Shown here: positions 1 through 64,000 of the stretch, in pieces | How the letters are laid out: every line of letters begins with the position of its first letter | How positions within the stretch are numbered: the stretch's first letter is position 1 | From: Escherichia coli | GTDB lineage: Bacteria > Pseudomonadota > Gammaproteobacteria > Enterobacterales > Enterobacteriaceae | Assembly: GCF_036507355.1 (NCBI RefSeq) | Contig: NZ_AP027877.1 | Length of the DNA: 64,000 nucleotides | Direction: 5' to 3' (one strand) | Notes under the pieces: generated by a model | What the model saw: the letters and a program-made list of their open reading frames with translations, nothing else | Told to the model about the DNA's origin: nothing | The model's database searches: none | Translations under genes and position numbers: made by a program

Positions 1-1790
1 GGCAACAGCTCCTCGGTATTGGAGAACATTTTCTTCTCGATAACCGTGCGCAGTTTTTCATAGCTGGTCCAGTTCGGATTGCGTCCGCTGTTATTGGCTC
101 TGGCGCGCAGTACGAAGTTAACAATCTCGTTGCGGAAATCTTTTGGATTACTGATCCCCGCCGGTTTCTCGATTTTCTCCAGCTCGGCGTTAAGAGACTC
201 GCGGTCAAACAGCTGCCCGGTATCCGGATCGCGATACTCCTGATCCTGAATCCAGAAATCCGCGTAGGTAACATAACGGTCGAAAATGTTTTGCCCATAT
301 TCGGAATAGGATTCAAGGTAGGCCGTCTGGATCTCTTTGCCAATAAACTCGGCATATTTCGGGATCAGATAACCTTTCAGGAACTCCAGATAGCGTTCTG
401 CCTGCTCTTGTGGGAACTGCTCGCGCTCGATCTGCTGTTCCAGGACGTAGAACAGATGGACCGGGTTTGCCGCCACTTCTACATGATCGAAGTTGAACAC
501 GCGGGAGAGGATCTTAAACGCAAAACGCGTCGACAGACCGTTCATCCCTTCATCGACACCGGCGTAGTCACGATATTCCTGATACGACTTGGCTTTGGGA
601 TCGGTGTCTTTCAGACTTTCGCCATCATAAACCCGCATCTTTGAATAAATGCTGGAGTTTTCTGGCTCTTTCAGGCGCGAAAGAATGGAAAAACGTGACA
701 GTGTTTCGAGCGTGCCAGGGGCGCATGGGGCGTGAGTCAATTCACTGTGATTAAGCAATTTCTCGTAGATTTTGATCTCTTCGGAAATGCGCAAGCAATA
801 TGGCACCTTCACGATGTAAACACGGTCGAGGAAGGCTTCATTGTTTTTGTTATTACGGAAAGTGACCCATTCGGATTCGTTCGAGTGGGCGAGAATAATC
901 CCGTTGAACGGCAGGGCGGAGATACCTTCCGTCCCGTTGTAGTTACCTTCCTGAGTGGCGGTTAACAGCGGATGCAGCACTTTTATCGGTGCTTTAAACA
1001 TCTCGACAAATTCCATGATCCCTTGGTTGGCGCGGCACAGCGCACCGGAATAGCCGTAGGCGTCCGGGTCATTCTGCGCGTAGTGTTCGAGTTTACGAAT
1101 ATCGACTTTCCCAACCAGCGCGGAGATGTCCTGGTTGTTCTCATCGCCGGGTTCCGTTTTTGCGATGGCAATTTGTTGCAGAATTGACGGCCAGACCTTC
1201 ACTACCCGGAACTTAGTGATATCGCCACCAAATTCATGCAGGCGTTTTGCCGCCCACGGCGACATGATGGTGCCGAGATAACGGCGAGGAATGCCATACT
1301 CTTTTTCCAGAATCTGCGCATCTTCCTGCGGATTGAAAAGACAGAACGGATGATCGTTGACCGGGCTACGCTCACCGTTGGCGCTCAATACATAAATCGG
1401 TACAAGCTGCATTAATGATTTCAGTCGCTCAGCAAGCGATGATTTACCCCCACCCACAGGCCCCAGCAGATACAGGATTTGTTTCTTCTCTTCCAGCCCC
1501 TGAGCCGCGTGTTTCAGATAAGAGACAATCTGTTCAATCGCGTCTTCCATGCCGTAAAACTCTTCAAACGCCGGATAACGTGCAATGACCCGGTTAGAAA
1601 AGAGTCGAGAAAGTCTGGGTTCCTGGGCTGTATCGACCATGACAGGCTCACCGATAGCCATCAATAGCCGCTCAGCCGCGTTGGCATAAGCACTGCGATC
1701 TTGCCGACAAGTGGTAAGAAACTCCTGCAGTGTGAACTCTTCGTCCTTGGCAGCTTCATATCGCTGGCGATAGTGATCGAATATATTCAT
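1..1790 (-). CDS. yeaG: PrkA-family serine protein kinase YeaG, N-terminal part (3' end lies beyond window start)
   Basis: Minus-strand ATG at 1790 with AGGA Shine-Dalgarno upstream; translation begins MNIFDHYRQRYEAAKDEEF; frame taken as open to the window edge because it is absent from the complete-ORF track; plus-strand ORFs 291-1667 are antisense shadows. Confidence 0.9.
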   Translation of the reverse strand, partial: MNIFDHYRQRYEAAKDEEFTLQEFLTTCRQDRSAYANAAERLLMAIGEPVMVDTAQEPRLSRLFSNRVIARYPAFEEFYGMEDAIEQIVSYLKHAAQGLEEKKQILYLLGPVGGGKSSLAERLKSLMQLVPIYVLSANGERSPVNDHPFCLFNPQEDAQILEKEYGIPRRYLGTIMSPWAAKRLHEFGGDITKFRVVKVWPSILQQIAIAKTEPGDENNQDISALVGKVDIRKLEHYAQNDPDAYGYSGALCRANQGIMEFVEMFKAPIKVLHPLLTATQEGNYNGTEGISALPFNGIILAHSNESEWVTFRNNKNNEAFLDRVYIVKVPYCLRISEEIKIYEKLLNHSELTHAPCAPGTLETLSRFSILSRLKEPENSSIYSKMRVYDGESLKDTDPKAKSYQEYRDYAGVDEGMNGLSTRFAFKILSRVFNFDHVEVAANPVHLFYVLEQQIEREQFPQEQAERYLEFLKGYLIPKYAEFIGKEIQTAYLESYSEYGQNIFDRYVTYADFWIQDQEYRDPDTGQLFDRESLNAELEKIEKPAGISNPKDFRNEIVNFVLRARANNSGRNPNWTSYEKLRTVIEKKMFSNTEELL

Positions 1791-2225
1791 GGTATGCCGT
1801 CCTTTCGTTTTTTAGCACAGGTTAAGAGCCGTTCATATGAATAGTAGAGGCTCCCGGAAGAGGTAAACTGAACGACGTCTCTTGCTAAAACACAGCAACT
1901 CTCATGCCATTTTATCGACGATGAGAACAACGTGCCCGGTGATACACCTTCAAAATTAAGCGTAGATGGCAAATGGAAAACTTGCCTGCACGGCTTTCTT
2001 AATTTCAATGGCATATCAACAACTCATCCATAAATTTTGCATAATTAATGTAAAGACCAGGCTCGCCAGTAACGCTAAATTCATTTGGCTGTAAGCGCGG
2101 TGTCATCCGCGTCAGGAAAATTAAACAGTTACTTTAAAAAATGAAAACGTAAAAAGGTTGGGTTTCGATGTATTGACGGGTAAACTTTGTCGCCCGCTAA
2201 ACATTTGTTTAAGGAATGATTAATT

Positions 2226-2972
2226 GTGACCAAACTCAAACTTCTGGCACTTGGAGTGCTTATCGCAACGTCTGCAGGCGTAGCGCACGCTGAAGGTAAA
2301 TTTTCCCTGGGCGCAGGCGTAGGTGTCGTTGAACACCCATATAAAGATTACGATACCGATGTTTACCCAGTACCGGTAATCAACTATGAAGGCGATAACT
2401 TCTGGTTCCGTGGCTTAGGTGGTGGTTACTACCTGTGGAATGACGCAACGGATAAACTTTCAATTACCGCTTACTGGTCGCCGCTTTACTTCAAAGCTAA
2501 AGACAGTGGCGATCACCAAATGCGTCACCTGGATGACCGTAAGAGCACCATGATGGCTGGTCTGTCTTATGCTCACTTTACCCAGTACGGTTACCTGCGT
2601 ACCACCCTGGCTGGCGATACCCTGGATAACAGCAACGGCATTGTCTGGGATATGGCCTGGTTGTATCGTTACACCAACGGCGGCCTGACCGTGACCCCGG
2701 GTATCGGTGTGCAGTGGAACAGCGAAAACCAGAACGAATACTATTATGGCGTATCGCGCAAAGAGTCCGCTCGCAGCGGTCTGCGTGGCTATAATCCGAA
2801 CGACAGCTGGAGCCCTTACCTGGAGCTGAGCGCCAGCTACAACTTCCTCGGCGACTGGAGTGTTTACGGTACCGCGCGCTATACCCGTCTGTCTGATGAA
2901 GTTACTGACAGCCCGATGGTGGATAAATCCTGGACTGGCCTGATTTCTACCGGGATCACCTACAAATTCTGA
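2226..2972 (+). CDS. mipA: MltA-interacting outer membrane protein MipA
   Basis: 248 aa ORF with GTG start, signal peptide MTKLKLLALGVLIATSAGVAHA, recognised MipA/OmpV family sequence. Confidence 0.92.
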   Translation: MTKLKLLALGVLIATSAGVAHAEGKFSLGAGVGVVEHPYKDYDTDVYPVPVINYEGDNFWFRGLGGGYYLWNDATDKLSITAYWSPLYFKAKDSGDHQMRHLDDRKSTMMAGLSYAHFTQYGYLRTTLAGDTLDNSNGIVWDMAWLYRYTNGGLTVTPGIGVQWNSENQNEYYYGVSRKESARSGLRGYNPNDSWSPYLELSASYNFLGDWSVYGTARYTRLSDEVTDSPMVDKSWTGLISTGITYKF

Positions 2973-3004
2973 TAATGCATCTTTCCAGGGCATTTTGTGC
3001 ATAA

Positions 3005-3029
3005 AAACAGGGCGTCACGCCCTGTTTTG
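3005..3029 (+). terminator. Rho-independent terminator after mipA
   Basis: GC-rich hairpin ACAGGGCG-TCA-CGCCCTGT followed by TTTT, 35 bp after the mipA stop. Confidence 0.7.
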
Positions 3030-3061
3030 CATTACGGTGGTGCAATACCTGGGAGGAAACA

Positions 3062-3916
3062 ATGCAACAAAAAATGATTCAATTTAGTGGCGATGTCTCA
3101 CTGCCAGCCATAGGGCAGGGAACATGGTATATGGGCGAAGATGCCAGTAAGTGTAAAACAGAAGTTGCTGCACTACGCGCGGGCATTGAGCTCGGTTTAA
3201 CTCTCATTGATACCGCCGAAATGTATGCCGATGGTGGTGCCGAAAAGGTGGTTGGGGAAGCATTAACCGGTCTGCGTGATAACGTCTTTCTCGTCTCTAA
3301 AGTCTATCCGTGGAATGCTGGCGGGCAAAAAGCGATAAATGCATGCGAAGCCAGTTTACGCCGTCTCAATACTGATTATCTCGATCTCTACTTATTACAC
3401 TGGTCTGGCAGTTTCGCTTTTGAAGAGACTGTCGCAGCGATGGAAAAATTGATCGCCCAGGGAAAAATCCGCCGCTGGGGCGTTTCGAACCTTGATTATG
3501 CTGATATGCAGGAACTCTGGCAGCTGCCGGGGGGAAATCAGTGTGCCACTAATCAGGTGCTTTACCATCTCGGTTCACGAGGGATTGAGTACGATCTACT
3601 CCCCTGGTGCCAGCAACAGCAGATGCCGGTGATGGCTTACAGTCCGTTAGCCCAGGCCGGGCGGTTGCGCAATGGACTGTTAAAAAACGCGGTAGTCAAC
3701 GAAATTGCACATGCTCACAATATCAGCGCGGCACAAGTATTGTTGGCGTGGGTAATCAGCCATCAGGGTGTGATGGCGATTCCAAAAGCGGCCACGATTG
3801 CCCATGTCCAACAGAATGCGGCTGTGCTTGAGGTCGAACTTTCGTCAGCGGAATTAGCCATGCTGGACAAAGCGTATCCGGCACCAAAAGGAAAAACTGC
3901 GCTGGATATGGTGTGA
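3062..3916 (+). CDS. yeaE: NADPH-dependent aldo-keto reductase YeaE
   Basis: 284 aa ORF; aldo-keto reductase family sequence recognised. Confidence 0.9.
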   Translation: MQQKMIQFSGDVSLPAIGQGTWYMGEDASKCKTEVAALRAGIELGLTLIDTAEMYADGGAEKVVGEALTGLRDNVFLVSKVYPWNAGGQKAINACEASLRRLNTDYLDLYLLHWSGSFAFEETVAAMEKLIAQGKIRRWGVSNLDYADMQELWQLPGGNQCATNQVLYHLGSRGIEYDLLPWCQQQQMPVMAYSPLAQAGRLRNGLLKNAVVNEIAHAHNISAAQVLLAWVISHQGVMAIPKAATIAHVQQNAAVLEVELSSAELAMLDKAYPAPKGKTALDMV

Positions 3917-3966
3917 TGTTGATACGTGCCGGATGCATCGCACCCGGCACACAACATTGACGCAAA

Positions 3967-4851
3967 TTAACGTTTGGCAACGCGAATGGATTGCGCCAGA
4001 TGTGCAGGTTTTTCTTTGGTCACTTTTTGCATTTCTGAGGCGTAAGCTGTTTCTACACAAACAAAGGTCTTGTAGCCATCATCCGGCATATCGCCCATGC
4101 TAACTGAAAGCGCCGGTCCCGGGTTCCAGCCTACAACGTTCAGATGATGCTGGTGGCCTACGGCGATAATACGATTCAGCGCTTCATCATTAATCACGCT
4201 GCAATCTTGCGGATTCAGATACACGCGATCGGTACGGTCAGGGAAGGTCTGAATACCGTCGGTCAGTACATCTTCTTTCGCGTCATTTACTTTATCAATG
4301 AAGCGATCGCCCAGCCCACTGACGCTTACCTTAGCGATATCACCCACGTTAAAGTAGGTATGCAGGGCAGAGGTGGTTTCAAATTCGCCGTGTGCTTCAA
4401 GATCGATTTCACAGGTTTTACCCACGCGGAAATGCGCTAACAGCGTAAAGTCGTGCGGCCAGAATTTTTTCGTCTCTTCGCTTTGTGTCAATTCAAAAGT
4501 CAGCGCTACGCCATCAGCATCTTCACGATGTGATTTCAGCGTCCACGGCAGGTTGCGGGCAAAACCGTGCGCAGGCAGGCCTCGTTGTGCCGCCGGACCA
4601 AACCACGGCCAGCAAACCGGTACGCCACCGCGAATAGCGACGCCATTTTTGAACGGTGTGTTGTTGCTCAACCACAGAACTTCTTCTTCACCCGCAGGTT
4701 TCCACGAGAGAAGGTGTGCGCCCTGTAATGCAAAAGAGGCTTTTACCTGGGGATGATCGACCACAATGAGGTCCAGTTCATCCAGTTTACGACGGGAGAG
4801 GACAGGGGAGATTTGTTCGATGACCGGAAGGGCAAAAATTTTCTTAATCAT
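3967..4851 (-). CDS. yeaD: Putative glucose-6-phosphate 1-epimerase YeaD
   Basis: ORF track gives 301 aa; internal ATG at 4851 (MIKKIFALPV) has an AGGA Shine-Dalgarno and matches the known N-terminus; aldose 1-epimerase-like. Confidence 0.88.
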   Translation of the reverse strand: MIKKIFALPVIEQISPVLSRRKLDELDLIVVDHPQVKASFALQGAHLLSWKPAGEEEVLWLSNNTPFKNGVAIRGGVPVCWPWFGPAAQRGLPAHGFARNLPWTLKSHREDADGVALTFELTQSEETKKFWPHDFTLLAHFRVGKTCEIDLEAHGEFETTSALHTYFNVGDIAKVSVSGLGDRFIDKVNDAKEDVLTDGIQTFPDRTDRVYLNPQDCSVINDEALNRIIAVGHQHHLNVVGWNPGPALSVSMGDMPDDGYKTFVCVETAYASEMQKVTKEKPAHLAQSIRVAKR

Positions 4852-4882
4852 GACGCAGTCCTTTAACTTCATTTTATCAGGT

Positions 4883-4913
4883 AAAAAAAAGAGCGACCGA
4901 AGTCGCTCTTTTT
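4883..4913 (-). terminator. Bidirectional rho-independent terminator downstream of gapA
   Basis: Hairpin AGAGCGAC-CGAA-GTCGCTCT flanked by an A8 run on one side and T5 on the other, so it reads as stem plus U-run on either strand. Confidence 0.75.
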
Positions 4914-4934
4914 AGATCACAGTGTCATCTCAAC

Positions 4935-5942
<1,008 letters not shown>

Positions 5943-6271
5943 CTATTTGTTAGTGAATAAAAGGTTGCCTGTAAAATTACAAAAACCTTACGCAGCGTCA
6001 AGCGGAATCGTGTCAATCATTGCGACAAATCAATCCTGTGCCTAAGCATTACGCGACTGACTCGCCTCACTCTTCCTTTGGGCTTGAGACCACATGGGGT
6101 CGGCGCCCCGAATTTTAAAGGGCAATTACGATAAAAATGTGATTTTCATCACGATTTAGGTGCAGCCATTTCGTCGAGATCAAGTTTAGGACAAAATTTT
6201 GCCAGTTGGTGTTAATGTTTTGTTAGAATCAGTCACGTAATGTGAGCACGATTAAAGTGAGATGTGAGCAA

Positions 6272-6685
6272 ATGGCTAATAAACCTTCGGCAGAAGAACT
6301 GAAAAAAAATTTGTCCGAGATGCAGTTTTACGTGACGCAGAATCATGGGACAGAGCCGCCATTTACGGGTCGTTTACTGCATAACAAGCGTGACGGCGTA
6401 TATCACTGTTTGATCTGCGATGCCCCGCTGTTTCATTCCCAAACAAAGTATGATTCCGGCTGTGGCTGGCCCAGTTTCTACGAACCGGTAAGTGAAGAAT
6501 CCATTCGTTATATCAAAGACTTGTCACATGGAATGCAGCGCATAGAAATTCGTTGCGGTAACTGTGATGCCCATCTGGGGCATGTCTTCCCCGACGGGCC
6601 GCAGCCAACGGGCGAACGTTATTGTGTTAACTCTGCCTCTTTACGCTTTACCGATGGCGAAAACGGCGAAGAAATCAACGGTTGA
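6272..6685 (+). CDS. msrB: Peptide methionine sulfoxide reductase MsrB
   Basis: Translation [28 protein letters not shown] with the CxxC...CxxC zinc motifs of MsrB; ORF-track GTG start at 6242 trimmed to ATG 6272. Confidence 0.93.
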
Positions 6686-6726
6686 AAAAACGATTCAGCA
6701 ACTTATTCCACAGGAGCGGAAAAATT

Positions 6727-6999
6727 ATGGATCTTGATGACATTATCAACAGCATGACGCCTGAGGTATACCAGCGTTTGTCGACCGCCGTTGAACTGGG
6801 GAAATGGCCTGATGGCGTTGCGTTGACCGAGGAACAAAAAGAGAACTGCCTGCAACTGGTGATGCTGTGGCAAGCCCGCAATAATACCGAAGCACAGCAT
6901 ATGACAATTGACACAAATGGTCAGATGGTCATGAAGAGCAAACAGCAGTTAAAAGAAGATTTTGGTATCTCAGCAAAGCCGATTGCCATGTTTAAGTAA
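6727..6999 (+). CDS. yeaC: DUF1315 family protein YeaC
   Basis: 90 aa from ATG 6727 (MDLDDIINSMTPEVYQRL); the ORF-track upstream extension would overlap the msrB 3' end. Confidence 0.85.
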   Translation: MDLDDIINSMTPEVYQRLSTAVELGKWPDGVALTEEQKENCLQLVMLWQARNNTEAQHMTIDTNGQMVMKSKQQLKEDFGISAKPIAMFK

Positions 7000-7258
7000 G
7001 TGGTTCATCCCCTTTTTGCCGCGGCTATGAAGGGGATAGCCAACAATGACCCCACGACTCATCTCAATTATCTCGCCATGACCTGGCTAAGTCCCAGTCC
7101 GATCTCTTGCCGTCGCGTTCACACCTGAATGACTTCTCCTGAACTTAAGTCTCAGACCTATTTGGCCGGTAATCCCTCTCGAATTTGCTCTTTTTGCGCC
7201 CCGCCTTCCATCAACCTGTAACAGACCCAGCCATTTTCTGCGTAATTGTGATCTGAGT

Positions 7259-7290
7259 TGTAAAACGCAGATCATTATCTGTGTTTTACA
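7259..7290. repeat. 14 bp inverted repeat (hairpin or operator-like) upstream of ydjL
   Basis: TGTAAAACGCAGAT-CATT-ATCTGTGTTTTACA, one mismatch, about 80 bp upstream of the ydjL start. Confidence 0.5.
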
Positions 7291-7368
7291 GATTTAATGT
7301 TGATCTCAAAAATCATGTGGGTAAGTATGATGGCCATCTAAGCAAAACTAAACACAGAGGATGACGCA

Positions 7369-8445
7369 ATGAAAGCACTGGCTCGGTTTGGCAAGGCCTT
7401 TGGCGGCTACAAGATGATTGATGTCCCACAACCCATGTGTGGCCCGGAAGATGTAATGATTGAAATTAAAGCCGCGGCAATCTGCGGCGCAGACATGAAG
7501 CACTACAATGTCGATAGCGGTTCTGATGAGTTTAACTCTATCCGCGGCCATGAGTTCGCAGGTTGTATTGCGCAGGTTGGTGAAAAAGTCAAAGACTGGA
7601 AAGTGGGGCAACGCGTCGTATCGGATAACAGCGGTCACGTTTGCGGCGTTTGTCCGGCCTGTGAACAAGGTGATTTTCTGTGTTGTACAGAAAAAGTAAA
7701 CCTTGGTCTGGATAATAATACCTGGGGCGGTGGTTTTTCCAAATATTGTCTGGTTCCTGGTGAAATTCTCAAAATTCATCGTCATGCGTTGTGGGAAATC
7801 CCTGATGGTGTTGATTATGAGGACGCAGCCGTACTTGACCCTATCTGTAATGCCTACAAATCCATCGCGCAGCAATCGAAATTCCTCCCTGGTCAGGATG
7901 TAGTCGTCATCGGTACTGGCCCACTTGGGCTGTTCTCCGTACAAATGGCGCGGATTATGGGGGCGGTAAATATCGTCGTCGTTGGTCTACAAGAAGATGT
8001 GGCGGTCCGCTTCCCGGTTGCAAAAGAACTGGGTGCGACGGCAGTAGTAAATGGTTCTACCGAAGATGTGGTGGCGCGCTGCCAGCAAATTTGTGGCAAA
8101 GACAATCTGGGACTGGTGATTGAATGCTCCGGTGCCAATATCGCATTGAAACAAGCCATCGAAATGCTCCGCCCGAACGGGGAAGTGGTACGCGTTGGAA
8201 TGGGCTTCAAACCTCTTGATTTCTCGATTAATGACATTACCGCCTGGAACAAAAGCATCATTGGGCATATGGCCTATGACTCAACCTCATGGCGTAACGC
8301 TATCAGGCTATTAGCCAGCGGCGTTATCAAAGTCAAACCGATGATCACGCATCGTATCGGCCTGTCGCAATGGCGCGAAGGGTTTGATGCGATGGTCGAT
8401 AAAACCGCAATCAAAGTGATCATGACTTACGACTTTGATGAATAA
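7369..8445 (+). CDS. ydjL: Zn-dependent medium-chain dehydrogenase YdjL
   Basis: 358 aa; GHEFAG and Cys-rich structural-zinc motif (CGVCPACEQGDFLCC), Rossmann GTGPLG. Confidence 0.9.
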   Translation: MKALARFGKAFGGYKMIDVPQPMCGPEDVMIEIKAAAICGADMKHYNVDSGSDEFNSIRGHEFAGCIAQVGEKVKDWKVGQRVVSDNSGHVCGVCPACEQGDFLCCTEKVNLGLDNNTWGGGFSKYCLVPGEILKIHRHALWEIPDGVDYEDAAVLDPICNAYKSIAQQSKFLPGQDVVVIGTGPLGLFSVQMARIMGAVNIVVVGLQEDVAVRFPVAKELGATAVVNGSTEDVVARCQQICGKDNLGLVIECSGANIALKQAIEMLRPNGEVVRVGMGFKPLDFSINDITAWNKSIIGHMAYDSTSWRNAIRLLASGVIKVKPMITHRIGLSQWREGFDAMVDKTAIKVIMTYDFDE

Positions 8446-8471
8446 CAACTTTCCTGAAGGAACGTTATCGC

Positions 8472-9851
8472 ATGGAACAGATAACAAAACCGCATTGTGG
8501 TGCACGGCTGGATCGCTTACCGGATTGCCGCTGGCATTCGTCAATGTTTGCCATCGTCGCGTTTGGCTTGCTTGTCTGCTGGAGTAATGCCGTTGGTGGC
8601 TTGATCCTCGCGCAGCTGAAAGCGTTGGGCTGGACAGATAATTCCACCACAGCCACATTCTCAGCAATCACGACCGCCGGAATGTTTCTCGGTGCGCTGG
8701 TGGGCGGCATCATTGGCGACAAAACCGGTCGCAGAAATGCGTTCATCCTCTATGAGGCCATTCATATTGCCTCGATGGTTGTCGGTGCTTTCTCACCGAA
8801 TATGGATTTCCTTATTGCCTGCCGTTTTGTGATGGGAGTTGGGCTGGGAGCTTTACTGGTTACGCTGTTTGCTGGTTTCACCGAATATATGCCCGGTAGA
8901 AATCGTGGAACGTGGTCAAGTCGGGTTTCCTTTATTGGCAACTGGTCATATCCGCTCTGTTCATTGATAGCGATGGGACTCACGCCGCTGATTAGTGCAG
9001 AGTGGAACTGGCGGGTACAACTGCTTATCCCTGCAATATTGTCGCTTATCGCTACGGCGCTGGCCTGGCGCTACTTTCCTGAATCCCCGCGCTGGCTGGA
9101 ATCGCGCGGACGGTATCAGGAAGCCGAGAAAGTCATGCGGAGTATAGAAGAAGGCGTCATACACCAGACGGGTAAACCTTTGCCGCCCGTGGTTATTGCT
9201 GATGACGGTAAAACGCCACAAGCGGTGCCGTATTCAGCCTTACTGACAGGAGTATTACTGAAACGCGTGATATTAGGCTCTTGTGTGCTGATTGCCATGA
9301 ACGTTGTGCAGTACACACTAATTAACTGGTTGCCAACGATATTCATGACCCAGGGGATTAATTTAAAAGACTCGATTGTTTTAAATACCATGAGTATGTT
9401 TGGCGCGCCATTTGGCATTTTTATTGCCATGCTGGTGATGGATAAAATTCCGCGTAAAACAATGGGTGTGGGGCTATTAATCCTGATTGCGGTGCTCGGA
9501 TATATCTATTCACTGCAAACCAGTATGTTGCTCATAACGTTGATTGGTTTCTTCCTGATTACTTTTGTCTATATGTACGTTTGCTATGCCTCGGCAGTGT
9601 ATGTCCCTGAGATCTGGCCGACAGAGGCCAAACTCCGTGGCTCCGGTCTGGCGAATGCGGTAGGGCGAATCAGTGGTATTGCCGCACCTTATGCCGTTGC
9701 AGTGCTGCTCAGTAGTTATGGCGTTACGGGAGTCTTTATTCTTCTGGGGGCAGTTTCAATTATTGTCGCAATTGCTATCGCCACCATTGGAATCGAAACC
9801 AAAGGTGTCTCCGTTGAAAGTTTAAGTATTGATGCAGTAGCCAATAAATAA
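8472..9851 (+). CDS. ydjK: MFS sugar-type transporter YdjK
   Basis: 459 aa, multiple hydrophobic helices, MFS signature GDKTGRR. Confidence 0.9.
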   Translation: MEQITKPHCGARLDRLPDCRWHSSMFAIVAFGLLVCWSNAVGGLILAQLKALGWTDNSTTATFSAITTAGMFLGALVGGIIGDKTGRRNAFILYEAIHIASMVVGAFSPNMDFLIACRFVMGVGLGALLVTLFAGFTEYMPGRNRGTWSSRVSFIGNWSYPLCSLIAMGLTPLISAEWNWRVQLLIPAILSLIATALAWRYFPESPRWLESRGRYQEAEKVMRSIEEGVIHQTGKPLPPVVIADDGKTPQAVPYSALLTGVLLKRVILGSCVLIAMNVVQYTLINWLPTIFMTQGINLKDSIVLNTMSMFGAPFGIFIAMLVMDKIPRKTMGVGLLILIAVLGYIYSLQTSMLLITLIGFFLITFVYMYVCYASAVYVPEIWPTEAKLRGSGLANAVGRISGIAAPYAVAVLLSSYGVTGVFILLGAVSIIVAIAIATIGIETKGVSVESLSIDAVANK

Positions 9852-9867
9852 TACGGGTGGATTCAAA

Positions 9868-10911
9868 ATGAAAAATTCAAAAGCAATATTGCAGGTGCCG
9901 GGCACAATGAAAATTATTTCAGCAGAAATACCAGTGCCTAAAGAAGATGAAGTTTTGATTAAAGTAGAATATGTCGGTATTTGTGGTTCAGATGTACATG
10001 GTTTTGAATCAGGTCCGTTTATTCCGCCTAAAGACCCAAATCAAGAAATTGGCCTGGGTCATGAATGCGCCGGGACGGTTGTGGCTGTGGGAAGCCGCGT
10101 GCGCAAATTTAAACCGGGGGATCGGGTAAATATCGAACCTGGCGTTCCTTGCGGTCACTGTCGTTACTGTCTGGAAGGCAAATATAACATCTGCCCGGAC
10201 GTTGATTTTATGGCGACACAACCCAACTACCGCGGCGCATTAACGCACTATCTGTGTCATCCGGAGAGCTTTACTTACAAACTGCCCGACAATATGGACA
10301 CGATGGAAGGGGCGCTGGTGGAGCCTGCCGCAGTCGGGATGCATGCCGCGATGCTGGCAGATGTTAAACCGGGTAAGAAGATAATTATTCTGGGAGCAGG
10401 TTGTATTGGTTTGATGACGTTGCAAGCGTGCAAATGCCTGGGAGCAACGGAAATTGCCGTCGTTGATGTGCTGGAAAAACGTCTGGCAATGGCGGAACAG
10501 CTTGGTGCGACAGTGGTTATTAACGGCGCAAAAGAAGACACTATTGCACGCTGTCAGCAATTTACCGAAGACATGGGCGCAGATATTGTTTTCGAAACAG
10601 CGGGTTCTGCGGTCACCGTTAAACAGGCACCTTATCTGGTAATGCGCGGCGGTAAAATTATGATTGTTGGTACTGTACCCGGCGATTCGGCAATCAATTT
10701 CCTCAAAATAAATCGCGAAGTTACTATCCAGACGGTATTCCGCTACGCCAATCGTTATCCGGTCACGATTGAAGCTATTTCTTCAGGGCGATTCGATGTG
10801 AAATCGATGGTGACGCATATTTACGATTATCGGGATGTACAACAGGCATTTGAAGAGTCAGTTAACAATAAACGCGACATTATTAAAGGCGTTATTAAGA
10901 TTAGCGATTAA
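9868..10911 (+). CDS. ydjJ: Zn-dependent dehydrogenase YdjJ
   Basis: 347 aa; GHECAG zinc-ligand motif, CGHCRYC structural-zinc motif, GAGCIG Rossmann motif. Confidence 0.9.
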   Translation: MKNSKAILQVPGTMKIISAEIPVPKEDEVLIKVEYVGICGSDVHGFESGPFIPPKDPNQEIGLGHECAGTVVAVGSRVRKFKPGDRVNIEPGVPCGHCRYCLEGKYNICPDVDFMATQPNYRGALTHYLCHPESFTYKLPDNMDTMEGALVEPAAVGMHAAMLADVKPGKKIIILGAGCIGLMTLQACKCLGATEIAVVDVLEKRLAMAEQLGATVVINGAKEDTIARCQQFTEDMGADIVFETAGSAVTVKQAPYLVMRGGKIMIVGTVPGDSAINFLKINREVTIQTVFRYANRYPVTIEAISSGRFDVKSMVTHIYDYRDVQQAFEESVNNKRDIIKGVIKISD

Positions 10912-10931
10912 TTAATACGGGAGAACAGAAC

Positions 10932-11768
10932 ATGCTCGCAGATATCAGATATTGGGAAAACGATGCCACAAATAAACGTTATGCTATTGCCCATTTTAAT
11001 GTATGGAATGCAGAAATGTTGATGGGCGTTATCGACGCAGCCGAAGAAGCGAAATCACCGGTTATTATTTCTTTTGGCACAGGTTTTGTCGGCAACACCT
11101 CATTTGAAGATTTCTCTCACATGATGGTATCAATGGCACAAAAAGCAACGGTGCCGGTAATAACTCATTGGGATCATGGTCGGAGTATGGAGATTATTCA
11201 TAACGCCTGGACTCATGGTATGAATTCATTAATGCGTGATGCTTCCGCATTTGATTTCGAAGAAAATATTCGTTTAACCAAAGAGGCTGTTGATTTCTTC
11301 CATCCGCTGGGTATTCCGGTAGAGGCGGAATTAGGGCATGTCGGTAATGAAACCGTTTATGAGGAAGCTCTGGCGGGCTATCACTATACCGATCCTGACC
11401 AGGCGGCTGAATTTGTTGAACGTACGGGCTGTGACTCATTGGCTGTCGCCATCGGCAACCAGCATGGGGTTTATACGTCAGAGCCACAATTGAACTTTGA
11501 GGTCGTCAAACGCGTACGCGATGCCGTGTCTGTTCCGCTGGTTTTGCATGGCGCATCGGGGATCAGTGATGCCGACATTAAAACTGCAATTTCGTTGGGT
11601 ATCGCGAAAATCAACATCCATACGGAGCTCTGTCAGGCCGCAATGGTCGCAGTGAAAGAAAACCAGGATCAGCCTTTCCTGCATTTAGAACGTGAAGTAC
11701 GTAAAGCTGTAAAAGAACGGGCATTGGAAAAAATTAAACTGTTCGGTTCTGATGGCAAAGCGGAATAA
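10932..11768 (+). CDS. ydjI: Class II (metal-dependent) ketose-bisphosphate aldolase YdjI
   Basis: 278 aa; similarity to the tagatose/fructose-bisphosphate aldolase class II family recognised. Confidence 0.88.
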   Translation: MLADIRYWENDATNKRYAIAHFNVWNAEMLMGVIDAAEEAKSPVIISFGTGFVGNTSFEDFSHMMVSMAQKATVPVITHWDHGRSMEIIHNAWTHGMNSLMRDASAFDFEENIRLTKEAVDFFHPLGIPVEAELGHVGNETVYEEALAGYHYTDPDQAAEFVERTGCDSLAVAIGNQHGVYTSEPQLNFEVVKRVRDAVSVPLVLHGASGISDADIKTAISLGIAKINIHTELCQAAMVAVKENQDQPFLHLEREVRKAVKERALEKIKLFGSDGKAE

Positions 11769-11772
11769 TGAT

Positions 11773-12720
11773 ATGGATAATCTCGACGTTATTTGTATAG
11801 GTGCCGCTATTGTTGATATTCCATTGCAACCGGTCAGTAAAAATATCTTTGATGTGGATTCTTATCCTCTTGAAAGAATCGCAATGACCACCGGGGGTGA
11901 TGCAATAAATGAAGCAACAATTATTTCTCGTCTGGGCCATCGTACAGCATTAATGAGCCGTATTGGTAAAGATGCCGCAGGGCAGTTTATTCTCGACCAT
12001 TGCCGCAAAGAGAATATTGATATTCAAAGCCTGAAGCAGGACGTCAACATAGATACCTCTATTAATGTTGGACTGGTGACGGAGGATGGCGAGCGGACGT
12101 TTGTCACAAACCGTAACGGCAGTCTGTGGAAATTGAATATTGACGATGTTGATTTTGCGCGGTTTTCCCAGGCGAAATTATTATCACTGGCCAGTATTTT
12201 CAACAGTCCACTATTGGATGGTAAAGCGCTAACAGAAATTTTTACGCAAGCTAAAGCCCGGCAGATGATTATCTGTGCCGATATGATCAAACCGCGGTTG
12301 AATGAAACGCTGGATGATATTTGCGAAGCATTGAGTTATGTCGATTATCTGTTTCCTAATTATGCCGAGGCAAAATTACTCACCGGGAAAGAGACACTGG
12401 ATGAAATTGCTGACTGCTTTCTTGCGTGCGGCGTAAAAACGGTGGTGATTAAAACGGGTAAAGACGGCTGCTTTATCAAGCGTGGTGACATGACGATGAA
12501 GGTGCCGGCGGTCGCAGGAATAACCGCCATCGACACCATTGGCGCGGGCGATAACTTTGCTTCAGGTTTTATTGCGGCACTGTTAGAAGGCAAAAATCTG
12601 CGTGAATGCGCACGCTTTGCCAATGCAACGGCGGCTATCTCGGTTCTAAGCGTCGGTGCCACCACCGGCGTAAAAAACAGAAAGCTGGTCGAACAATTGC
12701 TGGAAGAATACGAAGGATAA
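11773..12720 (+). CDS. ydjH: PfkB-family sugar kinase YdjH
   Basis: 315 aa from ATG 11773 (MDNLDVICIG); ribokinase/PfkB family with GAGD motif near the C-terminus. Confidence 0.88.
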   Translation: MDNLDVICIGAAIVDIPLQPVSKNIFDVDSYPLERIAMTTGGDAINEATIISRLGHRTALMSRIGKDAAGQFILDHCRKENIDIQSLKQDVNIDTSINVGLVTEDGERTFVTNRNGSLWKLNIDDVDFARFSQAKLLSLASIFNSPLLDGKALTEIFTQAKARQMIICADMIKPRLNETLDDICEALSYVDYLFPNYAEAKLLTGKETLDEIADCFLACGVKTVVIKTGKDGCFIKRGDMTMKVPAVAGITAIDTIGAGDNFASGFIAALLEGKNLRECARFANATAAISVLSVGATTGVKNRKLVEQLLEEYEG

Positions 12721-12729
12721 TGAAGGCAA

Positions 12730-13710
12730 ATGAAAAAAATACCTTTAGGCACAACGGATATTACGCTTTCGCGAATGGGGTTGGGGACATGGGCCATTGG
12801 CGGCGGTCCTGCATGGAATGGCGATCTCGATCGGCAAATATGTATTGATACGATTCTTGAAGCCCATCGTTGCGGCATTAATCTGATTGATACTGCACCA
12901 GGATATAACTTTGGCAATAGTGAAGTTATCGTCGGTCAGGCGTTAAAAAAACTGCCCCGTGAACAGGTTGTAGTAGAAACCAAATGCGGCATTGTCTGGG
13001 AACGAAAAGGAAGTTTATTCAACAAAGTTGGCGATCGGCAGTTGTATAAAAACCTTTCCCCGGAATCTATCCGCGAAGAGGTAGAAGCCAGCTTGCAACG
13101 TCTGGGTATTGATTACATCGATATCTACATGACGCACTGGCAGTCGGTGCCGCCATTTTTTACGCCGATCGCTGAAACTGTCACAGTGCTTAATGAGTTA
13201 AAGGCTGAAGGGAAAATTCGCGCTATAGGCGCTGCTAACGTCGATGCTGACCATATCCGCGAGTATCTGCAATATGGTGAACTGGATATTATTCAGGCGA
13301 AATACAGTATCCTCGACCGGGCAATGGAAAACGAACTGCTGCCGCTATGTCGTGATAATGGCATTGTGGTTCAGGTTTATTCCCCGCTAGAGCAGGGATT
13401 GTTGACCGGCACCATCACTCGTGATTACGTTCCGGGCGGCGCTCGGGCAAATAAAGTCTGGTTCCAGCGTGAAAACATGCTGAAAGTGATTGATATGCTT
13501 GAACAGTGGCAGCCACTTTGTGCTCGTTATCAGTGCACAATTCCCACTCTGGCACTGGCGTGGATATTAAAACAGAGTGATTTAATCTCCATTCTTAGTG
13601 GGGCTACTGCACCGGAACAGGTACGCGAAAATGTCGCGGCACTGAATATCAACTTATCGGATGCAGACGCAACATTGATGAGGGAAATGGCAGAGGCCCT
13701 GGAGCGTTAA
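12730..13710 (+). CDS. ydjG: Aldo-keto reductase YdjG
   Basis: 326 aa; aldo-keto reductase family sequence recognised. Confidence 0.9.
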   Translation: MKKIPLGTTDITLSRMGLGTWAIGGGPAWNGDLDRQICIDTILEAHRCGINLIDTAPGYNFGNSEVIVGQALKKLPREQVVVETKCGIVWERKGSLFNKVGDRQLYKNLSPESIREEVEASLQRLGIDYIDIYMTHWQSVPPFFTPIAETVTVLNELKAEGKIRAIGAANVDADHIREYLQYGELDIIQAKYSILDRAMENELLPLCRDNGIVVQVYSPLEQGLLTGTITRDYVPGGARANKVWFQRENMLKVIDMLEQWQPLCARYQCTIPTLALAWILKQSDLISILSGATAPEQVRENVAALNINLSDADATLMREMAEALER

Positions 13711-13846
13711 ATACTCAACACGATTCACCTCTGTTTCTGTGAAAACTGTGATGAAAATCTGTGATTCAAACAGGTTATTTTGAAAGTAAACATCGGTTAT
13801 GCGATAATCGCGCTAATGTGATGTAAAAAGATACAGGGGTGTAATC

Positions 13847-14605
13847 GTGGCGGCAAAAGACAGGATTCAGGCAATTAAGCAAATGGTTGCCAACGATAAA
13901 AAGGTGACAGTCTCAAATTTGAGTGGGATTTTTCAGGTAACCGAAGAAACCATTCGCCGCGATCTTGAGAAGCTGGAAGATGAAGGCTTTTTGACCAGAA
14001 CCTATGGTGGTGCTGTTTTAAATACAGCGATGTTGACGGAGAATATCCATTTTTATAAGCGCGCTTCATCGTTTTATGAAGAGAAGCAGCTTATTGCACG
14101 CAAGGCACTACCCTTTATCGACAATAAAACCACCATGGCAGCCGATTCCAGTAGTACCGTAATGGAATTGCTCAAATTGTTACAGGACCGTAGTGACCTG
14201 ACGTTGCTAACCAACTCGGCGGAAGCGATTCATGTTCTGGCTCAGTCAGAAATTAAAGTCGTTTCAACGGGTGGGGAACTAAACAAAAATACACTTTCAC
14301 TGCAAGGAAGAATTACTAAAGAGATCATCAGCCGCTACCATGTCGATATCATGGTAATGAGTTGTAAAGGTCTTGATATTAACAGCGGCGCGCTGGACTC
14401 TAATGAAGCGGAAGCTGAAATCAAAAAGACAATGATCCGTCAGGCGACAGAAGTTGCGTTATTGGTTGATCACTCTAAGTTTGATCGCAAAGCTTTTGTC
14501 CAGTTAGCTGACTTTAGTCATATTAATTACATAATAACTGATAAATCACCGGGTGCAGAGTGGATAGCATTTTGCAAAGACAATAATATCCAGCTGGTGT
14601 GGTAA
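13847..14605 (+). CDS. ydjF: DeoR-family transcriptional regulator YdjF
   Basis: 252 aa; N-terminal helix-turn-helix (VSNLSGIFQVTEETIRRDLEKLE) and DeoR C-terminal sugar-phosphate sensor domain. Confidence 0.9.
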   Translation: MAAKDRIQAIKQMVANDKKVTVSNLSGIFQVTEETIRRDLEKLEDEGFLTRTYGGAVLNTAMLTENIHFYKRASSFYEEKQLIARKALPFIDNKTTMAADSSSTVMELLKLLQDRSDLTLLTNSAEAIHVLAQSEIKVVSTGGELNKNTLSLQGRITKEIISRYHVDIMVMSCKGLDINSGALDSNEAEAEIKKTMIRQATEVALLVDHSKFDRKAFVQLADFSHINYIITDKSPGAEWIAFCKDNNIQLVW

Positions 14606-14722
14606 TTTAAGCACACGTTGTCAATATTATTTGTTCCTGCGCCTGGAAATAAAATGATGATAAAGATGCGGCAAGTGAATTTGCCGCAATTGCTACCTTT
14701 TTTAGCAAATCCGAGGCACCCA

Positions 14723-16081
14723 ATGGAACAATATGATCAAATTGGCGCAAGACTGGACCGCTTGCCTTTGGCCCGGTTTCATTATCGTATATTTGGTATT
14801 ATAAGCTTTAGTCTGTTATTAACAGGGTTTTTGAGTTACTCCGGTAATGTCGTCTTAGCAAAGCTGGTAAGCAATGGATGGTCAAATAATTTCCTCAATG
14901 CCGCCTTTACCTCGGCATTAATGTTTAGTTATTTCATCGGCTCTCTTACCGGTGGGTTCATCGGTGATTACTTTGGGCGGCGCAGGGCGTTTCGCATAAA
15001 TCTTCTCATCGTCGGTATTGCTGCAACAGGGGCCGCTTTTGTCCCTGATATGTACTGGCTCATCTTCTTTCGCTTCCTGATGGGAACAGGAATGGGGACG
15101 CTGATTATGGTTGGCTATGCCTCATTTACGGAGTTTACCCCCGCGACGGTGCGTGGAAAATGGTCCGCGCGGCTCTCATTTGTTGGTAACTGGTCGCCCA
15201 TGCTGTCTGCGGCGATAGGCGTGGTGGTTATCGCTTTTTTTAGTTGGCGGATAATGTTTCTGCTGGGTGGTATTGGCATACTGTTAGCCTGGTTTCTCTC
15301 AGGTAAATACTTTATCGAGTCGCCACGATGGCTGGCAGGGAAAGGGCAAATCGCAGGTGCAGAATGCCAACTTCGTGAAGTAGAGCAGCAAATTGAAAGA
15401 GAGAAGAGTATTCGTTTACCCCCGCTTACTTCGTATCAGAGCAACAGCAAAGTTAAAGTAATCAAGGGTACTTTCTGGCTCCTGTTTAAAGGTGAAATGT
15501 TACGACGTACATTAGTCGCGATTACTGTTTTAATTGCAATGAACATTTCGCTTTATACCATCACCGTATGGATACCGACCATATTTGTTAACTCCGGCAT
15601 TGATGTCGATAAATCAATATTAATGACCGCTGTTATTATGATTGGCGCTCCGGTAGGAATATTTATTGCGGCATTAATTATTGATCATTTTCCTCGTCGG
15701 TTATTTGGCTCCACCTTACTTATTATTATTGCCGTGTTAGGCTATATCTATTCAATTCAGACTACAGAGTGGGCGATTTTAATCTATGGCCTGGTGATGA
15801 TCTTCTTTTTATACATGTATGTTTGCTTCGCGTCGGCGGTTTATATCCCGGAGCTTTGGCCAACGCATTTACGCCTGCGCGGTTCGGGTTTCGTTAATGC
15901 CGTCGGACGGATCGTCGCAGTCTTCACGCCCTATGGCGTTGCGGCATTATTAACACATTATGGGTCGATCACGGTGTTTATGGTGCTTGGTGTCATGTTA
16001 GTGCTCTGTGCGCTGGTTCTCTCTATTTTTGGCATCGAAACGCGGAAGGTGTCGCTGGAAGAGATTTCTGAGGTGAACTAA
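14723..16081 (+). CDS. ydjE: MFS transporter YdjE
   Basis: 452 aa from ATG 14723 (MEQYDQIGARLDRL), paralogous to ydjK; the ORF-track upstream extension has no support. Confidence 0.88.
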   Translation: MEQYDQIGARLDRLPLARFHYRIFGIISFSLLLTGFLSYSGNVVLAKLVSNGWSNNFLNAAFTSALMFSYFIGSLTGGFIGDYFGRRRAFRINLLIVGIAATGAAFVPDMYWLIFFRFLMGTGMGTLIMVGYASFTEFTPATVRGKWSARLSFVGNWSPMLSAAIGVVVIAFFSWRIMFLLGGIGILLAWFLSGKYFIESPRWLAGKGQIAGAECQLREVEQQIEREKSIRLPPLTSYQSNSKVKVIKGTFWLLFKGEMLRRTLVAITVLIAMNISLYTITVWIPTIFVNSGIDVDKSILMTAVIMIGAPVGIFIAALIIDHFPRRLFGSTLLIIIAVLGYIYSIQTTEWAILIYGLVMIFFLYMYVCFASAVYIPELWPTHLRLRGSGFVNAVGRIVAVFTPYGVAALLTHYGSITVFMVLGVMLVLCALVLSIFGIETRKVSLEEISEVN

Positions 16082-16132
16082 ATCTTTCGTTGATGGCGTC
16101 CATTACCAGATGTACTACCGACGTGTTTTATC

Positions 16133-16165
16133 TGGCCTACAATGCCAGTACAGAATTGTAGGCCA
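16133..16165. repeat. Perfect 11 bp inverted repeat between convergent ydjE and pncA (probable bidirectional terminator or REP-like unit)
   Basis: TGGCCTACAAT-N11-ATTGTAGGCCA; the GGCCTAC motif is typical of REP ends. Confidence 0.55.
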
Positions 16166-16173
16166 GCGTAAAA

Positions 16174-16815
16174 TTACCCCTGCGTCTCTTCCCAGTCTGC
16201 CAGCGTATATAGCGTTGCCCCAGCTGCTGACATTTCCATAAACGCGTGCGCACTGTCCTGTGGCTGGATATTCACCCCACGACAGCCATCGGTAATCACG
16301 TTTACCTTATAACCTAACTGTAACGCGTCCAGCACGGTAAACTTCACGCAATAGTCAGTAGCCAGGCCCATAACGATCAATTCATCGATTTCATGATCGC
16401 GTAACCAGTCATCAAGCGAGGTTTTCTGCCGACGGCCGTTATCAAAAAAGGCACTGTAACTGTCAACTAAAGGATTTTCGCCTTTATGGAACACCGCTGC
16501 GATCGCTTTTTGGTTCAGTAACGGATGTAATTGTGCGCCTTCACTGTTCTGCACACAGTGATCTGGCCAGAAGGTTTGTGGCAAACCGTCGAGTTGACCT
16601 GGCGTATAAGGCTCTACACAGTGCTGACTGGCAAAACTGCCGTGATTCGCTGGGTGCCAGTCCTGACTGGCGATAACCGCTTCACCGCGCGACAGGCACC
16701 AGTCAATCAGGCGGTTAGCGACATCCACCGTACTGTCACCCTCCGGCACGGCGAGCGCGCCACCAGCACAGAAATCATTTTGTAAATCGACCAGTAACAG
16801 GGCGCGAGGGGGCAT
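16174..16815 (-). CDS. pncA: Nicotinamidase/pyrazinamidase PncA
   Basis: 213 aa from ATG 16815 (MPPRALLLVDLQNDFCAGG), isochorismatase-fold nicotinamidase. Confidence 0.93.
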   Translation of the reverse strand: MPPRALLLVDLQNDFCAGGALAVPEGDSTVDVANRLIDWCLSRGEAVIASQDWHPANHGSFASQHCVEPYTPGQLDGLPQTFWPDHCVQNSEGAQLHPLLNQKAIAAVFHKGENPLVDSYSAFFDNGRRQKTSLDDWLRDHEIDELIVMGLATDYCVKFTVLDALQLGYKVNVITDGCRGVNIQPQDSAHAFMEMSAAGATLYTLADWEETQG

Positions 16816-16825
16816 TGCAGTCTCC

Positions 16826-17842
16826 TTAATCATCCGGCGTCAGTTCGCCGCGCAGGTTTTGGCTCATGGCCTTGCGAATGGTTTCAGTATCCAGTTCCTG
16901 GCTAAGCAGGTAATGCAGTTTGGTTAGCGTGGCTTCTACAGTCATATCTGCACCGCCAATAACGCCAGCATGGGCGAGGGCGTTACCGGTGGCATAACCA
17001 CCCATATTCACTTTACCGGACATACATTGTGTCAGGTTGACCACCACAATACCGCGATCGCTGGCTTCTTGTAATTCCTGCAGGAAGGCTTTGTTTTGTG
17101 GCGCATTACCCACGCCATAGGAGCGCAGAATCAATGCTTTCACCGGTTGGCGCAGAAAATTGCGCACGACGCCAGCAGAAATCCCTGGATAAATCGTCAC
17201 TACGCCAATTGGTTGTGGGGTGATTGGATGAACGATCAATTCCCCTTCACCGTGCGGGGCGGGTGGCGTATTCAAACGACGAATATGGATACCTGCTTCC
17301 AGTAACGGAGGAAGGTTTGGAGAGGCAAACGCATCAAAACCATCGGCATGGGCTTTGGTAGTGCGGTTGCCGCGATACAATCGGTTATTGAAAAAGAGCG
17401 TTACTTCGTTGATCGGATAATTCGCCGCAACGTACAACGCATTCAGCAGATTAATTTGTCCGTCAGAGCGTAACTCAGCTAGCGGGATTTGTGACCCTGT
17501 CACAATGACTGGTTTACCGAGATTCTCGAGCATGAACGACAGCGCAGAGGCGGTATATGCCATCGTATCGGTGCCGTGCAGAATGACAAAACCATCATAG
17601 TCGTCATAGTGCGCTTTAATATCTTCAGCAATATGCTGCCAGTCTTCCGGCGTCATATCTGAAGAATCCATCAGCGGCGTATATTCATGAATGGTGAAAT
17701 CTGGCATCTCCGGGCGATGGAATTCCGGCATCAGCGCCAGTTGGCGTTGTAGATGACCTGACACCGGTATATAACCCTGCTCGGAACGCTGCATCCCGAT
17801 GGTCCCGCCCGTGTAGGCGACGTAAATTGATTTCTTTTGCAT
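16826..17842 (-). CDS. ansA: Cytoplasmic L-asparaginase I
   Basis: 338 aa from ATG 17842 (MQKKSIYVAYTGGTIGM, the asparaginase threonine motif); ansA stop lies 11 bp upstream of the pncA start. Confidence 0.93.
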   Translation of the reverse strand: MQKKSIYVAYTGGTIGMQRSEQGYIPVSGHLQRQLALMPEFHRPEMPDFTIHEYTPLMDSSDMTPEDWQHIAEDIKAHYDDYDGFVILHGTDTMAYTASALSFMLENLGKPVIVTGSQIPLAELRSDGQINLLNALYVAANYPINEVTLFFNNRLYRGNRTTKAHADGFDAFASPNLPPLLEAGIHIRRLNTPPAPHGEGELIVHPITPQPIGVVTIYPGISAGVVRNFLRQPVKALILRSYGVGNAPQNKAFLQELQEASDRGIVVVNLTQCMSGKVNMGGYATGNALAHAGVIGGADMTVEATLTKLHYLLSQELDTETIRKAMSQNLRGELTPDD

Positions 17843-17995
17843 GATATTGATATGAATGATATCGAAAGAGCAAAAGTATATACGTGAGGCAGGGGGAGCG
17901 CACCTGATACTATGCGGATAAGGAAATATGGGGCGAGACAGCGGGAAGAGGATTAAAAATATGGCCGACGATCTGTCGGCCACTCAGTACAAGAC

Positions 17996-19852
17996 TTAAC
18001 GCACGTTGGCGCAGGTCAGGCAAAACGCATAACGGTTTTGTGGGTCGTTAAACGCGGCCAGCTTGTCACTTTCACTTTTAACGGTAGAGGCTACCGAGGC
18101 AAGCGGTGCAGGTAACATGGCCTGGAACGCATCTGGCAATATTGCCCGGACAGAACCAGACATGTTGTCCATCACTTTGTCGAAGAAGGTCGGTTCATCA
18201 ACGTAGTATTCCAGATGCCACTGTTTCACTTTTGCCAGCTCTGCTGCTTTGGCGACCGCATCATCGAAATCCCCGAGACTATCGACCAGCCCGTTAGCTT
18301 TTGCGTCCTGACCGGTCCAGACGTGGCCCTGGGCGATTTTATCAATCTGCTCCGGCGTCGAATGACGCGCATCAGCAACCAGCGTGATAAAGCGTTTATA
18401 GCCATTCTCAATGCTTAACTGCATCATCTGCTGCGCTTCCGGCGGCAGTGCCTTGGTGATAGAAACATCCGCCAGCGGTGAAGTTGAGACACCATCAGTA
18501 TGAACACCAATCGAATCCAGACTATTTTCTACAGTGGTGATCACGCCGAAGATACCGATAGAACCGGTCAGGGTGCTGGGGTTAGCCACAATGTAATTAG
18601 CTGGCGTGGAAATCCAGTAACCACCAGATGCCGCCATGCCGCCCATCGATACAACCACAGGCTTACCCGCAGCCCGGGCTGCTGCCAGTTCAGCGCGAAT
18701 CACTTCAGACGCGGTAACGCTGCCGCCTGGGCTATTAACACGCAGAACAATCGCTTTCACTTTCGGGTCAAGGCGAGCGTCGCGGATTTGTGCCGCAGTG
18801 GTATCACCGCCAACATTCCCCTGAGTTTCCTCGCCATCCATAATTGCGCCATTAGCGAAGACGACACCGATGCTGTCACCGGTATCTGCCGGCGTTTTCA
18901 ATGCGTAATCGTAATAACTGATGGCGCGATAATTTTTATCAGTCTTACTCCAGCCGAACTCTTTGGTCAGAGCTTTTTCGATTTCGGCACTCGATGCCAG
19001 TGCATCGACCAGCTTGTTTTCCAGTGCATATTTCGCGGTATCGCCACCGGTTTTGGTTAAACCCTCAAGCAACCCTTGCGCGCCAGGGAATACCTGCTGA
19101 GCAGGGATCTGTCGGTTAGCGGCAACAGTATTCAGATAGTTTTGCCACAGCTCACCAATCCAGCGGCTGTCAGCTTCGCGGGCTGCCGGTGACATGTCAT
19201 CACGAATAAACGGTTCAACGGCAGATTTATACGTACCCACGCGGAACACATGGGTGGAAACTTTCAGCTTATCCAGCAACGATTTGTAGTACAGACCGTT
19301 GGTAGCAAAACCGTGCAAATCCACCACGCCTTGCGGTGACAGCCAAATTTTATTGGCGAAACTGGCGAGATAATATTGCCCCTGGCTGTAGTTCTCGCCG
19401 ACGGCATAAACCGGTTTCCCGCTGTCACGAAACTCTTTCAGGGCTTTGCCAATGTACTGCATAGACGGTTGGTCGCCGCCTGCGAAGTTTTTCAGATCCA
19501 TCACGATACCGGTGATATTGCGGTCGTCCTTCGCCTGGCGAATGGTGTTGACGATATCAAACAGTGAGTTTTCCTGCAGACGATCGGAACTGGCACCAAG
19601 TAGTTGGCGGCTTAATTTACTAAACCGCTGAGAACTGTCGGGTTTATCGACGATCACACCAGAAATGTCCAGCAGCAGTGCACCACGACTGGCCGTTTCT
19701 TTCGAATCACCACCACTGACCTGCATCCAGATCCCCACACCAACCAGTACGAGAAAAATAAAGAACAGGTTAAGTACCATTTCACGGACGAAATTCAGCA
19801 GACGCCACGTCCATTTAAAAAATCCGGCAATAAATCGCCAAAGGGTTCGCAT
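17996..19852 (-). CDS. sppA: Signal peptide peptidase A (protease IV)
   Basis: 618 aa from ATG 19852 ([19 protein letters not shown]), tandem S49 peptidase domains. Confidence 0.93.
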
Positions 19853-20012
19853 GTATTCTCCCAACTTAAGGTCACACCTGTCACAGGCGCAATAGATGTG
19901 GTTATCGTAATGACCCAACCGGCACTTGTCAGCAGGAATTGCGGACTGTGCTGTAACAAAATCCACTCTCGTGTTAATTTTGTGAATAAATATCACGACA
20001 GGAGTTAATCAA

Positions 20013-20564
20013 ATGGATGCACTCGAACTATTGATCAATCGCCGTAGCGCCTCCCGCCTGGCTGAACCCGCGCCAACGGGTGAACAACTGCAAAACATCC
20101 TGCGTGCGGGTATGCGTGCGCCGGACCATAAGTCCATGCAACCGTGGCATTTTTTTGTGATTGAAGGGGAAGGGCGTGAGCGTTTCAGCGCCGTACTGGA
20201 ACAGGGGGCGATTGCTGCCGGTAGTGATGACAAAGCTATCGACAAAGCCCGTAATGCGCCGTTCCGCGCACCGCTCATCATCACGGTGGTGGCGAAATGC
20301 GAAGAAAATCATAAAGTCCCGCGATGGGAACAGGAAATGTCTGCCGGATGCGCGGTCATGGCGATGCAAATGGCAGCCGTTGCCCAGGGGTTTGGCGGCA
20401 TCTGGCGCAGTGGCGCATTAACTGAAAGTCCGGTAGTGCGTGAAGCATTCGGTTGCCGTGAGCAGGATAAAATTGTCGGTTTTCTCTACCTCGGTACGCC
20501 GCAGCTGAAAGCATCTACGTCGATAAACGTCCCGGACCCGACGCCGTTTGTGACTTATTTCTGA
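20013..20564 (+). CDS. ydjA: Nitroreductase-family protein YdjA
   Basis: 183 aa; small NAD(P)H nitroreductase fold sequence recognised. Confidence 0.9.
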
Positions 20565-20680
20565 TAATTGTCGCGAAACTGTCTGGATTGTGAGCAAAGG
20601 CGCAGGAATTCAGACACTCTCACTTATCACTTCACGGAATGAGGGTTACCATACCCGGATTGCATTGACAGGAGATGTCC

Positions 20681-21724
20681 ATGAGCGAGAACTCGATTCG
20701 TTTGACCCAATACAGCCACGGAGCTGGTTGCGGCTGTAAAATTTCCCCAAAAGTGTTGGAAACCATCCTGCACAGTGAGCAGGCGAAGTTTGTTGATCCG
20801 AATTTGCTTGTGGGTAATGAAACCCGCGACGATGCGGCGGTGTACGATCTGGGCAATGGCACCAGCGTTATCAGTACCACCGACTTCTTTATGCCGATCG
20901 TTGATAACCCTTTCGATTTTGGCCGCATTGCGGCGACTAACGCCATCAGCGATATCTTCGCGATGGGGGGCAAACCGATTATGGCGATTGCGATCCTCGG
21001 CTGGCCGATTAACAAACTTTCCCCAGAAATTGCCCGCGAAGTAACCGAAGGTGGACGCTATGCATGTCGTCAGGCGGGTATTGCGCTGGCTGGCGGTCAC
21101 TCCATCGATGCGCCGGAGCCGATTTTTGGTTTGGCGGTGACGGGGATCGTACCGACCGAGCGGGTGAAGAAAAACAGTACCGCACAAGCCGGATGTAAAC
21201 TGTTCCTGACGAAACCGCTGGGGATCGGCGTTCTTACCACGGCTGAGAAAAAATCACTGCTGAAACCAGAACATCAGGGACTGGCGACGGAAGTGATGTG
21301 CCGGATGAACATCGCAGGCGCGTCCTTTGCCAACATTGAAGGCGTAAAAGCGATGACCGACGTAACGGGCTTTGGCCTGCTGGGCCATTTGAGCGAAATG
21401 TGTCAGGGCGCAGGTGTGCAGGCGCGCGTTGACTATGACGCGATCCCGAAATTGCCGGGGGTTGAAGAGTACATTAAGTTGGGTGCAGTGCCTGGCGGCA
21501 CCGAACGTAACTTTGCCAGCTACGGTCATCTGATGGGTGAAATGCCGCGTGAAGTGCGCGATTTGCTGTGCGATCCGCAAACTTCTGGCGGTTTGCTGCT
21601 GGCGGTCATGCCGGAAGCAGAAAATGAGGTTAAAGCTACAGCCGCCGAGTTTGGCATTGAACTGAGGGCGATTGGCGAACTGGTGCCAGCGCGCGGCGGT
21701 CGTGCCATGGTTGAGATCCGTTAA
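20681..21724 (+). CDS. selD: Selenide, water dikinase (selenophosphate synthetase)
   Basis: 347 aa from ATG 20681 ([23 protein letters not shown], with the catalytic Cys in the glycine-rich loop). Confidence 0.95.
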
Positions 21725-21728
21725 TTCA

Positions 21729-23690
21729 ATGCGGTTGTTTATTGCCGAAAAACCGAGTCTGGCGCGCGCCATTGCTGATGTCCTGCCCAAACCGCACCGT
21801 AAAGGCGATGGCTTTATCGAGTGCGGTAATGGTCAGGTGGTGACCTGGTGTATCGGTCACCTGCTTGAGCAGGCGCAGCCAGACGCCTACGACAGCCGCT
21901 ATGCGCGCTGGAATCTTGCGGATTTGCCGATTGTCCCGGAAAAGTGGCAATTACAGCCCCGACCCTCCGTGACCAAACAACTTAACGTCATCAAACGGTA
22001 CCTGCATGAAGCCAGCGAAATCGTTCACGCCGGGGACCCGGATCGCGAAGGGCAACTGCTGGTGGATGAAGTGCTGGACTATCTACAACTGGCACCGGAA
22101 AAGCGCCAGCAGGTGCAGCGTTGCTTGATAAACGACCTGAACCCGCAGGCGGTTGAGCGGGCGATCGACCGTCTTCGTTCCAACAGTGAGTTTGTACCGC
22201 TGTGCGTTTCTGCGCTGGCGCGAGCGCGTGCCGACTGGCTGTACGGCATCAATATGACCCGTGCGTATACCATTCTCGGTCGCAATGCCGGTTATCAGGG
22301 CGTGCTTTCCGTGGGACGCGTGCAGACGCCCGTGCTTGGGCTGGTGGTGCGCCGCGATGAAGAGATTGAAAACTTCGTGGCGAAAGACTTCTTTGAAGTC
22401 AAAGCACATATCGTGACACCTGCCGATGAGCGGTTTACCGCTATCTGGCAACCGAGCGAAGCGTGTGAACCGTACCAGGATGAAGAAGGGCGCTTGTTAC
22501 ATCGTCCACTGGCGGAGCATGTGGTTAACCGCATTAGTGGTCAACCGGCTATTGTCACCAGCTATAACGATAAACGGGAATCAGAATCCGCGCCGCTGCC
22601 GTTTTCGCTTTCGGCGTTGCAGATTGAAGCGGCAAAACGCTTTGGTCTGAGCGCGCAGAACGTGCTTGATATCTGCCAGAAGCTGTACGAAACGCACAAG
22701 CTAATCACTTATCCGCGTTCCGATTGTCGCTATTTGCCAGAAGAACATTTTGCCGGACGCCACGCGGTGATGAATGCCATCAGCGTTCATGCACCAGATC
22801 TGTTGCCGCAGCCAGTGGTAGATCCAGATATACGCAACCGCTGTTGGGATGACAAAAAGGTCGATGCGCACCACGCCATCATTCCGACCGCACGGAGTTC
22901 TGCGATCAACCTGACGGAGAACGAAGCGAAGGTCTATAACCTGATTGCTCGTCAGTACTTGATGCAGTTCTGCCCGGATGCGGTGTTCCGCAAGTGTGTT
23001 ATCGAACTGGACATTGCCAAAGGCAAATTTGTCGCTAAAGCGCGTTTTCTTGCTGAAGCAGGTTGGCGCGCGCTGTTAGGCAGCAAAGAGCGCGATGAAG
23101 AAAACGACGGCACGCCATTGCCTGTGGTGGCGAAAGGCGATGAGTTGCTGTGTGAAAAAGGTGAAGTGGTAGAGCGGCAAACCCAGCCGCCGCGCCATTT
23201 TACCGATGCAACACTGCTTTCGGCGATGACCGGGATCGCGCGCTTTGTGCAGGACAAAGATCTGAAAAAGATCCTTCGTGCGACCGATGGTCTGGGGACA
23301 GAAGCAACGCGTGCCGGGATTATTGAACTGTTGTTCAAGCGTGGTTTCCTCACCAAAAAAGGGCGCTATATCCACTCCACCGACGCCGGAAAAGCGTTAT
23401 TCCATTCGCTGCCAGAAATGGCTACGCGACCGGACATGACCGCGCACTGGGAATCGGTGCTGACGCAAATCAGCGAAAAGCAGTGTCGCTATCAGGACTT
23501 TATGCAGCCGCTGGTGGGGACGCTATATCAGCTTATTGATCAAGCCAAACGTACTCCGGTGCGGCAGTTTCGCGGCATTGTGGCTCCGGGCAGTGGTGGC
23601 AGTGCTGATAAGAAAAAGGCTGCACCGCGTAAACGTAGTGCGAAAAAAAGTCCGCCAGCAGATGAAGCCGGAAGCGGGGCGATAGCGTAA
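21729..23690 (+). CDS. topB: DNA topoisomerase III
   Basis: 653 aa from ATG 21729 ([19 protein letters not shown]), 4 bp after the selD stop; type IA topoisomerase TOPRIM domain. Confidence 0.95.
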
Positions 23691-23817
23691 GCGAGCGAAT
23701 CTTTCGTGCTATTCGAGTCATATTCTGAAATATCCAGCGGATCAAGAAAATTCGTTGGATATTTTTTTTGCATGGATAAAATTATCGCCTCTAAAGTATG
23801 TAATAACAGGGAATGTG

Positions 23818-24858
23818 ATGAAAAAAGTTTTATTACAAAACCATCCTGGGAGCGAGAAGTATTCTTTTAATGGCTGGGAAATATTTAATAGTAATTTTGA
23901 ACGGATGATTAAAGAAAATAAGGCCATGCTGCTTTGTAAGTGGGGGGGGTATTTAACATGTGTTGTCGCTGTAATGTTTGTATTCGCAGCGATAACATCC
24001 AACGGTTTGAATGAAAGAGGCCTGATTACCGCGGGATGCTCTTTTCTTTATCTATTAATTATGATGGGGCTTATTGTTCGGGCCGGTTTTAAAGCAAAAA
24101 AAGAACAACTGCATTATTATCAGGCTAAAGGTATTGAGCCGCTCAGTATCGAGAAGTTACAGGCGCTACAATTGATCGCACCTTATCGATTCTATCATAA
24201 GCAATGGTCTGAAACGCTGGAGTTCTGGCCGCGAAAGCCTGAACCTGGCAAAGATACCTTCCAATATCATGTGCTTCCTTTTGACTCGATCGATATCATA
24301 AGTAAAAGACGCGAGTCTTTAGAGGATCAATGGGGTATCGAAGATAGCGAAAGTTATTGTGCCTTAATGGAGCATTTTCTTTCTGGCGACCATGGAGCCA
24401 ATACCTTTAAAGCAAACATGGAGGAAGCCCCAGAGCAGGTTATCGCCTTGTTGAATAAATTTGCTGTTTTTCCCTCAGACTATATCTCTGATTGCGCTAA
24501 TCATAGCTCCGGTAAATCCTCGGCGAAGCTAATATGGGCGGCGGAATTATCATGGATGATCTCGATATCAAGCACAGCTTTTCAAAACGGGACAATTGAA
24601 GAAGAACTGGCCTGGCATTATATAATGCTTGCCTCTCGAAAGGCGCACGAGTTGTTCGAAAGCGAAGAAGATTATCAAAAAAATAGTCTAATGGGATTTC
24701 TTTACTGGCATATCTGCTGCTATCGCAGAAAGTTAACGGATGCTGAACTTGAAGCGTGTTATCGTTACGATAAGCAGTTTTGGGAGCACTATAGTAAGAA
24801 ATGCCGTTGGCCCATAAGAAATGTTCCCTGGGGAGCATCATCCGTTAAATACTCATAA
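23818..24858 (+). CDS. ynjI: Inner-membrane DUF1266 protein YnjI
   Basis: 346 aa from ATG 23818 (MKKVLLQNHPGSEKY); AT-rich by eye; two hydrophobic segments. Confidence 0.8.
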   Translation: MKKVLLQNHPGSEKYSFNGWEIFNSNFERMIKENKAMLLCKWGGYLTCVVAVMFVFAAITSNGLNERGLITAGCSFLYLLIMMGLIVRAGFKAKKEQLHYYQAKGIEPLSIEKLQALQLIAPYRFYHKQWSETLEFWPRKPEPGKDTFQYHVLPFDSIDIISKRRESLEDQWGIEDSESYCALMEHFLSGDHGANTFKANMEEAPEQVIALLNKFAVFPSDYISDCANHSSGKSSAKLIWAAELSWMISISSTAFQNGTIEEELAWHYIMLASRKAHELFESEEDYQKNSLMGFLYWHICCYRRKLTDAELEACYRYDKQFWEHYSKKCRWPIRNVPWGASSVKYS

Positions 24859-24870
24859 ACGCCTGAAATT

Positions 24871-24965
24871 TTGCCGGGGGCGCTGCGCTTGCCCGGCCTA
24901 CATTAGAGCGTAACTGCAATGAATTGTGCCCATTTGTAGGCCTGATAAGCGTAGCGCCATCAGGC
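24871..24965. repeat. REP/BIME repetitive extragenic palindromic element
   Basis: TTGCCGGGGGCGCTGCGCTTGCCCGGCCTAC ... GTAGGCCTGATAAGCGTAGCGCCATCAGGC, canonical REP motifs between convergent ynjI and gdhA. Confidence 0.85.
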
Positions 24966-24974
24966 ATTTACAAC

Positions 24975-26318
24975 TTAAATCACACCCTGCGCCAGCATCG
25001 CATCGGCAACCTTCACAAAACCGGCAATGTTCGCGCCCTGCACGTAGTTGGTTTGCTCACCTTCACCACCATGCTCAACACAGGCATGGTGGATATCCAG
25101 CATGATGTGATGCAAACGTGCGTCAACTTTCTCGGCTTTCCAGCCCAGGCGCGCAGCGTTTTGCGCCATTTCAAGGCCTGACGTTGCTACACCGCCAGCA
25201 TTAGCCGCTTTACCCGGTGCAAACAGTACGCCTGCCTGCTGGAACAGTTCAGTCGCTTCGATGGTGGTTGGCATATTTGCCCCTTCAGCGACGGCTTTAA
25301 CGCCATTGGCGATAAGCTGATGCGCGGCGTCAACATCCAGTTCATTCTGGGTGGCGCAAGGCAGGGCGATATCAACCGGTACAGACCACGGCTGTTGGCC
25401 TTCGAGATAGACCAGACCAAATTCTTTGGCGTAATCTGCCACTCGACCATCGCGGCTGGCTTTGATTTCGATAAGACGTGCCAGTTTCTCTTTCGTGAAT
25501 CCGCTTTCATCAACTACAGTGCCGCTGGAGTCTGACGCAGTGATCACACGAGCACCAAATTCCATCGCTTTTTCGATAGCGTACTGGGCGACGTTGCCGG
25601 AGCCAGAAACGGAAACGCGCATTCCTTCAAAACCCATACCGTGGCGTTTTAGCATTGCTTCTGTGAAATAAACCAGACCGTAGCCGGTAGCTTCCGGGCG
25701 AATAAGACTGCCGCCAAATGAAAGGCCCTTACCGGTGAAGACGCAGGCGGTATTGTTGGAGAGCTTTTTCATCATCCCCGCCATAAAGCCGACTTCACGA
25801 CCACCAACCCCGATATCACCTGCCGGAACGTCGGTATCCGCGCCCAGGTGGCGATACAGTTCAGTCATCAGCGCCTGGCAAAAACGCATCACTTCACCTT
25901 CGCTTTTTCCTTTCGGATCGAAATCGCTGCCGCCTTTACCACCGCCCATCGGCAGAGTAGTCAGGGCATTTTTGAAGGTTTGTTCGAAGCCGAGGAATTT
26001 GAGAATGGAGAGGTTAACTGACGGATGGAAGCGCATACCGCCTTTGTACGGGCCGATGGCAGAGCTGAACTGCACACGCCATGCACGGTTGACCTGTACC
26101 TGATTGCGATCATCAACCCATACCACGCGAAACTGGATCACGCGCTCCGGTTCAACCAGACGCTCCAGTAATGACATCTGGCGATATTTTGGATTTTGTT
26201 CAAGAAAAGGCCAGAGTGTGGTCATTACTTCACGAACGGCTTGCGCGAACTCGGTTTGATTCGGGTCGCGCTTTTGGACATGGTTGAGGAATGACTCCAG
26301 AGAATATGTCTGATCCAT
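24975..26318 (-). CDS. gdhA: NADP-specific glutamate dehydrogenase
   Basis: 447 aa, MDQTYSLESFLNHVQKRDP..., Glu/Leu/Phe/Val dehydrogenase motif GGGKGG. Confidence 0.97.
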   Translation of the reverse strand: MDQTYSLESFLNHVQKRDPNQTEFAQAVREVMTTLWPFLEQNPKYRQMSLLERLVEPERVIQFRVVWVDDRNQVQVNRAWRVQFSSAIGPYKGGMRFHPSVNLSILKFLGFEQTFKNALTTLPMGGGKGGSDFDPKGKSEGEVMRFCQALMTELYRHLGADTDVPAGDIGVGGREVGFMAGMMKKLSNNTACVFTGKGLSFGGSLIRPEATGYGLVYFTEAMLKRHGMGFEGMRVSVSGSGNVAQYAIEKAMEFGARVITASDSSGTVVDESGFTKEKLARLIEIKASRDGRVADYAKEFGLVYLEGQQPWSVPVDIALPCATQNELDVDAAHQLIANGVKAVAEGANMPTTIEATELFQQAGVLFAPGKAANAGGVATSGLEMAQNAARLGWKAEKVDARLHHIMLDIHHACVEHGGEGEQTNYVQGANIAGFVKVADAMLAQGVI

Positions 26319-26553
26319 AGATATAAAACCCTTATATATTAATACGATTGTGCTTATGTTGTTTATGTCATGTGCTTTTGCAGTTTTCGACTATACCATC
26401 AAGAATGTGACGGTAAGCAAGAAAAAAATGACCCAGGAAAGCAAATTAATAACGAGAGTAATCTCATAACCAAATGCGATAACTCAGACGCTAAAGTTTT
26501 GCCGCCCGGCTACCGTTATCAGTAGCAGAGACAATAACGTTAAGGAGTTCCCT

Positions 26554-26826
26554 GTGAGTCGAGCATTGTTCGCCGTAGTATTAGCATTTCCATTAATTGC
26601 ACTGGCTAACCCGCATTATCGTCCGGACGTGGAGGTTAACGTACCGCCAGAAGTGTTCAGTTCAGGCGGGCAGTCAGCGCAGCCCTGTACTCAGTGCTGC
26701 GTTTATCAGGATAAAAATTATTCTGAAGGGGCGGTAATTAAAGCCGAAGGAATACTGCTGCAATGCCAGCGGGATGACAAAACCCTTAGCACTAATCCGC
26801 TGGTCTGGCGGCGCGTAAAGCCATAA
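26554..26826 (+). CDS. ynjH: DUF1496 secreted protein YnjH
   Basis: 90 aa with signal peptide and Cys-rich mature part; GTG start. Confidence 0.8.
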   Translation: MSRALFAVVLAFPLIALANPHYRPDVEVNVPPEVFSSGGQSAQPCTQCCVYQDKNYSEGAVIKAEGILLQCQRDDKTLSTNPLVWRRVKP

Positions 26827-27199
26827 ACGCCTCTAATAATGGAATGTCAGCAGGGGCCAGCGGATATTGCAGCGCCTCTTCAGGTGAGCACCAGACCAGC
26901 GCCTGATGTTCATGTGCCTGTAACGTCCCGTGGAAGTCGGGTACGTGCCAGGCATGAAGATGGATAATCCGCCCCGAAACTTCTCGCTGATGGCTGGCTA
27001 CATACTCACCCACAGTTGCTTCGATGCCCAATTCTTCGTTTAACTCACGCACCAGCGCCTGCTGCTGGCTTTCATCCAGCTCGACTTTACCACCGGCAAA
27101 CTCCCATAATCCCGCCTGATCGCTCTGGGCGGGGCGTTGCGCGAGTAAAATTTTGCCATCACGTTCAATGATGGCGGCAACAACTTCAATCATTTTCAT
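26792..27199 (-). CDS. nudG: Nudix hydrolase NudG (CTP/5-methyl-dCTP pyrophosphohydrolase)
   Basis: 135 aa; Nudix box GGKVELDESQQQALVRELNEELGI; its 3' end overlaps the ynjH 3' end. Confidence 0.92.
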   Translation of the reverse strand: MKMIEVVAAIIERDGKILLAQRPAQSDQAGLWEFAGGKVELDESQQQALVRELNEELGIEATVGEYVASHQREVSGRIIHLHAWHVPDFHGTLQAHEHQALVWCSPEEALQYPLAPADIPLLEAFMALRAARPAD

Positions 27200-27285
27200 A
27201 AATTACACACGGGCAGATAAGCGAAAAATGCCATAATATCCGCACTGTTGCTCAATCAGAAAGGCTTTATATTTAAGGAGTGCCT

Positions 27286-27906
27286 GTGCTAGACCGCCAT
27301 CTTCATCCCCGGATTAAACCGTTGTTGCATCAGTGCGTGCGGGTTCTTGATAAACCGGGCATTACGCCAGATGGTTTAACATTAGTGGGATTTGCCATCG
27401 GCGTGCTGGCTCTGCCGTTTCTGGCGCTGGGCTGGTATCTGGCGGCGCTAGTCGTCATTTTGTTGAACAGGCTGCTTGATGGTCTGGACGGTGCGCTGGC
27501 GCGGCGCAGAGGGCTTACTGACGCGGGCGGCTTTCTTGATATTTCTCTCGATTTTCTTTTTTACGCGCTGGTGCCTTTTGGGTTTATCCTCGCCGCACCG
27601 CAGCAAAACGCCCTGGCAGGCGGCTGGCTGCTGTTTGCGTTTATCGGCACGGGTAGCAGTTTTCTAGCTTTTGCTGCGCTGGCGGCGAAACATCAGATTG
27701 ATAATCCCGGTTATGCGCATAAATCGTTTTATTATCTGGGGGGATTAACCGAAGGCACAGAAACGATCTTACTGTTTGTGCTGGGATGTTTATTCCCTGC
27801 ATGGTTTGCGTGGTTTGCGTGGATCTTCGGTGCGTTGTGCTGGATGACGACCTTTACGCGGGTGTGGAGTGGGTATCTGACGCTGAAGTCGCTCCAGCGT
27901 CAGTAA
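27286..27906 (+). CDS. ynjF: CDP-alcohol phosphatidyltransferase-family membrane protein YnjF
   Basis: Motif DGLDGALAR of CDP-alcohol phosphotransferases; start set to the second GTG (27286), well spaced from the AAGGAG Shine-Dalgarno; 27280 is possible. Confidence 0.82.
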   Translation: MLDRHLHPRIKPLLHQCVRVLDKPGITPDGLTLVGFAIGVLALPFLALGWYLAALVVILLNRLLDGLDGALARRRGLTDAGGFLDISLDFLFYALVPFGFILAAPQQNALAGGWLLFAFIGTGSSFLAFAALAAKHQIDNPGYAHKSFYYLGGLTEGTETILLFVLGCLFPAWFAWFAWIFGALCWMTTFTRVWSGYLTLKSLQRQ

Positions 27907-27914
27907 TTGCAATG

Positions 27915-29222
27915 TTATTTGCTGCTGTCCGGGCCGCGTTCACCGGTTGCTACCGGATTTTTTGGATCGCTGCTCCATTCGTACCAGCCGCCGTCGTAAA
28001 CGGAGACGTTATTCCAGCCCATTGCTCGTGCGTACATAAAGGTTTCGGACGCGCGCCAGCCGGTGCCGCAGTAGAATGAAACTTGCTGATCTGGTTTGAT
28101 ATTCCATGCTTTCCACATAGCGGTAATATCATCGGCGCTACGCATGGTGCCATCCGGGTTATGGAAATCTTCCATATGCGTCGAGTCGCTACCAGCGTGT
28201 CCCCAACGTGCTCCGGCTATTTCACCTTTTGGTTTAATATAGCTGTAACCGCTGGTCGTACCGATAAATTCTGGCCACGAACGAATGCTCACCAGCGATG
28301 CATCCTGGCGATGCAGCAGTCCACGGGCCTGTTCCATATCGAGCATCAGTTGCGGTTGTGCCGGGATCTTCACGCCGAAATCCGGTTCCGCTTTCACTTT
28401 CGGTGGCGTTCCTCGCTCAACAGGCAGTCTCGCGTCGGACCAGGTTTGCCAGCCGCCATCCAGCAGGCGCACATCTTTCACGCCTGCATACAGCATAATC
28501 TGCGCCACACGCGCTGCAGCGTATACGTCACGCCCGTACAGAATGACCGTGGTGTCATGGCGAATGCCGTGTTTTGCCAGCATCGCTTTTAGTTGTTCAT
28601 CAGAAACTTTGTTCCACAGCGGTTCGCTTTCCACTTCGTTGGTATCGATGTAGTCAGCACCGGGAATATGGCTGATAAGGTAAAGCTTAGGAGCGCCCCA
28701 GGCCGCTTCAATGACTTTCCAGTCTCCGGCAGGTTTCGCCGTAACCTCTTTACCTTGTTGCAGGTCGTGCAGCCATTGCGGATAAACCAGCTGCTCAAAG
28801 TGCGGCAGTTTTTGTAGACGGGAAGGTTCGCTTAGCGCGTCACTCAGAATGGAGATATGCGTAAAACCTGCTTTTTGCAGTCGCGTTTTGACGGCGTCGA
28901 CATCTTTGCCATTACCGTATAGCGCCACCGGGGCATCGGCTTTCAGGTTATGTTGCTTGATCCACGCGTTTAGCTGTTCGGTGCTCATTTTGTCAAGCCA
29001 GCTAGCAGAGAGGTTTAAGGCGGCAGGTTCATGACCAGAAGGGCCATTTAAGGTTTGTGGCCAGCCGTTATAAAACGCGCTGGGGCGAGTATCTATCGCT
29101 TTGCCATTTTGTTGTTGAAGCTGGTCAAGTGTAAGAGGCTTCGCCAGTTCAGCGGCCCACGAAGAAGCGCAAGCCAGCCCTAAAGCCATTGCGAGCGCGG
29201 TCATTTGAGAAACACGTTTCAT
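27915..29222 (-). CDS. ynjE: Periplasmic thiosulfate sulfurtransferase (three-domain rhodanese) YnjE
   Basis: 435 aa from ATG 29222 (MKRVSQMTALAMALGLACASSWA signal peptide); rhodanese active-site CGTGWR near the C-terminus. Confidence 0.9.
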   Translation of the reverse strand: MKRVSQMTALAMALGLACASSWAAELAKPLTLDQLQQQNGKAIDTRPSAFYNGWPQTLNGPSGHEPAALNLSASWLDKMSTEQLNAWIKQHNLKADAPVALYGNGKDVDAVKTRLQKAGFTHISILSDALSEPSRLQKLPHFEQLVYPQWLHDLQQGKEVTAKPAGDWKVIEAAWGAPKLYLISHIPGADYIDTNEVESEPLWNKVSDEQLKAMLAKHGIRHDTTVILYGRDVYAAARVAQIMLYAGVKDVRLLDGGWQTWSDARLPVERGTPPKVKAEPDFGVKIPAQPQLMLDMEQARGLLHRQDASLVSIRSWPEFIGTTSGYSYIKPKGEIAGARWGHAGSDSTHMEDFHNPDGTMRSADDITAMWKAWNIKPDQQVSFYCGTGWRASETFMYARAMGWNNVSVYDGGWYEWSSDPKNPVATGERGPDSSK

Positions 29223-29288
29223 CGAAAATCCCGACATTGTAGTTTTGAGTGCGCCATTCTGAACTGACGCATTGGGAAAAACTTTGCG

Positions 29289-29942
29289 TTATCGCAGTTT
29301 GTTGTAATTTTCTGACCACTGAGCCATATCCAGAACAGAACTATCAGCAGGAACATCCTGGAGATCGTGCGTTACCTGAACGACGGGGATCGCCAGTTCG
29401 CGAACTTCGCTGAACACCCACTGGCGAAAATTATCGCGCAGAGCCACATCAAGACGGCTGAATGGCTCATCCAGTAGCAACGCTTTTGGCTGAGCGAGAA
29501 GGGCGCGAAGCAGAGCAACGCGCGCTCGCTGACCGCCAGACAAAGTGGCAGGATCCTGATGGAAAGCTCCGTCAAGGCCTGAACGCTCAAGTGCATCATT
29601 CACGGCATTACGTCGGGCATTCCCCTTAAGTGTCGCCGGTAGCGCCAGCAGTAAATTTTGCCCGACACTGAACTGGTCAAATAACAGTGCATCCTGGAAA
29701 AGAATGCCAATATGACGCTGTGCGGTGGGTAGCATGTCAATCCGTTGCTCATTGAGCCATAGCTCACCTGTACAAGAAAACTGTCCAGCCAGTGCACCAA
29801 TCATCCATGAAAACAGAGTGGATTTTCCACAGCCAGACGGACCCATTAACGTGACAATGTCACCTTTATCCACCGTAAAGTTAACGTTTGTCAGCAAGCG
29901 GCTTTCTGGTAAACGTAGCGAAACATTTTTCACGCAGAGCAT
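29289..29942 (-). CDS. ynjD: ABC transporter ATP-binding protein YnjD
   Basis: Walker A GPSGCGKST, ABC signature LSGGQ, Walker B LLLDEPFS; start ATG 29942 shares one base with the ynjC stop (TAATG). Confidence 0.9.
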   Translation of the reverse strand: MLCVKNVSLRLPESRLLTNVNFTVDKGDIVTLMGPSGCGKSTLFSWMIGALAGQFSCTGELWLNEQRIDMLPTAQRHIGILFQDALLFDQFSVGQNLLLALPATLKGNARRNAVNDALERSGLDGAFHQDPATLSGGQRARVALLRALLAQPKALLLDEPFSRLDVALRDNFRQWVFSEVRELAIPVVQVTHDLQDVPADSSVLDMAQWSENYNKLR

Positions 29943-31477
29943 TAGCGGAGTCCTTGTCTGACATAACCTACCCATTTTGCGACTAACGCGGTCAGGGCAA
30001 AAATAGTAAGCGGTAATAGCAGTTGCCATAAAGCCTGGGCGGCGAGAATACCGTTGCTGCCGCCGCTGCTTAATGCCACCGCCTCAGTGGTGAGCGTCGG
30101 AAAACGCCCCGCGCCCAGCCACAGCGTCGGCATATACTGCGCAATACTGACTGAAAATCCCACCGCGAAGGCAATCAGCGTAGGGCGTAGCATAAGCGGA
30201 CATTTCACGTAAAAGAAGATTTTGGCCCGCGACCAGCCCAGTGTTTGTGCAATCAAAATTAACCGTGAATCAATGCGCTGCCAGGCGGGTTGCAGGATAA
30301 ACAGCATCCACGGCATTACCCACAGCAGATGCCCCCAGACCACCGCCGTCCAGCTTCCATCCATGTTCAGCCATAGCGCCAGCGTGTACTGGCCCGCCAC
30401 CAGCTGCAGTGCCGGTAATAAAATGGGCAACCATAGCCACAACTGGCGACGCTGTGGCCCCCATTCCAGCCACAGCAGTAACAGGAGCCAAGCGATGAAT
30501 GTCGCCACCAGCCCCATTGTCAGGCTGTTGATGAGCGCTTCACTATTGATCGTCGACTGATCCGCGAGGATCGCCAGCAGAACCACACACAGCACACCGG
30601 TCAAGGGTAAAAAACTCGCCAGCGTAATGCCTGGCAATAAAGGCGTGGCAGGCTTACGAACGCCATCTACGCGGGGAATAGTACGCCGCCAGGTACACCA
30701 TAGCAGATAGCCCAGCAAAACGTAGGCGGCGAGTAACAACATCAGCAGCAGGCTGGCGAGTGCGCCTTTCGTTTGTTGATCGGCGTCGCCCTGAGTTAAC
30801 CACTGCCAGCTAATTACTGCCAGCGTCGGTGGATTACCTGGCCCAAGAATAATCGCCACATCCACGACCGACAGCGACCAGGCAACAATCGCCAGCATCG
30901 CCATTGCCAGCGCAGGCGCGACGGAGGGCAACAGCAGCCAGTTCAGGCATTGCCAGCGGCTGTAGCCCAGCGAATCCAGCACGATGACTTGCTGTAAAAG
31001 CCGTTTTTCACTCAATACCGCTGCTAAGATCCACAGCAGAAATGCGCTTTCTTTCACCGCCAGCATGAAGCCCAGCCCAATACCCAATTTGTCCATTGGC
31101 GGAGTGAAATACGGGAAATAGTCATAAAGCAGCCCTCCGTCAGCAAAGAGCAGAAGGGCGCTGGTGGCAAAAGCCACATGGGGAATGGCGAGCAGCCACG
31201 GCAGACGGGTGCACATACGCTGCCATTTCGGCCCAGGCCACAGCGCCACAATCACCAGCAGGGCAATCAACAACGCCCCGACCGCCGCGATGGTTGTCGA
31301 CACCAGCGTTGCCAGTAATGCCTGCGGTAACTGTGGATCGGCAAATAACGCCTGCCAGTGTGTCAACGACAAAGCAGGCGATATCAGCGTGAGAGCTGCC
31401 GGGATCAGCGGTGCATAAATCACCGCCACCATCGCCCACAGCAAAAAGATTAATGCGTACCGTAACGGTGTAGCCAT
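29942..31477 (-). CDS. ynjC: ABC transporter permease YnjC (fused double permease domain)
   Basis: About 511 aa polytopic membrane protein; start at 31477 or 31501, either overlapping the ynjB 3' end. Confidence 0.85.
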   Translation of the reverse strand: MATPLRYALIFLLWAMVAVIYAPLIPAALTLISPALSLTHWQALFADPQLPQALLATLVSTTIAAVGALLIALLVIVALWPGPKWQRMCTRLPWLLAIPHVAFATSALLLFADGGLLYDYFPYFTPPMDKLGIGLGFMLAVKESAFLLWILAAVLSEKRLLQQVIVLDSLGYSRWQCLNWLLLPSVAPALAMAMLAIVAWSLSVVDVAIILGPGNPPTLAVISWQWLTQGDADQQTKGALASLLLMLLLAAYVLLGYLLWCTWRRTIPRVDGVRKPATPLLPGITLASFLPLTGVLCVVLLAILADQSTINSEALINSLTMGLVATFIAWLLLLLWLEWGPQRRQLWLWLPILLPALQLVAGQYTLALWLNMDGSWTAVVWGHLLWVMPWMLFILQPAWQRIDSRLILIAQTLGWSRAKIFFYVKCPLMLRPTLIAFAVGFSVSIAQYMPTLWLGAGRFPTLTTEAVALSSGGSNGILAAQALWQLLLPLTIFALTALVAKWVGYVRQGLR

Positions 31478-32619
31478 TCTTGTTCCAGCGCATTTACCCA
31501 ACCTGCGTGCGGTTCAGCCAGTACCGGCGGCAGATCTTGCGGCATTCTTGATTGCAATGTTTCGCGCTGCCCATCAGGCAGTTTTTGCGGATCGAGAACA
31601 GAAGGATCGCCCCAGACAGCGGGATCTGCTTTACGCAATTGCGCATCGGGTGAGAGCAAGAAATTGGCAACTACCTTCGCCGCAGCACTGGCATTCGCGT
31701 TGGCAGGAATGGTGACGAAATGCACATTGCCAATCATCCCCTCGCGAAAGCCAAAACTGTAACTGCTTGCAGGCAAATCGCCGCTGGCGATTTTTTGCTG
31801 CGCATGCGCGGGGTTAAAGGTCAGCGACAGGCGCAATGTGCCGGCTTTCAGCAGAGCATCCATCCGCGCGGGCGAAGGCGGGAAATCCTTTCCTTCGCGC
31901 CACAAATACGGATGCAGCGCATCAAGATATTGCCACAAGGGAGCAGTGACACGGGCGAAAGTTGCATCGTCCGGCGCTTCTTTTAATGCGGCGGGATCGG
32001 GCGTCAGCATAATCAGCAACTGTTCAAGAAACGCCGTGCCGGTAAAGTCCGGTGGGCGCGGATAGGTAACCGTGCCGGGATTGGCTTTAGCAAACTCCAG
32101 TAAGGCTTGCGGCGTTTGTGGTGGCTGTGGCGTAACATCGCGGCGGGCGATAAATGTCAGTTGTGCGCCCCCCCAGGGCGATTCAGCCCCTTCTGTAGGC
32201 ACTGAAAAATCTTCCCGCACCGGCAGCTGTGTGTCGACATAGCGCCAGTTGGGCAGAGTCTCTGCCCAGTCGGTTTGCAGTAAATTGGCCTCTTTTAAGG
32301 TGTGGAAGTTTTCGCCGTTCACCCAGAGCAGATCCACCGAGCCGCCCGTTTTACGTCCGGCTGCGGCTTCGGTCTGAATGCGCTTCACCGCGTCTGCGGC
32401 ATCCGCCAGACGAACAATCTTCAGGTTTATAGCGTAATGGGTTTTCATCTCGCCGCTCACCCAGTCGAGATAGCGGTTAATTGCGGTATCGCCGCCCCAG
32501 GCGTTAAACCAGACGGTTTGCCCTTTGGCCTCATTTTTAATTTCTTGCCAGTCACTGGCATGTGTTGCCAGAGAAAACAGCGATAACAATCCCAGCAACC
32601 ACCCACAATGGCGCATCAT
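31450..32619 (-). CDS. ynjB: ABC transporter periplasmic substrate-binding protein YnjB
   Basis: 389 aa with signal peptide MMRHCGWLLGLLSLFSLATHA; thiamine/iron-type solute-binding protein family recognised. Confidence 0.88.
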   Translation of the reverse strand: MMRHCGWLLGLLSLFSLATHASDWQEIKNEAKGQTVWFNAWGGDTAINRYLDWVSGEMKTHYAINLKIVRLADAADAVKRIQTEAAAGRKTGGSVDLLWVNGENFHTLKEANLLQTDWAETLPNWRYVDTQLPVREDFSVPTEGAESPWGGAQLTFIARRDVTPQPPQTPQALLEFAKANPGTVTYPRPPDFTGTAFLEQLLIMLTPDPAALKEAPDDATFARVTAPLWQYLDALHPYLWREGKDFPPSPARMDALLKAGTLRLSLTFNPAHAQQKIASGDLPASSYSFGFREGMIGNVHFVTIPANANASAAAKVVANFLLSPDAQLRKADPAVWGDPSVLDPQKLPDGQRETLQSRMPQDLPPVLAEPHAGWVNALEQEWLHRYGTH

Positions 32620-32625
32620 CTCTCC

Positions 32626-33174
32626 TTAAGAACGTTTTTCCGGAATACGGCACAGCCCCTGAGCGGGAATGTCCATGGCAGAATTAAAACGGGCTGACAG
32701 ATTTTGCAGGCCGATCAATGCCGTCAGTTCGGTGAGCGCCTGAGCGTCAAAATGCGCAGCCAGTCGGGTGCGCAGGGCATCATCGACCGTTGGCGGTGTG
32801 ACGCTTGCGGCTTCGGCGTACTCCAGCGCCAGCCGTTCTTCATCGCTGAAGAGCGGGCTTTGCCGCCAGTCAGCCACTGCCAGCAGTTTATCGCTGCTGC
32901 CGGTACGCTCGGCGACTTTCATACTGGTGATATCCACACAAAACTCACACAGGCACATTTGCGCAATGCGCGCGCTGACAAGCGATCGTACTACCGGATC
33001 GAGCGGTGAGCGTTTGCGCTCCAGCCAGCCAACAAACATCGACACCAGATAAAAGATAAACGGGATCCGCCCCCACCAGCGAATGGGGCTTAGCACCTCG
33101 CCGTAATGGCGACGATGCAGCCACGCCTGCGGACGTAAAATGAAAGGAATTTTGCTAAGCGGTGGTAAACCCAT
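32626..33174 (-). CDS. ynjA: AhpD-like (carboxymuconolactone decarboxylase family) protein YnjA
   Basis: 182 aa; CxxC-containing AhpD-like core; start shares one base with the ydjZ stop (TGATG). Confidence 0.85.
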   Translation of the reverse strand: MGLPPLSKIPFILRPQAWLHRRHYGEVLSPIRWWGRIPFIFYLVSMFVGWLERKRSPLDPVVRSLVSARIAQMCLCEFCVDITSMKVAERTGSSDKLLAVADWRQSPLFSDEERLALEYAEAASVTPPTVDDALRTRLAAHFDAQALTELTALIGLQNLSARFNSAMDIPAQGLCRIPEKRS

Positions 33175-33881
33175 CAGGCATTCCTCTTCTGGCGCTCAAG
33201 CCATATTTTCTTCGCCATAAAAATCACCACGGTCAGGGCAAACAGAATAAACAGTCCGGTGACAAACCAAAAGGTACCGCCTGTTAACATGCTGCCCGCC
33301 CAGGAATAAACAATAGTCGCCGGTAACTGACCAAGCCCGGTGGCGATAAAAAACGAGCGAAAACGGATTGAAGTCAGACCGGCAGCATAGCTGATTGGAT
33401 CGAAAGGGACAAAAGGCAATAACCGACAGACCAGGATGGTGTGTTTGCCGTAGCGAGTGAAAAAGCCGTCCATACTGTCAAGTACTGTTTTGCCGGTTAA
33501 TTTTTCCACCACTTCGCGGCCCATCACTCTGGCGATAAAAAAGCACAGCGCCGCGCCGGCCATCGAACTGGTCCACGACAGCAAGCCGCCCCAGAGCGCG
33601 CCAAACAGCGACGCATTGGCAAAGGTGATCAAAAACGCAGGTAGCGGTGCAGCAATGGCCTGTAAAATCATCAACAAGAACGAGACAACTGCCGCCAGTG
33701 CGCCGTAAGACTGAATAAAGCGTTCTATACCCTGTTGGTCCACGGCGGCAAACGCCGCAACGCTGCGATTGATAAACTCATGGACGCCGGGAAGTAGCGC
33801 CCATGCCAGCAGCATAGCGAACAACAGGATGATGAGGGTTATACGGTAGTACCAGATTTTTCGCGATTGCATCTTCATCAT
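33174..33881 (-). CDS. ydjZ: DedA/TVP38-family inner-membrane protein YdjZ
   Basis: 235 aa polytopic membrane protein of the DedA/SNARE-associated family. Confidence 0.88.
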   Translation of the reverse strand: MMKMQSRKIWYYRITLIILLFAMLLAWALLPGVHEFINRSVAAFAAVDQQGIERFIQSYGALAAVVSFLLMILQAIAAPLPAFLITFANASLFGALWGGLLSWTSSMAGAALCFFIARVMGREVVEKLTGKTVLDSMDGFFTRYGKHTILVCRLLPFVPFDPISYAAGLTSIRFRSFFIATGLGQLPATIVYSWAGSMLTGGTFWFVTGLFILFALTVVIFMAKKIWLERQKRNA

Positions 33882-33895
33882 CCTTTATCCTGGCT

Positions 33896-34573
33896 TTATT
33901 CGGTGATTTTAAAGGTAACCGTTGCCAGCGTGTTATCCGCCGGGAGAACCGAGGCATTGCCTTTGAATTTAACTTCACCTCGTTTTTCAACCGCACCATA
34001 AGTGTATGTTGCATTGCTGACGATGCCGACCGGGCAGCTATCCAGACACACCAGGCAGCCCGTTTTCTTCTCTTCTGCTGCCGTTAAATTACCGCCAAAG
34101 CGCATGTCCAGTTTCTTGCCATTACTGTCAACAATCACTTCATCGAAGGAATACGCTTTTGCCGCCCCTTGCCAGTTGACCGAAATATCCAGTTTGCTGC
34201 CTGTGACATGAGTCGTTTCTTTATTATCCATCGTCATGTTTTCGCCCGGTGTACCACCTGCCTCTTTCAGGGCTTCATAAAATGCTTTCGGGGTCGCATA
34301 ACCCATAAACAGCGATTTATGTCCGTTGGAGCCATCTTTAAACACAATACCGTGACGAGTGTCGTCGGTGAGGAAACGACCATTAATTTGCACCAGCATG
34401 GTTACCGTATGGTTATTGGCATCGACGCGCAGCGGTTGGCTGTTCGAAAGTCCGTCGTATTCCACTTTTGCCGCCGCATTCTCTTTTTGATCGCAGCCGC
34501 TAAGCCCAGCAACAGCCAGTAAGCAGAGTGCAGTCAGTCCTTTTTTCCATGACACTGAATAATGTTGCAACAT
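33896..34573 (-). CDS. ydjY: Lipoprotein YdjY
   Basis: 225 aa from ATG 34573 with AAGGA Shine-Dalgarno; lipobox LSGC after the signal peptide; the ORF-track upstream extension is rejected because it overlaps ydjX. Confidence 0.85.
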   Translation of the reverse strand: MLQHYSVSWKKGLTALCLLAVAGLSGCDQKENAAAKVEYDGLSNSQPLRVDANNHTVTMLVQINGRFLTDDTRHGIVFKDGSNGHKSLFMGYATPKAFYEALKEAGGTPGENMTMDNKETTHVTGSKLDISVNWQGAAKAYSFDEVIVDSNGKKLDMRFGGNLTAAEEKKTGCLVCLDSCPVGIVSNATYTYGAVEKRGEVKFKGNASVLPADNTLATVTFKITE

Positions 34574-34577
34574 CGTT

Positions 34578-35288
34578 CTATCCTTCATTTTTTGGGTGAG
34601 TAAGTGGGTTGCGGCGCGAAGCAGACAGATCCACATGTTTGTGTCGGGCGTAGAGTTTTGCGAGCTGGACGAGAATAAACAGCGCCAGGCCCGCCAGACA
34701 GAGTTGTAAAATAAAGCGCAGCGTAATGCCTTCATTGGCGAGATCGCTTGCCATCACGGTATAAATAACAATACCGGGCAGGGTCGTGAGTGCCGAAATA
34801 AGGGTATAAGGCCAGAAGGCGATTGTGGTTAATCCGTAAGCGTAATTTTGAATATTGTAAGGAAACAACGGGATTAAGCGGGTCAGAATAAGAAAATCAA
34901 TACCGTTACGCGCAATGCCTTTTTCAATGGCCTGAAAGGTATGGCTATGGCCAACGTATTTCAGCAGTAAATCACGTCCCAGCCAGCGCGCCAGCAGGAA
35001 TGAGCACGAGGAGGCCAGCGTTGCGGCAATTAATGAGAGTAGTGTCCCTAAGAGCAGGCCAAAAACTATTCCTCCCGCGATCACCAGTATGCTTCCTGGT
35101 AACAGAAAGAGGGTGGCAATGATGAATAACAGAATATAGAGGCTATAACCGAACAATCCGCTCTGGCGGATGAGTGTCTGTAAGTGGGGTAAATCGGTGA
35201 GCAGATCGAATAAACCGAAAGCGTGGATAGCGTAAATGACCAGCGCAAAAATAAGACAGGCAAACAGAAATTTACGCTCAGCGTTCAT
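34578..35288 (-). CDS. ydjX: DedA/TVP38-family inner-membrane protein YdjX
   Basis: 236 aa from ATG 35288 (MNAERKFLFACLIFALVIYA); paralogue of ydjZ. Confidence 0.88.
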   Translation of the reverse strand: MNAERKFLFACLIFALVIYAIHAFGLFDLLTDLPHLQTLIRQSGLFGYSLYILLFIIATLFLLPGSILVIAGGIVFGLLLGTLLSLIAATLASSCSFLLARWLGRDLLLKYVGHSHTFQAIEKGIARNGIDFLILTRLIPLFPYNIQNYAYGLTTIAFWPYTLISALTTLPGIVIYTVMASDLANEGITLRFILQLCLAGLALFILVQLAKLYARHKHVDLSASRRNPLTHPKNEG

Positions 35289-35454
35289 CGTGGAGTTTCC
35301 TATATCAAACTTGATAATAGAGAAGTGGTCAGACAACTAAAAACGCAGTGACGGTATAACAAAGGACGGCAGGCAACAAATCATTACTGACAGTTTGTTG
35401 ATTTTTCTCAAGGTTAATTCTCCTGGCCCAGTTTGAGCCAGGAGAGCTGCTAAA

Positions 35455-36261
35455 TTAGCGGCGGAAGGTCGCCCAGACGGGGGCGTGATCGGACGGTTTT
35501 TCCATGCTGCGAATTTCATAGTCGATGCCGGTTTCTACGCAACATTCTGCCAGCGGTTGGCTGGCGAGCAGCAGGTCGATGCGCAGACCGCGGTTATCGT
35601 CAAAACCTTTTGAGCGGTAATCAAACCATGAGAAACGATCTGCTGTTTGCGGATTCGCATGGCGGAAGGTATCGACCAATCCCCAGCTCATCAGTCTCTC
35701 CATCCATTCGCGTTCCTCCGGAAGGAAAGAACATTTTCCGGTACGCAGCCAGCGCTTACGGTTCTCTTCGCCAATGCCAATATCCAGGTCGCCAGGACTG
35801 ATATTCATATCGCCCATAATCAGCACCGGATTTTCACGCTTGAGTTCGGTTTCCAAATAATTTTGCAGGTTCTGATAAAACTGCGCCTTCGCCGGGAATT
35901 TTATCGGATGGTCGCGGCTTTCACCCTGCGGAAAGTAACCGTTGATCACGGTGACATTGCCCAGCGGCGAGGGGATTTCCGCCATAATAATCCGCCGTTG
36001 CGCCTCTTCGTCGTCACCGGGAAAGCCGCGACGCACGGCAATCGGCGTCTCTTTGGTCAGCAGTGCCACGCCATAATGGCCTTTCTGCCCGTGATAAAAC
36101 ACGTTGTAGCCGAGCTTCGCCACCTCTTCGAGCGGAAACATATCGTCATGAACTTTTGTCTCCTGCAGGCCAATCACATCCGGTTGGTGCTTTTCGACGA
36201 TGGCTTCAAGCTGGTGGGGCCTGGCGCGCAGGCCGTTGATATTAAAAGAGACAAATTTCAT
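35455..36261 (-). CDS. xthA: Exodeoxyribonuclease III
   Basis: 268 aa from ATG 36261 ([36 protein letters not shown]). Confidence 0.96.
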
Positions 36262-36618
36262 AGTCGCTGCCATTTATTCAGATAAAGAGTGCGTGGATGG
36301 TAGCAGAATTTCGCTTTGCTTACCGCCTGTTGTTAAGTGATTTGATCGATGGTTGTTAATGATGTCAACGATGGCGCAAAAAATGCCCGCTTTTGGTGCG
36401 AGCTGCGTCAGAATGGCGCAGTAATTTCCAGTAAATTTCGTCAATGATCACAATTCCAGAATTATATTTTACTTCTGCATAACATTGCGTTTTTTATTCT
36501 TTTTATTCACCCACATCGCAAACGTATTCACTTAATATGCACTTTAAATGCATATGGTTTGGTTATAACTCCTTGATTTCCAGTTAGCCTCCGCGGTTTA
36601 TGCACTTTTATCACTGGC

Positions 36619-36634
36619 TGGCACGAACCCTGCA
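36619..36634 (+). promoter_or_regulatory. Sigma54 (-24/-12) promoter of the ast operon
   Basis: TGGCAC-GAACC-CTGCA matches the sigma54 consensus TGGCAC-N5-TTGCW; lies about 75 bp upstream of the astC ATG. Confidence 0.8.
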
Positions 36635-36670
36635 ATCTACATTTACAGCGCAAACATTACTTATTATTAA

Positions 36671-42734
<6,064 letters not shown>

Positions 42735-42978
42735 TACTTACCCGCAGAAATCATTCTGCGGGTATTAAGTTGCTTTCTTATAAATTAATACAGATTAATC
42801 CTGGTTATTTGCTTTATTTATCACCAGTCATCCGGTATAGTTCTTCATAATCTCTGCAAAATCATCGTGTTGTAATATTCTCTCATCACTTTCCATCAAA
42901 TTTTCTTTTTTTCTCCATAATTGGCGCAAAAGTGTTTTTTACACTTTCATTGTTTTACCGTTGCTCTGATTAATTGAC

Positions 42979-42994
42979 GCTAAAGTCAGTAAAG
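42979..42994 (+). promoter_or_regulatory. Possible CpxR-type direct repeat upstream of spy
   Basis: GCTAAAGTCAGTAAAG resembles the GTAAA-N5-GTAAA repeat but the spacing is off by one; about 70-85 bp upstream of the spy ATG. Confidence 0.35.
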
Positions 42995-43063
42995 TTAATC
43001 TCGTCAACACGGCACGCTACTTAAGAAAGCCGTAATAAATAACTGAAAGGAAGGATATAGAAT

Positions 43064-43549
43064 ATGCGTAAATTAACTGCACTGTTTGTTGCCTCTACCC
43101 TGGCTCTTGGCGCGGCTAACCTGGCCCATGCCGCAGACACCACTACCGCAGCACCGGCTGACGCGAAGCCGATGATGCACCACAAAGGCAAGTTCGGTCC
43201 GCATCAGGACATGATGTTCAAAGACCTGAACCTGACCGACGCGCAGAAACAGCAGATCCGCGAAATCATGAAAGGCCAGCGTGACCAGATGAAACGTCCG
43301 CCGCTGGAAGAACGCCGCGCAATGCATGACATCATTGCCAGCGATACTTTCGATAAAGCAAAAGCTGAAGCGCAGATCGAAAAAATGGAAGAGCAGCGCA
43401 AAGCTAACATGCTGGCGCACATGGAAACCCAGAACAAAATTTACAACATCCTGACGCCGGAACAGAAAAAGCAATTTAATGCTAATTTTGAGAAGCGTCT
43501 GACAGAACGTCCAGCGGCAAAAGGTAAAATGCCTGCAACTGCTGAATAA
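43064..43549 (+). CDS. spy: Periplasmic ATP-independent chaperone Spy
   Basis: 161 aa; signal peptide MRKLTALFVASTLALGAANLAHA; helical, charged mature protein. Confidence 0.95.
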   Translation: MRKLTALFVASTLALGAANLAHAADTTTAAPADAKPMMHHKGKFGPHQDMMFKDLNLTDAQKQQIREIMKGQRDQMKRPPLEERRAMHDIIASDTFDKAKAEAQIEKMEEQRKANMLAHMETQNKIYNILTPEQKKQFNANFEKRLTERPAAKGKMPATAE

Positions 43550-43571
43550 TCTTTCAGCCAAAAAACTTAAG

Positions 43572-43635
43572 ACCGCCGGTCTTGTCCACTACCTTGCAGT
43601 AATGCGGTGGACAGGATCGGCGGTTTTCTTTTCTC
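43572..43635 (+). terminator. Probable spy terminator (long imperfect hairpin plus T-rich tract)
   Basis: ACCGCCGGTCTTGTCCAC ... GTGGACAGGATCGGCGGT 18 bp imperfect inverted repeat followed by TTTTCTTTTCTCTTC. Confidence 0.65.
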
Positions 43636-43673
43636 TTCTCAAACAGTTGTAAAAAAAGCCTGATCACCACTAA

Positions 43674-45174
<1,501 letters not shown>

Positions 45175-45187
45175 TGTTAACTCCGAA

Positions 45188-45207
45188 TGCTGGTTATCTA
45201 TCCAGTG
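45188..45207 (-). promoter_or_regulatory. LexA (SOS) box upstream of cho
   Basis: Minus-strand CACTGGATAGATAACCAGCA shows CTG-N10-CAG with an AT-rich centre; 15-30 bp upstream of the cho start. Confidence 0.7.
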
Positions 45208-45269
45208 TAACAGGCGGGAAGCGATTAAAAAAGAGGCGGGTCGATGACAAAGGTTACACCGTCTGACGT

Positions 45270-45366
45270 GCTACGCTTGTCAGGCCTATTCGACTCCTGC
45301 AATGTATTGAATTTGCATAGTTTTGTAGGTCGAATAAGGCGTTCACGCCGCATCCGGCGTGAACAA
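45270..45366. repeat. REP/BIME element between cho and nadE
   Basis: GTAGGTCGAATAAGGCGTTCACGCCGCATCCGGC is a canonical REP unit, with a second partial unit upstream. Confidence 0.85.
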
Positions 45367-45403
45367 ATTACTCTTTTTCGCACAATCCAATATGTGCAAA
45401 TTA

Positions 45404-46231
45404 TTACTTTTTCCAGAAATCATCGAAAACGGTAATTGGCGGACGGCGTTTATGTTCGGTTTTCAGATACCAGTTCTCTATTGTTCTGGCGACCTGTTCA
45501 GGTACGTTTTTCCCTTCCAGATAGTCGTCGATATTGTCATAGGTCACGCCGAGTGCCACTTCATCTGGCAGAGAAGGGCGATCATCTTCCAGATCGGCCG
45601 TTGGCGCTTTCTTATAAAGGTGTTCCGGGCAACCTAATGCCGCCAGTAACTGTTTACCCTGACGTTTGTTGAGACGATACAGCGGATTAATGTCCGTACC
45701 GCCGTCACCATATTTAGTGAAGAATCCGGTAATGGCTTCTGCTGCATGATCGGTGCCCACCACGACACCGCTGGTCATACCCGCAATGCTATATTGTGCT
45801 TTCATCCGCTCACGCGCTTTTTCATTGCCACGGACAAAATCGCTCAGTTCAATGCCTGCTTCCCGCAATGCCTGCTCGCTAGCCAATACCGCGCCCTTGA
45901 TATTAACGGTTAATACGCGATCCGGTTGAATAAAGGCAATGGCATCCTGGCAATCTTGTTCGTCGGCCTGAACACCATAGGGCAGGCGTACGGCAATAAA
46001 TTGCAGTGATTCGTTGCCGGTTTCCTGGCGCAGCTCATTAATCGCCATCTGGCACAGCTTTCCGGCAAGCGTGGAGTCCTGACCGCCGCTGATCCCGAGC
46101 ACCAGTGATTTAATGAACGGATAAGTTCGCAGGTAGCTTTTCAGAAAATCGATACTACGACGAATTTCCTCTTCAGCATTAATCTGCGGTTTTGCGCCCA
46201 GCGCCTTTATTATTTGTTGTTGCAATGTCAT
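45404..46231 (-). CDS. nadE: NH3-dependent NAD+ synthetase
   Basis: 275 aa, [33 protein letters not shown]-loop SGGQDS. Confidence 0.96.
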
Positions 46232-46432
46232 TGAACCCCTCCAGACAGAAAAGACAAAACTTCCTTAAAGCTAACCCGTTGCCACTGAAACGACAAGCGA
46301 CAGCGGGCTGAATGGTGGTTAAAACGTCATACAGGAATCCTCTGAAAGCGGAGCCGTTTCGTTCATGGGCTTGAAAAAGCGCCCAATGTATTCCAGGCTT
46401 ATCTAACACGCTGATAAACAAGAGGACGGAAT

Positions 46433-46771
46433 ATGAACAAGAATATGGCAGGAATTCTGAGTGCAGCGGCGGTATTAACCATGCTGGCGGGTTGTACGGC
46501 TTATGATCGTACCAAAGACCAGTTTGTACAGCCTGTGGTGAAAGACGTCAAAAAAGGCATGAGCCGGGCGCAGGTTGCACAAATTGCGGGTAAACCTTCG
46601 TCTGAAGTGAGCATGATCCATGCTCGTGGTACTTGCCAGACCTACATCCTGGGTCAACGTGATGGTAAAGCAGAAACCTACTTTGTCGCGTTAGATGATA
46701 CTGGACATGTCATCAACTCCGGTTATCAGACCTGTGCTGAATACGACACTGATCCACAGGCTGCGAAGTAA
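46433..46771 (+). CDS. osmE: Osmotically inducible lipoprotein OsmE
   Basis: 112 aa; lipobox LAGC after the signal peptide. Confidence 0.92.
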
Positions 46772-46802
46772 TCACTTCGTCTGAAAGCTTGAGTAACAAC
46801 GG

Positions 46803-46829
46803 AAACCGGCCATTGCGCCGGTTTTTTTT
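46803..46829 (+). terminator. Rho-independent terminator of osmE
   Basis: AAACCGGC-CATTGC-GCCGGTTT stem-loop followed by a T8 run. Confidence 0.85.
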
Positions 46830-47069
46830 GGTCTGAGTTCTTAATTATCTTCGCGAATTATTTGCCCGAAATGTGAAGAGGGTCATAACCGCAGGTCAAG
46901 GAGAGACAATTTATAAGGTCAAAGAAATACTATTGCTCAGGTCTATACCGTATACTCCTTTCAGCCACAAAAAAAGTCATGTTGGTTTCGCAAGTTACCC
47001 AGAGCATGGAAGCAGGTTAAGGCTTGCGGAGTGTCTGGCTGACAGATAATCGTCGATGAGGGCAGTTTT

Positions 47070-47390
47070 ATGGAAAAGAAACACATTTATCTGTTTTGTT
47101 CTGCGGGCATGTCTACCTCTTTACTGGTATCAAAAATGCGCGCACAGGCAGAAAAATATGAAGTTCCGGTCATTATTGAAGCATTTCCGGAAACACTGGC
47201 TGGTGAAAAAGGTCAGAATGCCGATGTCGTGTTATTAGGGCCGCAGATTGCTTATATGTTGCCCGAAATCCAGCGTTTGTTACCCAACAAACCGGTTGAA
47301 GTAATTGACTCGCTGCTTTATGGCAAAGTCGATGGTTTAGGCGTGCTTAAGGCTGCGGTTGCAGCGATTAAAAAAGCCGCAGCAAATTAA
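47070..47390 (+). CDS. chbB: PTS N,N'-diacetylchitobiose-specific EIIB component
   Basis: 106 aa, [29 protein letters not shown] with the phospho-acceptor Cys in CSAGMSTS. Confidence 0.95.
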
Positions 47391-47475
47391 TTTATTTTAA
47401 ATTTTCCCGTCAAAGAGTTATTTCATAAATCAATACCGCAATATTTAAATTGCGGTTTTTAAGGGTATTTTTCTA

Positions 47476-47631
47476 TGAGTAATGTTATTGCATCGCTTGA
47501 AAAGGTACTCCTCCCTTTTGCAGTTAAAATAGGAAAGCAGCCACACGTTAATGCAATCAAAAATGGCTTTATTCGCTTAATGCCGTTAACCCTTGCGGGG
47601 GCCATGTTTGTATTAATTAACAACGTTTTTC
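47476..47631 (+). pseudogene. chbC: chbC 5' fragment (PTS chitobiose EIIC), truncated after about codon 52 by IS1
   Basis: ATG at 47476 translates [52 protein letters not shown], then runs straight into the IS1 left inverted repeat at 47632. Confidence 0.9.
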
Positions 47632-47686
47632 GGTGATGCTGCCAACTTACTGATTTAGTGTATGATGGTGTTTTTGAGGTGCTCCA

Positions 47687-47962
47687 GTGGCTTCTGTTTC
47701 TATCAGCTGTCCCTCCTGTTCAGCTACTGACGGGGTGGTGCGTAACGGCAAAAGCACCGCCGGACATCAGCGCTATCTCTGCTCTCACTGTCGTAAAACA
47801 TGGCAACTGCAGTTCACTTACACCGCTTCTCAACCCGGTACGCACCAGAAAATCATTGATATGGCCATGAATGGCGTTGGATGCCGGGCAACAGCCCGCA
47901 TTATGGGCGTTGGCCTCAACACGATTTTACGTCACTTAAAAAACTCAGGCCGCAGTCGGTAA
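47687..47962 (+). CDS. insA: IS1 InsA (transposition inhibitor; N-terminal part of the InsAB' transposase)
   Basis: 91 aa, [39 protein letters not shown], zinc finger plus helix-turn-helix. Confidence 0.97.
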
Positions 47963-48384
47963 CCTCGCGCATACAGCCGGGCAGTGACGTCATCGTCTGC
48001 GCGGAAATGGACGAACAGTGGGGCTATGTCGGGGCTAAATCGCGCCAGCGCTGGCTGTTTTACGCGTATGACAGGCTCCGGAAGACGGTTGTTGCGCACG
48101 TATTCGGTGAACGCACGATGGCGACGCTGGGGCGTCTTATGAGCCTGCTGTCACCCTTTGACGTGGTGATATGGATGACGGATGGCTGGCCGCTGTATGA
48201 ATCCCGCCTGAAGGGAAAGCTGCACGTAATCAGCAAGCGATATACGCAGCGAATTGAGCGGCATAACCTGAATCTGAGGCAGCACCTGGCACGGCTGGGA
48301 CGGAAGTCGCTGTCGTTCTCAAAATCGGTGGAGCTGCATGACAAAGTCATCGGGCATTATCTGAACATAAAACACTATCAATAA
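47881..48384 (+). CDS. insB: IS1 InsB frame (expressed as the InsAB' transposase by -1 frameshift at TTAAAAAACTC)
   Basis: 167 aa frame [16 protein letters not shown]...HYLNIKHYQ; slippery A6C site lies near the end of insA. Confidence 0.95.
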
Positions 48385-48399
48385 GTTGGAGTCATTACC

Positions 48400-48894
48400 C
48401 AGAAAGTCGAGAAACAACTTTTTGAGCTGTATAAAAACCCGGAGTTGAAAGTTAAGCCGAAAGAACTGGAACAGCGCGGTGGGGCTTATTACTCTGATGC
48501 AGCGTGCGAAGTGATCAACGCTATCTACAACGATAAGCAAGCAGAACATTACGTTAATATCCCGCATCATGGGCATATTGATAATATTCCGGCAGACTGG
48601 GCGGTAGAAATGACCTGTACGCTGGGGCGCGATGGCGCGACGCCACATCCGCGCATTACGCATTTCGATGATAAAGTGATGGGGCTGATTCACACCATTA
48701 AAGGCTTCGAGATTGCTGCCAGCAACGCCGCACTTAGCGGAGAATTTAACGATGTGTTACTGGCGCTAAACCTTAGTCCGTTGGTGCATTCCGATCGCGA
48801 TGCTGAGCTGCTGGCACGCGAGATGGTTCTGGCGCACGAGAAATGGCTGCCAAATTTTGCCGACTGCATCGCAGAGCTTAAAAAAGCACATTAA
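48400..48894 (+). pseudogene. chbF: chbF 3' fragment (family-4 6-phospho-beta-glucosidase), last ~165 codons only
   Basis: In-frame translation KVEKQLFELYKNPELKVKPKELEQRGGAYYSDAACEVINAIYNDKQAEHYVNIPHHGHID...AELKKAH starts directly at the IS1 right end; no start codon, promoter or N-terminal Rossmann domain is present. Confidence 0.88.
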
Positions 48895-49665
<771 letters not shown>

Positions 49666-49711
49666 GTAAGGTGGTAAGGTCACTCCCCAGGGGACGTGAC
49701 CTTATCCATAT

Positions 49712-64000: not shown

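Follow-up and report, generated by a model that had tools for sequence, protein, structure and literature searches.

The CpxR-like direct repeat upstream of Escherichia coli spy is probably core-promoter DNA rather than a CpxR operator

A 16-nucleotide sequence upstream of the spy gene of Escherichia coli resembles a CpxR box, and the question raised by this locus is whether these letters form an operator for CpxR or belong to another part of the spy promoter. The spy gene encodes a stress chaperone and is a textbook reporter of the Cpx and Bae responses, and its promoter has been used in biosensors. The K-12 spy promoter (b1743) is said to be activated by both CpxR and BaeR, reportedly from work of Raivio in 2000, of Raffa and Raivio in 2002, and of Yamamoto, Ogasawara and Ishihama in 2008, and the last of these studies is said to have footprinted it. 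The promoter considered here is already known, the finding is an ordinary one, and it has little importance beyond correct annotation. The reading favored here, with a probability of about 0.72, places the flagged 16-mer in the core of the known spy promoter, which CpxR and BaeR activate, and does not regard it as a CpxR operator.

The flagged motif and its chance level

The motif lies in the intergenic region between astE, which ends at 42734, and spy, within the window (the whole 64-kb stretch of E. coli DNA that was analysed). Of 5426 complete E. coli genomes, 5423 contained a match to a 401-base query covering 42700-43100, with astE and spy as the annotated features in the matched segment. 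Compared with K-12 MG1655, a single base of the 401 differs (T42891 in the window, C in K-12). The spy promoter of the window is that of the K-12 b1743 locus, its only difference falling in an upstream BaeR-like half-site, and coordinates were converted as window = 43064 + (1825625 - K-12 coordinate). Directly 3' of the astE stop codon, a 9-bp perfect hairpin, CCCGCAGAA-ATCA-TTCTGCGGG (42741-42762), is probably the terminator of the ast operon; a terminator scan did not flag this hairpin because no T-run follows it.

43064-43549, plus strand: spy coding sequence, with its ATG at 43064
42979-42994, plus strand: flagged motif GCTAAAGTCAGTAAAG, with an unconserved left part (42980-42988) and a right part that overlaps the conserved TAAAGT

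The initial annotation had described a CpxR-like direct repeat with 4-bp spacing and a degenerate first repeat, and these letters are indeed present: the motif parses into CTAAA (42980-42984), GTCA and GTAAA (42989-42993), with the two pentamers directly repeated across a 4-bp spacer, and stands 70 bp upstream of the spy ATG. The CpxR consensus box is reportedly GTAAA-N5-GTAAA, as credited to De Wulf in 2002. Like this box, the flagged motif contains directly repeated A-rich pentamers, and one of the two is a perfect GTAAA. Unlike it, the motif either has a 4-bp spacing, in which register CTAAA and GTAAA together show one mismatch, or, when read with a 5-bp spacer as GCTAA-AGTCA-GTAAA, shows two; its first pentamer is also unconserved, and it sits inside the core promoter and not upstream of it.

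Candidates were weighed by mismatch counts, shuffles and conservation. Over the whole 64-kb window, 84 matches to GTAAA-N5-GTAAA with up to two mismatches were observed where 59 were expected, and 10 matches to GTAAA-N4-GTAAA with up to one mismatch where 3.9 were expected. Within the 329-bp intergenic region, which has a GC content of 33%, there were two N5 matches with up to two mismatches (0.94 in shuffles) and one N4 match with up to one mismatch (0.08 in shuffles; P ~0.075 before correcting for the choice of spacing). As a CpxR box, the flagged motif is at chance level in an AT-rich spacer. A second N5 match of equal consensus quality, GTAAAACAATGAAAG, lies on the minus strand at 42944-42958. 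Since the two are equal by consensus, consensus matching alone cannot place the CpxR site and other evidence is needed; a symmetric matrix cannot split them either, because each consists of one perfect and one three-of-five pentamer. What separates the two is conservation, together with a comparison to cpxP.

Conservation and the core promoter

The spy locus was taken from 80 Enterobacteriaceae species, 78 of which were aligned with the window to give 79 sequences covering the 264 bases upstream of the spy start codon. Salmonella alone was added later, following a Spy protein search in which the best 120 matches came only from Escherichia, Citrobacter and Salmonella. Conservation of the promoter was found to be blocky, with runs of TTCTCCATAATTG, which falls within 42908-42925 (mean identity 0.82 over that interval), TTTTTTACACTTTCATTGTTTTAC (mean identity 0.97 for the 42944-42958 box), TTGACG, and GTAAAGTTAATCTCGTCAACACGGC, which starts at 42989.

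The two halves of the flagged motif have very different histories in this alignment. The left pentamer and spacer (42980-42988) have a mean identity of 0.58, the lowest in the core promoter, and vary among ATAAACCCC, CTTAAGCCG, AAAAACGCC, CTGGCGAGC, CTTCTACCG and other forms; the left pentamer itself reads ATAAA, CTAAA, ATTAA or CTTAA, and is GTAAA in none of the 79 species. Positions 42989-42993 have a mean identity of 0.96. T42990, A42991, A42993 and T42995, the last of which is just beyond the right pentamer, are invariant across the 79 species, while G42989 is only 0.84 conserved and is replaced by C or T in 13 of them. A TAnnnT hexamer, as is typical of a sigma-70 -10 element, is found at 42990-42995 in every species (TAAAGT in 69, TAAACT in 8, and TATAGT and TACACT in one each). 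The Salmonella promoter reads CTAAG-ACGG-TTAAAGT, without any GTAAA and with TAnnnT kept, and spy was 9.7-fold up in a Salmonella cpxA mutant (PMC6361445, S2 table). Because these four positions are invariant while G42989 varies and is lost in Salmonella, the conserved unit is the hexamer TAAAGT (42990-42995) and not the GTAAA pentamer.

The resemblance to a CpxR site noted in the initial annotation is real but weak, given the degenerate first repeat and the wrong spacing: the likeness in letters holds, but the motif has not behaved in evolution as a two-pentamer operator, and the right pentamer, read there as a CpxR half-site, has been kept as part of TAAAGT. Of four testable features of a CpxR box, the flagged motif lacks three, in that its spacer is 4 bp and not 5, its half-sites are not both conserved in orthologous promoters, and it is placed between TTGACG and the start region and not upstream of or abutting the -35. 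The following elements are relevant to its position.

42990-42995, plus strand: TAAAGT, most likely the -10 hexamer of the stress-inducible spy promoter, with a start predicted at ~43001-43003
42966-42971, plus strand: CTGATT, 18 bp upstream of TAAAGT, a weak -35-like hexamer that agrees with TTGACA at 3 of 6 positions
42974-42979, plus strand: TTGACG, either the -35 partner of TAATCT or an element 10 bp upstream of TAAAGT (information 1.98 bits)
42996-43001, plus strand: TAATCT, an alternative -10 located 16 bp after TTGACG
43009-43033, plus strand: predicted 5' UTR stem-loop with ACGGC / GCCGT arms, found in nearly every species

In the favored reading, the right half of the motif, (G)TAAAGT (42989-42995), would be the -10 element, with transcription starting at ~43001-43003, and the left half, CTAAAGTCA, would be spacer that is free to vary. 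That TAAAGT is the -10 is most likely on the combined weight of the sequence, its conservation and the cpxP parallel, and the conserved 5' UTR hairpin, beginning at 43009, fits a start just upstream. The accompanying -35 is poor (CTGATT, with an 18-bp spacer); CTGATT or CTGACT occupies 42966-42971 in 64 of 79 species, and a weak -35 would be expected for an activator-dependent promoter. A consensus promoter scan of 42650-43700 returned no promoter-like site, which is unsurprising because the spy promoter is activator-dependent. Besides the poor -35, what speaks against this choice of -10 is that it gives no account of TTGACG, present in 78 of 79 species and replaced by TTGACA in the other.

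TTGACG is the basis of a different arrangement, in which it would be the -35, separated by 16 bp from TAATCT as the -10, with a start at ~43007-43009. The flagged motif would then be the spacer between -35 and -10, still no CpxR operator, and the conserved GTAAAGT would extend the -10 region on its upstream side. TTGACG agrees with the -35 consensus at five of six positions and is invariant across the 79 species apart from the single TTGACA, no species has an insertion or deletion between it and TAATCT, and the UTR hairpin would begin at +1 to +3. However, the critical A2 and T6 of TAATCT are kept in only 60 of 79 species, with AAATAG or GAATAG in its place in Kosakonia and TAATCA in Salmonella. 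A near-consensus -35 would also fit badly with a promoter that is presumably almost silent without its activators, and the arrangement offers no account of the strict invariance of T42990, A42991, A42993 and T42995. It is judged unlikely, and from these sequence comparisons the TAAAGT-based promoter would be preferred over it by roughly three to one.

An activator of the OmpR/PhoB family is not expected to act from within the core promoter. CpxR, as an activator of this type, would accordingly not be expected to act from the flagged motif, which has a core-promoter position whether TAAAGT or TAATCT is the -10.

TTGACG (42974-42979) also forms, with CGTCAA (43002-43007), a perfect 6-bp inverted repeat whose arms are 22 bp apart and flank the -10 region, both arms being invariant or nearly so among the 79 species. 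If TAAAGT is the -10, this pair could reflect a second, overlapping promoter together with a conserved leader, or an operator for a dimeric regulator. It is improbable that the core, with GTAAA(C/G)T and the TTGACG/CGTCAA pair, doubles as an operator, whether as a low-affinity contact for phosphorylated CpxR (CpxR-P) that would cap or time induction or as a clamp of a dimeric regulator on the -10.

Promoters of other classes were sought by eye. A FliA-type candidate, TAAAGTTT-N11-GCCGATAA, matches its first element at 7 of 8 positions and its second at only 2 of 8; a sigma-54 candidate, GGCACG-N4-TT, is without the GC of the -12 element and is in unconserved sequence; and no -35 is present for sigma-E. 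All three were rejected.

The upstream CpxR candidate and the cpxP parallel

The initial annotation had allowed that the true CpxR and BaeR sites might lie elsewhere in 42735-43063, and this suggestion was borne out to the extent that better candidates were found at 42944-42958 for CpxR and at 42908-42925 and 42842-42861 for BaeR. To judge from the sequence, both regulators likely bind 20 to 150 bases upstream of the flagged motif.

42944-42958, minus strand: GTAAAACAATGAAAG, the best candidate for the activating CpxR box, with two mismatches (GTAAA-ACAAT-GAAAG) and N5 spacing
42938-42942, minus strand: a third GTAAA, beside the candidate CpxR box

On the sense strand of this candidate box, all 79 species keep TTTAC and 77 of the 79 keep CTTTC. 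Its pentamers are N5-spaced and conserved, and it is upstream of the putative core promoter, its end being 7 bp from the -35 position if this is CTGATT or 15 bp if it is TTGACG.

Spy and CpxP are paralogues, and cpxP is a canonical CpxR target. For comparison, CpxR ChIP-exo peaks were taken from Choudhary et al. (2020; PMC7657598, Data Set S2), and the K-12 sequence beneath them was examined. Perfect CpxR boxes were present at three of these targets, all with a 5-bp spacer, and the N4 pattern had no match better than two mismatches under the peaks examined.

yccA: perfect CpxR box GTAAAGATGGGTAAA
ppiA: perfect CpxR box GTAAAATTAGGTAAA
cpxP-cpxR: perfect CpxR box GTAAAACAACGTAAA

The sense strand of cpxP reads TTTAC-GTTGT-TTTAC and that of spy CTTTC-ATTGT-TTTAC, in the same orientation and with near-identical spacers. 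The two promoters continue with exactly equal distances, since cpxP has TTTACGTTGTTTTAC, 30 nt and GTAAACT, and spy has CTTTCATTGTTTTAC, 30 nt and GTAAAGT. They are also alike in having an activator ChIP-exo peak over the promoter-proximal GTAAA(C/G)T element. They differ in that the cpxP box is a perfect consensus, whereas in the spy box the second pentamer is GAAAG, and in that the TGACG motif is 10 bp further upstream in cpxP than in spy. Aligned without gaps, the two promoters agree at 32 of 75 positions, a score matched or exceeded at 43 of 63925 offsets in the window; as this identity is modest, the likeness is used as an architectural parallel and not as proof of common descent. Used in this way, it speaks for an activating CpxR box at 42944-42958 and for TAAA(G/C)T being the -10. 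By analogy with cpxP, 42944-42958 is most likely the activating CpxR box, centered at about -51 if TAAAGT is the -10, and phosphorylated CpxR would activate spy from this inverted box, as at cpxP.

The same parallel can be turned toward a direct role for the flagged motif, in which GTAAA (42989-42993), with or without CTAAA, would be an auxiliary contact for CpxR-P that overlaps the -10 and tunes or limits Cpx-dependent transcription. GTAAA is present in 65 of 79 species, and the GTAAACT of cpxP stands at exactly the same 30-nt distance from its CpxR box. According to PMC9753035, with reference to Yamamoto and Ishihama (2006), cpxP has three sites for CpxR-P, one of which extends to +5, and a Gibbs-sampling study picked GTAAACTGTCTCTCG as the Salmonella cpxP motif (PMC6361445). 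Should the cpxP site reaching +5 take in GTAAAC, CpxR-P might likewise touch the corresponding GTAAAG of spy; the statement on the third cpxP site is, however, second-hand and comes without the protected bases. Furthermore, no base of the pentamer is less conserved than the G, and the loss of this G in 13 of 79 species and in Salmonella, together with a partner pentamer that is never GTAAA and is spaced by 4 and not 5 bp, and with the position on the -10, argues against a required role for such a contact. A response-regulator dimer sitting on the -10 would presumably obstruct RNA polymerase, whereas CpxR is an activator of spy, and in one in vivo data set, CpxR ChIP-exo under ethanol, no CpxR peak was called anywhere at spy (PMC7657598). 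An auxiliary contact of this kind is considered highly improbable, and the core-promoter reading is retained for the flagged motif.

Computational scans have put the spy CpxR site in three different places. In the S2 table of PMC6361445, Gibbs sampling chose GTAAAAATAACTGAA, located 16 bp upstream of the ATG, as the Salmonella spy CpxR motif. This choice is computational only and falls in the 3' arm of the UTR hairpin and the ribosome-binding region, where E. coli reads GTAATAAATAACTGA (window 43031-43045, the equivalent of the Salmonella sequence); it was rejected as an operator.

BaeR boxes, ChIP-exo peaks and the 5' untranslated region

Two descriptions of the BaeR site, the consensus TTTTTCTCCATDATTGGC of Nishino (2005) and the box TCTNCANAA of Yamamoto (2008), are quoted in PMC3799227, which also gives CTNCA as the core of the site. 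When applied to the window, they pointed to the following candidates.

42908-42925, plus strand: TTTTTCTCCATAATTGGC, candidate proximal BaeR box, with zero mismatches to TTTTTCTCCATDATTGGC
42842-42861, plus strand: TCTTCATAA-TC-TCTGCAAAA, candidate distal BaeR site made of tandem exact TCTNCANAA boxes with an 11-bp period
42889-42897, plus strand: CTTTCCATC, a BaeR-like half-site 22 bp upstream of the proximal box, which reads CTCTCCAT in K-12 and most genera

Allowing up to three mismatches to TTTTTCTCCATDATTGGC, the segment 42908-42925 is the only match in the 64-kb window. Exact matches to TCTNCANAA number 14 in the 64 kb, three of them upstream of spy (42842-42850, 42853-42861 and 42912-42920), the last being nested in the proximal box. 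Neither TTTTTCTCCATDATTGGC nor TCTNCANAA has a match within the flagged 42979-42994. In the proposed mechanism, BaeR would act from TTTTTCTCCATAATTGGC (42908-42925) and from the upstream TCTNCANAA boxes. The mdtA promoter carries TTTTTCTCCCTTATTGGC, and its box is 9 bp from the -10, compared with 64 bp upstream of TAAAGT at spy. A BaeR-overlapped spy promoter using TACACT (42940-42945), downstream of 42908-42925, was considered and rejected; its geometry is 5 bp off that of mdtA, and the hexamer is TCCCCT in four species.

The single difference between the window and K-12 affects the half-site at 42889-42897, where T42891 turns the TCTCCAT of K-12 into TTTCCAT, at the C of the CTNCA core. This allele is very rare in E. 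coli, an 80-base query that spans it being matched at 99% identity or more in only 3 of 5400 complete genomes. T is also found at this position in three other Escherichia lineages.

Under ethanol, knocking out baeR lowers spy expression by log2 5.8 and knocking out cpxR lowers it by log2 3.0, and the same study found two BaeR ChIP-exo peaks upstream of spy (PMC7657598). When converted to window coordinates, peak_2 maps to 42846-42866, on the distal tandem boxes, and peak_1 (K-12 1825677-1825711) maps to 42978-43012 and covers the flagged motif. On the strength of peak_1, which has a signal-to-noise of 8.23 (PMC7657598, Data Set S2), the flagged region might itself be taken as a BaeR binding site. 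There is, however, no BaeR box there, the best approximation being TCTCGTCAA (42999-43007), with two mismatches to TCTNCANAA. Comparable peaks at other promoters also argue against it: at mdtA, one BaeR peak sits on the box TTTTTCTCCCTTATTGGC and another on the TAGTAT -10 and start region, and the CpxR peak at cpxP is not on the box but 17 bp downstream of it, over GTAAACT and the start region. The likelihood that the flagged region is a BaeR site is close to negligible. Because a core-promoter peak recurs with two different regulators, the signal over an activated core promoter would most simply reflect cross-linking through RNA polymerase, and the flagged motif would lie under such a peak as core-promoter DNA. 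The exact BaeR box at 42908-42925 is without a ChIP-exo peak of its own in this data set, the two called peaks standing off by 42 bp on its upstream side and by 53 bp on its downstream side.

A distal start site has been mapped at window position 42849, 215 nt upstream of the spy ATG, with 152 reads (Kim, 2012). A conserved TATAGT or TATACT hexamer (42836-42841) precedes this start, which is inside both the tandem TCTNCANAA boxes and BaeR peak_2. BaeR at 42842-42861 might repress a distal constitutive promoter, or peak_2 might also be a polymerase footprint.

For promoter trimming or mutation, the favored reading would assign 42979-42994 to basal promoter function and regulation to the candidate operators at 42944-42958, 42908-42925 and 42842-42861.

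Only a few bases downstream of the predicted start, the stem-loop at 43009-43033 is probably a 5' stabilizing hairpin of the spy mRNA. Its loop ranges from 3 to ~30 nt across species, and its arms show compensatory changes to ACGAC/GTCGT and GCGGC/GCCGC. In Cedecea colo and Buttiauxella izardii, an insertion of ~120 nt is found between this hairpin and the ribosome-binding site. The insertion, which might represent a mobile element or a small repeat, folds into a long hairpin, the energy of the entire stretch being -56 to -59 kcal/mol.

Follow-up and report, generated by a model that had tools for sequence, protein, structure and literature searches.

Sequence evidence for an IS1-bounded deletion allele of the chitobiose operon chbBCARFG in Escherichia coli

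Structure of the chb locus

The analysed 64-kb stretch of E. coli DNA (hereafter the window) carries a real IS1-bounded deletion allele of the chitobiose operon chbBCARFG in a chromosome that is otherwise collinear with K-12. The synteny with osmE and katE is kept, chbB and chbG are intact, chbC and chbF are truncated, and chbA and chbR are absent; the six-gene order B-C-A-R-F-G is not found between osmE and katE. The chb locus of the window is a remnant and not a functional chb operon, composed of the following features.

46772..47069, + strand: osmE-chbB intergenic region, retained, gap-free against K-12 with 4 mismatches in 298 nt; according to the literature it includes the chb promoter and operator region
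47070..47390, + strand: chbB (PTS EIIB), intact 106-aa ORF
47391..47474, + strand: chbB-chbC spacer, retained, 84/84 nt the same as in K-12
47475..47631, + strand: chbC' remnant (EIIC gene), first 157 nt, that is, 52 codons plus 1 nt
47632..48399, + strand: IS1, intact, 768 bp, transcribed in the same direction as the operon
48400..48894, + strand: 'chbF remnant (family-4 6-phospho-beta-glucosidase), codons 287-450 plus the stop (164 codons)
48907..49665, + strand: chbG (chitooligosaccharide deacetylase), intact 252-aa allele

Ahead of chbB lies osmE, also on the + strand, and the katE gene follows chbG on the - strand. As the initial annotation had proposed, chbB (47070-47390) and chbG are intact. 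The ChbB protein is identical to K-12 ChbB and matches the NCBIfam equivalog NF007796 over its full length (225.9 bits), and ChbG matches the equivalog NF002559, also at full length (401.7 bits against a cut-off of 227), differing from the ChbG of strain PapRG-04-4 by 1 residue and agreeing with K-12 at 230/252 positions.

The exact breakpoints, for which an alignment to a reference chb locus had been suggested, were obtained with blastn against K-12 MG1655 (NC_000913.3). On the left, the chbC' remnant breaks at chbC nt157. The earlier reading of about 52 chbC codons followed by an IS1 starting at 47632 holds, but the ATG lies at 47475 rather than 47476. The chbC' ORF runs to 47636 (53 aa) and ends at a TGA formed within the left end of IS1; ChbC residues 1-52 were matched at 100% by tblastn, and the NCBIfam model NF007634 is covered at positions 1-52 of 452. 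On the right, IS1 ends at 48399 as previously noted, and 'chbF begins at chbF nt859, codon 287 position 1. The 164 codons and stop that are kept agree with the roughly 165 codons of the initial reading, and the N-terminal 63% is gone. ChbF residues 285-450 were matched at 97% by tblastn, and the only Pfam match on record is Glyco_hydro_4C.

The IS1 element and the extent of the deletion

The inserted element has the size of an IS1, 768 bp, with imperfect 23-bp terminal inverted repeats. The left repeat (IRL, 47632-47654) is GGTGATGCTGCCAACTTACTGAT and unique in the window; the right repeat (IRR, 48377-48399) ends in AAGTTGGAGTCATTACC and has the reverse complement GGTAATGACTCCAACTTATTGAT. Both reading frames are intact, insA at 47687-47962 (91 aa) and the insB' frame of 167 aa running to 48384, as is the A6C motif of programmed -1 frameshifting (AAAAAAC, 47938-47944). 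The NCBIfam model transpos_IS1 covers both ORFs, at model positions 1-81 and 75-199. The element is IS1A-like, with 99.5% identity to an IS1A copy annotated in strain 1585m1, and since it is intact it is potentially active. Its 9-bp flanks, ACGTTTTTC on the left and CAGAAAGTC on the right, differ, and realignment revealed no direct repeats, in agreement with what had been reported before. An 8-9 bp target duplication is therefore lacking; this is as expected for a deletion derivative and is no argument against the IS1 identity. The simple IS1 insertions found in the chb operon of other strains do show 8-9 bp duplications.

IS1 replaces the segment from chbC nt158 to chbF nt858, which measures 3,415 bp in K-12 and 3,414 bp in PapRG-04-4. 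The loss itself is thus as first described, but its size needs correction from the earlier value of about 3.3 kb. In K-12 terms, the missing DNA comprises the remaining 1,202 nt of chbC, the whole of chbA and chbR, and the first 858 nt (63%) of chbF. Neither the deleted segment nor ChbA or ChbR had any match in the 64-kb window by blastn and tblastn, so the absence of chbA and chbR stands. The two breakpoints are not natural neighbours, as they lie 3.41 kb apart in both intact references examined, K-12 and PapRG-04-4.

Both ends of the deletion coincide to the base with the IS1 termini, and no microhomology was found at the breakpoints when PapRG-04-4 was taken as an intact proxy for the ancestor. 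The allele shows these features expected of an adjacent deletion: an endpoint exactly at the IS terminus, a retained IS, no duplication and no microhomology. Chance is no issue here, given the 99.5% identity of the IS1 to annotated IS1A copies and the gap-free alignment of its flanks to the reference operon.

Genomic context and occurrence of the allele

The 64-kb window is collinear with K-12 positions 1,868,697-1,801,841 at 98.3-98.4% identity. Only two structural differences separate them, namely the IS1/chb lesion and a chbG-katE spacer of 44 bp in place of 256 bp. No other IS was found in the window, and all ORFs of at least 200 aa that were compared with K-12 gene lengths are full length. 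Among 5,426 complete E. coli genomes, none exceeds 99.0% identity across the 17.6 kb left of the lesion, which indicates that the lineage is poorly represented among finished genomes; on the right, the best value is 99.6% across 9.6 kb. The closest intact relative is PapRG-04-4, with an operon that matches the window at 99.6% identity both left and right of the lesion. A Shigella origin was considered on account of the 99.0% and rejected as unnecessary, because the window is K-12-collinear, free of other IS elements and full length in the compared ORFs.

Several further observations concern the surroundings of the lesion. The chbF'-chbG stretch (48400-49715) is only 93.5% identical to K-12, against 98-99% in its flanks. 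The same divergent chbF-chbG allele is seen in PapRG-04-4 (99.6% identity to the window) and in E07, which makes it a natural allele unlinked to IS1. The short chbG-katE spacer also occurs in PapRG-04-4, E07 and GTEN_23. Elsewhere in the window, an intact 632-aa ORF (60850-62748, - strand) takes the place of arpB; the K-12 MG1655 annotation lists arpB as a pseudogene. Only one Rfam match in the 64 kb exceeds the gathering score, the sRNA ES036 (CssrF) at 45282-45324 on the - strand (42.9 bits), in the cho-nadE intergenic region.

Each IS1 junction of the window was sought in the 5,426 complete genomes, which returned no contiguous match but only joined non-contiguous pieces; the reverse-orientation version of the left junction likewise returned only joined non-contiguous pieces. 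Draft data were more informative. An exact-product look-up found the 53-aa ChbC' product in 14 draft contigs. Three of these (L004, L006 and L009) agree with the window at 99.96-100% identity and run into an IS1 of the window's orientation. The same kind of look-up placed the 149-aa ChbF' ORF on three contigs (L011-L013) that begin within the IS1 right end. Both junctions were found in runs SRR32181686 and SRR31122001, and both occur in independent public draft assemblies of the window's lineage at no less than 99.95% identity. The exact-product look-up with the window's ChbG gave no match, and a literature search found no paper on this particular chb allele. The chb IS1 junctions should be good lineage markers.

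IS1 insertions and deletions in the chb operon of other lineages

Loss of the chb operon is rare (0.6%), as 5,391 of the 5,426 complete E. coli genomes retain at least 80% of it. Three other lineages carry independent IS1-bounded chb deletions, with no duplication and with chbG spared in all of them.

AHB3 (NZ_OZ547164.1, L014): chbC nt441, IS1, chbF nt982; 3,262 bp lost
WP7-S17-ESBL-04 (L015): chbC nt129, reversed IS1, chbF nt242
2017-01-4CC (L022): chbB nt262, IS1, chbF nt1255

For AHB3, sister genomes record a precursor state. FDAARGOS_1287 and GPEC1031 (L024/L025) carry a simple IS1 insertion at the AHB3 site, with a 9-bp duplication (GGTGGGGCG), as the only IS1 in the operon. The left flank and the whole IS1 of AHB3 are 100% identical to those of FDAARGOS_1287, after which exactly 3,262 bp following IRR are missing; a single-IS precursor with the neighbouring segment intact is thus on record for this case. 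These alignments are consistent with an origin of the AHB3 allele by adjacent deletion from one resident IS1.

IS1 was also met repeatedly near the left breakpoint. Of the 5,426 complete genomes, 33 carry a same-orientation IS1 no more than about 570 bp downstream of nt157 in chbC, whereas the matched chimeric controls returned 0 genomes with astC and 1 with ydjK. Many of the 33 genomes are clonal relatives, and the enrichment of IS1 in 5' chbC is indicative only. From the match spans, these genomes appear to hold at least 4 distinct IS1 sites in chbC (nt ~199, 256, 408 and 441). AT-richness was examined as a cause of the excess; chbC nt86-730 is 52% AT, compared with 45-47% in the control genes, a difference too small to account for it alone. 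Simple IS1 insertions in chbR occur in E07 and 1585m1.

The chbC nt157/IS1 junction itself (chbC nt145-157 correspond to 47619-47631) recurs on other backbones, at about 2% divergence from the window. The IS1 is in the window's orientation in one contig (L007) and in the opposite orientation in others (L002/L003 and L005/L008/L010), and the opposite-orientation junctions carry two IS1 end variants, ending in CTTATTGAT and CTTACTGAT. Both orientations, several backbones and two end variants together indicate at least 3 independent IS1 hits at the nt157 bond. The chbC target AACAACGTTTTTC (47619-47631) also resembles the chbF sequence AACAACTTTTTG (48414-48425), which lies 14 nt from the window's right breakpoint and is the site of the GTEN_23 IS1; this likeness may reflect a local target preference of IS1.

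Tentatively, and with low confidence, these observations can be read as a sign that the 5' third of chbC, in particular the nt157 bond, is a true IS1 hot spot, and that in natural E. coli the IS1-driven loss of the chitobiose system is favoured by mechanism or has been selected repeatedly, always sparing chbG and the chbB-ChiX-decoy module. If the hot spot is a true one, both the target choice of IS1 and parallel gene loss could be studied at chb in a natural setting.

Origin of the allele

Copies of an IS without a target duplication arise through adjacent deletion or through IS-IS recombination (PMC11708052), the same two routes that the initial annotation had offered for the window. Both are supported as live options, and the final sequence alone, being compatible with adjacent deletion as well as with recombination between two direct IS1 copies, cannot tell which one occurred. 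We consider a two-step adjacent deletion from a resident IS1 the best explanation of the allele, and a moderately probable one. In the first step, IS1 would have inserted into chbC at the 9-bp target ACGTTTTTC (nt149-157). Transposase acting at IRR would then have driven an intramolecular transposition into chbF at nt858/859, which would have removed the 3.41 kb between the two sites together with the right copy of the duplication, leaving IS1 and its left junction untouched. For the window's own lineage we infer this order of steps. The recurrent hits at nt157 make a primary insertion there plausible, and in the long-term evolution experiment every one of the 14 IS-associated deletions whose history was traced had formed as a two-step adjacent deletion (PMC11708052).

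A simple insertion at chbC nt157 should have a right-hand junction in which IRR is followed by ACGTTTTTCTAAGC. A search via the 359-aa N-truncated ChbC product retrieved no isolate of the window's own lineage with such an insertion, and on the other backbones that carry the nt157 left junction only left sides were recovered. Most matches to the 359-aa product came from older draft assemblies that lack 1 bp of the T7 homopolymer of chbC (nt172-178), the rest being IS1 at other sites. The 1-bp T7 loss (loci L026-L034, chbC nt171-178) splits chbC into ORFs of 63 aa and 359 aa. These losses are probably homopolymer sequencing errors and not real pseudogenes; an error in the chbC homopolymer has been reported (PMC3045373).

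Another possible, though rather doubtful, history is that two IS1 copies in the same orientation inserted independently, one into chbC (nt149-157) and one into chbF (nt859-867, CAGAAAGTC), and that RecA-dependent recombination removed one copy along with the 3.4 kb. Such a history predicts the observed outcome, a single IS1 with two different flanks, and the chb operon is a frequent IS1 target. The required type of precursor exists in FACU 2024 (L021), with direct IS1A copies in chbC nt67-76 and chbF nt121-132, and GTEN_23 has a simple IS1 in chbF nt873-883, in the same orientation and only 14-24 nt from the window's right breakpoint. It requires, however, two insertions within 3.4 kb as well as one recombination. 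No pair of direct IS1 copies bounding the window's exact breakpoints was found among the 5,426 complete genomes, and an IS1 with the right flank from chbF nt859 occurs in 0 of the 5,426, save as joined non-contiguous pieces. Moreover, the AHB3 precursors, the sole parallel with sister genomes, hold a single IS1. A one-step event, in which insertion and deletion would have happened in the same aberrant transposition with no IS1 resident before, is very unlikely in our view. This has been proposed for movements with large deletions, no duplication and no detectable precursor (PMC11708052), but those proposals concern IS5 and IS481 rather than IS1; the AHB3 parallel is clearly two-step, and the left junction of the window is an IS1 site on other backbones, which suggests an ordinary primary insertion.

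It also seems highly improbable that the junctions are an assembly artefact, in which the genome would hold two IS1 copies flanking the 3.4-kb segment and the assembler would have collapsed the repeat. The junction-bearing short-read contigs all stop inside IS1, so that one copy joining both flanks is unproven by them. Against a collapse stand the continuous 64-kb window without the segment, the joint presence of both junctions in samples SRR32181686 and SRR31122001, and the complete genomes of other lineages, which prove that chb deletions with a single IS1 exist.

Functional consequences

In the intact operon, the PTS transporter is the product of chbBCA. The phosphorylated disaccharide is deacetylated by ChbG, which yields both the ChbR inducer and the compound that ChbF hydrolyses (PMC9402603, PMC4488073). 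From these known gene roles, the lack of EIIC and EIIA should abolish chitobiose uptake, the lack of ChbF should abolish hydrolysis, and the lack of ChbR should leave the chb promoter no longer activatable. The loss of chitobiose use that the initial annotation predicted is therefore supported. The chitobiose pathway would be dead, and known cellobiose-positive mutations could not be expected to reactivate it. The strain is predicted not to grow on chitobiose and to have no chb route to cellobiose use.

The retained chbB-chbC spacer includes the decoy site for the sRNA ChiX, with the complementary core CCCGTCAAAGAG at 47406-47417; the decoy role of the chbBC intergenic RNA is described in PMC7815308. 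Both chbB and the decoy spacer would remain at basal expression, and because ChbR is absent their induction by chitosugars should be lost, which predicts a formerly inducible ChiX decoy unresponsive to chitosugars.

At the right junction, the 'chbF remnant does share the phase of insB, but it cannot be called a protein fusion with IS1. Translation of insB would stop at its TAA (48382-48384), five codons short of the junction, and the chbF' frame offers no start codon ahead of a TTG at 48445; a fusion protein is therefore not to be expected. We also do not uphold the idea that IS1 read-through drives chbG. IS1 insertions are classically polar, ChbR is deleted, and a consensus scan for an outward IS1 promoter or a junction promoter upstream of chbG found none, the only hit being the known promoter-like site at the IS1 left end. 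Read-through expression of chbG is possible but unsupported, and chbG is probably left orphaned, with a polar IS1 upstream and no promoter in evidence.

Comparison with known systems

The IS1 of the window is an ordinary one and the type of event is textbook, with close parallels in finished genomes and no new mechanism. The allele adds one more documented case in which IS1 has reduced to a remnant an accessory sugar operon that nearly all E. coli conserve. The one by-product of mild interest is that IS1 has used chbC repeatedly, with the nt157 bond hit in both orientations.

Deletions of the gal region are the classical IS1-mediated adjacent deletions. The window resembles them in its intact IS, in a deletion that begins precisely at an IS terminus, in the preservation of one original flank, in the lack of a duplication and in the loss of neighbouring genes. 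It is unlike them in that its mechanism is assigned by analogy with the AHB3/FDAARGOS_1287 pair. Large IS1-related deletions, for example of the nfsB region, also figure in the reference list of PMC12428005.

AHB3 is the nearest counterpart. It shares with the window the operon, the IS1 orientation, the arrangement chbB - chbC' - IS1 - 'chbF - chbG, the missing duplication and a similar size of deletion, whereas its breakpoints and backbone differ, which makes the two events independent, and its sister genomes with the simple insertion are known. WP7-S17-ESBL-04 and 2017-01-4CC likewise have an IS1-bounded deletion inside chb without duplication and with chbG intact, but at different breakpoints; in WP7-S17-ESBL-04 the IS1 orientation is opposite to that in the window, and in 2017-01-4CC chbB is truncated too.

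IS insertions and chbR mutations can also activate the chb (cel) operon for cellobiose use. In those events the same operon is hit by an IS, but regulation is altered and a gain of function is possible, whereas in the window the transporter, hydrolase and regulator are deleted and only loss of function is possible.
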